A stretch of 64,000 nt of DNA from Azolla caroliniana (Eukaryota; Plantae; Polypodiophyta): contig JBHGNT010000012.1 in the NCBI GenBank assembly GCA_043228905.1, positions 12,896,001 through 12,960,000 of the forward strand, given 5' to 3'. Below, piece after piece: positions 1 to 64,000 of the stretch. Position 1 is the first letter of the stretch. Each line of letters starts with the position of its first letter. A program made the translations under genes and the position numbers. The notes under the pieces are model-generated. The model did no database searches, was not told the DNA's origin, and saw only the letters and a list, made by a program, of their open reading frames with translations.

Positions 1-2704
1 GTCGCTTATCGACGCGGCCAGGGAGATGCTGGAGGAGAAGAGCATGCCCCATTTCTACTTGGCAGATGTGGTCCGAACAACCGTCTATATCCAAAACCGG
101 ATCGGTGACAAGGTGTCCGCACATGAGTTGTATTTTGGGCACAAGCCGAATTTGTGACACCTTCGGGTATTCGGCAGCATAGCATATGTGCATGGGCCGG
201 ATGAGATGCGGAGGAAGTTGGATGCAAAGTTGGAGAAATGCATCCTAGTCGGTTACTCGCATGAGCAAAAGGGGTATAAGTTTTATAACCCCCGGACGAA
301 GCAGGTCCGAGTTAGCCGCGATGTCGAGTTCGATGAAATGACATCATGGTACTCCTTACCAACTCCGACTTCCGACCTCGACCCGATACCGGAGGATGAG
401 GCTAGTGAGCTTGAACCGGTCCAGTTAGAAGATGAGGACATTGGCACTCTAGAAGAGAGTCCGATCTCATTTCGGTTAAGTGGACCGAATGAGCGGCTGA
501 GTCGAGATGACCAATTGGATGAGGAACTGGTGAGTAGTGAAGATTCTGCGGTGCTCTCCCCGCGCAAGGAATCGAGGAGACGGTTCATGCGTAAAGAAAA
601 GGGGAAGAAGAAGATACCGGATTATGAAACCGGTAATGATGTGTCGGATCGGAGCGGATCTGACTCAGGTATGAGCGAAGGCAGATCTTCGGCAACAAAG
701 ATTGAACCAGCCAAGAAGGGCCTCAAACCGGGTAATAGTGGGTTACGCCGGTCAACCCGCCAGAAGGAACCTGTTAAGCGGTACGGGTATAATGAGTACA
801 TGGCGCATCATTATGCTTACATGACCAAGGTGGCGGAAGTGCATGAGCCGGAGAGCTACGTAGAAGCGGCAAGGGATGCAAATTGTTGTGCCGCTATGGA
901 GGAAGAGATGCGGGCACTTGATGCCAATGATACTAGGGACCTGGTTGACCCTCCCTGTCACAGTAAACCGATCGGATGCAAGTGGGTGTACAAGGTAAAG
1001 TACAACACCGATGCTTTTGTTAACCGGTACAAGGCCTGGTTAGTGGCAAAGGGATACGTGTAGACCCACGGAATCGAAATGACGAGACCTTCGCTCCGGT
1101 AGCGAAGATGATGACGGTTCATGTGGTGCTAGTGGTTGCTGTAGCAAGGGGGTGGCATCTTCACCAAATGGATGTGAAGAATGCTTTTCTTCATGACGAT
1201 CTTGAAGAAGAGGTCTTTATGTCCCAACCCCCTGGTTTCCAGTCGGGGATGAACAAGTCAGCGGTATGCCGACTGAAGAAGTCACTTTATGGCCAGAAGC
1301 AAGCCCCCTAAGCTTGGAATGCGAAGATCACGCACCGGTTGCGTAAGATGGGGTTTGCGGCCTCCAAGTGTGATTCTTCGTCGTTCATCCGGCAAGGTCC
1401 GGACGATCCGGTATGCATCTTGTTGTATGTTGATGATCTAGTCATCATCGGACCCGGACTCGATGAAATTAGCCGAGTTAAGTCCCAGTTGTCGGAAGCA
1501 TTTGAGATGAAAGACCTGGGTACCTTCACTATTTCCATGGGATCGAGGTGATCCGAATCCCCGACGGCATATTGCTCTCACAAAGACATTATGTGTTGAA
1601 TACGTTGTACAAGTTTGGCATGATGGAATGCGGACCGATCTCGACACCCCTGGACTGGAACCAGAAGCTCCGTCCCGACTTTGGACTGGCCTGCGATGAG
1701 AAACGGTTCCGAGAATTGTCGGAAGCCTTATATTTGACCATCACCTGACCCGAGATCAACTATCTGGTCGGTGTGATTAGCCAATTCATGCAGAAGCCGA
1801 CCGTAGAGCATCTTCAGTGCGTGCACCGAATACTGTGGTATGTGAGTGGCACGAAGGACCGGGAATTGTTATACCGGCAACGTATAACCGAAGAGCTAGT
1901 CGGTTACACAGATGCCGACTGGGCCGGTGATGCATCAGATTGCCAATCAATTTCCGGTTACATGCTTTCCCTAGGTCACACGGCCGTTGCGTGGAGCAGC
2001 AAAAAGCAGCCAACAATGGCTCTATCGAGCACTAAGGCTGAGTATCGGGGCACTACTGTTGCCACTTGTGAAGCCATTTGGCTTCGGCGACTACTACAAG
2101 ACCTACGGATCGAGGTACCGACCCCGATCTTGATCTACCGCGACAACATCAACACATGCAGCTTGCCAAGAACCGTGTGTTCCACGCTCACACAAAGCAC
2201 ATAGAAGTGCATAATCACTTAGTGCGTGAGCAGGTCCTGAGCGGTGAAGTAGAACTTCAGCATGTTCAGACAGATCGGCAGGTTGCCGACATCTTCACCA
2301 AACCGCTCGGATTGGACAAGTTGCAACACTTCACTGAAACGCTTGGTGTTCAGCATCTCGACGTGCTGCACTTGAGGGGGAGAAAGGGTAGCAAAGACAC
2401 CAGAACGGGCAAAGGAAAAGAGACTATCGATTGTGCCAGTGAGCGAAGAACTGACAAAGGGGGAGACGAGAAGAACAAAGGAGCCGAGTTGACAAAAGTA
2501 GTTGACACATCCGAACAAGTCGGAGCAAGCGGCAGCGATGGCAGAGTCAAGAAGGATAGAGCCGACCGGAAGAAGAAGGCCAAGACCCGGACATGGTCCG
2601 ATGTGGTGAAGGGCCTGGAACCAGAAGACGAATCAGCAACAACTGATTCGTACAAGAGCTGGAACGAATCGGAGACAGCCGATTTGGTTCTACGGAAGGA
2701 TTAG
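1..2704 (+). pseudogene. pol: Degenerate Copia pol (INT C-term, RT, RNase H, charged C-terminal extension)
   Basis: ORF fragments 188-1063, 1108-1311, 1339-1551, 1548-1748, 1773-2204 and 2078-2704 are colinear Copia domains broken by stops and frameshifts. Confidence 0.92.
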
Positions 2705-3014
2705 GAAGAACCGGATCAATTGAAGGCCAAGAGGACGAGAAGGCAGCAAAAGACGACGCCAACACGAAGGGATCAGCGAATCGGCAAAAGCCAAAGTCAC
2801 AACAGCGAGGGAGCTGAATTGGGCATGTTGAGCAGACAAGTCAACCAAGGAAGTTGAGTTGCGTAGGAATAGAAGGGTCGTCGCAGCAAACGGGACCAGA
2901 CCGGACGAGGAGCGCGAGCGAGGTAGAGTGACGCCAGAAGGAGCCATGTGGAAGGACCGGCTGCCATAGAGACTAACATTACGATCCAACCTCAAAATTG
3001 AGCTTGAGGGGGAG

Positions 3015-3441
3015 TGTTGAGCGGCAAGTTTAACTGGATCTGGATCGGCTGAATAAGCCTGAACCAGATCGACATCCGGAAGGATGAGCCAGATCGGTGA
3101 CCCCGTGAACAAGTGAGACGGTGAGCTGGGGAGCCGGTTAGCTGGATCCATCAGTAACTAGAAGCCTAGTAGCAGCCAGACTACTAGGGAGTTAATAGTC
3201 TCATAGTCAGTGTCAGACGCTCGCGTGAGCATTGAAGTACGTGGTACTTCTGTCAGTCCTCTCAGGACTTGTATAATAGTGCTGTCAAGCACGTTTCATG
3301 TACAGAGAACTATTATTGTTTCGGAATAGAATTAAGTTGTTTTGCTCTTTCTCTGTCTCTCCCGCATACTGTAAAGCTTTCCATTAAACCTGCGTGTTTT
3401 CTATGTTCGTTTTCTATTGCTTCTGGACATAATCTTTTTTA
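3015..3441 (+). repeat. E1 3' LTR, preceded by PPT at about 3002-3014
   Basis: TGTTGAGCGG start follows the purine tract directly. The right end is degenerate and was placed by alignment with the family LTR end (...GTAATCGTTTACA). Confidence 0.8.
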
Positions 3442-4101
3442 AGTAGACTACAAGAGCCTCTAAGTGACCAAAGGACATCGCGGCCAAGTATGAAACAAGA
3501 CAAAGGAAAGGCCAAAATGCTTGAGTACGAAGACTCATATAGAAACGAATCGGACCACTCACCCGACAGTGAGCATGGTGGACTGGATGTGCCCGTCATG
3601 AGGGCACCAAGAGCACCACGTCGCTCCACTCGAGAGAAGAACATAGTCACCAGATTTAGCTATAATGACTACATGCATATCATTATGCATTCATGATGAA
3701 GGTGGTGACAGTCCGAGAACCAAAAACCTTCTCTAAAACCACGAATGACCCCATATGGTTTGAAGTGATGAATAAGGAGATGCAAGCACTCTCCAAGAAT
3801 GAGACATGGGATCTCATCCCTTCGTCACACCACCAAAGTGCAATTGGATGTCGGTGGATCGTCAAAGTAAAACACAACATCAACGATATTGTCAATCGGT
3901 AGAAGGCTTGACTTGTGGCAAAGGGCTATGCACAGACCCATGGTGTTGATTATCAAGAGACCTTTGCCCCGGTGGCAAAGATGATTACAATTCGAACTGT
4001 GATCGCGCTTGCAACAGCAAAAGGGTGGCACCTCCACCAAATGGACATGAAGAACGCCTTCCTCCAAGGCAACCTAGAAGAGGAGGTGTACATGATACAA
4101 C
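3442..4101 (+). pseudogene. pol: H1: old host Copia pol, segment 1 (INT-RT linker, RT N-terminus)
   Basis: EPKTF...EMQALSKNETWDL...[21 protein letters not shown]...LEEEVYMIQ. The reading continues at 12774 (QPPGF...LYGLK). Confidence 0.9.
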
Positions 4102-4453
4102 TGTTGTTGAGAATGGCTTCACCCCCCTCCCAACGGGGTTAATGTGTGAGAGAAAGAGAGAAGAAAAGAAAATAGAGAATGACACAAAATGAGAGGGGAA
4201 AAAATGTATTCCATTATGCCCCATGGGTGGGGTTTATATAGTACAAGAGATAACCGTTACAAATAAAGAATGAGACAAGGTAACCGTTACATTACTTACC
4301 CACGTTCTCACCTTTGTACACATGCACACAAATGTGCATGTGTTTATACACATACACATACTCATCCTCACACACTCATTCATATTATACATACACATCA
4401 ACCACATCATTACACATACCCTTATGCCTCCCCGTATATTCTTATAGGTAACA
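4102..4453 (-). repeat. E2 3' LTR
   Basis: Homologous to 12430-12768 and bounded by the TSD. Confidence 0.9.
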
Positions 4454-4455
4454 CA

Positions 4456-4472
4456 TGGCACGCTTGTGGGAC
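4456..4472 (+). promoter_or_regulatory. Inverted tRNA-Arg-type PBS (TGGCACGCTTGTGGGAC) at the position where E2's PPT should be
   Basis: Lies 2 nt from the LTR end. Resembles the Athila/Tat tRNA-Arg(UCU) PBS TGGCACGCCCAGTGGGAC and shares TGGCACGCTTG with E5's PBS. Confidence 0.75.
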
Positions 4473-6550
4473 AGTGCATTGCACGGTGAACCCACTCGCA
4501 ATGGCAACTCTTCTCGACCGGAACTCCATCGGTCGTCTCAACGATCGGAAAATCCCTCGACCAGATCACTGCTCTACAATCAATATCTTTGATCAAAGCT
4601 TTGCTTGACTCGAACCTTCTCGTTCGGTCAGCACAATGCACGATTGGATCATACACCAATCAGTTAGTTCACTACGGCACGGGTCGTGAAATCGTGTTGT
4701 GTGTTTATGTATTCCTTCTTTCATCATGTGAGTTGTGTTTTTGTAATTCCATGATTTGTACCCCTTAATTTTTAAAAATTTTGTTTTTACCCTCAAAATA
4801 TTGAAATTTTCCTTGAGCTTATGAAATTCTCCTCCACTGCCCTCTGGTTCTTAAAATTCGATTGCGTGCGTTCACATTATTGTAATTTTTATCTAGCCCT
4901 CAAGCTTTTCTTTTACATCTTTGTCTTTTTCTTCCTTTCACTTCTTCCTTTTTGTTTTCTTCTTTGTCTCTGTCTTCTTCCTTTCTTTCTCTTTTCTGCT
5001 GTTGTTGCTTCCTTCTCTTCTTTTCTATCTAGTTGCTTCTATGGCTTCTCCTCCTTCTTCTTCTCTATCGTTGTCCTTTTCTTCTTTCTTGATTCTCTTG
5101 GTCTTTACTTTATATGTTGAGTGGAGCACTTTTGTTTGTCATCTGTCTCGACCGGCTGTCTGTTTGCCGGCTATCGGACCGCCTATCCGGCTGATTGTCG
5201 ACTGTCGGTTTTTCGGTCGTCTCTCAGTCTGTTTGGCGCTCTGTCTGTCGATCGTTGTTCTTGACCCGTCCGGCTCCATCCGCTGGCCACCGGCTCTATC
5301 AGGCGCCATCTACAGTTGTTGGATGCTGGCTATCTGTCCATGTGTAGACCTTTTTCATTCGTCGGTTGTATCTCGATCGTCGCTGGTTGCCAGTTTGTCT
5401 GTCTGACTATTTGCGCCGGCTGACCGTGGTCATCTTTCCACCCGCTGTCGAATGTCTGCCATGTCCGCCTGTCAGCCATCTATCTGTGGCTGTCTATGTC
5501 CACTGGTCAGACCGTCTGTTTGACTATCACTGTCGCCATCGTTGTCGCCGTCGTCCGGTCGGCCGTGGCGTCTGCCAGAAGACCGTCTACGCATGGTCGG
5601 CTTCGAGAGCTATTCTCCCGATCCTGCAGCATACCTTGATGCATTCGGGGATAGCAAGAAGAAGCAATGCGTCTGTAGGTAGCTTCTCTTCGTCTGATCA
5701 TCATCACCACCACTGATGCCATTATCTTGTGTGTTCTCACTAACTTCCCCGAAAACTTGTTTTGTATTACTTTCAATGTGCAATCCAAGAATACAGACGA
5801 AATGATTACATGCCATCTTCACATTAGTTCAGAGTCCTTTATCCTCACCACCAAGCATTAATATGGTGGGCACACCTTGTGGAAGATCTCTGACTCGAAT
5901 GACATGAGGACCAATTGCAGTGGCACCCACAACTATCCACCCATCAACTTCTTGCAAGATCAAAGCTCCATAAATTTCAAAGCCCCTGAAGTAGCCTTAC
6001 TAACAACTGCACTTGATGGTGTTGAATTCTTAGTGCATACTATAACCCCTTTTGCTTCCAAGAAGTACGTTGAGCGAAGAACAACACAGACATTTTGGGG
6101 ATCTTGCTCCTCATCTAAAACCACCCAAAATGGTGGTTTTTCACTCTCTTGATCGCATACACCTTGAAGGTGTATTAGAATATAAGTTAAATAATATTAT
6201 TAATAATAAATATAATATAACTGCCCTCCCGGTGATAACACCAAGAAAGGTTTCTAACTGCCTTATATGGCTATAAATAGGTCTCTAAGACCTATAGTTG
6301 TAATAGGACGATTTCAATACAGATTTACTTTACTTTACTTTCTCCCTCTCTCTCTCTCTCTCTGTGTGTCTCTCTCTCTCTTGCCTCTTCTCTTTTCATC
6401 TCTTCTCAACATGGTATCAGAGCGTTAGGCTCTCTCCAACCACCGTCCTCTTTCCTTTCTTTCTTCACAGCCAGTGCTCTTGCCACCACCGTCCTCTTCC
6501 CTTTCTTCCTTCACAGCCAGTGCTCTTACCATTAGTTGATCCGGACAACT

Positions 6551-9500
6551 ATGGCACAACATGCACATGGCACACCTAATTCGTCCATATCGACACCCAG
6601 CCCATCAACCCCAATACCGGGTTTTTCAACAACGCAAGGCACTACTCCGCTCGTCCCAACCACTACGAGAAGTTACAACCTCGACAAACTCACGGGCCCC
6701 AACTACCTTACATGGGCCACATGGATGACATTGATGCTCAAACGATCGGACCTGTGGAACGTGGTAAGTGGCACAACCCAACCCACTGAAACCAATAACA
6801 CCGAGTGGACGGCAAAAGATCTCCAAGCCCAAACCGAACTCATGTTCCACCTTGGAGACCCGCAAGTGCAAATGGTCCGACGTTGCGACACCTCAGCGGA
6901 AATTTGGAAAGTACTCCGAAGCACTTATCATCATGAAGATTTGATCACCCAAGTCGCATCACTCAAAAAGCTCCTAATTTCCTCCGTCACAGAAAACCAA
7001 GAAATCAACAAATTTCTTGATGAATGGCGCATCTTACTCGACAATGCCCTACTCTCGGGACTACAATTAGATTCAAATCTACAAGCAATGTTACTCCTAG
7101 CAGCATTGTCCTCCTCTTGGCGACCATTTATAACCACTCAAGCATCAATGACGGGCCTCACCGTTGAATCTCTTATGGCACGCATCCGCCAAGAAGAGAT
7201 CATGCGAAATGGCGCTCATCACTCAAATGCAACATTTCCAACACCGTCGACGCAATATGTGCAAAGACAACCTAACTTCAAAAGGGGACCTCCCTTTCGA
7301 AGGAACAACAACAACATGCGACCCGCCACCGCTTCAACAAAAGTTTGCACATATTGTGGACGCCATGGACATCTTGAACGTGAGTGCCGCACCAAGCGTC
7401 GTGAACAACTGAACCAATCACAACAACAACGTCAACAGCCACATGGACGACATCCTAGAGCACACCTCCAACAACTAAATGTGCCCGAAGTTGGCCAATA
7501 TGGTATGGAATCATTACAACTATTTACATCATTACTAAATAGTTCCAATTGTCTTTCCCACACCATAGATATATCTGAATGGCTACTCGACACTGGTGCA
7601 ACTCACCACATGACGCCACAAAAGCATTGGCTCCGCGACTACAAACACCTCTCAAGTACCATGCGAGTTTACCTCGGGAACAACCAATTCCTCACTGCCA
7701 TCGGTGTCGGGAACCTTCACATCACCCTACCAAGTGGAGTAAACGTCAACATCTACAATGTATATCACATTCCGGGTCTTAGTCGAAATATACTTTCGGT
7801 TACAACGGCTACCTCAACTGGATCTTCCATTGAGTTCTTCCATGACTCATGTATTATTCACTTCAAGCTCCCTAATGGACAATTTGAAATTATAAAAATA
7901 CCTCAGAAGGACCGTTTGTATCCATTAGCTATATCTATGTCTAATCCTCACTCTGTAATTGGTCACACCTCTATCCATTCTCTTCACATGGCTAAAGCCG
8001 TGTCCACCCTTATGTGGCATTATAGGTTCGGTCACATAAATAGTGTCACACTACATCGCATGGTGAAAGATAAGCTTTGTGTTGGCTTACCACTCTATCT
8101 AAACCCAATAGAATTGTGTGAAGGTTGCATCTTAGGAAAATCTAGCCACAAAAGTCACCAAAAATCACTCAACAAATCCACACAATTGAACCAACTAGTA
8201 CATAGTGACCTTTGTGGACCCATGGAATCAAGCTCACTCACGGGCTCCCATTATTTTCTCACTTTCATTGATGATTTTAGCAGGTATACGACCATATACT
8301 TCCTCAAGAAAAAGTCTGAAGTGCTCACACACTTCAAAGAGCATTGCAACCTCGTAGTCCGTCAACATGATCTTCCAATCCAAGCACTTCACTCCGACAA
8401 TGGCGGAGAATATGGCTCAAATGCATTCGAGGCATTTTGTAAAGACGAGGGCATCCAACAACAATTTACCGTTCCATACACGCCACAACAAAATGGTGTG
8501 TCCGAACGGAAGAATCGAACCCTTGTTGGCGCTGCTAGAGCCATGCTCCTTACGGCGGGACTACCAAAAACCTATTGGGAAGAGGCGGTCGCGACAGCGT
8601 GCTATGTCCAAAATCGGGTTCCGCATGCAAACGACCCCAAAACTACACCATATTTTCATTGGTTTGGCAAGCCACCCAATGTTCAACATCTTCGAATCTT
8701 TGGATGTGTAGCATACCCGGTGAAAGCTTTGGACTTGAGAAAGAAGTTGGATCCAACAAGCACGCGAATGATCTTTGTGGGCTATGGTGACCGATTTGGC
8801 GTCAAAGCATACAGATTGTATGATCCGGAGCAACGAAAATTTCACCTCGCACACTCAGTATACTTCAATGAAACCTCTCTCCTTAGCCCCCAACAAGAAA
8901 TCCACAACCCCATAACACCATTAACCCTACCATCCACCACACCAACCATTCCACTCTCTACCCCAAAAAGACACACTCAAGTTGAATGGGAAGAAGTCTC
9001 ACAACTCGCCCCACTCCCACCACAAACTCTCACTCCAATTGTCCCAACAACCACAACACAACCAACGTTACATGCCCCCCCCACACCTACAACACCAAAA
9101 ACCCCTCCTTGCTCCCTCGGACAGAAAACCAAATCCCTCCTATTCCCTATGCCTACAAATTCATCATTCCCTAGTGAACCCCTCCACTCATTTAAGAATA
9201 CCACCACTACCAAACAACCAAACCCTAGTAGACCACTACATACAATTATACCAATAGAATCTACCTATCAACCTTCTATCCTAGGACCAATCCCCAAGGC
9301 GTGTGCTCCCAAACCTTCGAAAGTCCGATCTTTGAAGGAGATCTACGAACAAACAAACCTCACTTCTAGTATATTAGAAAAGCATCCATCACTAGACTCC
9401 ACTATATTTGATCCCTTAGATATATTATATCAACAAATGATCCAAGATCCATCCATCGATCGTGATCTTCAATTACTAAATCTTGAATCTTTTGATGATG

Positions 9501-10780
9501 TCAATATACAGGAAGCTCTCTCAGGAACTGAAGCCACCTCATGGCGTGAAGCCATGGCCTCGGAGTACCAATCTCTCATGGAGAATGGTACATGGCAACT
9601 AGTGCCACAACCGCCGGATCGAAAACTGGTATCATGCAAATGGCTACTCCGAAAGAAGTTTAATGCGGATGGCTCGATCTCGCGCTACAAAGCTCGACTT
9701 GTAGAGCGAGGATTTTCACAAGTACCCGGTATGGACTACAACGAGACTTTTTCTCTCGTCCTCCGGATGACCTCATTCCGAGCATTACTCGCCACTGCCG
9801 CACAACTTCATCTCCTCGTCCATCAAATGGATGTTCGAACAGCATTTCTACATGGAAACCTACATGAAGAGATCTACATGGAGCAACCACCCGGTTATAT
9901 ATCTCAAGATTACCCAAACTATGTATGTAAATTAAACAAATCACTATACGGCCTAAAACAATCCCCACGACAATGGTATGAAAGATTTAAGTCATGTATG
10001 TCAAACCTAGGATATGTTCGTTTTCAATCCGACCCTAATGTATATAGCCGAAATGGCCCTAATGTAATACTCCTCCTAGCCATTTATGTAGATGATATCC
10101 TCATCCTATCCAACTCTGAAAACACACTATGTAAAGCAAAGAGTGAACTCCATGCATCATTCTCGATGCAAGATATGGGAGCCCTCCATTATTGCCTAGG
10201 TATCCAAGTTATTCAAGATCCCTCCCAAGGCATCATCCAAATAAACCAAAAATCCTACATTGAGTCACTCCTTAAGAAGTACAACATGTCCAAATGTAAA
10301 GGTATCGCAACTCCCCTACCAATCTCCCTTAAAACAAAAACATCAACCTCATCAATGACTCAAACATCGGATATGGTGGCGTTTCCATATGCCAACATCC
10401 TTGGTGGAATTAGATACCTCGTCACATGTACAAGACCCGACATATGCTTTGCGGCACCAAGTCCAATTCACACCCAACACTTGAAGCGCCTGTTAAGGTA
10501 CCTTCAAGAAACTAAGGACTTCGGCATCACCTACTCGGCATGTCAACCATTACCGACACCATACCTAACTTGCTACTCGGATGCCGATTGGGGGGGTGAT
10601 GAAGACACATTACAATCGACATCAGGCTACGTCTACCTCCTATCAAATGGTGCCATTTCATGGCAGAGCAAAAGGCAACAAAGAGTCACACTCTCATCAA
10701 CGGAAGCAGAATATGTGGCAATGACATTGGCACTTAAAGAAGGAATTTGGCTAAAAGACTTCTTGAAGGAAACAACTCTA
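6551..10780 (+). CDS. gag-pol: E3 gag-pol polyprotein (gag, CCHC knuckle, protease, integrase, RT, RNase H N-part), interrupted by a solo LTR
   Basis: Continuous ORF with CTYCGRHGHLEREC, WLLDTGATHHM, WHYRFGH..C..C, HSDLCGP/SDNGGE/NGVSERKNR, YVDD and YSDADWGGD. First ATG at 6551. Confidence 0.93.
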
Positions 10781-11422
10781 TGTTGAACGCAGTGATCGGC
10801 CACCACCGAGGAATAGGATAAACTCACAGAAAACAGGAAATACAGAATGCACGAAGACAATAGAGAGAAGAGTACACGGGATGTTTTACGTGGAAAACCC
10901 TAAATGGGAAAAACCACGGGAGTCCTCAAACTCCAACTATCACTATAAACAGAGATGTACAATGGTGAAGCTACAAGGCAACAACCTTGAGCTCACTGTC
11001 TTCGCCACAGGCGGCGGTAATACACAGAGGCCACGACCTCTTCGTCTCTCTCTCTCTCTCTCTCTCTCTCGGCTGTTCTCACTTCGCTCCCTCTCAGTGG
11101 AAAACAGAAAATGAGCAACAACATTGAAACTGTTTGCCCTAAGTCATATTTATACATATATGACTTTCGAGCTATTTACAAATATAGCCTCAAGGGCCCT
11201 GGGCAAACATATTCACAAATATGTCCCCGCATCCGGATCTCTCTCCGGGTACATTCGTCATCCGGCTCCGTAGCCGGGGTCTTCATCATCCGGCTCCGTA
11301 GCCGGGTCTTCATCATCCGGCTCCGTAGCCGGGGTCTTCATCATCCGGCTCCGTAGCCGGGGTCTTCATTCCCGATTCCCGGACATCCGACCATCCCATC
11401 CGCAGGGACCGTAATCCCAACA
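10781..11422 (-). mobile_element. Solo LTR of a Tork/Tnt1-like Copia family related to E6, inserted in E3 RNase H
   Basis: TGTTG...CAACA ends with perfect TSD CTCTA (10776-10780/11423-11427). Shares ACGTGGAAAACCCT...GGAAAAACCACGGGAG with the E6 LTRs. Confidence 0.93.
11259..11369. repeat. Four tandem 27-28 bp palindromic units in U3 of the solo LTR
   Basis: CATCCGGCTCCGTAGCCGGGGTCTTCAT x4. Confidence 0.9.
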
Positions 11423-11427
11423 CTCTA

Positions 11428-11679
11428 TTCCCCGATCATCCACTTCTCCTTCAATGTGATAACATGTCAGCCATCATGCTCGCAAAAAATCTCAAACATT
11501 CCGAGCTAACAAAGCACATTGCCATGAAGCTACAATTTACGAGGGAACTACTACATGAAGGCAATATTCAAATAAGTCATGTGCGCACCGAACAACAATG
11601 GGCAGACTTCTTAACGAAGTCCACACAAAAATCAAAACATTACGAAAGTTGTAATAAACTAGGATTAAAAGCTACTTAG
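11428..11679 (+). pseudogene. pol: C-terminal RNase H of E3 pol, separated by the solo LTR
   Basis: FPDHPLLLQCDNMSAIMLAKN...TKHI...QWADFLTK continues the reading across the TSD. Confidence 0.9.
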
Positions 11680-12414
11680 TTAATATTATCTAACTTAGGG
11701 GGGTGTATTAGAATATAAGTTAAATAATATTATTAATAATAAATATAATATAACTGCCCTCCCGGTGATAACACCAAGAAAGGTTTCTAACTGCCTTATA
11801 TGGCTATAAATAGGTCTCTAAGACCTATAGTTGTAATAGGACGATTTCAATACAGATTTACTTTACTTTACTTTCTCCCTCTCTCTCTCTGTGTCTCTCT
11901 CTCTCTTGCCTCTTCTCTTTTCATCTCTTCTCAACAGAAGGTGGCTTTTCCTCGTGTGAAGGAGAAGAAGACACGGGTAGAGATGTTCTCTCCCAGTCCC
12001 CATTGTCGTCCATCTCTGAGCTTAAGACCTTCCACCACTACCTGGCCCTCAAGTAACACCCATTTCTCAAATCATATCATCATCATGGAGAGGTATGGAT
12101 AGATATATTTACCATGAGAGGAACTCATATTTTCTCTCTTTCTCTCCGAAGAAATGATTAAAACATCCACAACATATTCTCAAAACCACACTAACATCGA
12201 GACATACAATCACGTCACACAAAGAGGTAGAAAGAGAGATTTCGTGTCAAGGGAATAATGTTGATTTCTCCATCATAGGCTGGCTCCCACACTAAGAGTC
12301 CATGCACAACACAATACTCTCTACACAAACATTATCAGACACGTACAGAGAGGGAGAGATAAAGATGAGTGATGGAGGGAGAGAGCGACCTCTTCTCAAG
12401 GGAGGTTGGCCGTT

Positions 12415-12425
12415 CGGGCGTGCCA
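12415..12425 (-). promoter_or_regulatory. E2 canonical PBS, tRNA-Arg type (TGGCACGCCCG)
   Basis: The minus strand reads LTR-CTTT-TGGCACGCCCG, the same spacer and start as the PBS of Gypsy E5. Confidence 0.8.
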
Positions 12426-12429
12426 AAAG

Positions 12430-12768
12430 TGTTGTTGGGGTGGGGGGTGAAGTCATTCTAGGCTTCACCCCCCTCCCAAGGGGGTTATGTGTGAGAGAAA
12501 GAGAGAAGTAAAGAAAATAGAGAATGACACAAAATGAGAGGGGAAAAAATGTATTCCACTATGCCCCATGGGTGGGGTTTATATAGTACAAGTCGTAACT
12601 GTTACATTACTTACCCACTTTCTCACCTTTGTACACATGCACACAAATGTGCATGTGTTTATACACATACACATACTAATCCTCACACACCCATTCATAT
12701 TATACATACACAACAACCACATCATTACACATACCCTTATGCCTCCTCGTATATTCTTACGGGTAACA
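12430..12768 (-). repeat. E2 5' LTR
   Basis: Homologous to 4102-4453 and followed by TSD ACAAC. Confidence 0.9.
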
Positions 12769-12773
12769 ACAAC

Positions 12774-13126
12774 CACCCGGATTCGGGTCAACTACGCATC
12801 TGATTGTTGTCAGCCGACTTAAGAAACCTCTCTACGGTCTCAAGCGGGCACCGAGAGAATGACATTCGAAGATAACCCAATATCTTCATCAAATAGGCTT
12901 CAACATGTCCATGTTTGACAACTCTCTGTTCATCCGGAGCGACTCTAGAGGACAGGTATTTATCATTATTTACATGGATGACTTGGTCATAGGAGGAGAG
13001 CATTTAGGAGATATTGAGCACATTAAGAAGCTCCTCTCCAACCGATTCCAACTGAAAGGCATGAAGGAGGTTCATTACTTTCTAGGAATAGAAGTAATTC
13101 GGACTCCTGACGGCATCATGTTTTCT
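12774..13126 (+). pseudogene. pol: H1 Copia RT, segment 2
   Basis: PPGF...LYGLK...IIYMDDLVI...HYFLGIEVIRTPDGIMFS, continuing at 30421 (QRHYILNLLYKFG). Confidence 0.9.
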
Positions 13127-13695
13127 TGTAAACGATTACTTGCGGAAGCGTTAGAAAACAGAGAAAGTAGTGAATACACAGAGTACGTAGGAGAGACAGA
13201 GAGAGCAGAACGTAAAAACTATATTCAAAAATATCTAAAAACACTCTATACATACAACTATGCTCAATAGCATCATTTATACAAGTCCTCGTGGGACTGA
13301 CAGAAGTACCGTGTACTTAAATGCTCACACGAGCATCTAACACTTACTACGAGACTATAATTGCCTAGTGGTCTACACTAATATTAGGCGTCCGGTTACT
13401 GATTGGATCCGGCTAACTAGCTCACCGGCTGAGTTGCTTGCCGGCTCGGTTGCTCACATCTTACCGATCCGTCTCGCTTGCCGGCTTAGGCTTATTCAAC
13501 CAATCCGGCTCTAGTTGAGCTTGCCGCTCAACACTCCCCCTCAAGCTCAACTTGAGGTTGGATCCTGGTGTCAGTCTCTGTGGCAGTCGGTTCTTCCAAC
13601 CGACTTCTCCTGGCGTCGCTCCACCTTGCTCGTGCTCCTCATCCGGTCCGGTTTTGTTTGTCGTGACCCCTCTTGTTCTACGCGCCTCGACCTTC

Positions 13696-15428
13696 TCAGT
13701 TGGTATGTCTGCTAAATAGGCCCCTCTCAGCTCCTTCGCTGCTATGACTCCGGCGCTTGCCGATCCGTCGGTTCCTCCGCGATGGAATCAACTTCCGCTG
13801 CATCCGTGTCTGCTTGGCCTTGAATTGATCCGGTTGTTCCGAATCTGTCTTTTGAACCAAATCGAATATCTCCGATTCGTTCCAGCTCTTGTCCAAATCG
13901 ATTGCTCCCGATTCGTCTTCTGGTTCCAAGCCCTTCACCACATCGGACCATGTCCGGGTCTTGGCCTTCTTCCTTCGGTCGGCTCTGTCCTGCCTTCTTC
14001 CTTCGGTCATCTTTGTCCTTCTTGACTCTGCCGCCCCCTATTCTTCCCTCACCGGCGCAATCAGTAGTCTCTTTGCCTTTGCCCGTTCCGGTGTCTTTGC
14101 CCGTTCTCCCCCTCAAGTGTGGCACGTCGAGATGCTGAACACCAAGCATTTCAGTGAAGTGCTGCAACTTGTCCGATCCGAGTGGTTTGGTGAAGATGTC
14201 GGCAACTTCCCGATCCGTGTGAACATACCGTAGTTCAACTTCACCGCTCAGGACCCGCTCACGCACAAAGTGATAATGCACTTCTATGTGCTTCGTGCGA
14301 GCATGGAACACAGGGTGGGGTTCTTGGCGAGCTGCATGCTGCTGATGTTATCACAATAAATCAGGATTGGGGTTGGTACCTCGATCCGCAAGTCTCGCAG
14401 CAGTTGCCGAAGCCAAATGGCTTCGCAGGTGGCAATGGTAGCGCCCCGATACTCAGCCTCAGTGCTCGACAAAGCAACTATTGGCTGCTTTTTGCTGCTC
14501 CACGCAATAGTCGTACTACCTAGGGAAAACATGTAACCGGAGGTTGATCGGCGATCTAATGCATCATCGGCCTAGTCGGCATCCGTGTAACCGACAAGCT
14601 CTTCGGGTATACCGCGCCGGTATAACAGTGCCCGGTCCTTCATGCCACTGACATACCGCAATATCCTTTGCGCGCACTAAAGGTGCTCCACGGTCGGCTT
14701 CTGCATGAACTGACTTATCATACCAACCGGATAGCTGATGTCGGGTCGCATGATAGTCAAGTAAATAAGGCTTCCAACAATTTGTCGGAACCGTTTCTCG
14801 TTGCAGGCCGGTCGAGAGTTGGGATGGAGCTTCTGGTTCCGGTCCAAGGGTGTGGAGATAGGTCAGCATTCTGTCATGCCGAACTTGTACAACATATTCA
14901 AGACGTAATGTCGTTGTGAGAGTAATATGCCGTCGGGGGTTCGGATCACCCCGATCCCAAGAAAATAATGAAGGTCCCCCAGGTCCTTCATCTCAAATGC
15001 GTCTGACAACAGGGACTTGACGCGGTTGATTTCTGGAACACCCGGTCCAGTGATGACTAGATCATCAACATATAGCAGTATACATATCGGACCGGCTGAG
15101 CCTTGCCGGATGAACAATGAAGAGTCCGATTTGGAGGCCAAAAAACCCATCTTACGCAACCGGTGCGTAATCTTCGCATTCCAAGCTCGAGGGGCTTGCT
15201 TCAAGCCGTACAACGACTTCTTCAGCCGGCATACCGCCGACTAGTTCATCTCTGATTGAAAACCGGGGGCTGAGTCATAAAGACTTCTTCTTCAAGATCA
15301 CCCTGGAGAAATGCATTCTTCACATCCATCTGGTGAAGATACCACCCCCTTGCTGCAACAACCGCCAGCACCACACGAACCGTCATCATCTTCGCTATTG
15401 GAGCGAAGGTCTCGTCGTAGTCGATTCT
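13696..15428 (-). pseudogene. pol: E4 RT, RNase H and C-terminal extension
   Basis: [52 protein letters not shown]. Confidence 0.9.
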
Positions 15429-16655
15429 AGCGTCGTTTTCAATTGCGTTGTGAACCTCTCCCGATTTGTTTGGAGAAGGATACACACGTTATCTGTGATG
15501 GCCTGGCAATGGTTGCGTGCCTCCTCCATCGACTTCTGGAGGTTTGCGATTTCTTGTTGTTTAACCGCCACCACTTCTTCGTACGTGGCCTTCAGGCCCA
15601 CCCGCAACTGGGATTCCTTTGCATGTTGTTCCTCTAATTTCCCCATTTCATTGTTTAGGCGGATTTCGAGCTGATGCCTTCTTTCTTGTTCGACCATCAA
15701 CTGCTCGTCGAACCATACCTTCTTTTTTTCTAATAAGGCTCGGAGTCGCGCGATTGACGCCTCCAATTTCTTCGCGTCCTCCCGTAATTGGGCGTTGTCG
15801 TCTTTTGTCTGGATGTGCCGAGCTACCTCCGTAGCAAGTTTCTCTTCAAGGGTTTTTATTGCCTTCCGGTAGTTCGCCCATATCTCCTTTTCTCTATCTG
15901 AGGATTGGCGTAGTTCTGCTCGAAGGCGGTCAATTTCTAATTCCGCTAGTTGCACGACCCTTTTCGCTTTTGAGGCGATGGCGGTCTGAGCCTTAATTTC
16001 TTCCTTTAAAGCGTCGATGGCGTGGTTTGGTGGCAGAGTTGCGTGTTGCGCCGTAGTCGCGTGAACTTCCAACTCCGCGATGTGTACGTTGGCTTTTTGT
16101 AGTTCGACTTGGGTCAGTTTCACCTTCTTCCAGACATTCTTATTTTTTATGGCCATCTCCTTGGTGCCCGTGCTGACCTTTGCCAGTTCCCGATGGACTT
16201 CGACTAGGGCTGTGTTTAATGGGGGTATCTCCATCCCAGCTCGGCGTACCCCGACGTTCCTCTGTCTGTCGACCCTGGCTAACCGGTCCTCATCGTCGCT
16301 CTCCGTCGTTTGTGTTAGGGCGCGCTCAATCATCTGGCGTTCCACATGCACTTCAGCCATTCGTTGGGCGGCTTTTACATGTTGTGTAGCCAGGAACTCC
16401 ATGAGCTCAAATGAAGTGTCAAACTGTAAGAGGGCGCTGAACTCATGGGTTGTATCCGAGATATCCGGATATGCCAAAACCTCGCTTTCCGCCGTCAATA
16501 CGACTTTCCCTCGTTGGGACTGAGTTGTAATGACCGGTCGTGGCTCCTGGATGATTTCGAAGGTGGTATTGGGTTCTGTAGCTGCGGAGCCATCGCCTTC
16601 GGTCGGTGTTTCTGTCGCCGTGGGGATGTTTTTGACCAACCCCCGCCCATCTTTT
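15429..16655 (-). pseudogene. C-terminal coiled-coil part of the E5 extra ORF
   Basis: Long E/K/Q/L/A-rich heptad ORF (track 15395-16765, whose ends are borrowed from the E6 LTR and E4 RT). Contiguous with 22065-23031 once E6 is removed. Confidence 0.75.
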
Positions 16656-19600
16656 TGACAGGAACTGCACGCTCCGATGAACACCGCTCGGCCACAACCG
16701 AGCTTAGAATCAAACACAAAAAACGGGTAATGAAAACACACGACACAAAGGAGAGAAGAGTACACAGGATGTTTAACGTGGAAAACCCTGAGAGGGAAAA
16801 ACCACGGGAGTCCACAGACTCCAAACTATCACTATAGCACAATGATTACAACAGTGAGCTCACGGAGGCAACGACCTCGCGCTCTCAATCTTCGCCACTA
16901 GCGGCGGTCACAACAGAGGCAACGACCTCTTCCTCTCTCTCTCTCTCTGTGTACACTGTTACGCGCTCTCTAGTCTTGCACCAACAAGAATGACAACAAC
17001 AACAACCTCTAAGTTTTCCTAAGTCATATTTATACTAATAGGACTTTTCGGCTATTTACAAATATAGCCCCATTGGATCCTCAGAAACATATTTACGAAT
17101 ATGTCCCTTCATCCCGTGAGCACTTCTCACCAGGCCTTCACCATCCTTCCGTAGCCGGGTACTCCTCATCCGGTTTTCACCGGGTCTTCCGTAGCTGGGT
17201 ACTCCACATCCGGTTTCACTTCCCATCCGGAGGTACCAATTTCCTAACAAAGTCCCCCTTCACTCCGGCATGGGATGTCTTACTAGTCCGATCCGATTCC
17301 GGCATGCATCCAGCTGGTCGGGTATCAGTACTTTGGTCAGCATATCTGACCCGTTCTCGGCCGTGTGGATCTTCGTCAGCGCGAACTCCTAGTCATCTAC
17401 TCTTTCCCGGATCCAGTGATACCTTCGCTGGATATGCTTCGTCCGGGAATGGTAGGCCGCATTCTTAGCAAGGTGGATGGCACTTTGACTGTCGCAATAG
17501 AGTCGGTATTCATCTTGCCGGATACCGAGCTCTCCGATGAAGTCCTTCATCCATAATATTTCCTTGTCGGCTTCCACAGCCGCCATGTACTCCGCTTCCG
17601 TGGTTGACAACACACCCGTCTTCTACAGCCTCGACTGCCACGAAACAGCTCCCCCTGCATATGTCATTACATACCTAGATGTAGACCGGCTGGTATCCAC
17701 ATCAGCCGACATGTCTGAATCGGTAAAATCGTCAAGTTGAGGTTTTCCGGAGCCGAATCGGAGACACATATTTGAAGTGCCCTTCAAGTACCGGAGTATC
17801 CATTTGACCGTGTTCCAGTGCTCCTTGCCAGGATTGCTCATAAACCGGCTCACCACTCCGACTGCGTATCCTATATCCGGTCGGGTACACACCATTGCGT
17901 ACATTAAGCTCCCGACGGCAAAGGCATATGGAACCTTCATCATATCCGCCTTCAATGCTTTCGTCTTTGGGCTTTGCTTACAGGATAATCTGCAGTTGGC
18001 CGGGAGTGTTGATCCGACTTGTTTCGCTTCTAACATGTTGAACCGCTGAAGCACCTTTGTTACGTATTTCTCTTGTGACAGCCATAGTTGCTTCATTGGC
18101 CGGTTCCAGATGATATGCATCCCCAACATCTGTCTAGCCGGACCCAAGTCTTTCATTCAGAAGGTTTGATTAAGAGCCTTCTTCAACATCCGTATTTTGG
18201 CTTGGTCTCGTCCGACGATCAACATATTGTCCATGTACAGAAGGAGTATCAGGAAGTCGCCTCCTTCGAACTTCTTCACAAACACGCAGTGATCGGTCTG
18301 CGTCTTGTGGTACCCTTGATCGGTCATGAAGGAGTCGAACTTCCAGTACCATTGTCGGGGTGCCTGCTTCAGTCCATACAGGCTCTTCTTCAACCAGCAA
18401 ACCAGGTGCTCCTTCCCTTTCTCCACGAATCCTTCCAGTTGTTGCATGTAGATCTCCTCTTCGAGGTCGCCGTGAAGGAATGCCGTCTTCAAGTCCAGCT
18501 GCTCTACCTCGACGTCCATGCTTGCCGCTATACTCAGCACCGTCGGGATGGAGGTCATCTTTATTACCGGGACAAATATCTCGTTGAAGTCCACGCCCTT
18601 CTTCTGTTGGAACTCCTTCACCACGATCCTGGCTTTGTATCTCGGGGGGTTGCCGGCATCTCCCGGTTTCAACTTGTACACCCACTTGTTTCGGAGTGCC
18701 CTCTTTCCTTTTGGCAACTCCACCAATTCGTACATATGGTTCTCATGCAGGGAATCCATCTCATCCTGCATGGCACTTAACCATTTGCGGTTGTGGGTGT
18801 CATCCTTTGCCTCTACGAAGCTTTCTGGCTCCCCCTCATCGGTTAGGAGCACATGCTCTGCATCCAGAAATCTCCGGGGGGCCCTTCTCTCTTTGAGAGG
18901 ATATCTCCATCTTTGGGCTTCGGTAACCGGCCCCTCCATTTGCTCTTAATCTGAATCCGATTCAGGGTCTTGGCCGGTTCCGGTTTCAGCTTCCTCTACT
19001 TCTTCTTCTGCCGGTTCGGTATCCTCACCGTAACTGGCTGATTCCTCGACTGCTAACCGGTCTCTTGCCGGTTGGGTCTAATCATCGTAGAATCGATCCT
19101 TACCGGTCAACTCGGGAGTTCATTATCTTCTTCTCCGACTCCCAGTCAGCGAGCGTCTTGTCCTCCATAAAGATAATATCTCGACTCCGGAATACCTTCT
19201 TGTGCACCAGGTCCCACACTCGGTAGCCGAACTCATCGTCGCCGTAATCGAGGAATATGCATGGCCGGGTCTTTGGATCCAACTTTCCTCTCCGGTCCTT
19301 AGCTACATGCATGTATGCGAGACACCTGAATACCTTCAGATGCCGGTAGGACACTTCCTTACCGGTCCAGACTCTCTGTGGCGTGTCTCCTTCCAAGGGT
19401 ACTGAGGGTGATCTGTTTATCACATATGTCACCGTCGAGAGTGTCTCAGCCCAAAACTTCTTGGGTAGTTTTGCATGCGCCAGCATACTCCGGACCCTCT
19501 CCATTATGGTTCGGTTCATCCTCTTGGCCAGCCCGTTTAGTTTCGGCATCTTCGGCACGGTAAATTCGAGTTGGATTCCCTTCGAGCGGTAGTACTCCTC

Positions 19601-22064
19601 GAACTGCCCCCCGGTATTCACCTCCGTTATTTGCTCGAACCGCCTTCAGCTTCCGGTCGGTTTCACTTTCCACTCTCGCGTGGAGCTCTTTGAAGACGGA
19701 TAGCACCTGATCCTTCGTCTTCAACGGTGTGGCCCACAGCTTCCGGCGACGATGAGTTCAGGTACCGAGTGTGGGACCTGGTCGACAAGAAGGTATTCAG
19801 GAGTCGAGATATTATCTTCGTGGAGGACAAGTACAACGATCCTGCGTGTGACTTCGTGTCCACTTGACACACATCAGTATGCACCAACTCGAGTGGTGCA
19901 TTACGTCTCATCGGTGGCCTTGGTTGGAAGGAGGTCCGGTTTTGCTTACCGGCCAAACAATCAGTGCACTTCTCCAAGTGCACGTTCTTCACTGGAATGA
20001 GGTTGTCATCCCCAAGCCTCTTCATCCCCTTCTCGCTCATGTGCCACAGCTCACCGGCAGTGTTGGATGCCACGTTCACTTCCTCCGGACATAACCGGGC
20101 ATTCATCAGGTATAACGTGTTGACCTTCTGGGCCTGAGCCACAATCAAGCTCCCTTTTCTGAACTTCATAACATCGTTCCGGATGCTACCCGTGTAGTCT
20201 TCATCATCTAGCCGACCGGCTGATATCAGTTTCAGACGAACCTCCGAAACGTGTCGGACATCCTTCAACAACATCTTGCATCTGGTTGGTGTTGTCAGCC
20301 ACACGTCTCCTATGCCGACAATTCAACATGTACCTTCATTCCCCATCCGGACACAGCCATGATCACCGGCTGAGTAGGATGAGAAGCATTTCCTGTCCGA
20401 GGTAAGGTGGAACGACACTCTGGAGTCGACCACCGAGGTCATCTCGTCGCCGGCAAGGTTTGTCTCACTCTCCTCTGTGATGAGCATCAACTCTTCTTCA
20501 CTTGCCGCGATTGTCATCATTCCGTTCTAGTCCATTCCCCTCCGGTCCCCTCCGGTCTTTACCATTCCGGTCTAGTGTTCGCTTCGAATCGGTACCGTCG
20601 GTTTCCTTGTCTTTTCGGAAAAACCGACAGTTCTTCTAGAAGTGTCCCGGCTTGCCGCAATAGAAGCAAGTAGGCCTCCCCCTTGACTTTGATCGTGTCC
20701 CCGACTTTTCCTGGTTCTAGGGACTACGGTTTCGTTGTCTTCCGCGTTCCGATTCGGTAAGGAGCGCTTTGGAGTCGGAGCTCGTATCCTTATCTTTCCG
20801 ACGTGCCTCTTCATCTAGCAAGCTCAACTTTACTCTTGCTAGGGATAATCGTTTCCCTTCTAGCCCGGCGTTGCCCAAAGTGACAACCAACGTCTCCCAG
20901 CTATCCGGGAGGGAACCGAGCAGGAGTAGCGCTAGTACCTCGTCAGCGAGAGGTACATCCAATGATGTTGCTTGGTGTATCAGCCCCTGGATGGCATTCA
21001 TGTGCTCCGCCATGCTGGAGCCATCTTGGTACCGGAGTCTTACTAACTTTTGGAATACCGAAACCTGGTTAACAACATTTTTGTTCTGAAACATAATCCC
21101 AATCTTCTCCCAGAGCTCATGAGCCTTGCTCTCTTGATTGAAGTGGTTGTATAGGCTCATGTCGATGAAGCACTGTATGTAGGCTGTTGTCTTCATGTAC
21201 ATCACCTCCCATATCGTGGCGTCGATTTTGTCCGGTCTCTTGTCCCCGAACTGAAGCGGCATCCAAAGATCTTTAACCACGAGCATGTCCCTCATCTTCG
21301 ACTTCCACACTGAATAGTTAGAGCCATTGAGCTTGAACATTCTGCCCAACGATTCGTCCATTTTCTGTGTCGTTTCGCTTTGATACCACTTTGACAGGAA
21401 CTACACGCTCCGATGAACACCGCTCGGCCACAACCGAGCTTAGAATCAAACATAGAAAACGGGTAATGAAAACACATGACACAAAGGAGAGAAGAGTACA
21501 CAGGACGTTTAACGTGGAAAACCCTGAGAGGGAAAAACCACGGGAGTCCACAAACTCTAAACTATCACTATATCACAATGATTACAATAGTGAGCTCACG
21601 GAGGCAATGACCTCGCGCTCTCGATCTTCGCCACAAGCGGCGGTCATAACAGAGGCAACGACCTCTTCCTCTCTCTCTCTCTCTGTGTACACTGTTACGC
21701 GTTCTCTAGTCTGGCACCAACAAGAATGACAACAACAACCTCTAAGTTTGCCCTAAGTCATATTTATACTAATATGACTTTTCGGATATTTACAAATATA
21801 GCCCCGTTGGACCCTCAGAAACATATTTACGAATATGTCCCTTCATCCGGTCAACACTTCTCACCGGGCCTTCAACATCTAGCTCTTGCTAGGTACTCCT
21901 CATTCGGTTTAGACCAGGGTCTTCCGTAGCCGGGTACTCCTCATCTGGTTTTCACTGGGTCTTTTATAGCTAGGTACTCCTCATCCGGTTTTCATTGGGT
22001 CTTCCGTAGCTGGGTACTCCACATCCGGTTTCACTTCCCATCCGGAGGGACCTGTTTCCTAACA
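16656..22064 (-). mobile_element. E6: full-length degenerate Tork/Tnt1-like Copia
   Basis: LTRs 16656-17249 and 21392-22064, TSD CTTTT/CTTTC, PBS TGGTATCAAAGC at 21377-21388 and PPT AAGGGGGACTT at 17250-17260. Confidence 0.93.
17350..21361 (-). pseudogene. gag-pol: E6 gag-pol
   Basis: MFKLNGSNYSVWKSKM, LLLLGSLPDSW, VHTDVC, KLDPK..CIFLDYG, RYKARIV, YMDNML, RTKHI; many stops and frameshifts. Confidence 0.92.
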
Positions 22065-23031
22065 CTTTCCTGTCCAAACTACACTGTTTCGGTCTGGGGC
22101 TATCCTGCTGTGTTTCGGTGTCTAGCTTTTGGGGCTGCTTCCATGGAACGTGCCAGTTGTTCCTCCTGTGTTGTCTGTGTGTCTAGTTGGTCAGTAGGTG
22201 GTGTTGTCCTTGGGTTAGGCTGGGCGGGTTGGGGTTCCTCTTTCCCTCTGGGGCCGATAACTCCGTTAACCTGCGCTTCGCGGATCGGGGCGGGGGCGTG
22301 GGGTGGTTGGGCTGCGGTGTCGGCAGGCCTCGGGGTGGAAATAGTACCGTAAGGTACTATTGTATGATCGGCCTGAGCTTTTTGCCTGCTTGGTACGCAT
22401 GCAGGCCTTCCCTTAACGTCGGCCCTGTGATGACCCCCCAATCGAATGTGCGCCCCTCAAAGGTATCGATAATGATGCCCGCCTTCTACTTGGGCATCCC
22501 ATATGCGTTGACATGTACGCATCCGACTTCTAGCAGGAACTTGGCAACATCACAGAAGAAGGGATCAGGAATCTGCTTGGTTCTATTGGCCTTGGCGGAG
22601 GAGGAATATGGCCCGAAATATCGCTGCAGCGCCTCTGCAGGAGGGATTTCGAAATGCCTTTCGCCTAGCGATGACAGGTCCAACTTCTTCCGGATGGAGG
22701 AGTTGGTGACCGTGTCGATGTTAAGCTTCCTGGCAATGTCCATGGCATCCAGGTGTGGGGGTGCTTCTGCGACCCGGATGTACCCATCCAAGCATTTCTC
22801 CACGAGCCATCGACGTAAGGCTGTAGAGATGAAGATCGTCATCACTAGAGGAGGTTTGTGGGAAGGAGATTGGTGGTTGCGGTGGACTGAAGCTGTGTGA
22901 TAGGATGGAGGAGAAGGTGAGGGGGAGGAACGATGGAAGCGCTGATAGCTAGAAGATGAGTTTCTGTTTTGTGCAGAAGATCTTCTGTTTCCTTCTTTTT
23001 GTGGCTTAGGGTTCATTGGGCGGTGAGCCAT
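22065..23031 (-). pseudogene. E5 extra 3' ORF, N-terminal globular part (env-like position)
   Basis: ORF 22486-23031 and its continuation are homologous to E9 ORF 61720-62268 (AEAPPH, FG.(Y/H)S...KA, EG...DW.VI). Confidence 0.75.
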
Positions 23032-23188
23032 CGTGGTGCCGCATGTTCTTGAACTAGGAGTTTGTGCATGTCTTTAGTCGTTTTAATAGTCGCTATCTTC
23101 TCCTGTTTTTTCTTTTTCTTTTTTCTTTTTTTTCGTAACGGTTATCTACAACCTATTTTTACATTATGGTACAAGTGGGGCCGCTCAT

Positions 23189-26100
23189 TTATGGTGCGGA
23201 TTCTCCGGCTCTGTCCTGTTCGGCGGTGAATGGGTTAGGTGGCATAGGGCCCAGGTAAGGTTTGAGCCGAAACCCATTTACCTCTTGCCGGACTACTTCC
23301 TCGGCCAACGTACCTAGTTGGAACGTGCTTTGTTCCGCTCCAATTATCCAGTATGGGCTGGTCCAACGGAATCGTAACTTCCTCGGCATATGGCCCATGC
23401 GAGTTTGGAAAACCAGCACTGCTCGATCCACGACGAACTCCTTTTCCCTTGCGTTCCGATGTCTATCCACAAACGCTTTACGCCGTCGTTGTTCCTGCTC
23501 CAACACAGCCATGTTGTGGACACGTTTTTCCCCTAGTTCGAGGAGTTGGTGGAGCCGTACGTCCTCCGACTTGGCTTCTGATAGTCGGTTCCATACCTGA
23601 ATTCGTAGACTAGGTACCTGAAATTTGACCGACATCACAGCCTGCAGCCCAAACGCTAGTCGAAATGGTGTTGACTGTATGCTTGTTTTGTAGCTGGTTC
23701 TGTACACCCATAACGCACTCTGTAGTTTGGTATCCCAGTCCGTTCTATTTTCATTGACGATTTTCTTCAAAATGGTCTGCAACGTCTTGTTGGTGGATTC
23801 TGCTAATCCATTCGCCTGCGGATAATATGGCGTACTCTTCTTATGGACTACGGCGTAATGATGTAATAGTTCTCGAACAACCGTATTGAGAAAGTGGCTC
23901 CCCTGATCACTAATAAGCTCAATCGGACAGCCGAACCGACACCAGATGTGCTCGTAAAGGAATCTGGTTGTGACGGCTGCCGTATTTTCACGTAGTGCCT
24001 TTGCTTCTACCCATTTGGTGCAATAATCCGTGGCTACCAATATGTATTTATTGCCCGTACGGACTGCCGCCGGTGTGAACGGCCCCACAAAATCCAATCC
24101 CCACTTTTGGAAGGGGTCTAGCGGTAATACGGGCTGGTGTGGCATCCTTGCGCCCTCCGCAGGTTGTCCCATATGTTGACACAAATCACATTGTCTACAA
24201 TACGTGGATGCGTCCTTCTACGTTGTTGGCCACCATAAGCCCGCCTGCCATACTTTCCGGGTTGTAACATCGCCCACGTAATGGCCGCCTGCCGTGCCGC
24301 AGTGTGCCTCCCGTAAAACTGCTTCCTTCTCATCCTACCGTACCCCACGTCGCCAAATGCCGTCATTTCCTTTGTGATATAAAACGCCTTCGACGAGGCA
24401 GAAGTGACAGCTTCAGACGGCTAGTCGTTTCTTCTCGTCCGTGCGTAATTGTGGTGGAGGCAATCCCGTAGTCAAAAAGTATGTCATTTCCATAAGCCAC
24501 CGGTCTGGAAAGGTTGATTCCGTTCTTTCTGCTAGTGTCGCTACCCGCAGAATATCGGCGTCCGGAAAATCGTCGTCATCTTTCTATATTGTTTCTCCAT
24601 TCTCTAATCTGCTCAAAAAATCCGCCACTGCGTGTTGCGTCCTTGGTCGCTGTTGGATTACGAAATCGAACTCCTGGAGCAACAGCATCCACCGTGCCAA
24701 TTTCCTTGTCACGGCTTGTTTCTCCACCAAATACAATAGCGCCGAACGATCCATGTGGAACGTGAATGTCCTTCCTAATAAATAGTGCTGGAATGTATTG
24801 ATGTTATAGATCATCCCTAGCGCCTCCCGCTCCGTTGTGGAGTAGTTACGCTCTGCTGTTGATAATTTGCGACTAGCGTAGTATACTGGCCGGTACCAGC
24901 TTGGTTCGGTGACCTGCATTAGTGCACTTCCTATTGCTATGTCCGAGGCGTCGACAAACACGTGGAATGGCTTTGCACAAACTACTGGTTGTACGACGAG
25001 AGCCTGTGTGAACATTATCTTAAGTGCCTTGTATGCCTTATCCTCCGTAGCAGTCCATTGGAAAGGAGTCCGATGTACGGCAGCGTGTAATGGCTTGGCG
25101 AAGTCCGCCAAATACCGTATCATCCGACTATGCCACCGTATTTGTCCTAAAAACCGGCTGAGTGATTTGGCGTTTGTTTGAGTTTTGGCTTGCGTAATCG
25201 CGGAGATTTTGTTCGGGTCAACCACAATTCCCTCCTTGCTGACTATATGGCCCAAGAGAGTCCCACTGGTCACGCTGAAAGCACATTTCGTGGGATTTAA
25301 GCTTAAGCGTGTGGTGCGGCAACGTTCCAGGCACATTTGTAAGTGCAAAAAATGGTCTATTGTTCTCCCATATACCGCAAAGTCGTCTAAAAAAACTTGC
25401 ATGAATGCCGGAATGTATTCCCCAAAGATCTCTATAATTGTCCGTTGAAATGTTGTCGGCGCCGTCTTTAGCCCGAATATCATGACGACTGCCACATATA
25501 CTCCCCAATCCGTGACAAATGCCTTCTTTTCTTGGTCTTCAGGATGCATGCGTACCTGGTTATAGCCACTGAAGCCATCTAAAAAACTGTACACCTCTAA
25601 TTCTACATCCTCCACCCCAGTCAACATATTTATATCTTCTGCGTATAATGGTGTTATACCCTTCGGTTGTGGCGTGCTTCCTTCCGTAGGTATGCGAACC
25701 TTGGTGCATCCGTGTCGGAAACTGATACACTTGTGTTGCCAGCTTTGCTTGATATTTGCTGCCCAAAGCCATGGTCTGCCTAGAAGCACTAGGTACGCCC
25801 CTGGGGCATCCAAGGCGAGGACGACTGCCGAGATGTCGAATCGGTGTCCGCCCACGATAATGCCTATTTTGCGAATTAACCCTAATGGTCGTACTGAGCG
25901 GGTATCTGCCATTCAGAGCCAGAATGGGCAAGCCTCCCATTTTGAAATGCCTAACTGCTCGCAAGTTTTCGCGCTAATTACATTGACGCCTGAGCCGCCG
26001 TCGATTACGCATCCAGGAATTTCCTATCCGTGTAATATTAATGTAATAGCCAAGTTGTTCTGATCCACTACCGGCAGTCCATTGCTAACGTCTGTAAGGT

Positions 26101-27892
26101 TTGTAGAGATACTCACCTCGAGTATGCCTATCACCCATTCTTCCATGGTCTGGCGGAAGCGTGGGACTAGCTGCAGCAGTTTCTCCATGGTTAATGCTAT
26201 CTCACAGCCCACTAACGCCTGCCAAATGGGGTCTAGGACCGGTCTTTCGTCCTCTGCTCGCTCCATTGTGTTCGCGGACTCCTTCCGCATGCGTTCCATA
26301 TTTGTCGCGTTTGCTTTTTCCACCCACGCTTGGGCTTGTCGGAGTACCTCGTCTTGTGCAACCCAATCAATCGTTTTTGTTTGTTGGCGTGTCGTGACTT
26401 GCTGCACTTTCGCCGTAATCGTATTGACAGCTGGCCCCTTTCCCTTGCGTGTTGGGCATTGTGTGGCATAATGTCCGGGTTGCTGACAAATAAAACAATG
26501 GATGCTTGATTCACCCTTCTCGGCTCCTGGTGGTGTGTGCCGCTCCCCTGCTGCTACTTGCTCCTCGCGGTCCGGCCTCGTTTGTCGGAACATACGCGGT
26601 GGCTATTGTTGCTCCCGTCGTTGTTCCTGGTGCCGCTCATCCCCCGAGCTTTCGTCGTAACGCCGGTGATCTCGATATTGCCGTGGCTTACCACGATAAC
26701 CATTGAAGCCGCCCCGTTTGTTTGTCGGCCAGTGATTCTCATAGCGCCAACCCCCTTTGGCGTAACTCGGATGTCCACGATAATCCTCGTACTCTGGTTC
26801 GTCCTCCTTGGAATCGTTGTGATTTCGGCGATTCCGGTGGTGCTGGTCCTCCCGTGGGTTGCGATCCTTATACCGGGGTCGGTCTTCTTGCCTCCTTTGT
26901 TCAATCCGGTGTGGTTGACGTTGTGTGTCCATGCTGCGGACTGCGGGACTGGCTCTGTTTAACATATTGTATTTGCATTGGTCGACTATGTGAGCCTTCG
27001 AGTGGCAGATTGGGCAGTGGATTCACATATTGCACTCCACTGCGGAATGCCCCGAGTTCAAGCAAATCGTGCACTGGATTTCTTGACGAAACTGGCGTTC
27101 CTCGTCCTGAGGTAACGCTTGTCGTAAGGAGGACATAGAAAACCTTTCCTCCTTGTCATCCAACTCGAGTTGTAACGATCGTGCAATTACCATATCCGCC
27201 GTTTCCCCTTTCACGCTATTGTTGTTGAGCGTTGCCCGGATGGGCCGGCGTAAAGCTGCCAGAAATGTTTCTCGAGCCTTGTCCTCCGCGGGGCTCCATT
27301 CCAGTTTTCGTCATAAATTTTGGAAACGTAAGCTGAAGTCCACTATTGTCTCGGTCGGCAGTTGCTTAATCGTATAAAACTATCTAAGGATTTCGCGTTG
27401 TGGAACCCTCTGATGGAAGAATTGCAAGAAAGCGGACTGCAGCTGATCGAAGGTTGTTATTGCTGGTAAATCCATCTGTGAATGCCAAAACGCCGCTCGC
27501 CCATCTAATGTTAAACCGAACTCCGTCATTTTCGACTGGTGTGCTACCGCCTCCGAAAGGCTCTGCGTCATGTGGTTCGCATTCCAAATAATCAGGAACA
27601 TGCAAATATGAGTTGCGGCGTCGGTTTCGCCGTTAAAGCGGGGGTAGGCAAAGGCCATGGTGGGGGCTACGGTGGGTCGGGAAAGACCACCGGGTGGTTG
27701 TGGTGAGCGTAGTCCCTGCGTCTTGTCGAGGTATTTGGAGAGCGAAGAATCACCTTTGTACTCACGGCATGTAATACTGAGGTTGTTGAGGCGAGGCTTT
27801 CGCCGTGCGCGTTCTTTTGTCTGGCGTGTGACGGACCTTGTTATTGGCCGATCTTGTCGTGTTGGTTCTCTGGGGCGTCTACGGGTAAACAT
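23189..27892 (-). pseudogene. gag-pol: E5 gag-pol (gag with three CCHC knuckles, PR, partly deleted RT, RNase H, INT)
   Basis: FAYPRFNGE gag, IDGGSGVN protease, VFLDDF, VDASD, KWGLDFVGP, DQGSHF, PQANGLAE. Confidence 0.92.
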
Positions 27893-27926
27893 CCATTCGT
27901 CGTTGCTCGTCTATGAGAAGACACAG

Positions 27927-27942
27927 ATCACCAAGCGTGCCA
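27927..27942 (-). promoter_or_regulatory. E5 PBS, tRNA-Arg type
   Basis: LTR-CTTT-TGGCACGCTTGGTGAT, directly upstream of gag. Confidence 0.82.
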
Positions 27943-27946
27943 AAAG

Positions 27947-28382
27947 TGTTGCCGATTAGGAACACGGTCCGCGGTTAGTCCTTCAACCTAGATCTCCAAG
28001 TGGGTGTGGACCAACGAATAGGCGTCTAAACGTAATGCGTAGGGGAATGTTCCCTATAACCTATCAGCATATAAGGGAGACGACTACAACCGAATCCTTA
28101 GCAAGGGTTACACTTACATTCTTACACTTTCAGGTCTTCAAGACAGACACTATGGATTAGCCGTAACTATACACAAAGAATCAGAGAAGATAGAATTCTA
28201 TTATGAGACGTTTCTTACATTCCCAAAATTACACGCTCCCTCTATCAGAGGTTTTCTGCCCATTATATACACAGGGTCTATTTAGCCATTCACTCTTCCT
28301 GTGTGAACCGTTACATGCGTTATGATCTTATATTATTTCTTATTCCTACGCTCTTGTCCGTCGGTTACTATTCTGGCAGACA
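27947..28382 (-). repeat. E5 5' LTR (right end 28382 or 28385)
   Basis: TG/CA ends. E4 pre-integrase coding sequence resumes immediately after. Confidence 0.8.
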
Positions 28383-29905
28383 ACAAGTTGGCAGGCTTCA
28401 CATACTTGGGCCTTCCGGCCGCTGAACTTCGGTAAACCGAAAACAACTTGTTTCGTTTCCAGGTCTTGAAGCCTCTAGTAATTGACGTGGCCTATCCGCT
28501 TGTGTCACAGGTCGATCTCCGATTCGACCTTCTGTCGTTTTGCAAACAGAGCGGTGCCGACGTCATTGGTGTCAAGGATAAACATCCTCCTGTCTCTGTG
28601 CCCTTGCGCAATAATTTGGCCCTCTTCCTCGATGAAGCACCCGAGGTGCGTAAACCGCACTTGCATCCCCTGGTCGACTATCTATCCGACCGACTCCAGG
28701 TTCTTCGTGATTGTCGGAACGTGTAATATGTTCATCAACTTCCCCTTCTGTCCGACATGGCTCAAAGGGACTTCTCCGACATGCACGATTGGGTGAGGAG
28801 TGTCGTCTCCAGTTTCGACTACTCTTGGTTGATCCGGTTTTTCCAAAAAGGAGAACCACTCTTTGTCGCTCGTCATGTGGTTCGACGTACCGGAGTCAAC
28901 ATACCAGACTTCCTCCGATTTGGAAGTGGTCTTCTTCATCGAGTTCGCCTCGTGCTTCATCACCAAGGCTGGCCCGTTACCGTTCTTGGATCCTCCCGAT
29001 TCCTTCGCGTAGTGCGAGCTTTGCCGGCCATCCTTGCCGGATCCGGATTTATCTGAATCGGCTCGTTTTCTCCAGCACTCGCTTTCTCTATGGCCCTTTT
29101 TGCCACAATACCAGCATTTCGTAGCACATTTGTCTTTCCGGCCTCCGGCACGGCCTTGACTCCCCCTACCTGTGGAAGTCTTGGAGCTGCTGTCAGCACG
29201 TTCTCTATGCCTTCGTTCCTGCTCTCGCCGGCCGCCTCCATTGCGTGCTGACCCGTCTCGTCCGCCACGCCCACTGAACCGATCCGCCTCCATGTATAGC
29301 ATCCGGTTGTCAGTGGGTGCACTAGTTGACGCACCGGCGTGGTTCTCCCATACAAGGAGCATCGATTGTAAGTCAAAAAATGACGGCGTATTCTCCCTTG
29401 TACACACTGCTGTTCGGAATGCTCTGAACTTAGACGCCAGGCCCCCAAGACAGACTTGTACCATCTCGTCTTCCTCTACGGTAACGTTGATAGAGGCAAG
29501 CAAGTCACAGATCTCTTTGATTTGGACCGTGTAATCCGCCATCGACATGTCCTTCTGTCGGACATTGCTCAACTCCTGTCGGAGTTGCAGCTTCCGGGTT
29601 GTGTTGCTCACGGCGAAAACCTTCTTCAGGTTCCCCCAAGCCTCCTTCAACGTCTTGGCGTCTTGGATGTGGCTCAGTAGCTGGTCTTCGACACTGGACG
29701 CGGAGCAGTACATTACTCTGCTTGCCGATTGTTCCCACACTGGGAAGTCCTTATGTGCTGCATCAGGTGTTGTTTCGTTGGCTCCTTCAATGAAACTCTA
29801 GTAGCCATGCCCAAGCAGGTACTGGTGCATCTTATACGACCAAGATGCATAACTGGATATGTCGTGTTTCTCCACAGGGAGCGAGCTACCCATCCCTCTA
29901 TCCAT
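28383..29905 (-). pseudogene. gag: E4 gag, protease and pre-integrase
   Basis: NYASWSYKMHQYL, CWYCGKKGHRESEC, WYVDSGTSNHM. Confidence 0.92.
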
Positions 29906-30420
29906 CACTTTCTCTATCTACTATTTTACGACCTGTTAGGGATTGTTATCAGCGTTTGTCGACTGCAGAGGAGGTTCTCAACCCTCGCGCTCTGATACCA
30001 TGTAAACGATTACTTGCGGAAGCGTTAGAAAACAGAGAAAGTAGTGAATACACAGAGTATGCAGGAGAGAAAGAGAGAGTAGAACGTAAAAACTATATTC
30101 AAAAATATATAAAAACACTTTGTACATACAACTATGCTCAGTAGCATCATTTATACAAGTCCTCGTGGGACTGACAAAAGTGCTGCGTACTTCAATGCTC
30201 ACACGAGCATCTGACACTTACTACGAGACTATAATTGCCTAGTAGTCTACACTAATACTAGGCCTCTGGTTACTTATTGGATCCGGATAACCAGCTCCCC
30301 AGCTCACCGGCTCTGTTGCTTGCCGGCTTAGTTGCTCACAACTTACCGATCGGTCTCGCTTGTCGGCTCAGGCTTATTCAGCCGATCCGGCTCTAGTTGA
30401 GCTTGCCGCTCAACATTTCT

Positions 30421-31246
30421 CAAAGGCACTATATCCTCAATCTTCTTTACAAGTTTGGGATGACACAGTGTAAGGCCATCACTACCCCTCTTGATCGCAA
30501 CCTAAAGCTAGATGCCGAGTCAAGCATAAGAGAGTGTGAACCGACGCTCTAGCATCAACTAGTCGAAAGCCTCATCTACCTCACAATTACCCGACCCAAC
30601 TTGAGTTACGTGGTTGGCCTCCTTGGCCAGTTCATGAAAACTCCACGAGACATCCATCTCAACTGTGCTAAGCAAGTGCTAAGGTATGTGAGTGGAACCA
30701 TGGATCTTGACATCCTCTACAAATCGGCCACATTGATACGACTGGAAGGGTACATGGATGCCAACTGGGTTGGCTACAAAGCCAACAGATGATCAACCTC
30801 AGGGTTCATCTTCTCCCTCGATGGTGGAGCCATCTCTTGGAGCAACAAAAAGCAGTTGATTGTCGCTCTGTCGAGCACCGAATCCGAATATAGGGGCACG
30901 ACCGTTGTCACATGTGAATCCGTTCGACTCAAGGGAATCTTAGGATATAGGCGTTCCCCTGAAGGATCTGAATCTCCTCTACTACGACAACATGTGCAAT
31001 ATTCACCTCGCTCGGAAACCAGTCCTCCATGCTCGGTCTAAGAACATTGAGGTGCACTACCATTTTATCCAAGAACGTGTCCTGGCCAGAGATGTCAACA
31101 TGCAACACATCAACATGAATCTACAGACGGGTGACATTTTCACCAAGACCCTGGGAGTCGATAAATTGCGGCAATTGATGTTGAACCTGGGTCTTTCGAC
31201 CGTCAACCAGTCGAGGTTGAGGGGGAGTAAGGAGCAGCAGGAGTGA
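30421..31246 (+). pseudogene. pol: H1 Copia RT C-terminus and RNase H, segment 3
   Basis: QRHYILNLLYKFG...YLTITRP...GYMDANW...ALSSTESEY...HARSKNIEVHYHF...LRGS. Confidence 0.9.
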
Positions 31247-31333
31247 ATTGGCCATTCAAAGTCATTTGAAGTTGAAGCTAGAGTCGACTCAAAGTGTGAA
31301 CCAACCATACGACGATTCGATGACCGAAAGATA

Positions 31334-31692
31334 TGTTTGAAGGGCAACTCAACTTCCCCTGTGTGGAAACACACTCTAGGATACTCAAGTGTGTGACCAC
31401 CCCACCTCCTTGTATAGTAACTAGTGTGTCATAGAAGTTAATATCCTATGACACATATTCTTTAAGTAGTTAAGACACGACCTCTTTCCCAAGAGGTGGT
31501 ACTAGTGAGAGAACTTAGAGAGAATGGGACTAAATAAGCAAATTCTCCTTCTCTTTGTAACTATTGGTCATTTTTGTTTGCTTGTTAATACAACTTTTTG
31601 TTTTTCTGTAATCTTGATTTCTCTCTCTCTCTCTCTCTCTACACATACACACTTAATTCTTCTGCTACACAGAATCCATCGGATTCATTACA
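31334..31692 (+). repeat. Putative degenerate 3' LTR of H1
   Basis: The start TGTTTGAAGGGCAACTCAAC resembles family A TGTTGAGCGGCAAGCTCAAC. Has a CT microsatellite and a TACA end; boundaries are uncertain. Confidence 0.4.
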
Positions 31693-32009
31693 ATACTAAA
31701 TAACAATAATAGTTAATCAGCCTACTAATCGACTAATCGACTCCAGTGTCGACTGTCTAGTTGGCCTGACTAGTCAGCCTTATCGTCGACCCTCCGATCG
31801 GCCGGACTAGTCAGTCTTGTCTTCGACTTGGATCGTCTGATGTCAACTCCCCCTTGTCTTCGACTATCGGCTCTCAGCCCGACCAATCGGCTATTCCTTG
31901 TCTTCAACTATCGGCTCTTGGCCCGAACAATCAGCTACTCCTTATCCTCGATTGTCGGCTCTCGGTCCGCCCAACCGGCTCCTCCCATAGGAAGGACATA
32001 TTCCGAACA

Positions 32010-33919
32010 ATTCGGACTATCACTGGACAGTGCACGATAAGGATCCAAAATACTTCGAAGAGGCCGTTGAAATTGTTCTTCGTTATCAACGCACTTCAAA
32101 GAAGGACCATGGACTAAGTAGTTGCAAATAGTTGGGAAACGCAAGACACCCAACGAATTCATGGATCGCAATTATGAGCGACAAAATCATTTTCGCATGT
32201 TTTGCAAAAAGGTGGCTTCACCCCCCTCCCAAGGGGGATTATGTTAAAGAGAGAGAGAAGGAGAGTGAAAATAAAAAATGACACCAAATGACAGGGAAAA
32301 AGTTATATTCGTTATATGCCCCATAAGGGGTTTATATAGTACATGAGGTAACCGTTACAAAAGAATGAGACAAGCAGGGAGTTACATTACTAACCCACAC
32401 TCTCACTTTTGTACACATGCACACAAATGTGCATGTGTACATACACATACTCATCCTCACACACTCATACACATTACGCATACACAACAACAACTTTATA
32501 GTGTTCCACCTCCCCGTACAACTCCTACGGGTAAGATTCTTTCCGTTACTATGTATTGGGACCCAATGATTTAGTATGTGAAAACGGGTATATCAATGGA
32601 TCTTCCGTACAATTCTTATTTGATTCGGGAAGCTCACACAACTTTGTGAATGATCGTTTGGTTCAGATATGGGGAATCCAACCCACCGTAAGTGATCACA
32701 CCTATAAGGTGCACTTGGTTGATGGAAGAGTACAATACATCACCGGGATGATTCATTCATGAAGAATTTCAATTGATACTTATATAAAGGAACTAGATTT
32801 CCATGTAATGAATCTTTGTACCACTGATGTAATAGTGGGTTATCCCTGGTTTTTTACTAAAAACTCTTCTTTATCTATTGATTGGGTTCATCATTCAATT
32901 ACTTCTGTACTGAACGGTTGTACTCATTTTATTCAATGTGTAAATAAACAATCTCTTTCGATTGTTTCCTATCCATCAATAACCGAGTTGTCTTGTTCCT
33001 CTTTATTTTATTGTCTACTTGATCCGAACATTCATGTTTATAATATCAATAATGTCTCGGGTCAATTATCATATTTTACGAAACTTGATCTCCGTACGGG
33101 CTACCATCAAATTCGTATAAGTGGGGAAGATGTTCCTAAAACGACATTTCATATGCGCTATGGCCATTACACGGTTTAGGTCATGCCTTTCGGTTTGACC
33201 AATGCTCCAACCACATTTCAACAAGAAATGAATGACATCTTCCGTGAACAACTTGGAAAATTTGTCCTTATTTTCTTGGATGATATTCTAGATTATAGTC
33301 GTACATTAGAAGAACATGTTAAACATGTCCTCTTTGTTTTACAAACCTTGCATGACAAACAATTCTACACAAAGATCTCAAAATGCGAGTTCTTCAGGAA
33401 ATCAATTACTTATATTGGACATCTCATAACCGAACAAGGAGTTGAAATTGATCTTTCTTGTATCGATAAAGTCAAACTTTGGCCCACTCTTCCAAATATT
33501 CAAGAAGTTCGATCATTCCTAGGGTTTGTCGAGGTTTTCAAAAATCTCATTGGAATTATTCCCAATTGATGACGTCGTTTACTGATTTTCTCACAAGTCA
33601 AATGGGTAAGTCTACAAAACCTATTGTATGAAATGCTACACTAGACCTCGCCTTTAAGGAACTCAAGGACCTGGTATGCAAGGCTCCTTCGCTTCTTTTA
33701 CCAGATCCTTCAAAACATTTTCAGGTTGAAACTGACGCATGTGATTATGCTTTAGGTGTTGTATTCTATCAAGATGGTCAACCAATAACATTTGACAGTA
33801 CGAAACTTGATTCTATTGACTATCGGTATATCGTGCAAGAAAAGGAATTATTTGAAGTTATTCATGGACTAAAGTCATGGTGCCATTATGTTTATGGAAA
33901 TCATTTTGTGGTAACTATG
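32010..33919 (+). pseudogene. gag-pol: Chromovirus-type Gypsy remnant (gag C-term, PR, partial RT, RNase H)
   Basis: [43 protein letters not shown]. Same family as 33920-38074. Confidence 0.88.
32211..32535 (-). repeat. Truncated solo LTR related to E2 LTRs
   Basis: GCTTCACCCCCCTCCCAAGGGGG...TTTATATAGTAC...TGCACACAAATGTGCATG...TACGGGTAAG. No TSD, and flanking gag sequence is deleted. Confidence 0.82.
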
Positions 33920-33984
33920 GTATAGAATACTACGGTAAATTCTCACCACGGGATATTATATGGTCATGCCCGTAACATACTCCC

Positions 33985-35960
33985 CCTCTTTAAAACATTG
34001 CACTCTTGCAATGGAAAGTTAGGGAAGTTAGTTCTGAGAGTATTCTCGTGTTCCCATGTGGCATCTTTTATTTATTTTTCCATCCCTTTTATTTTAAATT
34101 CTCGGATTTCTTTAGTATGTAATTTTTTTGTTTTAACATCGAGAATTCTTTCTAGTACATGTGGCTTAGAAGATAAATCTTCAGAAGTAACCAGAGTTTC
34201 AGTTGTAATTGTATTGTCGCCAGAACCTAGAAGTTCTTTTAGACGACTCACATGAAAGACTGGATGAATTCCAACACCATCGGGAAGAGCGAGACGATAG
34301 GCTGATGACCCAATGCATTTGAGGACTGTAAAAGGTCCACAAAACCGTGGGGCTAACTTAGCGCACTTACCTGTAGACAATGTCTTAGAATTGTGAGGTA
34401 CACGTAAAAATACCTTCGGTCCAAGGTTGAATACACGAGGTTGCCTATGATGATCGGCATAAAAACGCACTCTATCTTGAGCTGTTTTTATATTATCTCA
34501 TGGAATATGCAACATATCTTGCTTATCCCGAAGAAAGTTTTGCGTACTTCGCAACTCATCATTATGTATATTAACATCAATCGGGGCTCGTGGCTGAAAA
34601 CCATACATCAACATAAAAGATGAGTGCAATCGTTCAGTACAAATGTAATTGAATGATGAACCAAATCAATAGATAAAGAAGAGTTTTTATTATAAAACCA
34701 GGGATAACCCAGTATTACATCGGTGGTCCAAAGATTCATTACATGGAAATCTACTTCCTCTATATAAGTATCAATAGAAATTACTAATGAATGAATCGCC
34801 CCGTTGATGTATTGTACTCTTCCATCAGCCAAGTGCACCGTATAGGTGTGATCATTTACGGTGGGTTGGATTCCCCATAATTGACAAAGTTGTGTGAGCT
34901 TCCTGAATCAAATAAAAATTGTACGGGAGATCCATTGATATAACCATTTGCATGTAGTAAATCATTGGGATCCAATACATAGTGAGGGAATGAACATTGG
35001 CAATTACTTAAATGATGTGTATAGACCTGAAGGACATTAGGAATCTGACCTTTATGGTCTGCAGCTTTAGCTTTGTTGTCGTGCTCTTTCCGTTGGAGCT
35101 TTCGACATTGCTCTTTTGTATGATCCTTCTTTTTGTAGAATACGCAAAAAGGATGTTGTTGCTTACAATCGCGGTCCATGAATTCGTTGGGTGTCTTGCG
35201 TTTCCCAACGAATTGCGACTGCATAGTCCCGGGGGCTTTGTTGGGTTTGTTGTGGTCCTTCTTCGAAGTGCATTGATAACGAAGAACTATTTCAATGGCC
35301 TCTTCGAAGGATTTTGGATCCTTATCATGCACTATCCAGTGATAGTCTGAATTGGGGATGCCATTGATAGAACAAGCTATTAACCAATTGTCCCCTTCTA
35401 GACCCGATTTTTGGATTTGGGTTCTAGCATGGTGGACATAGTCTTCTAGCGAAGAAAATTTCCGCCTAGAGAGGTTCATTAAAGCTTGTGCTGCCTCGGT
35501 TCGAGAGGGAGGTTGCATAAATTGGCCCTTGAAAACTGTGACAAAATCTGTCCAGGTATCGGGCAATTTCCCCAAAGTCTGGATCCCACGCCACCAGGCG
35601 GCGACCATACCCCCTAGTTCTCGGCCGACATATGCAATCTTCGTACTATCTTGCGTGGGATAGAGCTCAAAATGAGACTCCCATCAGCCTAGCCACATGC
35701 AAATTACTTCTTCGGTTCTTTCCTTTTTTTCTCCCATAAATGGCTTAACGACAAACGATGGTTCACCCTATCACTCATCAAGTCTATTAGTCTCACGTTG
35801 TAGACTAATGACACGTGCCTTGAGAGCACTTTGAGATTGCCAAAGTTCGGTCATCTATTGAGCGGTGAAACTAATGTATTGGGTTATTTGCGAAAAATAC
35901 ATCTCAATGGACATTTGTCAAGGAGGATTGCCTTGAGTTTCATCCGCTTGAGCGGATGAC
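33985..35960 (-). pseudogene. gag-pol: gag-PR fused by deletion to INT C-terminus/chromodomain
   Basis: ORFs 34856-35608, 34608-34838 and 34072-34470. RT, RNase H and INT core are absent. Confidence 0.85.
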
Positions 35961-37169
35961 ATCAGGTCGTTATTTTGAGCCATTAAATGATTATTTCTGG
36001 AAAAGAAATAGGATAAGGTCAGAGAGATAGTCACAACATCATGTCGTGATGTAAACATATCATGAGCAAACATTAATCGATATCATTACCTCACGTCAAG
36101 ACCCCTCTAGACATATGAGATGAGGTTCAAGCAGGTTACTATGGTAACACAAAGGTTTTTTAAAAACCGTGGGGGTGACAAATGAATGTCTTTCCCTGAT
36201 CTCTATATCGATTTTATATGGAGGCTCCCCGAGGCTCAACCATGTATGTCCGCGTCGTGAGTAGTTTATACATGAAAAAAATGTTGACAATAAACTATGC
36301 TTTTGTGCCCACATATGTGGTTTCGGCTCTTTAAGTCCTATTACGAGGACCCCGAAGTGCACTTAGACCTCAAGTCTAAACATGTGTTATAGTCATATGT
36401 ATGAACGATGTTGTATGGTCTTGGTCATATTTGAACTCGAGACCTCGAGAACAAATACATTAAACACTTAAGCCAACCAAGTAGATTGCTCTTCTTTGAA
36501 TGTTTAATGTTTCATGCATATAAGAGATATGCAAGGCATTTGCCCATATATGTTTTTTTAAAAGAAACATATATGTGAAGAGTCCTTATTTCGCCCTCAT
36601 TTACTACAACTATGTTGGTACGTTACCTAACCTCAAGTCTTGTAATTATGATGGCATACGCCAAAGTGCAACCTAATGGTCAAGCCAAATGAACCCTCTT
36701 TTCGTCGTAGGCTCACGTGGCCCATCACATGGTCACGTCATTACGAATGCCTCTCGTAAGAATGATCTCATGGTGGCATCGTATCCATGTAATGAGGGAA
36801 GGATGTTGGATACGTGTGTCATAGGAGTGACCTCACATGAAGTGGGTCAAGCCCTACGTACTCAACATCATTATGGCTATTGGCATTTCTTTACATAGCG
36901 AAATATCGAAGTCACCAACGGGGATTTCAACAATAAAAATTTGTTGAAAAAAGGGATAGTGACAATGTTATTCTCACAAAAATGTGAGGATGGCCACCAA
37001 GATCCTTTCCCCGAAAAGGAAAACATTCGATTTAAAATCACGTCATAACTTATATACACATATGTATATTATCACATATATACGATCAACTACGTATACA
37101 TGTGACCACATATGCCTATATTAAAGAAATCGTTATATTTAATAGCCAAAAATAACGTAATCGAGATAT

Positions 37170-37425
37170 GTAATCGAGGCATATACCTCTACACACACGA
37201 GACATCCAAAAACAAGGGTTAATTGTAATACGCAATTGAGGTATTGACCTCTTACGCATACGAGACCAAACACATATCATTTACAACGAATCGAGGTATT
37301 AACCTCATACACAAATGTAATATATGTTTGTGAACGTAATACCCAATTGAGGTATTAACCTCATGCGCATACGACACTCATCACATATTCAATATACGTC
37401 AAATGAGGTATTGAGCTCACACACA
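37170..37425. repeat. Five spaced hairpin repeats in the chromovirus leader
   Basis: Consensus GAGGTATTAACCTC at 37176, 37238, 37293, 37349 and 37405. Confidence 0.85.
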
Positions 37426-38926
37426 TATGTAAACGTTTTATACAACCAATGAATTACCACTACAACATCATTGAATTAATGAAAAAAATCTACATATTAA
37501 CCATACACATGATTAGATGGGAGAAGTTCCGTTGTTGATCCTTATCTGCATGGAGGCCGACCGCACGTAGATCGATCGCCATCAATCAAGAACACAAAAG
37601 ACAACAAAAGAAACATTAGAAAATGAGCTCGGATACCAACTAGTAGAGACATAGACTAATGTAAGCATTAGATAAGGATAGAATATAGATGAATAGATAA
37701 AAAGGAGAGAGAGAAAGAAGGGTGCCAATCCACCCGACCACCCCCTAGCCTCGATCGGCGTCCCATACCACCGCCGTGGCATCGAGTCGTACCTGGTGCT
37801 GGCGTGCTCGCTACAAGAGTTGACCCACCACAAGACAGAGTCTCGACGTAGTCAACAAGATAATGAAATGAGGGTAGTTAGGCCTCTTATTTATAGCGAT
37901 ACCCAAGGCCCCTAGGTAAGTTCACACTTGGCCTAATGGGTTGTCTCAATCCCGAGGATTTAAAAGTAATCCTCCCCTTCTTTACACTCTCGTTTAACCC
38001 TCACACTTATCCACGTGTATAGAATACTACGGTAAATTCTCACCACGGGATATTATATGGTCATGCCTGTAACATAGTGCCTCAGTAAAACAATATGTCG
38101 TCGCAAAAGGTACGATATTTAGTACAATGTGATATTGAGAGTTTGGATAATAGGTAGATGTAGAGCGCTCTCATTAAATAAGCTACTAAATGGTTCTACA
38201 TTGGGGTTCCTCCAAATTTGATGTTTGTTCATTGCAAGACCTACCAAAAACGTATAGGAACAAATTTAGAAGTGTTTAGATTATTATTATCTTACCTCAC
38301 TTCTATGCAGTGAACAATGATGTGCTTCATTTTGATTAATCAGTTGAGCATAATAGAAGCGTATGTTTGTGTGTGTAACACATGCATATTACCATCATGA
38401 CTTGAGGGACTACACTTGAGCCTTGTTAACCAACTAACAAACCCAAGACTATGGAGTTTTTTATTTAGTTTTTTCATCTTGTAATCTTTTCAAAGTTTCA
38501 ATTCAAATTACTTATAAAAAACTTTACATTCATGACTTGAGAAACCCTACCCCATGTTGGTGATATCATTGCCTTCACCTTCTATAGATATTTGAGCCTT
38601 GCAAATCTTATGCCATCTCCTAACAATGAGTAGGGGGTGTGAAAGAGATTTTTCTTGTGGTCGTGATGATGATGATGTGAAAAAGGAACTGAAAAAAGAA
38701 ATGTCAATGCCATCAAAGCCATTTAATCCAACAACGATGGAAAAGACCAAAAATGCAGAAAGAAAGAGATAAAATTAATGAGTGAAGTGGCGAGTCGAAT
38801 TTAGGAACCATTTGAAAGAAATCAAAAGTTGCAAGAGTGAAGAAGAACATGAAGTCTCTTATTGTAATCATCCTTTTCAAAATATGTGATTATCAATGGA
38901 GGTTGACTTTTTATTTTTCTATCTCA

Positions 38927-38952
38927 CATATATATATATATATATATATATA
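38927..38952. repeat. (TA)n microsatellite
   Basis: Direct reading. Confidence 0.9.
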
Positions 38953-40044
38953 TTGAAACTTAACTTATCATGAGTATATTAATAATAAGGGAATTGTTCT
39001 TCCCTAATTGATCAACTTGTCTATCGAGGGTTCATATCTCACTATTGCGTTGATGTACCAAGAGACATTGAGAAATGTAATATATTATCTCCACATGGAC
39101 AAATTTTCTATCTGAGCTACATCTTCCTCTTCTTTCCTTTGATAGGTCAATTGTCCACTGGATGACGACACAAATAAAGAGACTCACCTACTATATGCAT
39201 ACTTTGCCCTAAACTATATCATGAGTTTGAGTATCACACTTTGATACAATTCTGCACCTTTTAAACATATTCAAGTTTTCTTTCTACACATTGTTAGTTT
39301 ACTCCAATCTCTACACAGTTCTCTCACAAGAACAATCTCAATTGCAACATTCATAAGTAAAACTCTTGAGTATTCAATTTTTTTTGCTTTTCATCGAACA
39401 AGCCATATTTGACTTCTAAGGATGATATTTGAAATATCTTCCTCCCCTCTCTAAGTGCCCTAAACATGAGATTCAGAATGAGAAACATCTTATATTATAA
39501 TACCAATGATTCCCACAACTTACCCCAATCTTGCACCCAACCAAGCATCTAGATTGCCACCTCATAGGCCCTTATTTACTACTCCCATGAGTAATCATAA
39601 GAAAAATGCATGGGTCACATATGTGTGTAGTGTTAGAAGATTCTTTCTTGCAATGTGTTTTTTGGGCCCTGTTGGTCATGTATCTTGCATCCTAATATCA
39701 AAATATATTAACTTGCATACTAATTTCATAGATATTATCGTGCATCCTATAATAAAAAAGTATTAACTTGTATCCTAATATCATAAATGTTTTCACTCTC
39801 AGACAATTCGAATGTTCCTTCCATGTAGTTAGACATTCCGTGCATTTCCATGTATATTATCCTATTTTGAATGCAAAGAATGGGTTTTTATTTTTAAGTG
39901 GTATTTCAATTGTGTTTTGTTCTTATACTTTTGATAGAATAAGAAAACTTTGACCCTCAATTGATGGAGATATTTTTCAAATAGAAAACAATTCTTATTA
40001 TCTTTTTCAAGTTGGAAATCATAAGGAAAATATATTTTAAGTAA

Positions 40045-40980
40045 TGTGGTGCCCCTTCCCTATCCCAACTGGGACACAATCCCAAAACTGAGTGGGACTC
40101 ACCAAGGGGCCCAAGTTTAGTTCCAAAATAGGTGCCACCTTGGGTTGGGACAACCTAGTCCCAAAGTACCACCCAACGACATCTTCGGCCTATATAATGA
40201 GGATCATCCCTCATTTGTAAGTCATTCCCTATTTAATCATTTTGGCTTTGACGAGTGTAGTTTTATTCTGTCAATAACATGATCGGATATCCTATCACAG
40301 AATACCCTTCACCAAAAATCGTGGTCGGAGATATGATAATAGACCGCAAATTGACTATGGTTGAATCGGGTACAACCGAATCGGCTAAGATTACACAACA
40401 CTTAAATAAGAAATTAATTACAACACATATATAACAATAACACCTAACGACACTGTATATTCCAATATCTTTCTATATTAAGAACTCATATACAAATATA
40501 CAAGGTGTTGTTACAATACACATGTTCCCTTTATATAGGTGATGCATGATGAGGTTCCAATGCCATTCGGTACATCCTTTTAGATTAGAGATTACACTGT
40601 CATATACCCGAACTATTCAAATCTAATTTAGAATGCATCGTTTCAGATCTATTTATATAATTATTCGACTACATAATATTCGGCTTTGGCCCACACTGCT
40701 TCCCAACTATTCGGCTTCACACTTTTTGAACATACAACTACTTGATTCGGCCTTCGGCTATTCGGTCCGTTTCAAACTGCTTTTTCAGCCTTTCAGCCCC
40801 TTTCCCACTTCAGCCGGTCTTTTGTTTTCCTTTGACTATACACCCTTCTTGGTAACATGTCGCAAATCTCTCTCTCTCTCTCTCTCTCTCAACTCATTTG
40901 GGAGTTGTCCTGACTCGTGCCAACTTCTCCCAACTCGGAGTTTTGGATTATGGTTTGTCCCAATTTGGGATGGTTGTAAA
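40045..40980. mobile_element. Probable LTR remnant (+) interrupted by a probable solo LTR (-) at about 40270-40857
   Basis: TG start, TATA CTATATAATG followed by CCCTCATTTGT. The inner segment has a minus-strand CTATATAAAGGG and a GGTAACA end; the TSD is not clean. Confidence 0.45.
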
Positions 40981-41004
40981 CTTTGTTTTAATAAAGAAAC
41001 ACAA

Positions 41005-41362
41005 GAAGGGGCTCCACCCTCCTCCCAAGGGGGTTGAGCGTGAGGGGAAGAGAGACAGAGTGAGGGAGAGAGGGAGAGAGAGAGAGAGAGAGAGAATTGA
41101 GAGCCAAAACTTCTACTACTTTCATGTCCCCTTGGGTGGGGTTATATAAGTACATTACATGAGGGTTACGAATCAAGAACGTACAATGGGGTTTGTAGGT
41201 TAGTTACATAACCTTGTAACAACTTAGACCCACTTTACCATATAAATATATTCACACTTATGTGCATATTTGCACATACACTTACACATGAATTTTAATA
41301 CAAAGACTTCACTTATACACTCACTCATACAATTACAATCCCACGACCACCGTAATTTTTCG
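41005..41362 (-). repeat. Diverged LTR of the E2-like family
   Basis: GCTCCACCCTCCTCCCAAGGGGGTT, GA-rich run, GGGTGGGGTTATATAAGTAC and TGTGCATATTTGCACA, as in the E2 LTRs. Confidence 0.65.
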
Positions 41363-44300
41363 TGTTGTAGTGTCCCTGGCATAGTGGCCTCCCGCCACTC
41401 CACAATGGGCTTCTTGTAGGATTGTGTCCTTTTTGTCGCTCCGAACCACGTGTCGCCGTATTCTGTTGTCGTGCCTTTCGGTGCTGGATCGTTGCGTGAG
41501 TCGGGTGGGAACTACTGAGGTTTTGGACTAGGAGAAAAGAAAATTCGAAGGCAATTAAGAATATGAAATATATTGTAAGGAAGAAAGATATGAAAACCTC
41601 ATGAATCCCACGAGTATAGTGTATTAGTGAGTACTCAAATTAAGAGAGAAAAAAAATAGTTCGTGAATCCCACGATTATATTATATTAATCCACCCTTGT
41701 AAAACAAGCAACAACCCCCCATACATCTTTCTCTCCTCCTTATATAAGGATGGAAGAGGCTAAGCATAGCTTCATGCTTTTTCTAAAGTGTTCATGCACA
41801 CTAAATGTGCATGAGTTGCCTTTTTACACTATGCTTTTATTTCCTAAATACAGTGCTCATGCTCACTAGATGTGCACGAGTCATTTTTTATTGGTGTACA
41901 TTTTTCTTATAAATAAAGTATTCACGCATTCTAAAAAATGCATGACTTTCCTTTTAATAAAGGTAGGCATAAATAAAGGTCTTATACGTATTAAATCTAT
42001 ATTTAGAACACTTAGTATAAGTTAGTACAATGGCAAGGTTGGGGTTTGTCTATGTGAAGGTACAGGGTTTAAATCTTGCCCTATACACATAATAAATATT
42101 TTTAATATTTTATTTTATTTATTATACGTACTTTAAATTGGATATAGTATTTTACATATTTCACATAGTGTATGATTCACACTATGACACTCGCCCCCTC
42201 CGAACCCGCACATCCTCCGGTATGTGCCGAAGTCCCCGATGTTTACTATTCACCTTCATCCGAAGCTTCCTCTGATTCTCCCCTTAAGTCGACTATGAGT
42301 TGTAATCCACTTTCTTCGCTTTCCGCATCACCGCGATCTTCATCCGATTGCTCCTTCTTGTTGGTCTTGTCTAGGATCACATAGGGTTCTTCATCAATCT
42401 GCTTCTTGAAAATCTTCACCCGTTTCCCGGCTATAGGCACTCGTAGCATCGTTCCATCCAACTCGCATAGTCGGTAAGTTGCGTTGTCGAAAACTTTCCG
42501 AACCTCGTATGGCCCGAACCACCTTTTCGTGAACTTCCGCATCGTTGTATGTTGATGATCCAAACTACTGTCGTAGACAATCACCCAATCTCCTTCTTCA
42601 ATCTTCCGCGGTCGTAGTCGGTGCTTTGTGTCTAACCGGCTTTTATTCCGGAATCGCGCTTCTTGTTGTCGGCATATTGCTTCCGCTATGTCTTTCGGTC
42701 TTCCCTCTAGTTGTCGTATTCGGACCGCTAGTATTTCTTCCCAACACATCTCTTCCTTCCACGGTAGCATTGTCCATGTCGCGATCGCGGTTTCCGTTGG
42801 CATTACCGGTGCTTGTCTCGTCATGAGTTTTGCCGGCATGTAACCGGTTACGGAGCTAGGCATCGTCTGATCCGCCCATAGTGCATACGGAAGCATCTGC
42901 AGCCAATCCTTCACCCTTCCATCGCATGCCTTCACAAGTGCTTTGACGATCAGACTATGTCCTCGTTCGATCTTCCCGTTGGCTTCCGGATTGTATGTCG
43001 TTGTCAATGTTAACCGAACTCCATGTTTGGTGAAGAATTCCTTAGCTTTATCAGAGTCGAGTTCTCCCCGATCCGCAATCACTTGTCCTATGCACCCGTA
43101 CTTGCAAAACACTTCTTCCAAAAGGAATTGGCATACCGCAGAACACGTTTTCCTCCATAGTGCCCGACCTTCTACTTGGTTTGTGAGATCTTCCCGACCT
43201 AACACCAAGTACTTCTTTTGTCCGATCCCAGTTGGCATGACTACAATATCGACCATCCATTTGAAGTTGATTGTCGGTGAGAATGTCGGATGTAACTCAT
43301 CTCGGTGTCAAACTCCGGAGTAGATTTGACACTTCTCGCAACATTCCGTGAACTCCGCTATATCTTTGTACATGTTGTTCCACCAATATTTTTGTTTGAT
43401 TTTCACAAAAGTTGCCCATGTTCCTCGATGTCCAGCCCAATCGGATTCGTGAAATTCGGACATTATCCGGTTTCGTTGCTCTTTATTCCCGACTACCCGA
43501 AGTGGTATGCCATCCGGTTTTTTGGGCTCCCTCCATATTAATCCATTTTTCAAGAAGAACTTTCGGACTTGCCGCTTCTTACTTCGGTTCTCGGCTCTCT
43601 TCTCTTTATTTTCCAATGATTCCTCGATTTCTTGTAGTACTTTCTCGATCATCAAGCTTTCTCCCTCGTATTCTTCTTCCCGGAATTCTCGGATTACGTT
43701 TACCCTGCATATGTGCTCCGAAGCAAAGTAGTCTTTGGAAACTTCTTCATTATCGGATTCGGTTATGTCATCTCCGAACTGCGCCCTTGATAGCATATCC
43801 GCTACCGCGTTGTCTTTTCCGGAGATGTGTCGTAACTCCGGATTAAGTGACTTAACATATGCAATCCACCTTAGCATAACCACATCCGGTATCGTGCAAC
43901 ACCACATCATCCCGAGTATCGGAAGACAATCCGTTTCGATCACTACTTCGGCTCCGATCAAATAATCTCGATCCAATTTGATTGCCGACACAACTCCCCA
44001 TAATTCTCTTTTGACTTGTGCATACCCACGTTGCCTTTCGTTGAGAACCTTTGCTTCGAATCGGATCAGATATCGCGAACCATCCGAGTCGGCTTGATTG
44101 ATGACCCATCCGATTCCGGTTGGACTTGTGTCAACCGTTACTATGATCGGTCGGTCATAGTTCGGCTTCTTTAGTGCTTTTGCCCTCTGTAGTGATTGCT
44201 TGACCTTCTTTACGGCTTTGGTATGCTCCGGTTTCCATTCAAACTTCATACCCTTCCGCAACAAGTGATAGAGTGGGTCCACAATATGTGCATAGTGCAG

Positions 44301-45403
44301 AATCCATATGTGATAGAATGCACATGCTCCGAGAAACCATTGGACTTCGGATTGTGACTCGCATATTGCTTTCATCGCTTGAATCGCATCGATCTTGGTC
44401 GGTGACGGTCTTCGGTCATAGGGCCCACATAGATGTTTGACTACCAATATCTCTTCTTGCCCAAATGCCGATTTCTCCCCGGAAAGTGTTAGGTGCACAT
44501 CTTCTAACTTTCGAAGCACTTTCTCGCAATCGCGAATATGGTCGACTACGAACTGTCAGCATCCCCGATCATCCATAGTCTCATCTTTTTCTTCCACCAC
44601 GCATCCTTTTATCCGAATGTCATCTAGGAACGACATCGTTATCTTTGGAATGCAGTCCCGGAGCACCTTGTTCATTGCATTCATCATATGTGCGACCGAG
44701 TTTGTTGCGCCTTGTGGTAGTGTGCACATACGGACTAATCCTATCGCTGTCTGCATGGTAGTGATGTTTCGGCTCTCCGCGGCTAGTTGGATTTGGTCAT
44801 ATCCGGAGTATAGGTCTCTGATGGAGTATATCGCGCGATCGGCAAATGCTTCCGCAAATTCGTCCATTATCGGACCGACTCCGCAGTTCCGGATTGTGAC
44901 CTTGTTCACTGGTTGCAAATCTTGAATAAATCGGAGTGACCCATTCTTCTTCGGAACCGTAAACCATCGATTTGAGTACAGAGCGTTTGATGGCTCTAGA
45001 ATCCCCATTGCCACCTTCTCCTTGAGCAAGTCGATGACTTTCGGAATATGCGCCCGTGGCACCGGAATCGGCTTCAGGTTCCACGACACATGGTCAATCA
45101 TGAAGATCACCATCGGCTCCACTATCTTCGGATCAACGCACCCTATCTCCTTCGATGTGAATGCAAATGCTTTCCCATGTTGTTCCAACATCCCTCGGAA
45201 TCATTCTTCTTCATTTTGTAAAAGGAAACCACCTCCACCGATCTGAAGTTTCTTCCGGGTCTCATCCGTGAGGGCATGTCCAATATCCACGGACTTCCGA
45301 AGTGTCGGATCTCCCGAGGCTTCTTTCCTCTTTTGTTCGCTATCGGCGGGTAGTGGTCCCACGGCCGGTTTTACCTTCTTCTCCACGGTCTTGTATTTCG
45401 TAC
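41363..45403 (-). mobile_element. Ylt1-like (fungal-type) Gypsy, 3' half: RT-RH-INT, PPT, 3' LTR about 41363-42189
   Basis: RT YSNRWFTVPKKNGSLRFIQDLQPVN...LPQGATNS..FLDDI, RH VDTSPTGIG..ETDCLP, INT HRG..C..C, ADRGELD, NGKIERGH. PPT GAGGGGGCGAG precedes TGTCA at 42189; the LTR left end is approximate. Confidence 0.85.
42246..45403 (-). pseudogene. pol: pol of the Ylt1-like element
   Basis: ORFs 44556-45191, 43308-44519 and 42246-43256 are separated by single stops. Confidence 0.9.
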
Positions 45404-47882
45404 TCAAGTTTAATGGAGAGCTTGAGCTTACGCAGTATACGCGGGAGAGACAGAGAGAGTGAGAGAGAGAGAAAACACAAGAAGTATATTCAAGAACAAT
45501 ACTCAATCTCAATTCACAATTCTATGCATATGTGTGTTCAATGAACACTTTTATACAAGTCCTAGAAGGACTGACCGAAGTACTGATAGTACTTCAATGC
45601 TCATTAAGAGCTCCTACACTAACTCCCAAATATATTCCTCACAGAATATCTTTCCTAACGGCCTCCCGGTTTACGCACCGATCCGGCCCTACCTACGCAC
45701 CGGTCTGTGTACCGGTTTACGCATTCGGCCTAACTAATCAGTCCCAATCGATCCGGTCCTCGACTTCTTCAGCCGATCCGGCCGATGTTGAGCTTGTCTC
45801 TCAACACTCCCCCTCAAGCTCAACTTGAGGCTCTTCGGGATCTTCGGGCTCACAGCTCCGGTTCCTCCTGGCTTCACGCCTCGCTCGCGCTCCACGACCT
45901 GTTCGACTCCGCGCGCTTTGACCCTTCCGGCCGGCTTGTCTGCTCATGTGGCCCTTATAAGCTCTTCTGTTGTTGCGGTGTTGACGCTTCTCCTGCTGCC
46001 TTTTCTTCCGCTTGGGCCTCGGTTGATTCAACGTATCTGAATCAAACATCCGAACTGACTCGGCTACCTCCGATCGGTTTTCGCTCTCGGTTCCTCCTGG
46101 CTTCACGCCTCGCTCGCGCTCCACGACCTGTTCGACTCCACGCGCTTTGACCCTTCCGGTCGACTTGTCTGCTCATGTGGCCCTTATCAGCTCTTCTGTT
46201 GTTGCGGTGTTGACGCTTCTCCTGCTGTCTTTTCTTCCGCTTGGGCCTCGGTTGATTCAACGTATCTGAATCAAACATCCGACCTCCAATCGGTTTTCGC
46301 TCTCGTCCGAGTTGGCTGTCTCCAACTTTTCTTCGGTCTTCTCGCCCTCGATGGCGTCATCTTCCCCATGCGTGGTTGGCTTCGGCTCTCTCCTTCGGCT
46401 GCTCCCCTTCTGTCCGCTTCAAGACTTTTCCGCGGGTCCGCCCTCGGCTTCTTCAGCTGATCCGAAGTCGAACTCGACAACCGAATCAACCGACTCGGTG
46501 TCGCGGTCTCTGCTCCTTTCCTGCTGCCTTGCTTGGTCGTTCGGGACTGTTCTCCCCCTCAAGTTTGGCACGTCGAGGTGACGCAATCCGAGCGCACCTG
46601 AGCATTGCCGCAACTTGTCCAGACCAAGAGGCTTGGTGAAGATGTCGGCAGTCTGTCGTTCCGTTGGAACGTACTGAAGTTTGACTTCACCGGAAAGGAC
46701 ACACTCACGGACGAAATGGTAGTGCACCTCAATGTGCTTGGTCCGTGCGTGGAAAACGAGGTTTTTTGCGAGCTGGATGCTGTTGAGGTTATCGCAGTAG
46801 ATCGTCATCGGATCTGAGACCTCCTATTGCAGGTCCTTAAGTAGCCGCTTCAACCATATGGCTTCGGATGTCGCGATAGCCGCTCCTCGGTACTCAGCTT
46901 CGGTGCTCGACAGTGCAACTATCGGCTGCTTCTTACTGCTCCACGCGATCGCGGCACTCCCGAGGGAGAACGCGTATCCGGACGTGGATCGGCGATCGGC
47001 GGCGTTGCCAGTCCAATCAGCATCGGTGTAGCTGACTAACTACGCGGCTGCACCGGTCCGATATTGCAGTCCCCGGTCCTTAGTGTCGTTGACATACCGA
47101 AGTATGCGTTGCACACACTGAAGGTGCTCCTCGATAGGTCGCGCCACGAACTGACTGATCACTCCGACCGGATAACTGAGGTCGGGTCGGGTGATGGTCA
47201 AGTATATGAGGCTTCCGACAATTTGTCGGAACCTTGTCGGGTCGCATACCTTTCCTGCATCGGGACGAAGCTTGACGGTTCTGTCCAGAGGAGTCGAGAC
47301 GGACTTACAGTCAGCCATCCTGAATTTGAAGAGCATACTCAGCACGTAATAACGTTGGCTGATCAATATGCCTTCGGGGGTACGGATCACTTCGATCCTA
47401 AGGAAGTAATGAAGGTCCCCCAGATCCTTCATGTCGAACGATGCCGCAAGCTGGAGCTTCACGCGGTCGATTTCACCTAGGTCGGCGTCGGTGATGACCA
47501 AGTCATCAACATATGGTAAAATACTAACCAGTCCGAGTCGACCTTTCCGGATGAACCGGGAAGAGTCCGATTTTGACGTGACGAAGCCCATCCGATGCAG
47601 TTGTTGCGTGATCTTCGCGTTCCAAGCACGCGGGGCTTGCTTCAGTCCGTAAAGGGACTTCTTCAGTCGGCATACTGCCGAGGAGTTCGTTCCAGAGTGA
47701 AATCTGGGGGGCTATACCATGTACACCTGTTCCTCAAGGTCACCTTGCAGGAACGCATTCTTTACATCCATCTGATGTAAGTGCCACCCCTTCACCGCAG
47801 CTACTGCGAGCAAAACACGAACGATCGTCATTTTCGCGACCGGCGCAAACGTCTCATCGTAGTCGATGCCGTGTTTCTACGC
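45404..47882 (-). mobile_element. E7: Copia (family A relative), 3' half with 3' LTR about 45404-45806 and PPT 45807-45819
   Basis: RT/RNase H ([25 protein letters not shown]) and GCTTGAGGGGGAG-TGTTGAGAG. Cut at 47882 by E8. Confidence 0.88.
45859..46305. repeat. 229-bp tandem duplication in the E7 3' region
   Basis: GTTCCTCCTGGCTTCACGCC at 45861 and 46090; ATCAAACATCCGA at 46041 and 46270. Confidence 0.9.
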
Positions 47883-48474
47883 TGTTGTGAAGAAAACCGT
47901 CCCCAGGCGCAAACCGTGTATAATGTGTGTGAACCGGCCCTTACATGTGGGCACGTCCCTTGTCGTAAAGTAGATAGGTAGGCACAAGGGATAAATCCTT
48001 GGTAGCAATATTCTATAAGGGAAATCGAGGAGTATCTCTGTCCGAAAGGACACAGAATTAATGTGATGTAAACGGGTGAAATGGTCTCCCTCCTTGAGAT
48101 ATAAAAGAGAGGGAGACGAGTGGGGAAAAGGATAGCGTGCGAGAGGGAACGAAGTGTTGTCGGACTGGGACCAAGCTCTTCTTCTCTGTCGTTCTCCATA
48201 GCTCTCTTTTGCGTAGGCTCTCAGGAGGCTGATTCTGCTCCGAGGAACGCCCGTGTGCTTCCGGCAGAATCTCCATCTTGCTCTCTTGTGTGCATGGGTG
48301 ATCAGGCATCGGCATCCGCCTCGCCGACCTGGTCGGTTGTAACCGTTCGAGTCGTCTGCATACACACAAATACAAGCATATTGTTACATACATACTCTAG
48401 TGTTCTCAACTCGTGTCTCCTGTGTTGTTGTGCCACGCGTCCCCGTGCGCTTCTTTGTCTATAAGTGAGTGAGC

Positions 48475-48509
<35 letters not shown>

Positions 48510-49415
48510 CCCCACCTATTCCTCGGTCCAAGACCCCAGTGGTCCCGCCTTGTTCTCCATGCACACGCGTAACAACGTGCATATTTGGTGAACCCGATGT
48601 GAACAGGCGACAGAGGAGTAGAAGATGAGGGGGTCGGACCTCGCAGAAGCCATGGCTTTGGCTGTAGACCGTATAGTGAGTGCGCGCGAAGGCACCGGCG
48701 CCCTTGGTAGGGCTATCTAGGCGGTTGTCGGTACGATCGGCCGGTTTAGTGGAAAGGATGCCACGAGCTACTTGGCATCCTACCAGGCTGAGATGGTAAT
48801 GAGGGACATCCCAGAAGAGAGGCGTCTGGTCGGATTCCCTCGAGTGGCGATGCCGGGTATCCATACGGAGGTGCTTGAGGTACGGGCCGAGAGCCGGACC
48901 TAGGAGGAGTTTGAAGGTCGGCTCCTCGAAAGATACGGGCTTGAAGATGCGCTTCGACTTTCGAAGTGGGATTTCATGGAGTGGGTGGAGACCCCCGAAA
49001 AAGGAAGGAACGCGTCAATGCTCCTTCGGGAGTTTGAGGAACGCTTCGCACGCCTCTCGGTGCTTGACCGGACCGTTCTGGACACAAGCCGTGTCCTATT
49101 GTTCGTTAAGTCGGTTGACGAGCGGGATCAGGAGCAGGTAGGCCTCCTATTGGAGACTGATGATGGGCTAACAGCCGATTGGGCCGTGGTGAAAAGGGTC
49201 TGTGGCCGTTTTGACAAACGACGGGAATGGGTTGACAAAGGGTCGACAGGGCGGGCTCTGTCGCAGCGAAGAAGCTCGAGCCAACACCACCAACGCGAAG
49301 GGAAGAGACCCGAGATTGGCTCGAGACTGGGTCGGCTTCAACCGGCGTGGTCAAGGGCTCGTCCGGGGGAGTAGCTTCTGAGGAGCTGACGCAGATGGTA
49401 AGGGATCTCTAGATC
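47883..49415 (+). mobile_element. E8: Gypsy 5' fragment (LTR 47883 to about 48581, tRNA-Trp PBS, gag N-part 48625-49415)
   Basis: TGTTG start, TATA ATATAAAAG near 48100, PBS TGGTGAACCCGATGTGAA at 48586-48603, and gag-like GRFSGKDATSYL. Confidence 0.8.
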
Positions 49416-52400
49416 GCGGTTCTTCCAACCGACTTCTCCTGGCGTCACTCCGCTTTGCTCGCGCTCCTCGTCCGGTCCGGTCCCGTTTGCCGCGAGCCTT
49501 TGGTTCTGCACGCCTCGACCCTCTCGGTCGGCATGTCTGCTCAATAGGCCCATCTTAGCACTCACGTTGCTGTGACTCCGGCGCTTGCCGATCCGTCGGT
49601 TCTCCCACGATGACATCGACTTCCGCTGTGTCTGTGTCCCCTTGGCCTTCAGTCGATCCGACTCATCCGGATCCATCTGTTGATCTGAGTCAGCTGTCTC
49701 CGACTCGTTCCAGCTCTTGTCCAAATTGGTACACTCCGATTCGACTTCTGGCTTCAGGCCTCTCACCACATCGGACCACTTCCGAGTCTTGGCCTTCTCC
49801 ATGCTTCCCTTGGCTTCTTCAGCCGGTGAACCGAAATCGAATTCTTCATCGACTCTGTATCATGGTCAGTACCATCGTGATGACCTCCGCACAACATGCA
49901 CTTCTCTTCCTGAGTGCACAACTCTTCTTCAGAGTCGCTTGCTCCGACCTGTTCGGATGTGTCGACTTCCTTCGTCGACTCGGCTTCCTTCATCTTCTTG
50001 TCTCCTCTTCTTCCGGCTCTCCTCTTACCGACGGGTTCAACAGTTTTTTGGCCTTTGCCCGTTTCGATAGAGACTTTGCCCTTGCTTCTCCCCCTCAAGT
50101 GCGGCACGTCGAGATGCTGAATACCAAGCATGTCGGTAAAGTGTTGCAACTTGTGCGATCCGAGCGGCTTGGTGAAGATGTCGACAACTTGCCGATCCGT
50201 ATGAACATAACGTAGGTCAACTTCACCGCTAAAGACCCGCTCACGCACGAAGTGGTAGTGCACCTCGATGTGCTTTGTGTGAGCATGGAACACAAGGTTC
50301 CTGGCGAGCTGCAGGCTGCTCATGTTATCGCAGTAAATTGGGATCGGGGTCGGTACCTCGATCCGCAAGTCTCGCAGCAGTCGCCGAAGCCAGATGGCTT
50401 CACAAGTGGCAACGGTAGCGGCCCGGTACTCAGCCTCAGTGCTTGACAAAGCCACTGTGGGCTGCTTCTTGCTGCTCCAGGCAACGGCCGCGCTACCTAT
50501 GGAGAACATGTATCCGGAAGTGGAGCGGTGATCAGACGCATCACCGGCCCAGTCAGCATCTGTGTAACCGACAAGCTCTTCGGGTATACCTCGCCGGTAT
50601 AGCAGTCCCCGGTCCTTAGTGCCGCTGACATACCGTAATATTCGCTGCGCGCACTGAAGGTGCTTCACGGTCGGCTTCTGCATGAACTGACTTACCATGC
50701 CGACCGGATAGCTGATGTCGGGTCGGGTGATGGTTAAGTAGATTAGGCTTCCGACAACCTGTCGGAACCGTTTCTCATTGCAAGCCGGTCCGGAGTTGGG
50801 ACGGAGCTTCTGGTTCCGGTCCAGGGGTGTGGAGAAAGGTCGGCAATCCGTCATGCTGAACTTATACAGAATATTCAACACGTAATGTCGTTGCGAGAGC
50901 AATATGCCGTCTGGGGTCCGGATCACTTCGATCCCAAGAAAATAATGAAGGTCCCCCAGGTCCTTCATTTCAAATGCGTCCGACAACTGGGACTTGACGT
51001 GGTTGATGGCGGGAAGACCCGGTCCGGTGATGACTAAATCATCCACATACAAGAGTATACATACCGGACCGTCAGAGCCTTGCCGGATGAACAACGAAGA
51101 GTCCAACTTAGAGACAGCAAACCCCAGCTTACGCAACCGGTGCGTGATCTTCGTGTTCCAAGCTCGAGGGGCTTGCTTCAAGCCGTAAAGCGACTTCTTC
51201 AGTCAGCATACCGCCGACTTGTTCATCTCCGAGTGAAATCCGGGGGGCTGAGTCATAGAGACTTCTGCTTCAAGATCTCCTTGAAGGAAGGCGTTCTTCA
51301 CATCCATCTGATGAAGATGTCACCCCCTTGCCGCAACAATCGCCAGTACCACACGAACCATCGTCATCTTCGCCACAGGAGCGAAGGTCTCGTCGTAGTC
51401 GATTCTGTGGGTCTGCGCGTATCCCTTCGCCACTAACCGGGCTTTGTACCGGTTAACAGAACCGTCGGCATTGTACTTGACCTTGTACACCCACTTGCAT
51501 CCGATCGGTTTACAGTGACGGGGAGGATCAACTAGGTCCCAAGTTTCGTTGGCATCGAGTGCCCGCATTTCTTCGTCCATAGCGGCACGCCAATTTGCGT
51601 CCTTTGCCGCTTCTGCATAGCTCTCCGGCTCACGCACTTCTGTCACCTTAGTCATGTACGCATAATGATGCGCCATGTATTCATTGTACCCGTACCGTAT
51701 GACGGGATCCTTCTGGCGGGTTGATCGGCGCAACGCACCGTCACCTGATTTGAGGCCCTTCTTGGCCAGTTCGGTCTTCGTAGCCGAAGATCCGCCTTTC
51801 TCCTTTCCGGAGTCGGATACACACCGATCCGACTCACCGTTGCCGGTTTCAAATTCCGGCATCTTCCTCTTCCCCTTCTCTTTGCGCGTGAACCGTTTCC
51901 TCGGTTCCTTGCGCGGGGAGAGCACGACAGAGTCTCCACCACTTGTCGTCTCTTCATCCGACTGGTTCAACCGACTCAGTCGCTCGTTCGGTCCACTCAA
52001 CCGAAACGATTCCGGACTCTCATCTTGAGTTCCGGCTTCATCATCCTCTGCCAGGGCTGATTCAGACTCACTGGCCTGATCCTCCGGCATTGGGTCGGGA
52101 TCAAAAGTCGGAGTCGGTACGGAGTACCAGGATGCCGATTCGTCGAACTCGACATCCCGGCTAACCCGGACTTCCTTCGTCCGGGGGTTATAGCACTTAT
52201 ACCCCTTTTGCTCTTGAGCATAGCCGACTAGGATGCATTTTTCCGATTTTGCATCCAACTTTCTCCGCTTCTGATCCGGCACATGCACATACGCTATGCT
52301 GCCGAATATCTGAAGGTGTCTTAAGTTCGGCTTGTGCCCGAAATACAGCTCATGAGCTCACACCTTGTCACCACTGCGGTTTTGTATGTAGACGACCGTC

Positions 52401-54884
52401 TGAACCGCCTCTGCCCAGTAGAACCGGGGCATGCTCTTTTCCTCCAGCATTGCCCTCGCCGTTTCGACGAGTGTCCGGTTCTTCCTTTCGGCCACACCGT
52501 TTTGCTCCGGTGTGTATCTGCAGCTGAACTCTCGCCGAATTCCCTTCTGCTGCAGATAACTAGTGAATTGGCCGGAAAAATATTCCTTTCCGCCATCCTA
52601 CCGAAGGCATTTGATCTTCCTCTCCGATTCCCGTTCCACCATCTTCTGGAGGCTCCGGAAACAGTCGAAGACTTCATTCTTCCGCTCAATGAGGTAGATC
52701 CAAGTATGCCGAGTATAGTCGTCGATGAAGGAGACGAAGTATTGGCTCCCGCCAAGGCTTACACTTTGTGCCGGTCCCCACACATCCGAATGGATGAGAT
52801 CGAGCTTGTTACGGCTCTAGTTCTGTTCAGTGGGGAATGGCAGCCGATGTTGCTTCCCAAGTTGGTAGGCTTCACAAATTTTGGCTCTTTGGCCGCTGAA
52901 CTTTGGCAAACCGAAAACGACTTGTTTCGTTTGCAGATCTTGAAGCCTCCGGTAGTTGACGTGGCCTATCCGCTTGTGCCACAGGTCAATGTCCGACTCG
53001 ACCTTCTGTCGTTTCGCGAACAGAGCGGTGCCAAAGTCATTGGTGTCGAGAATAAACATCCTCCCGTCTCTGCGCCCTTGCGCAATGACTTCGCCTTCAT
53101 CCTCAATGAAGCACCCGAGGTGCGTAAACCGCACCTGCATCCCCTGGTCGACAATCTAACCGACGGACACCAGGTTCTTCGTGATCGTCGGAACGTGTAA
53201 TACGTTCATCAGCTTCCCTTTCTGTCCGACATGGCTTAGAGGGACTTCTCCGACATGCCCGATTGGGTGAGGAGTGTTGTCTCCGGTTTCGACTACTCCT
53301 GGTTGATCCGGTTTCTCCAGAAAGGAGAACCACTCTTTGTGGCTCGTCATGTGGTTCGATGTGCCGGAATGAACATACCACACTTCCTCCGATTTGGAAG
53401 TGGTCTTCTTCATTGAGTTTGCCTTGTGATTCATCACCAAGGCTGGCCCCTTACAGGCCTTTCCGGTTCTGGATCCTTTTGATCCGTTTGCGTAGTGGGA
53501 GTTTTGCCGGCCATCCTTACCGGTCTTGCCGGATCCGGATTTGTCCGAATCGGCACGCTTTCTCCAGCACTCGCTTTCCCTGTGGCCTTTTTTGCCACAA
53601 TACCAGCATTCCGTAGCAGATTTGTCTTGCCGGCCTCTGGCACCGCCTTGACTTCCCCTGCTTGTGGAAGTCCCAGAACTGCTGTCGGCACGTTCATAGT
53701 GCCTCCGTTCCTGCTCTTGCCGGCTGCCTCCATTGCGTGCCGACCCACCTCTTCCACCACGCCCACGGAACCGATCCGTTCCCGTTTACAACATTCGGTT
53801 GTTCGGGGATGCACTGGTAGATGCACCAGCGTGGTTCTCCTCTACAAGGAGCATCGACTGTAAGTCGAAGAATGAGGGGGTATTCTCCCTTGTACACACT
53901 GCAATCCGGAACGCTCCGAACTTGGACGCCAGGCCTCCGAGACATACCTGCACCATCTCGTCTTCCTCTACGGTAACATTGATAGAGGCGAGCGAGTCGC
54001 AGATCTCCTTTATCCGGCCCGTGTAGTCTGCCACGAACATGTTCTTCTGTCGAACATTGCTCAACTCCTGTCTAAGTTGCAGCTTCCGGGCAGTGGTGCT
54101 TGTGGCGAAAACCTTTTTCAGGTTCCCCCAAGCATCCTTCGGTGTCTTGGCGTCCCGGATGTGGTTGAGCAGCTGATCGCCGACACTGGACGCGAAGCAA
54201 TACATCACCCTGCTTGCCGCCTGTTCCCATACCGGGAAGTCCTTGTTTGCCGAGTCGGGTGCCGCATCATTCGCTCCTTCGACATAACTCCAGTACCCGT
54301 GTCCAAGCAGGTACTGGTGCATCTTGTAAGACCAGGATGCATAGTTGCTCCTGTCCAGCTTCTCCACTGGGAGCGACGTAGCCATGCCTCTATCCATGTC
54401 TTCTACTGTGTCTGTTTTCGACCTGTTAGGGTTTTCTTCTCAAGAGTAAATGTCTGCAGCAGAGGTTCTCAACCCTCGTGCTTTGATACCATGTGAACGT
54501 AAGTGTTTGCGGAAGCGTAAAACAGAGAACAACAGAGAGAGAGAGAGAGAGAGAGCAGAACGCTATTTCAAAATTATATCAAAACTCTGTATACAGACTA
54601 TGCTAAGTAGCACTATTTATACAAGTCCTCTTGGGACTGACAGAAGTACCATGTACTTCAATGCTCACACGAGCATCTGACACTTACTACGAGACTATAG
54701 CTACCTAGTAGTCTATCCTATACTAGGCTTCCGATTGGACTTCCGGTTACAGATTGCACCCGGCCTCCACTGCTTGCCGGTTCGGTTGCTCACCGTCATA
54801 CCGATCCGTTTCGCCCGATCCTTCTCGCTTACCGGCTCTGGCTTATTCAGCCGATCCGGCTCCGGTTGAGCTTGCCGCTCAACA
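49416..54884 (-). mobile_element. E10: nearly complete Copia family A element lacking PPT/3' LTR
   Basis: 5' LTR 54492-54884, PBS TGGTATCAAAGC at 54480-54491, and gag-PR-INT-RT-RH all present. Confidence 0.93.
49763..54397 (-). pseudogene. gag-pol: E10 gag-pol (few stops/frameshifts)
   Basis: MDRGMATSLPVEKLDRSNYASW, CWYCGKKGHRESEC, LWHKRIGH, FIDDY, KARLVAKGY, YVDD, DADWAGD. Confidence 0.92.
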
Positions 54885-55464
54885 CACCATCACCATTTCT
54901 CGCACATCATGGATTTGATTTCTTGCATATTTCGTTGTGGCCATGGCTTTGATGTGTATTAGTCTTCAACTTCATCTTCAAAGGGGGGCCGGGCCGCCTT
55001 AGTGGTCGCCAAAATAGTGTTAATCCTGGGTTGGACAAGCCACTAACACAAGGTGTCCCTCCAAAACACTTCACCAAAGGGGTGGTACGGTAAGGGATGG
55101 AAGGAACATAACCCAGAGCCGTCCCTCTTCCGATTGTTATCCAGATCGATTAGTTACGCACTTAGAATAAACATTATTAAGCACAGAATGGAAATAACAG
55201 GATACAAGAGATTTGGAAATAACAACACTCCTCTATTCATTATCCGTCTCTGATTACATCATATCCGGATCCTTTTATAGGTATCCGGCTGTGTTACAAA
55301 CTGGTGCCAACCAACAACCGGCTACGAACCGGTCCGGATCCGGATCGGTATACCGATTCTGGGTCCATCTGTTCGGTCTTATAATTATAATAATTAATTC
55401 TTATTACAACTCCCTTTATCGCAAAACCGGCTCCCCTTTCATACTTTAGCCTAACCGGCCAGCA
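54885..55464 (-). mobile_element. E11: 5' LTR (55018-55464) with tRNA-Arg-type PBS TGGCGACCAC (54997-55011) and a short leader remnant
   Basis: TG/CA ends, minus-strand TATA CTATAAAAGG, and PBS after a 6-nt spacer. Interrupted by E10. Confidence 0.72.
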
Positions 55465-57155
55465 TAGAAAGCAATGAACAACAAGGGAATGGATGACTAG
55501 GTCAACGAACGACCTAGTCGCTGAACGAGCAAAAAGACTGGCCGAGAGGCTGCGGAAGCGGGAGGCTTACCAATAGGCAGAGGAGGAGATCCGGTCAGAT
55601 CGGTCTTTTTCCAGAGTGATTCGGCGGGTCGCGGAGGAGTCACACCGATTGCAATAGAACCACCACCCAGATGAAGGAAGTAGTTTGAGCAGTCTGCAGG
55701 AAGCAGAGTCCATTTTGTAAACACTTGCCGCAAGAGACAGCAGTTCGGAAGCATTCTCCACCATTGAATCACATTCGGATGGAAAATACAACGTCCAATC
55801 AAATTATCATAGTAGCCACGATACCCCAGAAGACCCAGAAGACGATGAGTCAGACCACATATTGACACCGGAGTCGGAAGCAACAAAACTGGAGCAAAAC
55901 CGGAAGCTCCGGACAAAACGACCCGCACGGACCACCAAGAGGAGGAGTGAGTTCTGACACCAAAATCGGAGTCACCGATGGAATAGGAGGAGCGAGTTCC
56001 GACACCGTCCCCAACAACACAAGAAGACGATGACACAATGTCGTACCAATATCCGAAGTATCGGGATGACCCGGACGCGGAAGCCCACGTATATGCGTTT
56101 CTCCAAACATGGGAGGCGAGCCATGTCTTCCAACGACTGACCGAAGCAGAGGCCGAACGATAAAAAATAGCAAAATTCAGCATGACTATGGAGGAACCAG
56201 TAGCACAATGGCACTCTAAGCCGCTACCCGGTAGCATCACCACGTTTGACGAGTTAAAAACAAGATTTCTACGATTCTTCCATAGACAGGTGGATCAAAG
56301 AGAAATTGTCAGGCAATTCTATATGACACGACAGGACCTGTAAGAAACCATTCAACAGTTCATTATCTGGTTCCAGATGATGCATAGTCAACTTACCAAA
56401 GCACCACCACAGAAGAAAAAGCGAAAGCGGTATTTTTGATAGTGCTCCAGGAACCCCTCCGAACCGTGTGTGCAGTCATAGATTTTTGGACCAACACAAT
56501 AGACTAGGACATTGACCGGGTCATGGATATGGACAAAAATAGTTCGTGGTTGATGATGGGAGCACTCTAGAGAACACTCCCTACCGAGGAGGACCTACGC
56601 TTTTGCCAGGCGGTCCAATGCACGACATGCCTTAATCCCAGGCACTCAACAATCGAGAGGCCTTAATCACGATGAGATGTGCCTTAATCCCAGGCCTTAA
56701 TCACAATGAGATCTCAATGCATGCTATGCCATTCGTCAAGCTGCTAAATCGGCAAGCTGCACCAGTCCGGCACATCGAAACCCGGAACGACCAAGAGGAT
56801 GAAGAAGAACGATTTTGGCCAGACGATCACTACAGACCGATACAAGACTTCTAATACATCGATAGACGAGACGATATAACCGGAACCAGAATGATCGAAG
56901 CCAAGACTATAACGGTGATCGTTATGATCGAGATTACTCCCCCGGCTACAACAGGAGGAGAGAGGATCAACGACGTTGGCAAGGGTATTGGAACAACCGA
57001 CGTTATAATAAAAAACGGAACGCTCGAAAAGAGGAGTGTCGGGAACCGGCGAAGGATTACCAACGAAAACCGGATAGAAGCCTAACTAGTGCTCAATCGG
57101 AGCAACGAAGGATAGAGGAGCCCAACCGGGCCGTACCTGGTTTTCAGTCGGGTAA

Positions 57156-57927
57156 CACGCCAAAAACAGAGTCTAGCAATGCACGGAAGGTGTATTGCTA
57201 CTATTGCCAGTAGGATGGGCACTACAACAATCAGTGTCCAGTGAAGACTAACGAAAAACGGCCAGTAGTCAACATGGTGGTCGCAGAGGTGGCCGATATC
57301 CAGCAAGTCACTACCAGGTCGAAAGGAAAGATGGCCGAATGTGAGGCTCAGGAAGCGATCCAAAAACAAGCCACAGAATGGATCGAAACGACAAATGGAA
57401 TGTCACCGAAATACAAAAGCAAAGGGAAATATTAGAGGAACCCACAAAGATGATGCAGGAGCAGAACCCCACGTGGCAGGCACTACGGAATGCTAGATCA
57501 TGTTACCACTAGGTCGGTTGCTGCAATTAGTGCCCCGATTCACGCCAAAAACAGAGTCTAGCAATGCACGGAAGGTGTATTGCTATTATTGCCGGTAGGA
57601 CGGGCATTACAACAATCAATGTCCAGTGAAGACTAACGAAAAATGGTCAGTAGTCAACATGGTGGTCGCAGAGGTGGCTGATATCCAGCAAGTCACTACC
57701 AGGTCGAAAGGAAAGATGGCCGAATGGGAGGCTCAGGAAGCGATCCAAAAATAAGCCACAGAATGGATCGAAAAGACAAACAAAATGTCACCGAACTACA
57801 AGAGCAAAGGGAAATATCAGAGGAACCCACAAAGACGATGCAGGAGCAGAACCCAACGTGTAAGGCACTATGGGAATGCCAGATCATGCTACCACTGGGT
57901 CGGTTGCTGCAATTAGTGCCCCGATTC
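57156..57927. repeat. About 385-bp tandem duplication in E9 gag, including a CCHC knuckle
   Basis: CACGCCAAAAACAGAGTCTAGCAATGC at 57156 and 57541. Confidence 0.92.
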
Positions 57928-60900
57928 AGTGACGGGTTAAAATCAGCATTGCCCCACCGAGCCCCGCATTGACTCCGACATTCTTCTCAAATCCAGAAGA
58001 GGGACCAATAGTGGTCGACACGAGTAGTCCAGCAATCACCGCCATCATCAAGGGACGAGAAGTACCGGGGACAATTGTCGATGGTGGATTGGGAGTAAAT
58101 GTAATAAGCCGACGAACATGCGACACTCTAGGGATCCAGGAATGGGAACCATGCCCGTTCTGGCTCGGGATGGCGGATACTAGTTTGGTACGACCGACCG
58201 GATCGATCTAGGACTTGGAAGTGACAATTGGAGGCCATGCATTCCGGGTTTCTGCAGTGGTCCTCTAGTTGAACGTGCAAGGAGCATATCCGATGTTGCT
58301 GGGACGACCATGGTTATGGATTGCTCATATTAAACAAACCTGGCAGAAGAAAAATATTACGTTTCGAAGAGGGAAAACTAAGGTGACCCCGCGCAAGCCC
58401 AAGCAAGGAAGTAACACCATTGTATGCAGAAAGTGTGAACATGATGGAAGGGCTTGCCGACGAAGAAGTAGATTGATACCTCGAGGAGAACCCAAAGACA
58501 AACCATCTGTTTGAAGTGGACGTTGCCGAAGCAGTCTCCCCATATATTGCGCAGCCGGATGATGCCAGTGAGAAGCCAGATCGGGACACAATTCAGGAAC
58601 TGCACCAAGCACAAGAAGCCCTAGAGCGGGAGATGGCGGTATCACAATGGGTGAAAGCACATAGTTGGAAGAAGAGAATTTAGGACCTAGGGAAGAAACA
58701 AGATCGATACAGGTGGCCAAAGAAATTCCACTAGAGGAGAAATCGGCAATGGTAACATTATTGAAAGAATTCCAGGATGTATTTGCATGGTCATATGAGG
58801 ACATGTGGGGACTGGACCCTCAATTATATCAGCACCAGATACATTTGAGCAAGGATGCTAAACCGGTAGCACAGAGACGTTACCGGATGAATCGGAATTA
58901 TGCGGCTAAAGTGAAGGAGGAGATCGATAAATTGTTGCAGGTTGGTTTCATCCAACCGGTGAAGAAGGCCACCTGGTTAAGCCTGATTGTGGTAGTACCT
59001 AAGAAAAACGGAAAGATCCAGGTCTGTGTAGAATACCAGAAATTAAATGCGGCCACTATCACCGATGGATTTCCGCTTCCATTCATAGATGGAGTCTTCG
59101 ATGCGGTGGCAGGTCAAGAGGTGTATAGTTTCCTCGATGGATTCAGCGGGTATAACCAAATTAGGATGCACCTGGATGACTAGGAGAAAACAACATTCGT
59201 AACCGAATGGGGAGTCTTTGTAGGGGTCGTGATGATGTTCGGGCTAAAGCCGGCACCGACAACGTTCCAACGAATCATCATGGAATTTTCGAGGAGTTTA
59301 TCCCAGCGTTTATGCAGGTGTTCTTAGATAACTTTGCGGTGTATAGCAAGAAAGGAGAACATCTCGATCATCTCTGGTTATGCCTGGAAAGATGCAGAGG
59401 TTACCGACTAAGTCTGAATCCGACGAAATGCATATTCGGGGTAACCAACGGCATGCTACTAGGTCATATCGTTAGTAAGGATGGGATTGCGGTGGACCCG
59501 GATAAAGTTAAAGCCATTTTGGAAGCACCTGCACCGACGACCGGCAAAGCTTTAAGCCGGTTTTTAGGACAAATCCGGTGGCATAACCAGATGCTTCGAT
59601 ACTTGGCCGACCTTTCGACACCACTACATGCAGTCGTACACCGGACACCCTTCCGATGGACGGAACTGGAGGATAAAGTACCATGCGCTGAAAGTAATGC
59701 TGTCGCAAGCACAAATGGTACAACCCTTGGATTGGTCGAAGAAATTTCATGTGTTTGTGGACGCATCTGATATTGCGATTAGCAGTGTTCTTATGCAACT
59801 CACCAAACCGAAGTGGTACCGGCCAGTTTACTACGCCAGCCGGAAGCTCTCCCAGGCGGAACAGAATTATTCAACAATGGAAAGGGAAACCTTGGGAATG
59901 GTATACAATGTAATGAAGTACCGTCATTACTTGTTGGGACAGAAATTATCATTCCATGTGGATAATTCGGCATTGTTGTACTTGATCTCCAAATCATCAT
60001 TAACTGGCAAAGTAGCACGATGGATACTGCTTCTACAGGAGTTCGAATTTGAAATCTACCACAGACCGGGAGTACTACATGCAATAGCAGATTACTTGAG
60101 CCGGTTAGAATCTGGAGAGGTAGGTGACAGAGTCCGTGACGAACTACTGGACATGCAGCTATTTAGAGTGACAACAGAAAACACGGTGGACAGGATGATC
60201 GCCGAAGAGGACAAGTGGCTGATGAACATGCATCACTTCCTCAACACCGAACTGCATCCGGAAGAGTTAAACCGAGACGAGTGAAAACGGTTGGCGGTAC
60301 AAATCCGACACTTTTGTTTATGGCAAAGCGGATTATGGTGGCCTACAACAGTGAAGGATTCGATGCGATATGCAAAGGAATGTGACTTATGTCAACGAAT
60401 GGGCCAACCGACAAAGCAAGTGAGGATGCCACACTAGCCGGTGTTACCAGTAGAACCGTTTCAAAAATGGGGATTGGACTTCGTCGAACATTTCAAGCCT
60501 CCGGCAATGAGGACCGGAAACCAGTACATTATTGTGGCAACAGACTACTGGACAAAGTGGGTTAAAGCAAAGGCACTCCAGGGCAACACCACCGTGTAAA
60601 TGACCAAGTTCCTATACGAGTACATCTGGTGCAGGTACGGATATCCGATCGAACTGATCAGTGATCAAGGTGGGCACTTCCTCGGCCAAGTGGTGGAGAC
60701 CTTAACGTCATTTTATGCAATGGTGCAAAAATAGAGTACACCATATTATCTGTAGGCCAACGGATTGGCCGAATCCACCAACAAGACCTTGCAGAACATT
60801 CTCTGAAAAATAGTCAATGAAATCCGGACCGATTGGGACACGAAGCTACACAGTGCACTATGGGCTTACTGAACTACTTACAAGACGAGTATCCGGACAA

Positions 60901-61719
60901 CACTGTTCCGGTTGGCTTTCGGATTGGAAGCAGTAATGCCGATGGAGTTTCAAATTCCAAGTTTGTGGATTCAGGTCAAGGAAAGGTTAAGTGAGAAGGA
61001 ATTGGAAGAAATCCGGCTAGCGACATTGTGCGAACTAGAGGAGCATTGGATAGCTCGCGTGATGCAGTTAGATCTCGAGCAACGACGACGGAAAGCGTTT
61101 GTCAACCAACACTCGAAGGGAAATGAAAAAATGTTCCGAATCGACAAGCCGGTTCTGGTATTTTAGACCCAGATGGGCCAAATGCTGGGAAAGTTACAGT
61201 TCCTGTGAACCGGACCATACTGGATAACGTGTGAGTTCAAAGGGTTGTATGAGCTAGGAATGCTAGCCGGCAAAATTTTTGAGAAGTGGGTAAACGGTTT
61301 CCAACTGAAACAGTATTAGAGACTAGTGCCGCGGAACGCATTCAAACAACTGGAGGACGGAGCAGGAACCGGAACCGGTATTCGGATAGCCGACACCCAA
61401 GAGGAATCTACCACGGATCCGGTGTTATTGGATACGATGGAAAAGGAATAATACGTGTCAATTAAAAAAAGAAGAAGAAGAAGAAGAAGAAGAAGCCGTC
61501 ATGCAAGGGCCATCGTGTAGGGGTGATGAGTGGTAGTAAATGAATGGACACCACAAAACGGTGTGACGTTAGGGCATTAAACCACACCACGCGGCGTACA
61601 ACTTCTATAATAGTACACGACGTGCATGCGCGGCAAAGATGGGAACACAAAATGCCCACTTTACAGGGACTCTCTCATTTCTTGAACACAGAGCACTTAG
61701 CACACAGAGACGGATATAG

Positions 61720-64000
61720 GTGATTAGCCGAACGCAAGAAACTACCACAGGCACACCAAAGCATACCACCACCACCGAAGCAGAAGACACATTGGAGCCC
61801 ATGGTGCTCTCCGAGATTGCCAAGAAATGGTTTACACAACATGGATTGGAGGGTTTTCTCCGGATAGCAGAAGCACCTCCCCACGAAGAACTGGGAAAGG
61901 TCGCAAAGAAGATCGACCTAGAGGAGATAACAGAGGAGGCTATCCGTGCCTTAATCGGATTGCCGGAGCGAGGACTCTATTCTATCAAGAATCCTTCCCC
62001 AGAGTTCTTCGGAGAGCACTCCTTGGCCAGCAAAGCGTACCAGACAGAGGGCGGTGATGACACCTTGTTCCGAGAAGTAGCTCGTGTGCTCCACAAGTAT
62101 GGGTTCGTGCACCCCCGGCCCCCGGCAATGCCTAAGAACAGAGCCTTGTTCATCATCGCAACATATGAAGGGGTGAAAGTGGATTGGCCTGTAATCATCG
62201 CCAATTCTCTGCGAGTGGCCATCCAATCCGTAGTGGATGGCAACTGCGAAGGAAGAACCCGCCGATGATTTCCTACGTCGTCAAAGGAGAAGCGACGCAG
62301 AGCAGCAAGGGGACGAATTGGGTCCGGTTGAGGACAGCACACCGACTCCCCACTCTAAGGGACGAGAGGCAAGGCAAGAGACCGGGCCTGTTCGGCCAGA
62401 AGCGGTGGCCCCGGTGCTACCATAACTATTAATAGAACTACCTACTGCACCGGGTCTATAGGCACAACAAGAAAAGGAGTTGTTACTGGAGAGAACAGTG
62501 CACCAAGGGCTTTAGGAGAGACCATAGCCGACACCACAACAAGGCACCGGCAGTCAAGCACAGACAATCAGTGGCTACGTTGGATCGGGGAGTGAGTAGC
62601 CGTGGTGGTACACCAACTGGAAGCCGAAGAGATCACACAAGGGGACCGGTTGCTCGCCACAACTGAAGAACTCAAGAAAGCCCAGTCGAGGATCCGGAGC
62701 ATGGAGAAAAAAGTTGATGCGGCCAGACAGTTCAGTTCAGGTCCGACAGGACCATAACCGGTGGCATCGGTGACTGAATAGATAAATAACATGTCGGTAG
62801 CTCCTATAGAACCAAACACAAGTGATGTGCGCGAATAAAAACTGTCCAACCTAAGGGAGGAGTTGGCTGCCTAGGAGGCCTTGAGGGCCAGAGATAGGGA
62901 GCAAAAGAAGACAGTGGAGGAAGAGAAGCGAAAAATAGAAGAAAACCTCCAAAAGACTCAGGCAACAAACAACCGGTTAAACGAAGAAAAAGACAAACTG
63001 CTGCAAGGAAAAGACAAGCTGCGTCGGATGGCAGAAGGAGAGATTGAACGATTGAAAGAAGAACTCCGACAACAAAAAGACAAAGAAGACTGAGCAAGAA
63101 GCCAAATCAACCAGAGGTTAAATAAAAAAACCGAGGACTTTGAAAGATTGCACCGGGATCACAAACACTTGGAAGTAGAGCACAAGAAGTTGATGGAGGA
63201 ATGTGACCGGCAACAAGAGAAGATAAGACAACTCCGAAATGAAGTAACCAAGAAAACGGAGGCGTTGTCGAAAGAATGAACGAAGGCGGTTGAGTCGGCA
63301 AAGCTGCTGGAGGAAGCGGCAAAGCTACTAGAGAAAGGATTGTGCTTATTGGACAACACTACGACGAGATGGAACAAGCAAAATTGGTTCTGAATAGGGT
63401 TCAGACAATGTATCAAACCCAATTGCTGGAATATGAGGTGCAAGAACAGGCAACCGCGGGCCTGATACAGAAGTTAAAGGAGGAGAAGCAGGCTGCGGAG
63501 GACAAATCCAAGATGGGGCTCAGCCAGATCTGCGCCATTCTACTAGCATGGAAAGAAAGGAGAAAGAGTATGATTGGTGAAAGCTTAGTGCAATGGTGGT
63601 CAAAATGGGCACAACAGGCGGAGGAATTACAGACGTTGCGAGTGGATGCAGAAAACCAGAGAAAGGATGATGACAACTTCTACAAGATGGATGCAGAGAG
63701 CATTGTAACCATCTAGGAGGAGTTCTAAGATGATTTCTTGTCCCTGGAAGGGGAACAATTGGCGACTGTGAGGCGGCTAGTAGAACAGTTGGATGATGAC
63801 CAACATGCCACTCAACTCCAATTTGAGCAGTATGAGTAGGAGCGTAGATGGTAGATGGCATTGCAAATGATGGCGGCAATCAACATAAGTGACGGAGAGC
63901 AATCTCTAGAGTAGCCACCGAATGTAGTTGGACCCAGACGAAGCCCGAGGGGAGTAGCCAAAAATAGCCAGACCAGAAGAGCCAACAGAAGTAGAATAGG
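61720..64000 (+). pseudogene. E9 extra 3' ORF (globular N-domain plus coiled coil)
   Basis: ORF 61720-62268 is homologous to the E5 extra ORF. Coiled-coil fragments at 62881-63093 and 63342-63716. Confidence 0.75.

Follow-up and report, generated by a model that had tools for sequence, protein, structure and literature searches.

A tRNA-sense cassette replaces the polypurine tract in an LTR retrotransposon lineage of Azolla caroliniana and probably serves plus-strand priming by host tRNA-Arg(UCU)

The window considered here is a 64,000-nucleotide stretch of the genome of the fern Azolla caroliniana. It contains an LTR element, E2, that spans positions 4102-12768 and interrupts the RT reading frame of a copia element between EEVYMIQ and PPGF (Table 1). 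The two LTRs of E2 are 87% identical over 339 aligned positions, and both carry a TATA motif (CTATATAAAC) on the minus strand. The orientation of the element was set by this motif together with the same-strand gag of a relative (L096); a plus-strand orientation, with the sequence at 4456 as the true primer-binding site (PBS), is contradicted by the direction of the TATA motif and the position of gag. The original prediction of a target site duplication (TSD)-flanked element with a minus-strand LTR promoter is thus borne out. Among 13 paired copies, the TSD is perfect in nine, has one mismatch in two and is lacking in two.

Table 1. Positions of E2, its parts and its neighbours in the 64-kb window
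Feature	Position	Strand	Remarks
Left TSD ACAAC	4097-4101	.	Repeated at 12769-12773
E2 3' LTR	4102-4453	-	U3 end 4453, U5 end 4102; TATA 4232-4241
Spacer TG between CCA and U3	4454-4455	-	Putative plus-strand DNA start
Site 2, proximal	4456-4472	-	Sense copy of tRNA-Arg(UCU) 59-76 with CCA, minus one C
Hairpin insert, 13 nt	4473-4485	-	4-bp stem, 3-4-nt loop; at tRNA 58/59 boundary
Site 2, distal	4486-4495	-	Copy of tRNA T-arm 49-58; 8/10 match in E2
E2 internal non-coding region	4496-6165	-	About 300 nt adjoining site 2 conserved in family
Captured, frameshifted host SpoU rRNA methylase gene fragment	5832-6169	-	PF00588
Nested Ty1/copia, foreign to E2	6171-11936	+	TSD GAAGG
Solo LTR of a third family, within nested copia	10781-11422	.	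TSD CTCTA
E2 leader, non-coding	11942-12414	-	
Site 1, canonical PBS	12415-12425	-	11-nt match to tRNA-Arg(UCU) 3' end; CTTT spacer 12426-12429
E2 5' LTR	12430-12768	-	TATA 12577-12586
Right TSD ACAAC	12769-12773	.	Matches left copy
Coding relative (helper family), 5' LTR and PBS (27942)	27946-28422	-	

The nested copia accounts for 5.8 kb of the E2 span and is complete with LTRs (6171-6411 and 11704-11936), a Met PBS at 6412, gag-pol at 6536-10786 and a normal polypurine tract (PPT). Without it, E2 is about 2.9 kb long, and its relatives measure 2.7-4.5 kb, with varied cargo. The captured SpoU fragment is recognised by PF00588 over 5963-6169 (E = 2.7e-7), and its 5832-5996 piece has no Pfam match. 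E2 itself contains no gag-PR-RT-RH-INT ORF, and the long ORFs of E2 relatives, considered as its own gag-pol, belong to nested copia or LINE insertions. With LTRs, primer sites and a TSD but no gag-pol, E2 is a non-autonomous LTR element of the LARD/TRIM-like category.

Adjoining the 5' LTR, the minus strand reads CTTT-TGGCACGCCCG (12429-12415), and the predicted Arg-type PBS is confirmed by its match to the 3' end of tRNA-Arg(UCU), which extends over 11 nt in E2 and 14 nt in the helper family. Host tRNA-Arg(TCT) genes matching the sites are present in the genome; a tRNA-gene pattern with complete spacing gave 47 matches, whereas the pattern lacking one C, as at the 3' end of E2, matched no gene. 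Variation at site 1 follows the isodecoders (in the helper family, TTG in 25/28 and CCG in 3/28). Whole tRNA copies at 5' junctions (L077) show that minus-strand synthesis starts from a genuine tRNA. Some families of the lineage have a PBS for a different tRNA, TGGCGACCAC, yet the same site at the 3' end.

That site lies where a PPT would be expected. The 20 nt preceding the 3' LTR contain nine purines and no purine run, whereas the nested copia carries AGGGGGG before its own 3' LTR. Instead, as had been predicted, there is a sense copy of a tRNA 3' end with CCA, read on the plus strand as CA-TGGCACGCTTGTGGGAC (4454-4472). It is part of a cassette of about 40 nt, consisting in order of tRNA positions 49-58, a covarying hairpin and positions 59-76 without one C; this hairpin extension to 4495, the missing C and the nested copia go beyond the original prediction. 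The hairpin is paired in 93.9% of cells, with one pair being GC in 15 and AU in 10 sequences; none of 500 shuffles reached the observed pairing, a control that ignores the relatedness of the sequences, and 72.7% of cells still pair when the register is slid by +3. In all members examined, the cassette lies 2 nt before U3, or 4 nt in one family. In L253, the cassette sits right behind the stop of a 3' extra ORF. The site 2 variants CTG, TTG and ATG resemble isodecoders, a likeness that deamination could also produce and that we do not count as evidence.

The cassette is not peculiar to this copy. A pattern of its 17-mer, 2 nt and TGT has 1,630 matches in the genome and its reversed control has none, so the junction is not due to chance; the one-C deletion is kept in these 1,630 copies, against a handful that are undeleted. 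The search of other E2 copies for a normal PPT returned none: the cassette is present at all 11 visible 3' junctions of 20 copies selected by their 5' junction, and a one-off rearrangement at 4454 can be dismissed for a junction that is family-wide. Coding relatives, for which the same comparison had been proposed, have it at 7/7 visible 3' junctions (20 copies selected by gag). A forward TATA follows the cassette in 29/30 junctions, the cassette is conserved between families with unrelated LTRs, and 70 distinct cassette junctions were found in plant DNA of public metagenome assemblies. LTR pairs in the lineage are 99.8-100% identical, and the lineage has therefore been recently active. Replacement of the PPT by the tRNA cassette is lineage-wide.

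The coding relatives identify the lineage as Ty3/gypsy (Metaviridae). The order gag-PR-RT-RH-INT between LTRs is seen in L235, L253 and L147, a PBS complementary to host tRNA follows the 5' LTR, and the TSD is of the 5-bp integrase type (ACAAC in E2), whereas the run of roughly ten purines that normally precedes the 3' LTR as a PPT is absent from all visible junctions. For the helper-family relative in the window, no 3' LTR was found within the window. The suggested Athila/Tat affinity holds in part. Pfam scans of the L235 and L253 polyproteins detected no additional (archaeal-type) RNase H, as in Athila, and sense ORFs of 964 and 877 aa follow pol, corresponding to the Athila-like extra ORF and long non-pol region; the conserved PPT-3' LTR junction of Brassicaceae Athila is absent from the coding families, and Tat (TatI-III, Ogre, Retand) is set aside for want of its additional RNase H domain. 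Phygy and Selgy are short and filled by the polyprotein, in contrast to the 8.5-10.3 kb and long extra ORF seen here, and self-priming chromoviruses (Tf1/Tcn1) are excluded by the tRNA PBS with tRNA copies at 5' junctions and by the lack of a chromodomain match. In a tree of homologues unlabelled as to REXdb clade, the three coding families with site 2 group as a clade (100/100) within the fern and liverwort sequences and separately from the sampled seed-plant homologues.

Judged from these sequences, E2 belongs to this lineage as a non-autonomous member, and host tRNA-Arg(UCU), annealed to minus-strand DNA, likely primes its plus strand. A tRNA at the 5' PBS would prime the minus strand as usual, and RNase H would clear the RNA template from the new strand. 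tRNA-Arg(UCU) would then open its acceptor and T stems and anneal to the minus-strand DNA over about 17 + 8 bp, the proximal part of site 2 being the likely primer-binding site and the DNA hairpin of the cassette being looped out at the position of m1A58. RT would extend from the tRNA CCA via the spacer into U3-R-U5, after which RNase H would remove the plus-strand primer; where removal failed, the finishing minus strand would copy the tRNA, usually to position 59. Gag and Pol would be borrowed from the coding relatives. Cofolding, with RNA parameters and unmodified tRNA, gave ddG values of -19.9 and -22.6 kcal/mol for the tRNA with the minus strand, compared with -4.9 kcal/mol with the sense RNA.

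In four whole elements (L249/L253, L188/L255, L181/L256 and L193/L257), the 5' LTR bears a true tRNA end at its outer U3 end, attached through the family spacer (AG, TATG, TATG and TG, respectively). A plus-strand primer that escaped removal would be expected to leave just such a trace. These ends are undeleted and without the hairpin, unlike each element's own internal site, and three of the four elements use the TGGCGACCAC PBS, so the outer copy is not the minus-strand primer. In relatives, too, it is the spacer of the family that connects U3 with the retained tRNA ends. The layout of L249 (U5-spacer-T, 18-nt tRNA, AG-U3) is that of a 2-LTR circle junction. Two further joins, L185 and L207, have long tRNA copies, making six independent joins in total, all of them aberrant products, in a count that covers outer-end copies of the undeleted tRNA form as opposed to the deleted, element-type form. 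No other tRNA ends were recognised at U3 (7 matches, two largest LTR types). Undeleted 18-mers have 82 matches genome-wide, mostly at U5 ends. L183 and L184 (undeleted 18-mer, TG and TGTT) were excluded because the LTR end is not assignable, as were L190 and L213, where the site is internal and one base longer; of three clean LTR-LTR junctions, two are TGG/CCA fusions equally explained by microhomology deletion, and these junctions were not used.

The most serious competitor, although an unlikely one, is a tRNA-mimicking PPT, in which the element's own site-2 RNA survives RNase H as an RNA/DNA hybrid, is cleaved behind its CCA in the manner of a tRNA/DNA junction and itself acts as the plus-strand primer, with no tRNA involved. 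Its position and start point would be identical, PPT sequences are described as varying widely between elements (PMC3185511), and the short stubs (GCCA or CCA) left at U3 in L272 and L252 are compatible with a mimic or a tRNA primer alike. The sense cassette RNA folds, hairpin included, as a T-arm-like stem (-15.9 kcal/mol), as expected of an RNA mimic, which counts against tRNA priming, as do the mismatches to tRNA positions 54-58 in some families and the fixed one-C deletion, for which tRNA priming does not account. Against the mimic, outer-end copies match host tRNA rather than the element's own site: that of L249 differs from its own site by three substitutions plus the C, and that of L193 matches another isodecoder. 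They also lack the hairpin, and three reach 30-45 nt further into the tRNA. Alternatively, the joins could have arisen if synthesis on an RNA primer that had been retained in part switched to a homologous tRNA as template.

Two further options of the original prediction fare worse than priming by a second tRNA-Arg, which the genome count, junction survey and tRNA-U3 joins favour. Pairing of the 3' tRNA copy with the 5' PBS, whether within one RNA or between two partners, for self-priming or circularisation is very improbable, although E2 has eight complementary nucleotides (predicted ddG -6.5 kcal/mol): the 3' site is unchanged in families with the TGGCGACCAC PBS, which rules out such pairing as a general mechanism; L077 shows a real tRNA primer for the minus strand; and positions 9-11 do not covary between paired sites, E2 having mostly CCG at site 1 and CTG or TTG at site 2, and the helper family TTG (7/7) and CTG (6/7). 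Equally hard to credit is that the element is symmetric, with transcripts of both strands being copied and each of its two sites serving as a PBS. The sites do point inward and both match tRNA-Arg, but the TATA motif points one way only, the gag-pol start always follows site 1, and site 2 retains its one-C deletion instead of being rewritten, as site 1 varies like the isodecoders; since the Ty3 PBS is described as not inherited from the tRNA (PMC5371799), this last argument is not watertight. Least credible of all is that the cassette, which folds as RNA and in L253 adjoins an ORF stop, serves some other function, in packaging, as a tRNA-fragment decoy or as a signal for polyadenylation or translation, with plus-strand priming taking place at another position, given the constant 2-nt gap to U3, the lack of a PPT and the tRNA-spacer-U3 joins at outer ends.

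Returning to tRNA priming, it is likely that a Ty3/gypsy clade of seed-free plants as a whole has abandoned the PPT. Both strands would then be primed by tRNAs of the host, in many cases by two distinct ones for arginine, the plus strand from a split DNA PBS with the hairpin looped out at m1A58, and unremoved plus-strand primers would be preserved as genomic fossils. A full-text search, covering little of the subscription literature, found no description of tRNA-primed plus-strand synthesis, and such elements might stand without remark in the supplementary tables of REXdb. Plus-strand priming from the PPT is regarded as a defining step in the replication of LTR retroelements and retroviruses (PMC7879559, PMC5371799). 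If the proposal is correct, a natural, abundant and recently active lineage demonstrates that this step is replaceable and offers a short, testable substrate for primer selection and removal by RT and RNase H. It would also explain why PPT-based annotation tools would be expected to miss or mis-orient such elements.

With canonical Ty3/gypsy elements, as described in PMC7879559 and PMC5371799, the E2 lineage shares TG..CA LTR ends, the 5-bp TSD, a tRNA PBS after the 5' LTR and, in the coding relatives, the gene order; it differs in having a tRNA-sense cassette for the PPT and in retaining tRNA, not PPT, at U3 ends. Athila, as described in PMC6317226 and for ATHILAfinder (10.64898/2026.03.20.713144), has in common with it a non-Met tRNA PBS, the absence of an additional RNase H and a chromodomain, and a long extra ORF after pol, but Brassicaceae Athila have a conserved PPT, whereas the coding families here have none and fall in a clade of their own alongside fern and liverwort homologues. 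The bipartite or second tRNA sites of Ty3, Ty1 and Drosophila Gypsy are similar in lying near the 3' end and in pairing into the T arm; according to these accounts they are complementary to the tRNA on genomic RNA and aid minus-strand priming (PMC5371799, PMC1635307), whereas RNA of the E2 lineage has the tRNA sense, such that only minus-strand DNA can bind tRNA there, and no PPT remains. Self-priming Tf1/Sushi, Tcn1 and TAR also depart from the usual primer set, but what is described for them is a change of the minus-strand primer (PMC6317226); in the E2 lineage the minus strand has an ordinary tRNA primer, and it would be the plus-strand primer that has changed. Finally, HIV-1 2-LTR circle junctions are reported to retain PPT or PBS sequences (PMC5618025), unremoved primers being copied into the end joints and revealing the primer of each strand. 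The joins of the E2 lineage resemble these, except that the insert on the U3 side is the 3' end of a tRNA rather than a PPT.

E2, a non-autonomous LTR element transcribed from the minus strand, carries in the window every feature originally ascribed to it. Its TATA box is read from the minus strand; in L096, a locus with E2-type LTRs, remnants of gag, protease, RT and RNase H begin past the CTTT-TGGCACGC site. The right LTR of E2 is therefore the 5' LTR, the tRNA-Arg site beside it (site 1) is the PBS, and the tRNA-sense copy at the opposite end (site 2) occupies the position of the PPT. A nested copia element makes up the larger share of the span; the remaining interior of ~2.2 kb is non-coding and has captured a fragment of a host gene. 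The close relatives L086, L088, L082 and L085 align over this fragment, and the cargo differs in other family members.

Coordinates of E2 and related features (window positions unless a locus is named)
Feature	Position	Description
E2	4102-12768	TSD ACAAC; sits within a copia RT gene
E2 LTRs	4102-4453 and 12430-12768	87% identity
Site 1	12415-12425	PBS
Site 2	4456-4472	tRNA-sense copy
Nested copia	6171-11936	TSD GAAGG; 1416-aa ORF; normal PPT; contains a solo LTR
SpoU rRNA methylase fragment	5832-6169 (-)	PF00588, E 2.7e-7; frameshifted
G/C-rich hairpin by U5 end of E2 LTR	12436-12470 and 4114-4135	GGGGGGTGAAG...CTTCACCCCCC; left LTR without one arm
Truncated E2-related LTRs	32213-32533 and 41010-41339	82% and 69%; site 2 absent from both junctions
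Long inverted repeat	32008-32930 and 34617-35354	Arms 80-92% complementary; adjoins Ty3-capsid ORF 34856-35683
Tandem tRNA-Arg(TCT)-like gene clusters	G000:C11:693747-703402, C22:1431239-1504874, C4:19509177-19570214	Host genome
L096	G000:C17:16753246-16758438	Chimera
L068	G000:C3:22147008	Lone LTR
Sense extra ORF after pol	L235:695-3589 (-), L253:5822-8455 (+)	End close to site 2

The arrangement is real and is shared across the lineage; its best explanation, which we consider probable, is that tRNA primes both strands. Searching the host genome (523 Mb) with each E2 junction gave 768 and 626 candidates, 40 of which were scored per junction, and the same junction was present in the 30 loci retrieved by each search. 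Because these loci had been picked by junction, two further sets were drawn without regard to the 3' end. The first took 20 E2 copies from the 5'-junction list, excluding those already paired: nine had no 3' LTR within ~9.5 kb, and all 11 that did have one carry site 2, which in one copy has lost 4 nt. The second took 20 coding copies from a gag search; 13 did not show the internal-3' LTR junction, and site 2 is present in all seven that did, next to an LTR that differs from that of E2 and a spacer (the few nucleotides between CCA and U3) that is mostly GG. The junction is thus not a one-off rearrangement, and it is site 2 that stands at the visible junctions of the coding relatives, where a check for a PPT or the same anti-PBS had been proposed. 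Genome-wide, the site 2 17-mer followed by two bases and TGT has 1,630 matches, with many LTR types, versus 0 for a control pattern; a forward TATA downstream places 29 of the first 30 at U3. Public metagenome assemblies yielded 80 stretches representing 70 distinct junctions, all from one assembly series, with LTRs that are 67-96% identical to the loci retrieved from this genome or have no match among them.

Host tRNA-Arg(TCT) genes end in GTCCCAC-CGG/CAG/CAA-GCGTG (47 pattern matches; ARAGORN calls at 11 of 20 loci), and the expected host match was borne out apart from one missing C: site 2 corresponds to tRNA positions 59-76, including the CCA that is absent from the genes, less one C at 65/66. 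Several genes in the tandem clusters have GCGCTTG/CAAGCGT or CAGGCGT acceptor stems, an isodecoder matching the PBS of the helper family (coding relatives with their own LTR type). The 59-76 copy is preceded on its 5' side by a hairpin of 13-14 nt and by a second tRNA-derived stretch, positions 49-58; all three together form a cassette. In an alignment of 25 of 79 cassettes, chosen across families, with a single tRNA gene row added, 93.9% of cells in the 4-bp stem are paired, and at one position the pair is GC in 15 rows and AU in 10; the score of the stem was reached by 0 of 500 shuffles, a test that ignores relatedness. The hairpin is inserted between tRNA positions 58 and 59, the point at which m1A58 of the tRNA would stop RT. 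The distal 49-58 part is visible in most metagenome rows (uncounted), though it lay outside the search pattern. When cofolded with RNA parameters, the tRNA pairs through both arms with the minus-strand cassette, looping out the hairpin (ddG -19.9 for E2 and -22.6 for another family), and binds the sense RNA weakly (ddG -4.9).

The position of site 2, its conservation, its tRNA match, the hairpin, the absence of a PPT and the tRNA-spacer-U3 joins, all directly established, favour the proposal that a second tRNA-Arg primes the plus strand. RNase H would clear the template, allowing tRNA-Arg(UCU) to anneal to minus-strand DNA; the plus strand would be extended from its CCA, the primer taken off by RNase H and the spacer trimmed by integrase, with E2 itself presumably mobilised in trans. 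In L096, E2-type LTRs and 3' end surround a deleted helper-family gag-pol, the helper's own LTR being unrelated, which suggests co-packaging and recombination between the two families. The main rival holds that the element's own RNA serves as a tRNA-mimic PPT, the U3 joins arising from a later switch onto tRNA.

Under plus-strand priming by tRNA, a primer left in place should be copied by the finishing minus strand, so that the 5' LTR gains true tRNA sequence at its outer U3 end. Undeleted 18-mers lie 1-5 nt from TGTT at 82 places in the genome, most at U5 ends, where the minus-strand primer is known to leave them; at L077 the whole tRNA is copied there. Six independent tRNA joins are located at U3. 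In L249/L253 (TSD AATAG, LTRs 99.8-100%) the LTR-LTR junction, which occurs twice in tandem, reads U5-CAGAAGAATTT-T, then GTCCCACCGGGCGTGCCA, then AG-U3, and their own site 2 is GGCCCACGTGCGTGCCA-AG, preceded by a GGAC/GTCC hairpin. L188/L255 run from integrase DNA of another family through an 18-mer and TATG to the 5' LTR and a TGGCGACCAC PBS, their own site 2 being TTCCCACGGGCGTGCCA-TATG; L181/L256 are arranged in the same way, their tRNA copy being long. L193/L257 have 165 nt of U3, an 18-mer from another isodecoder, TG and the 5' LTR. L185 is a U5-long tRNA-GG-U3 join with a U3 part of just 86 nt at 92%. In L207, present as three copies in tandem, 55 nt copied from tRNA stand ahead of an LTR in an ambiguous context. 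The joins with long copies show that in their case the template was the whole tRNA rather than an 18-nt fragment alone. A control search, for U3 starts in the two largest LTR types with a preceding CCA and non-T at position 72, gave seven matches, none recognisable by eye as another tRNA end. According to PMC5618025, faulty cleavage by RNase H leaves PPT or PBS sequence in the circle junctions of HIV-1, and U5 retains the final ribonucleotide of the tRNA, in agreement with the extra T of L249. The variant GTCCCACCCGGCGTG occurs in about nine tRNA-derived junctions (e.g. L182, L188 and L189) and ends none of the matches to the tRNA-Arg(TCT) gene pattern; it possibly stems from RT misreading of modified G67 or from an unfound isodecoder. 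The lone LTR L068 carries 41 nt copied from tRNA at U5, apparently has its own TSD (ATAAT) on both sides and looks like an integrated strong-stop product.

Pairing between sites 1 and 2, offered earlier as a third option, is removed as a general mechanism, since L235, a young family that is intact (LTR identity 100%, TSD GACAC, 1744-aa gag-pol, 964-aa extra ORF), has the usual Arg(UCU) site 2 together with a TGGCGACCAC PBS, which we take to be of tRNA-Arg(UCG) type, and the two sites do not covary in E2 and the helper family.

By domain order the coding members are Ty3/gypsy, with neither an additional RNase H nor a chromodomain and with the extra ORF in sense; against Pfam, the extra ORFs of L235 and L253 matched no family above cut-off and gave one weak leucine-zipper match. 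An RT-RH tree of 32 rows, using 28 of 120 homologues chosen for names and rank, groups the three site-2 families, the window's coding copy and three unnamed proteins at 100/100; this group falls with homologues from ferns and liverworts, separately from those of seed plants. The original Athila/Tat assignment may hold in part: judged by features given in PMC6317226, the tree having no reference lineages, the make-up is Athila-like, but the PPT of Athila is lacking, and Tat, Phygy and Selgy do not fit. The full-text literature searched, including portions of PMC3185511 and PMC7879559, yielded no description of a tRNA-primed plus strand. The second tRNA sites of Ty3 and Gypsy differ from site 2 in that they bind tRNA on RNA and serve the minus strand.
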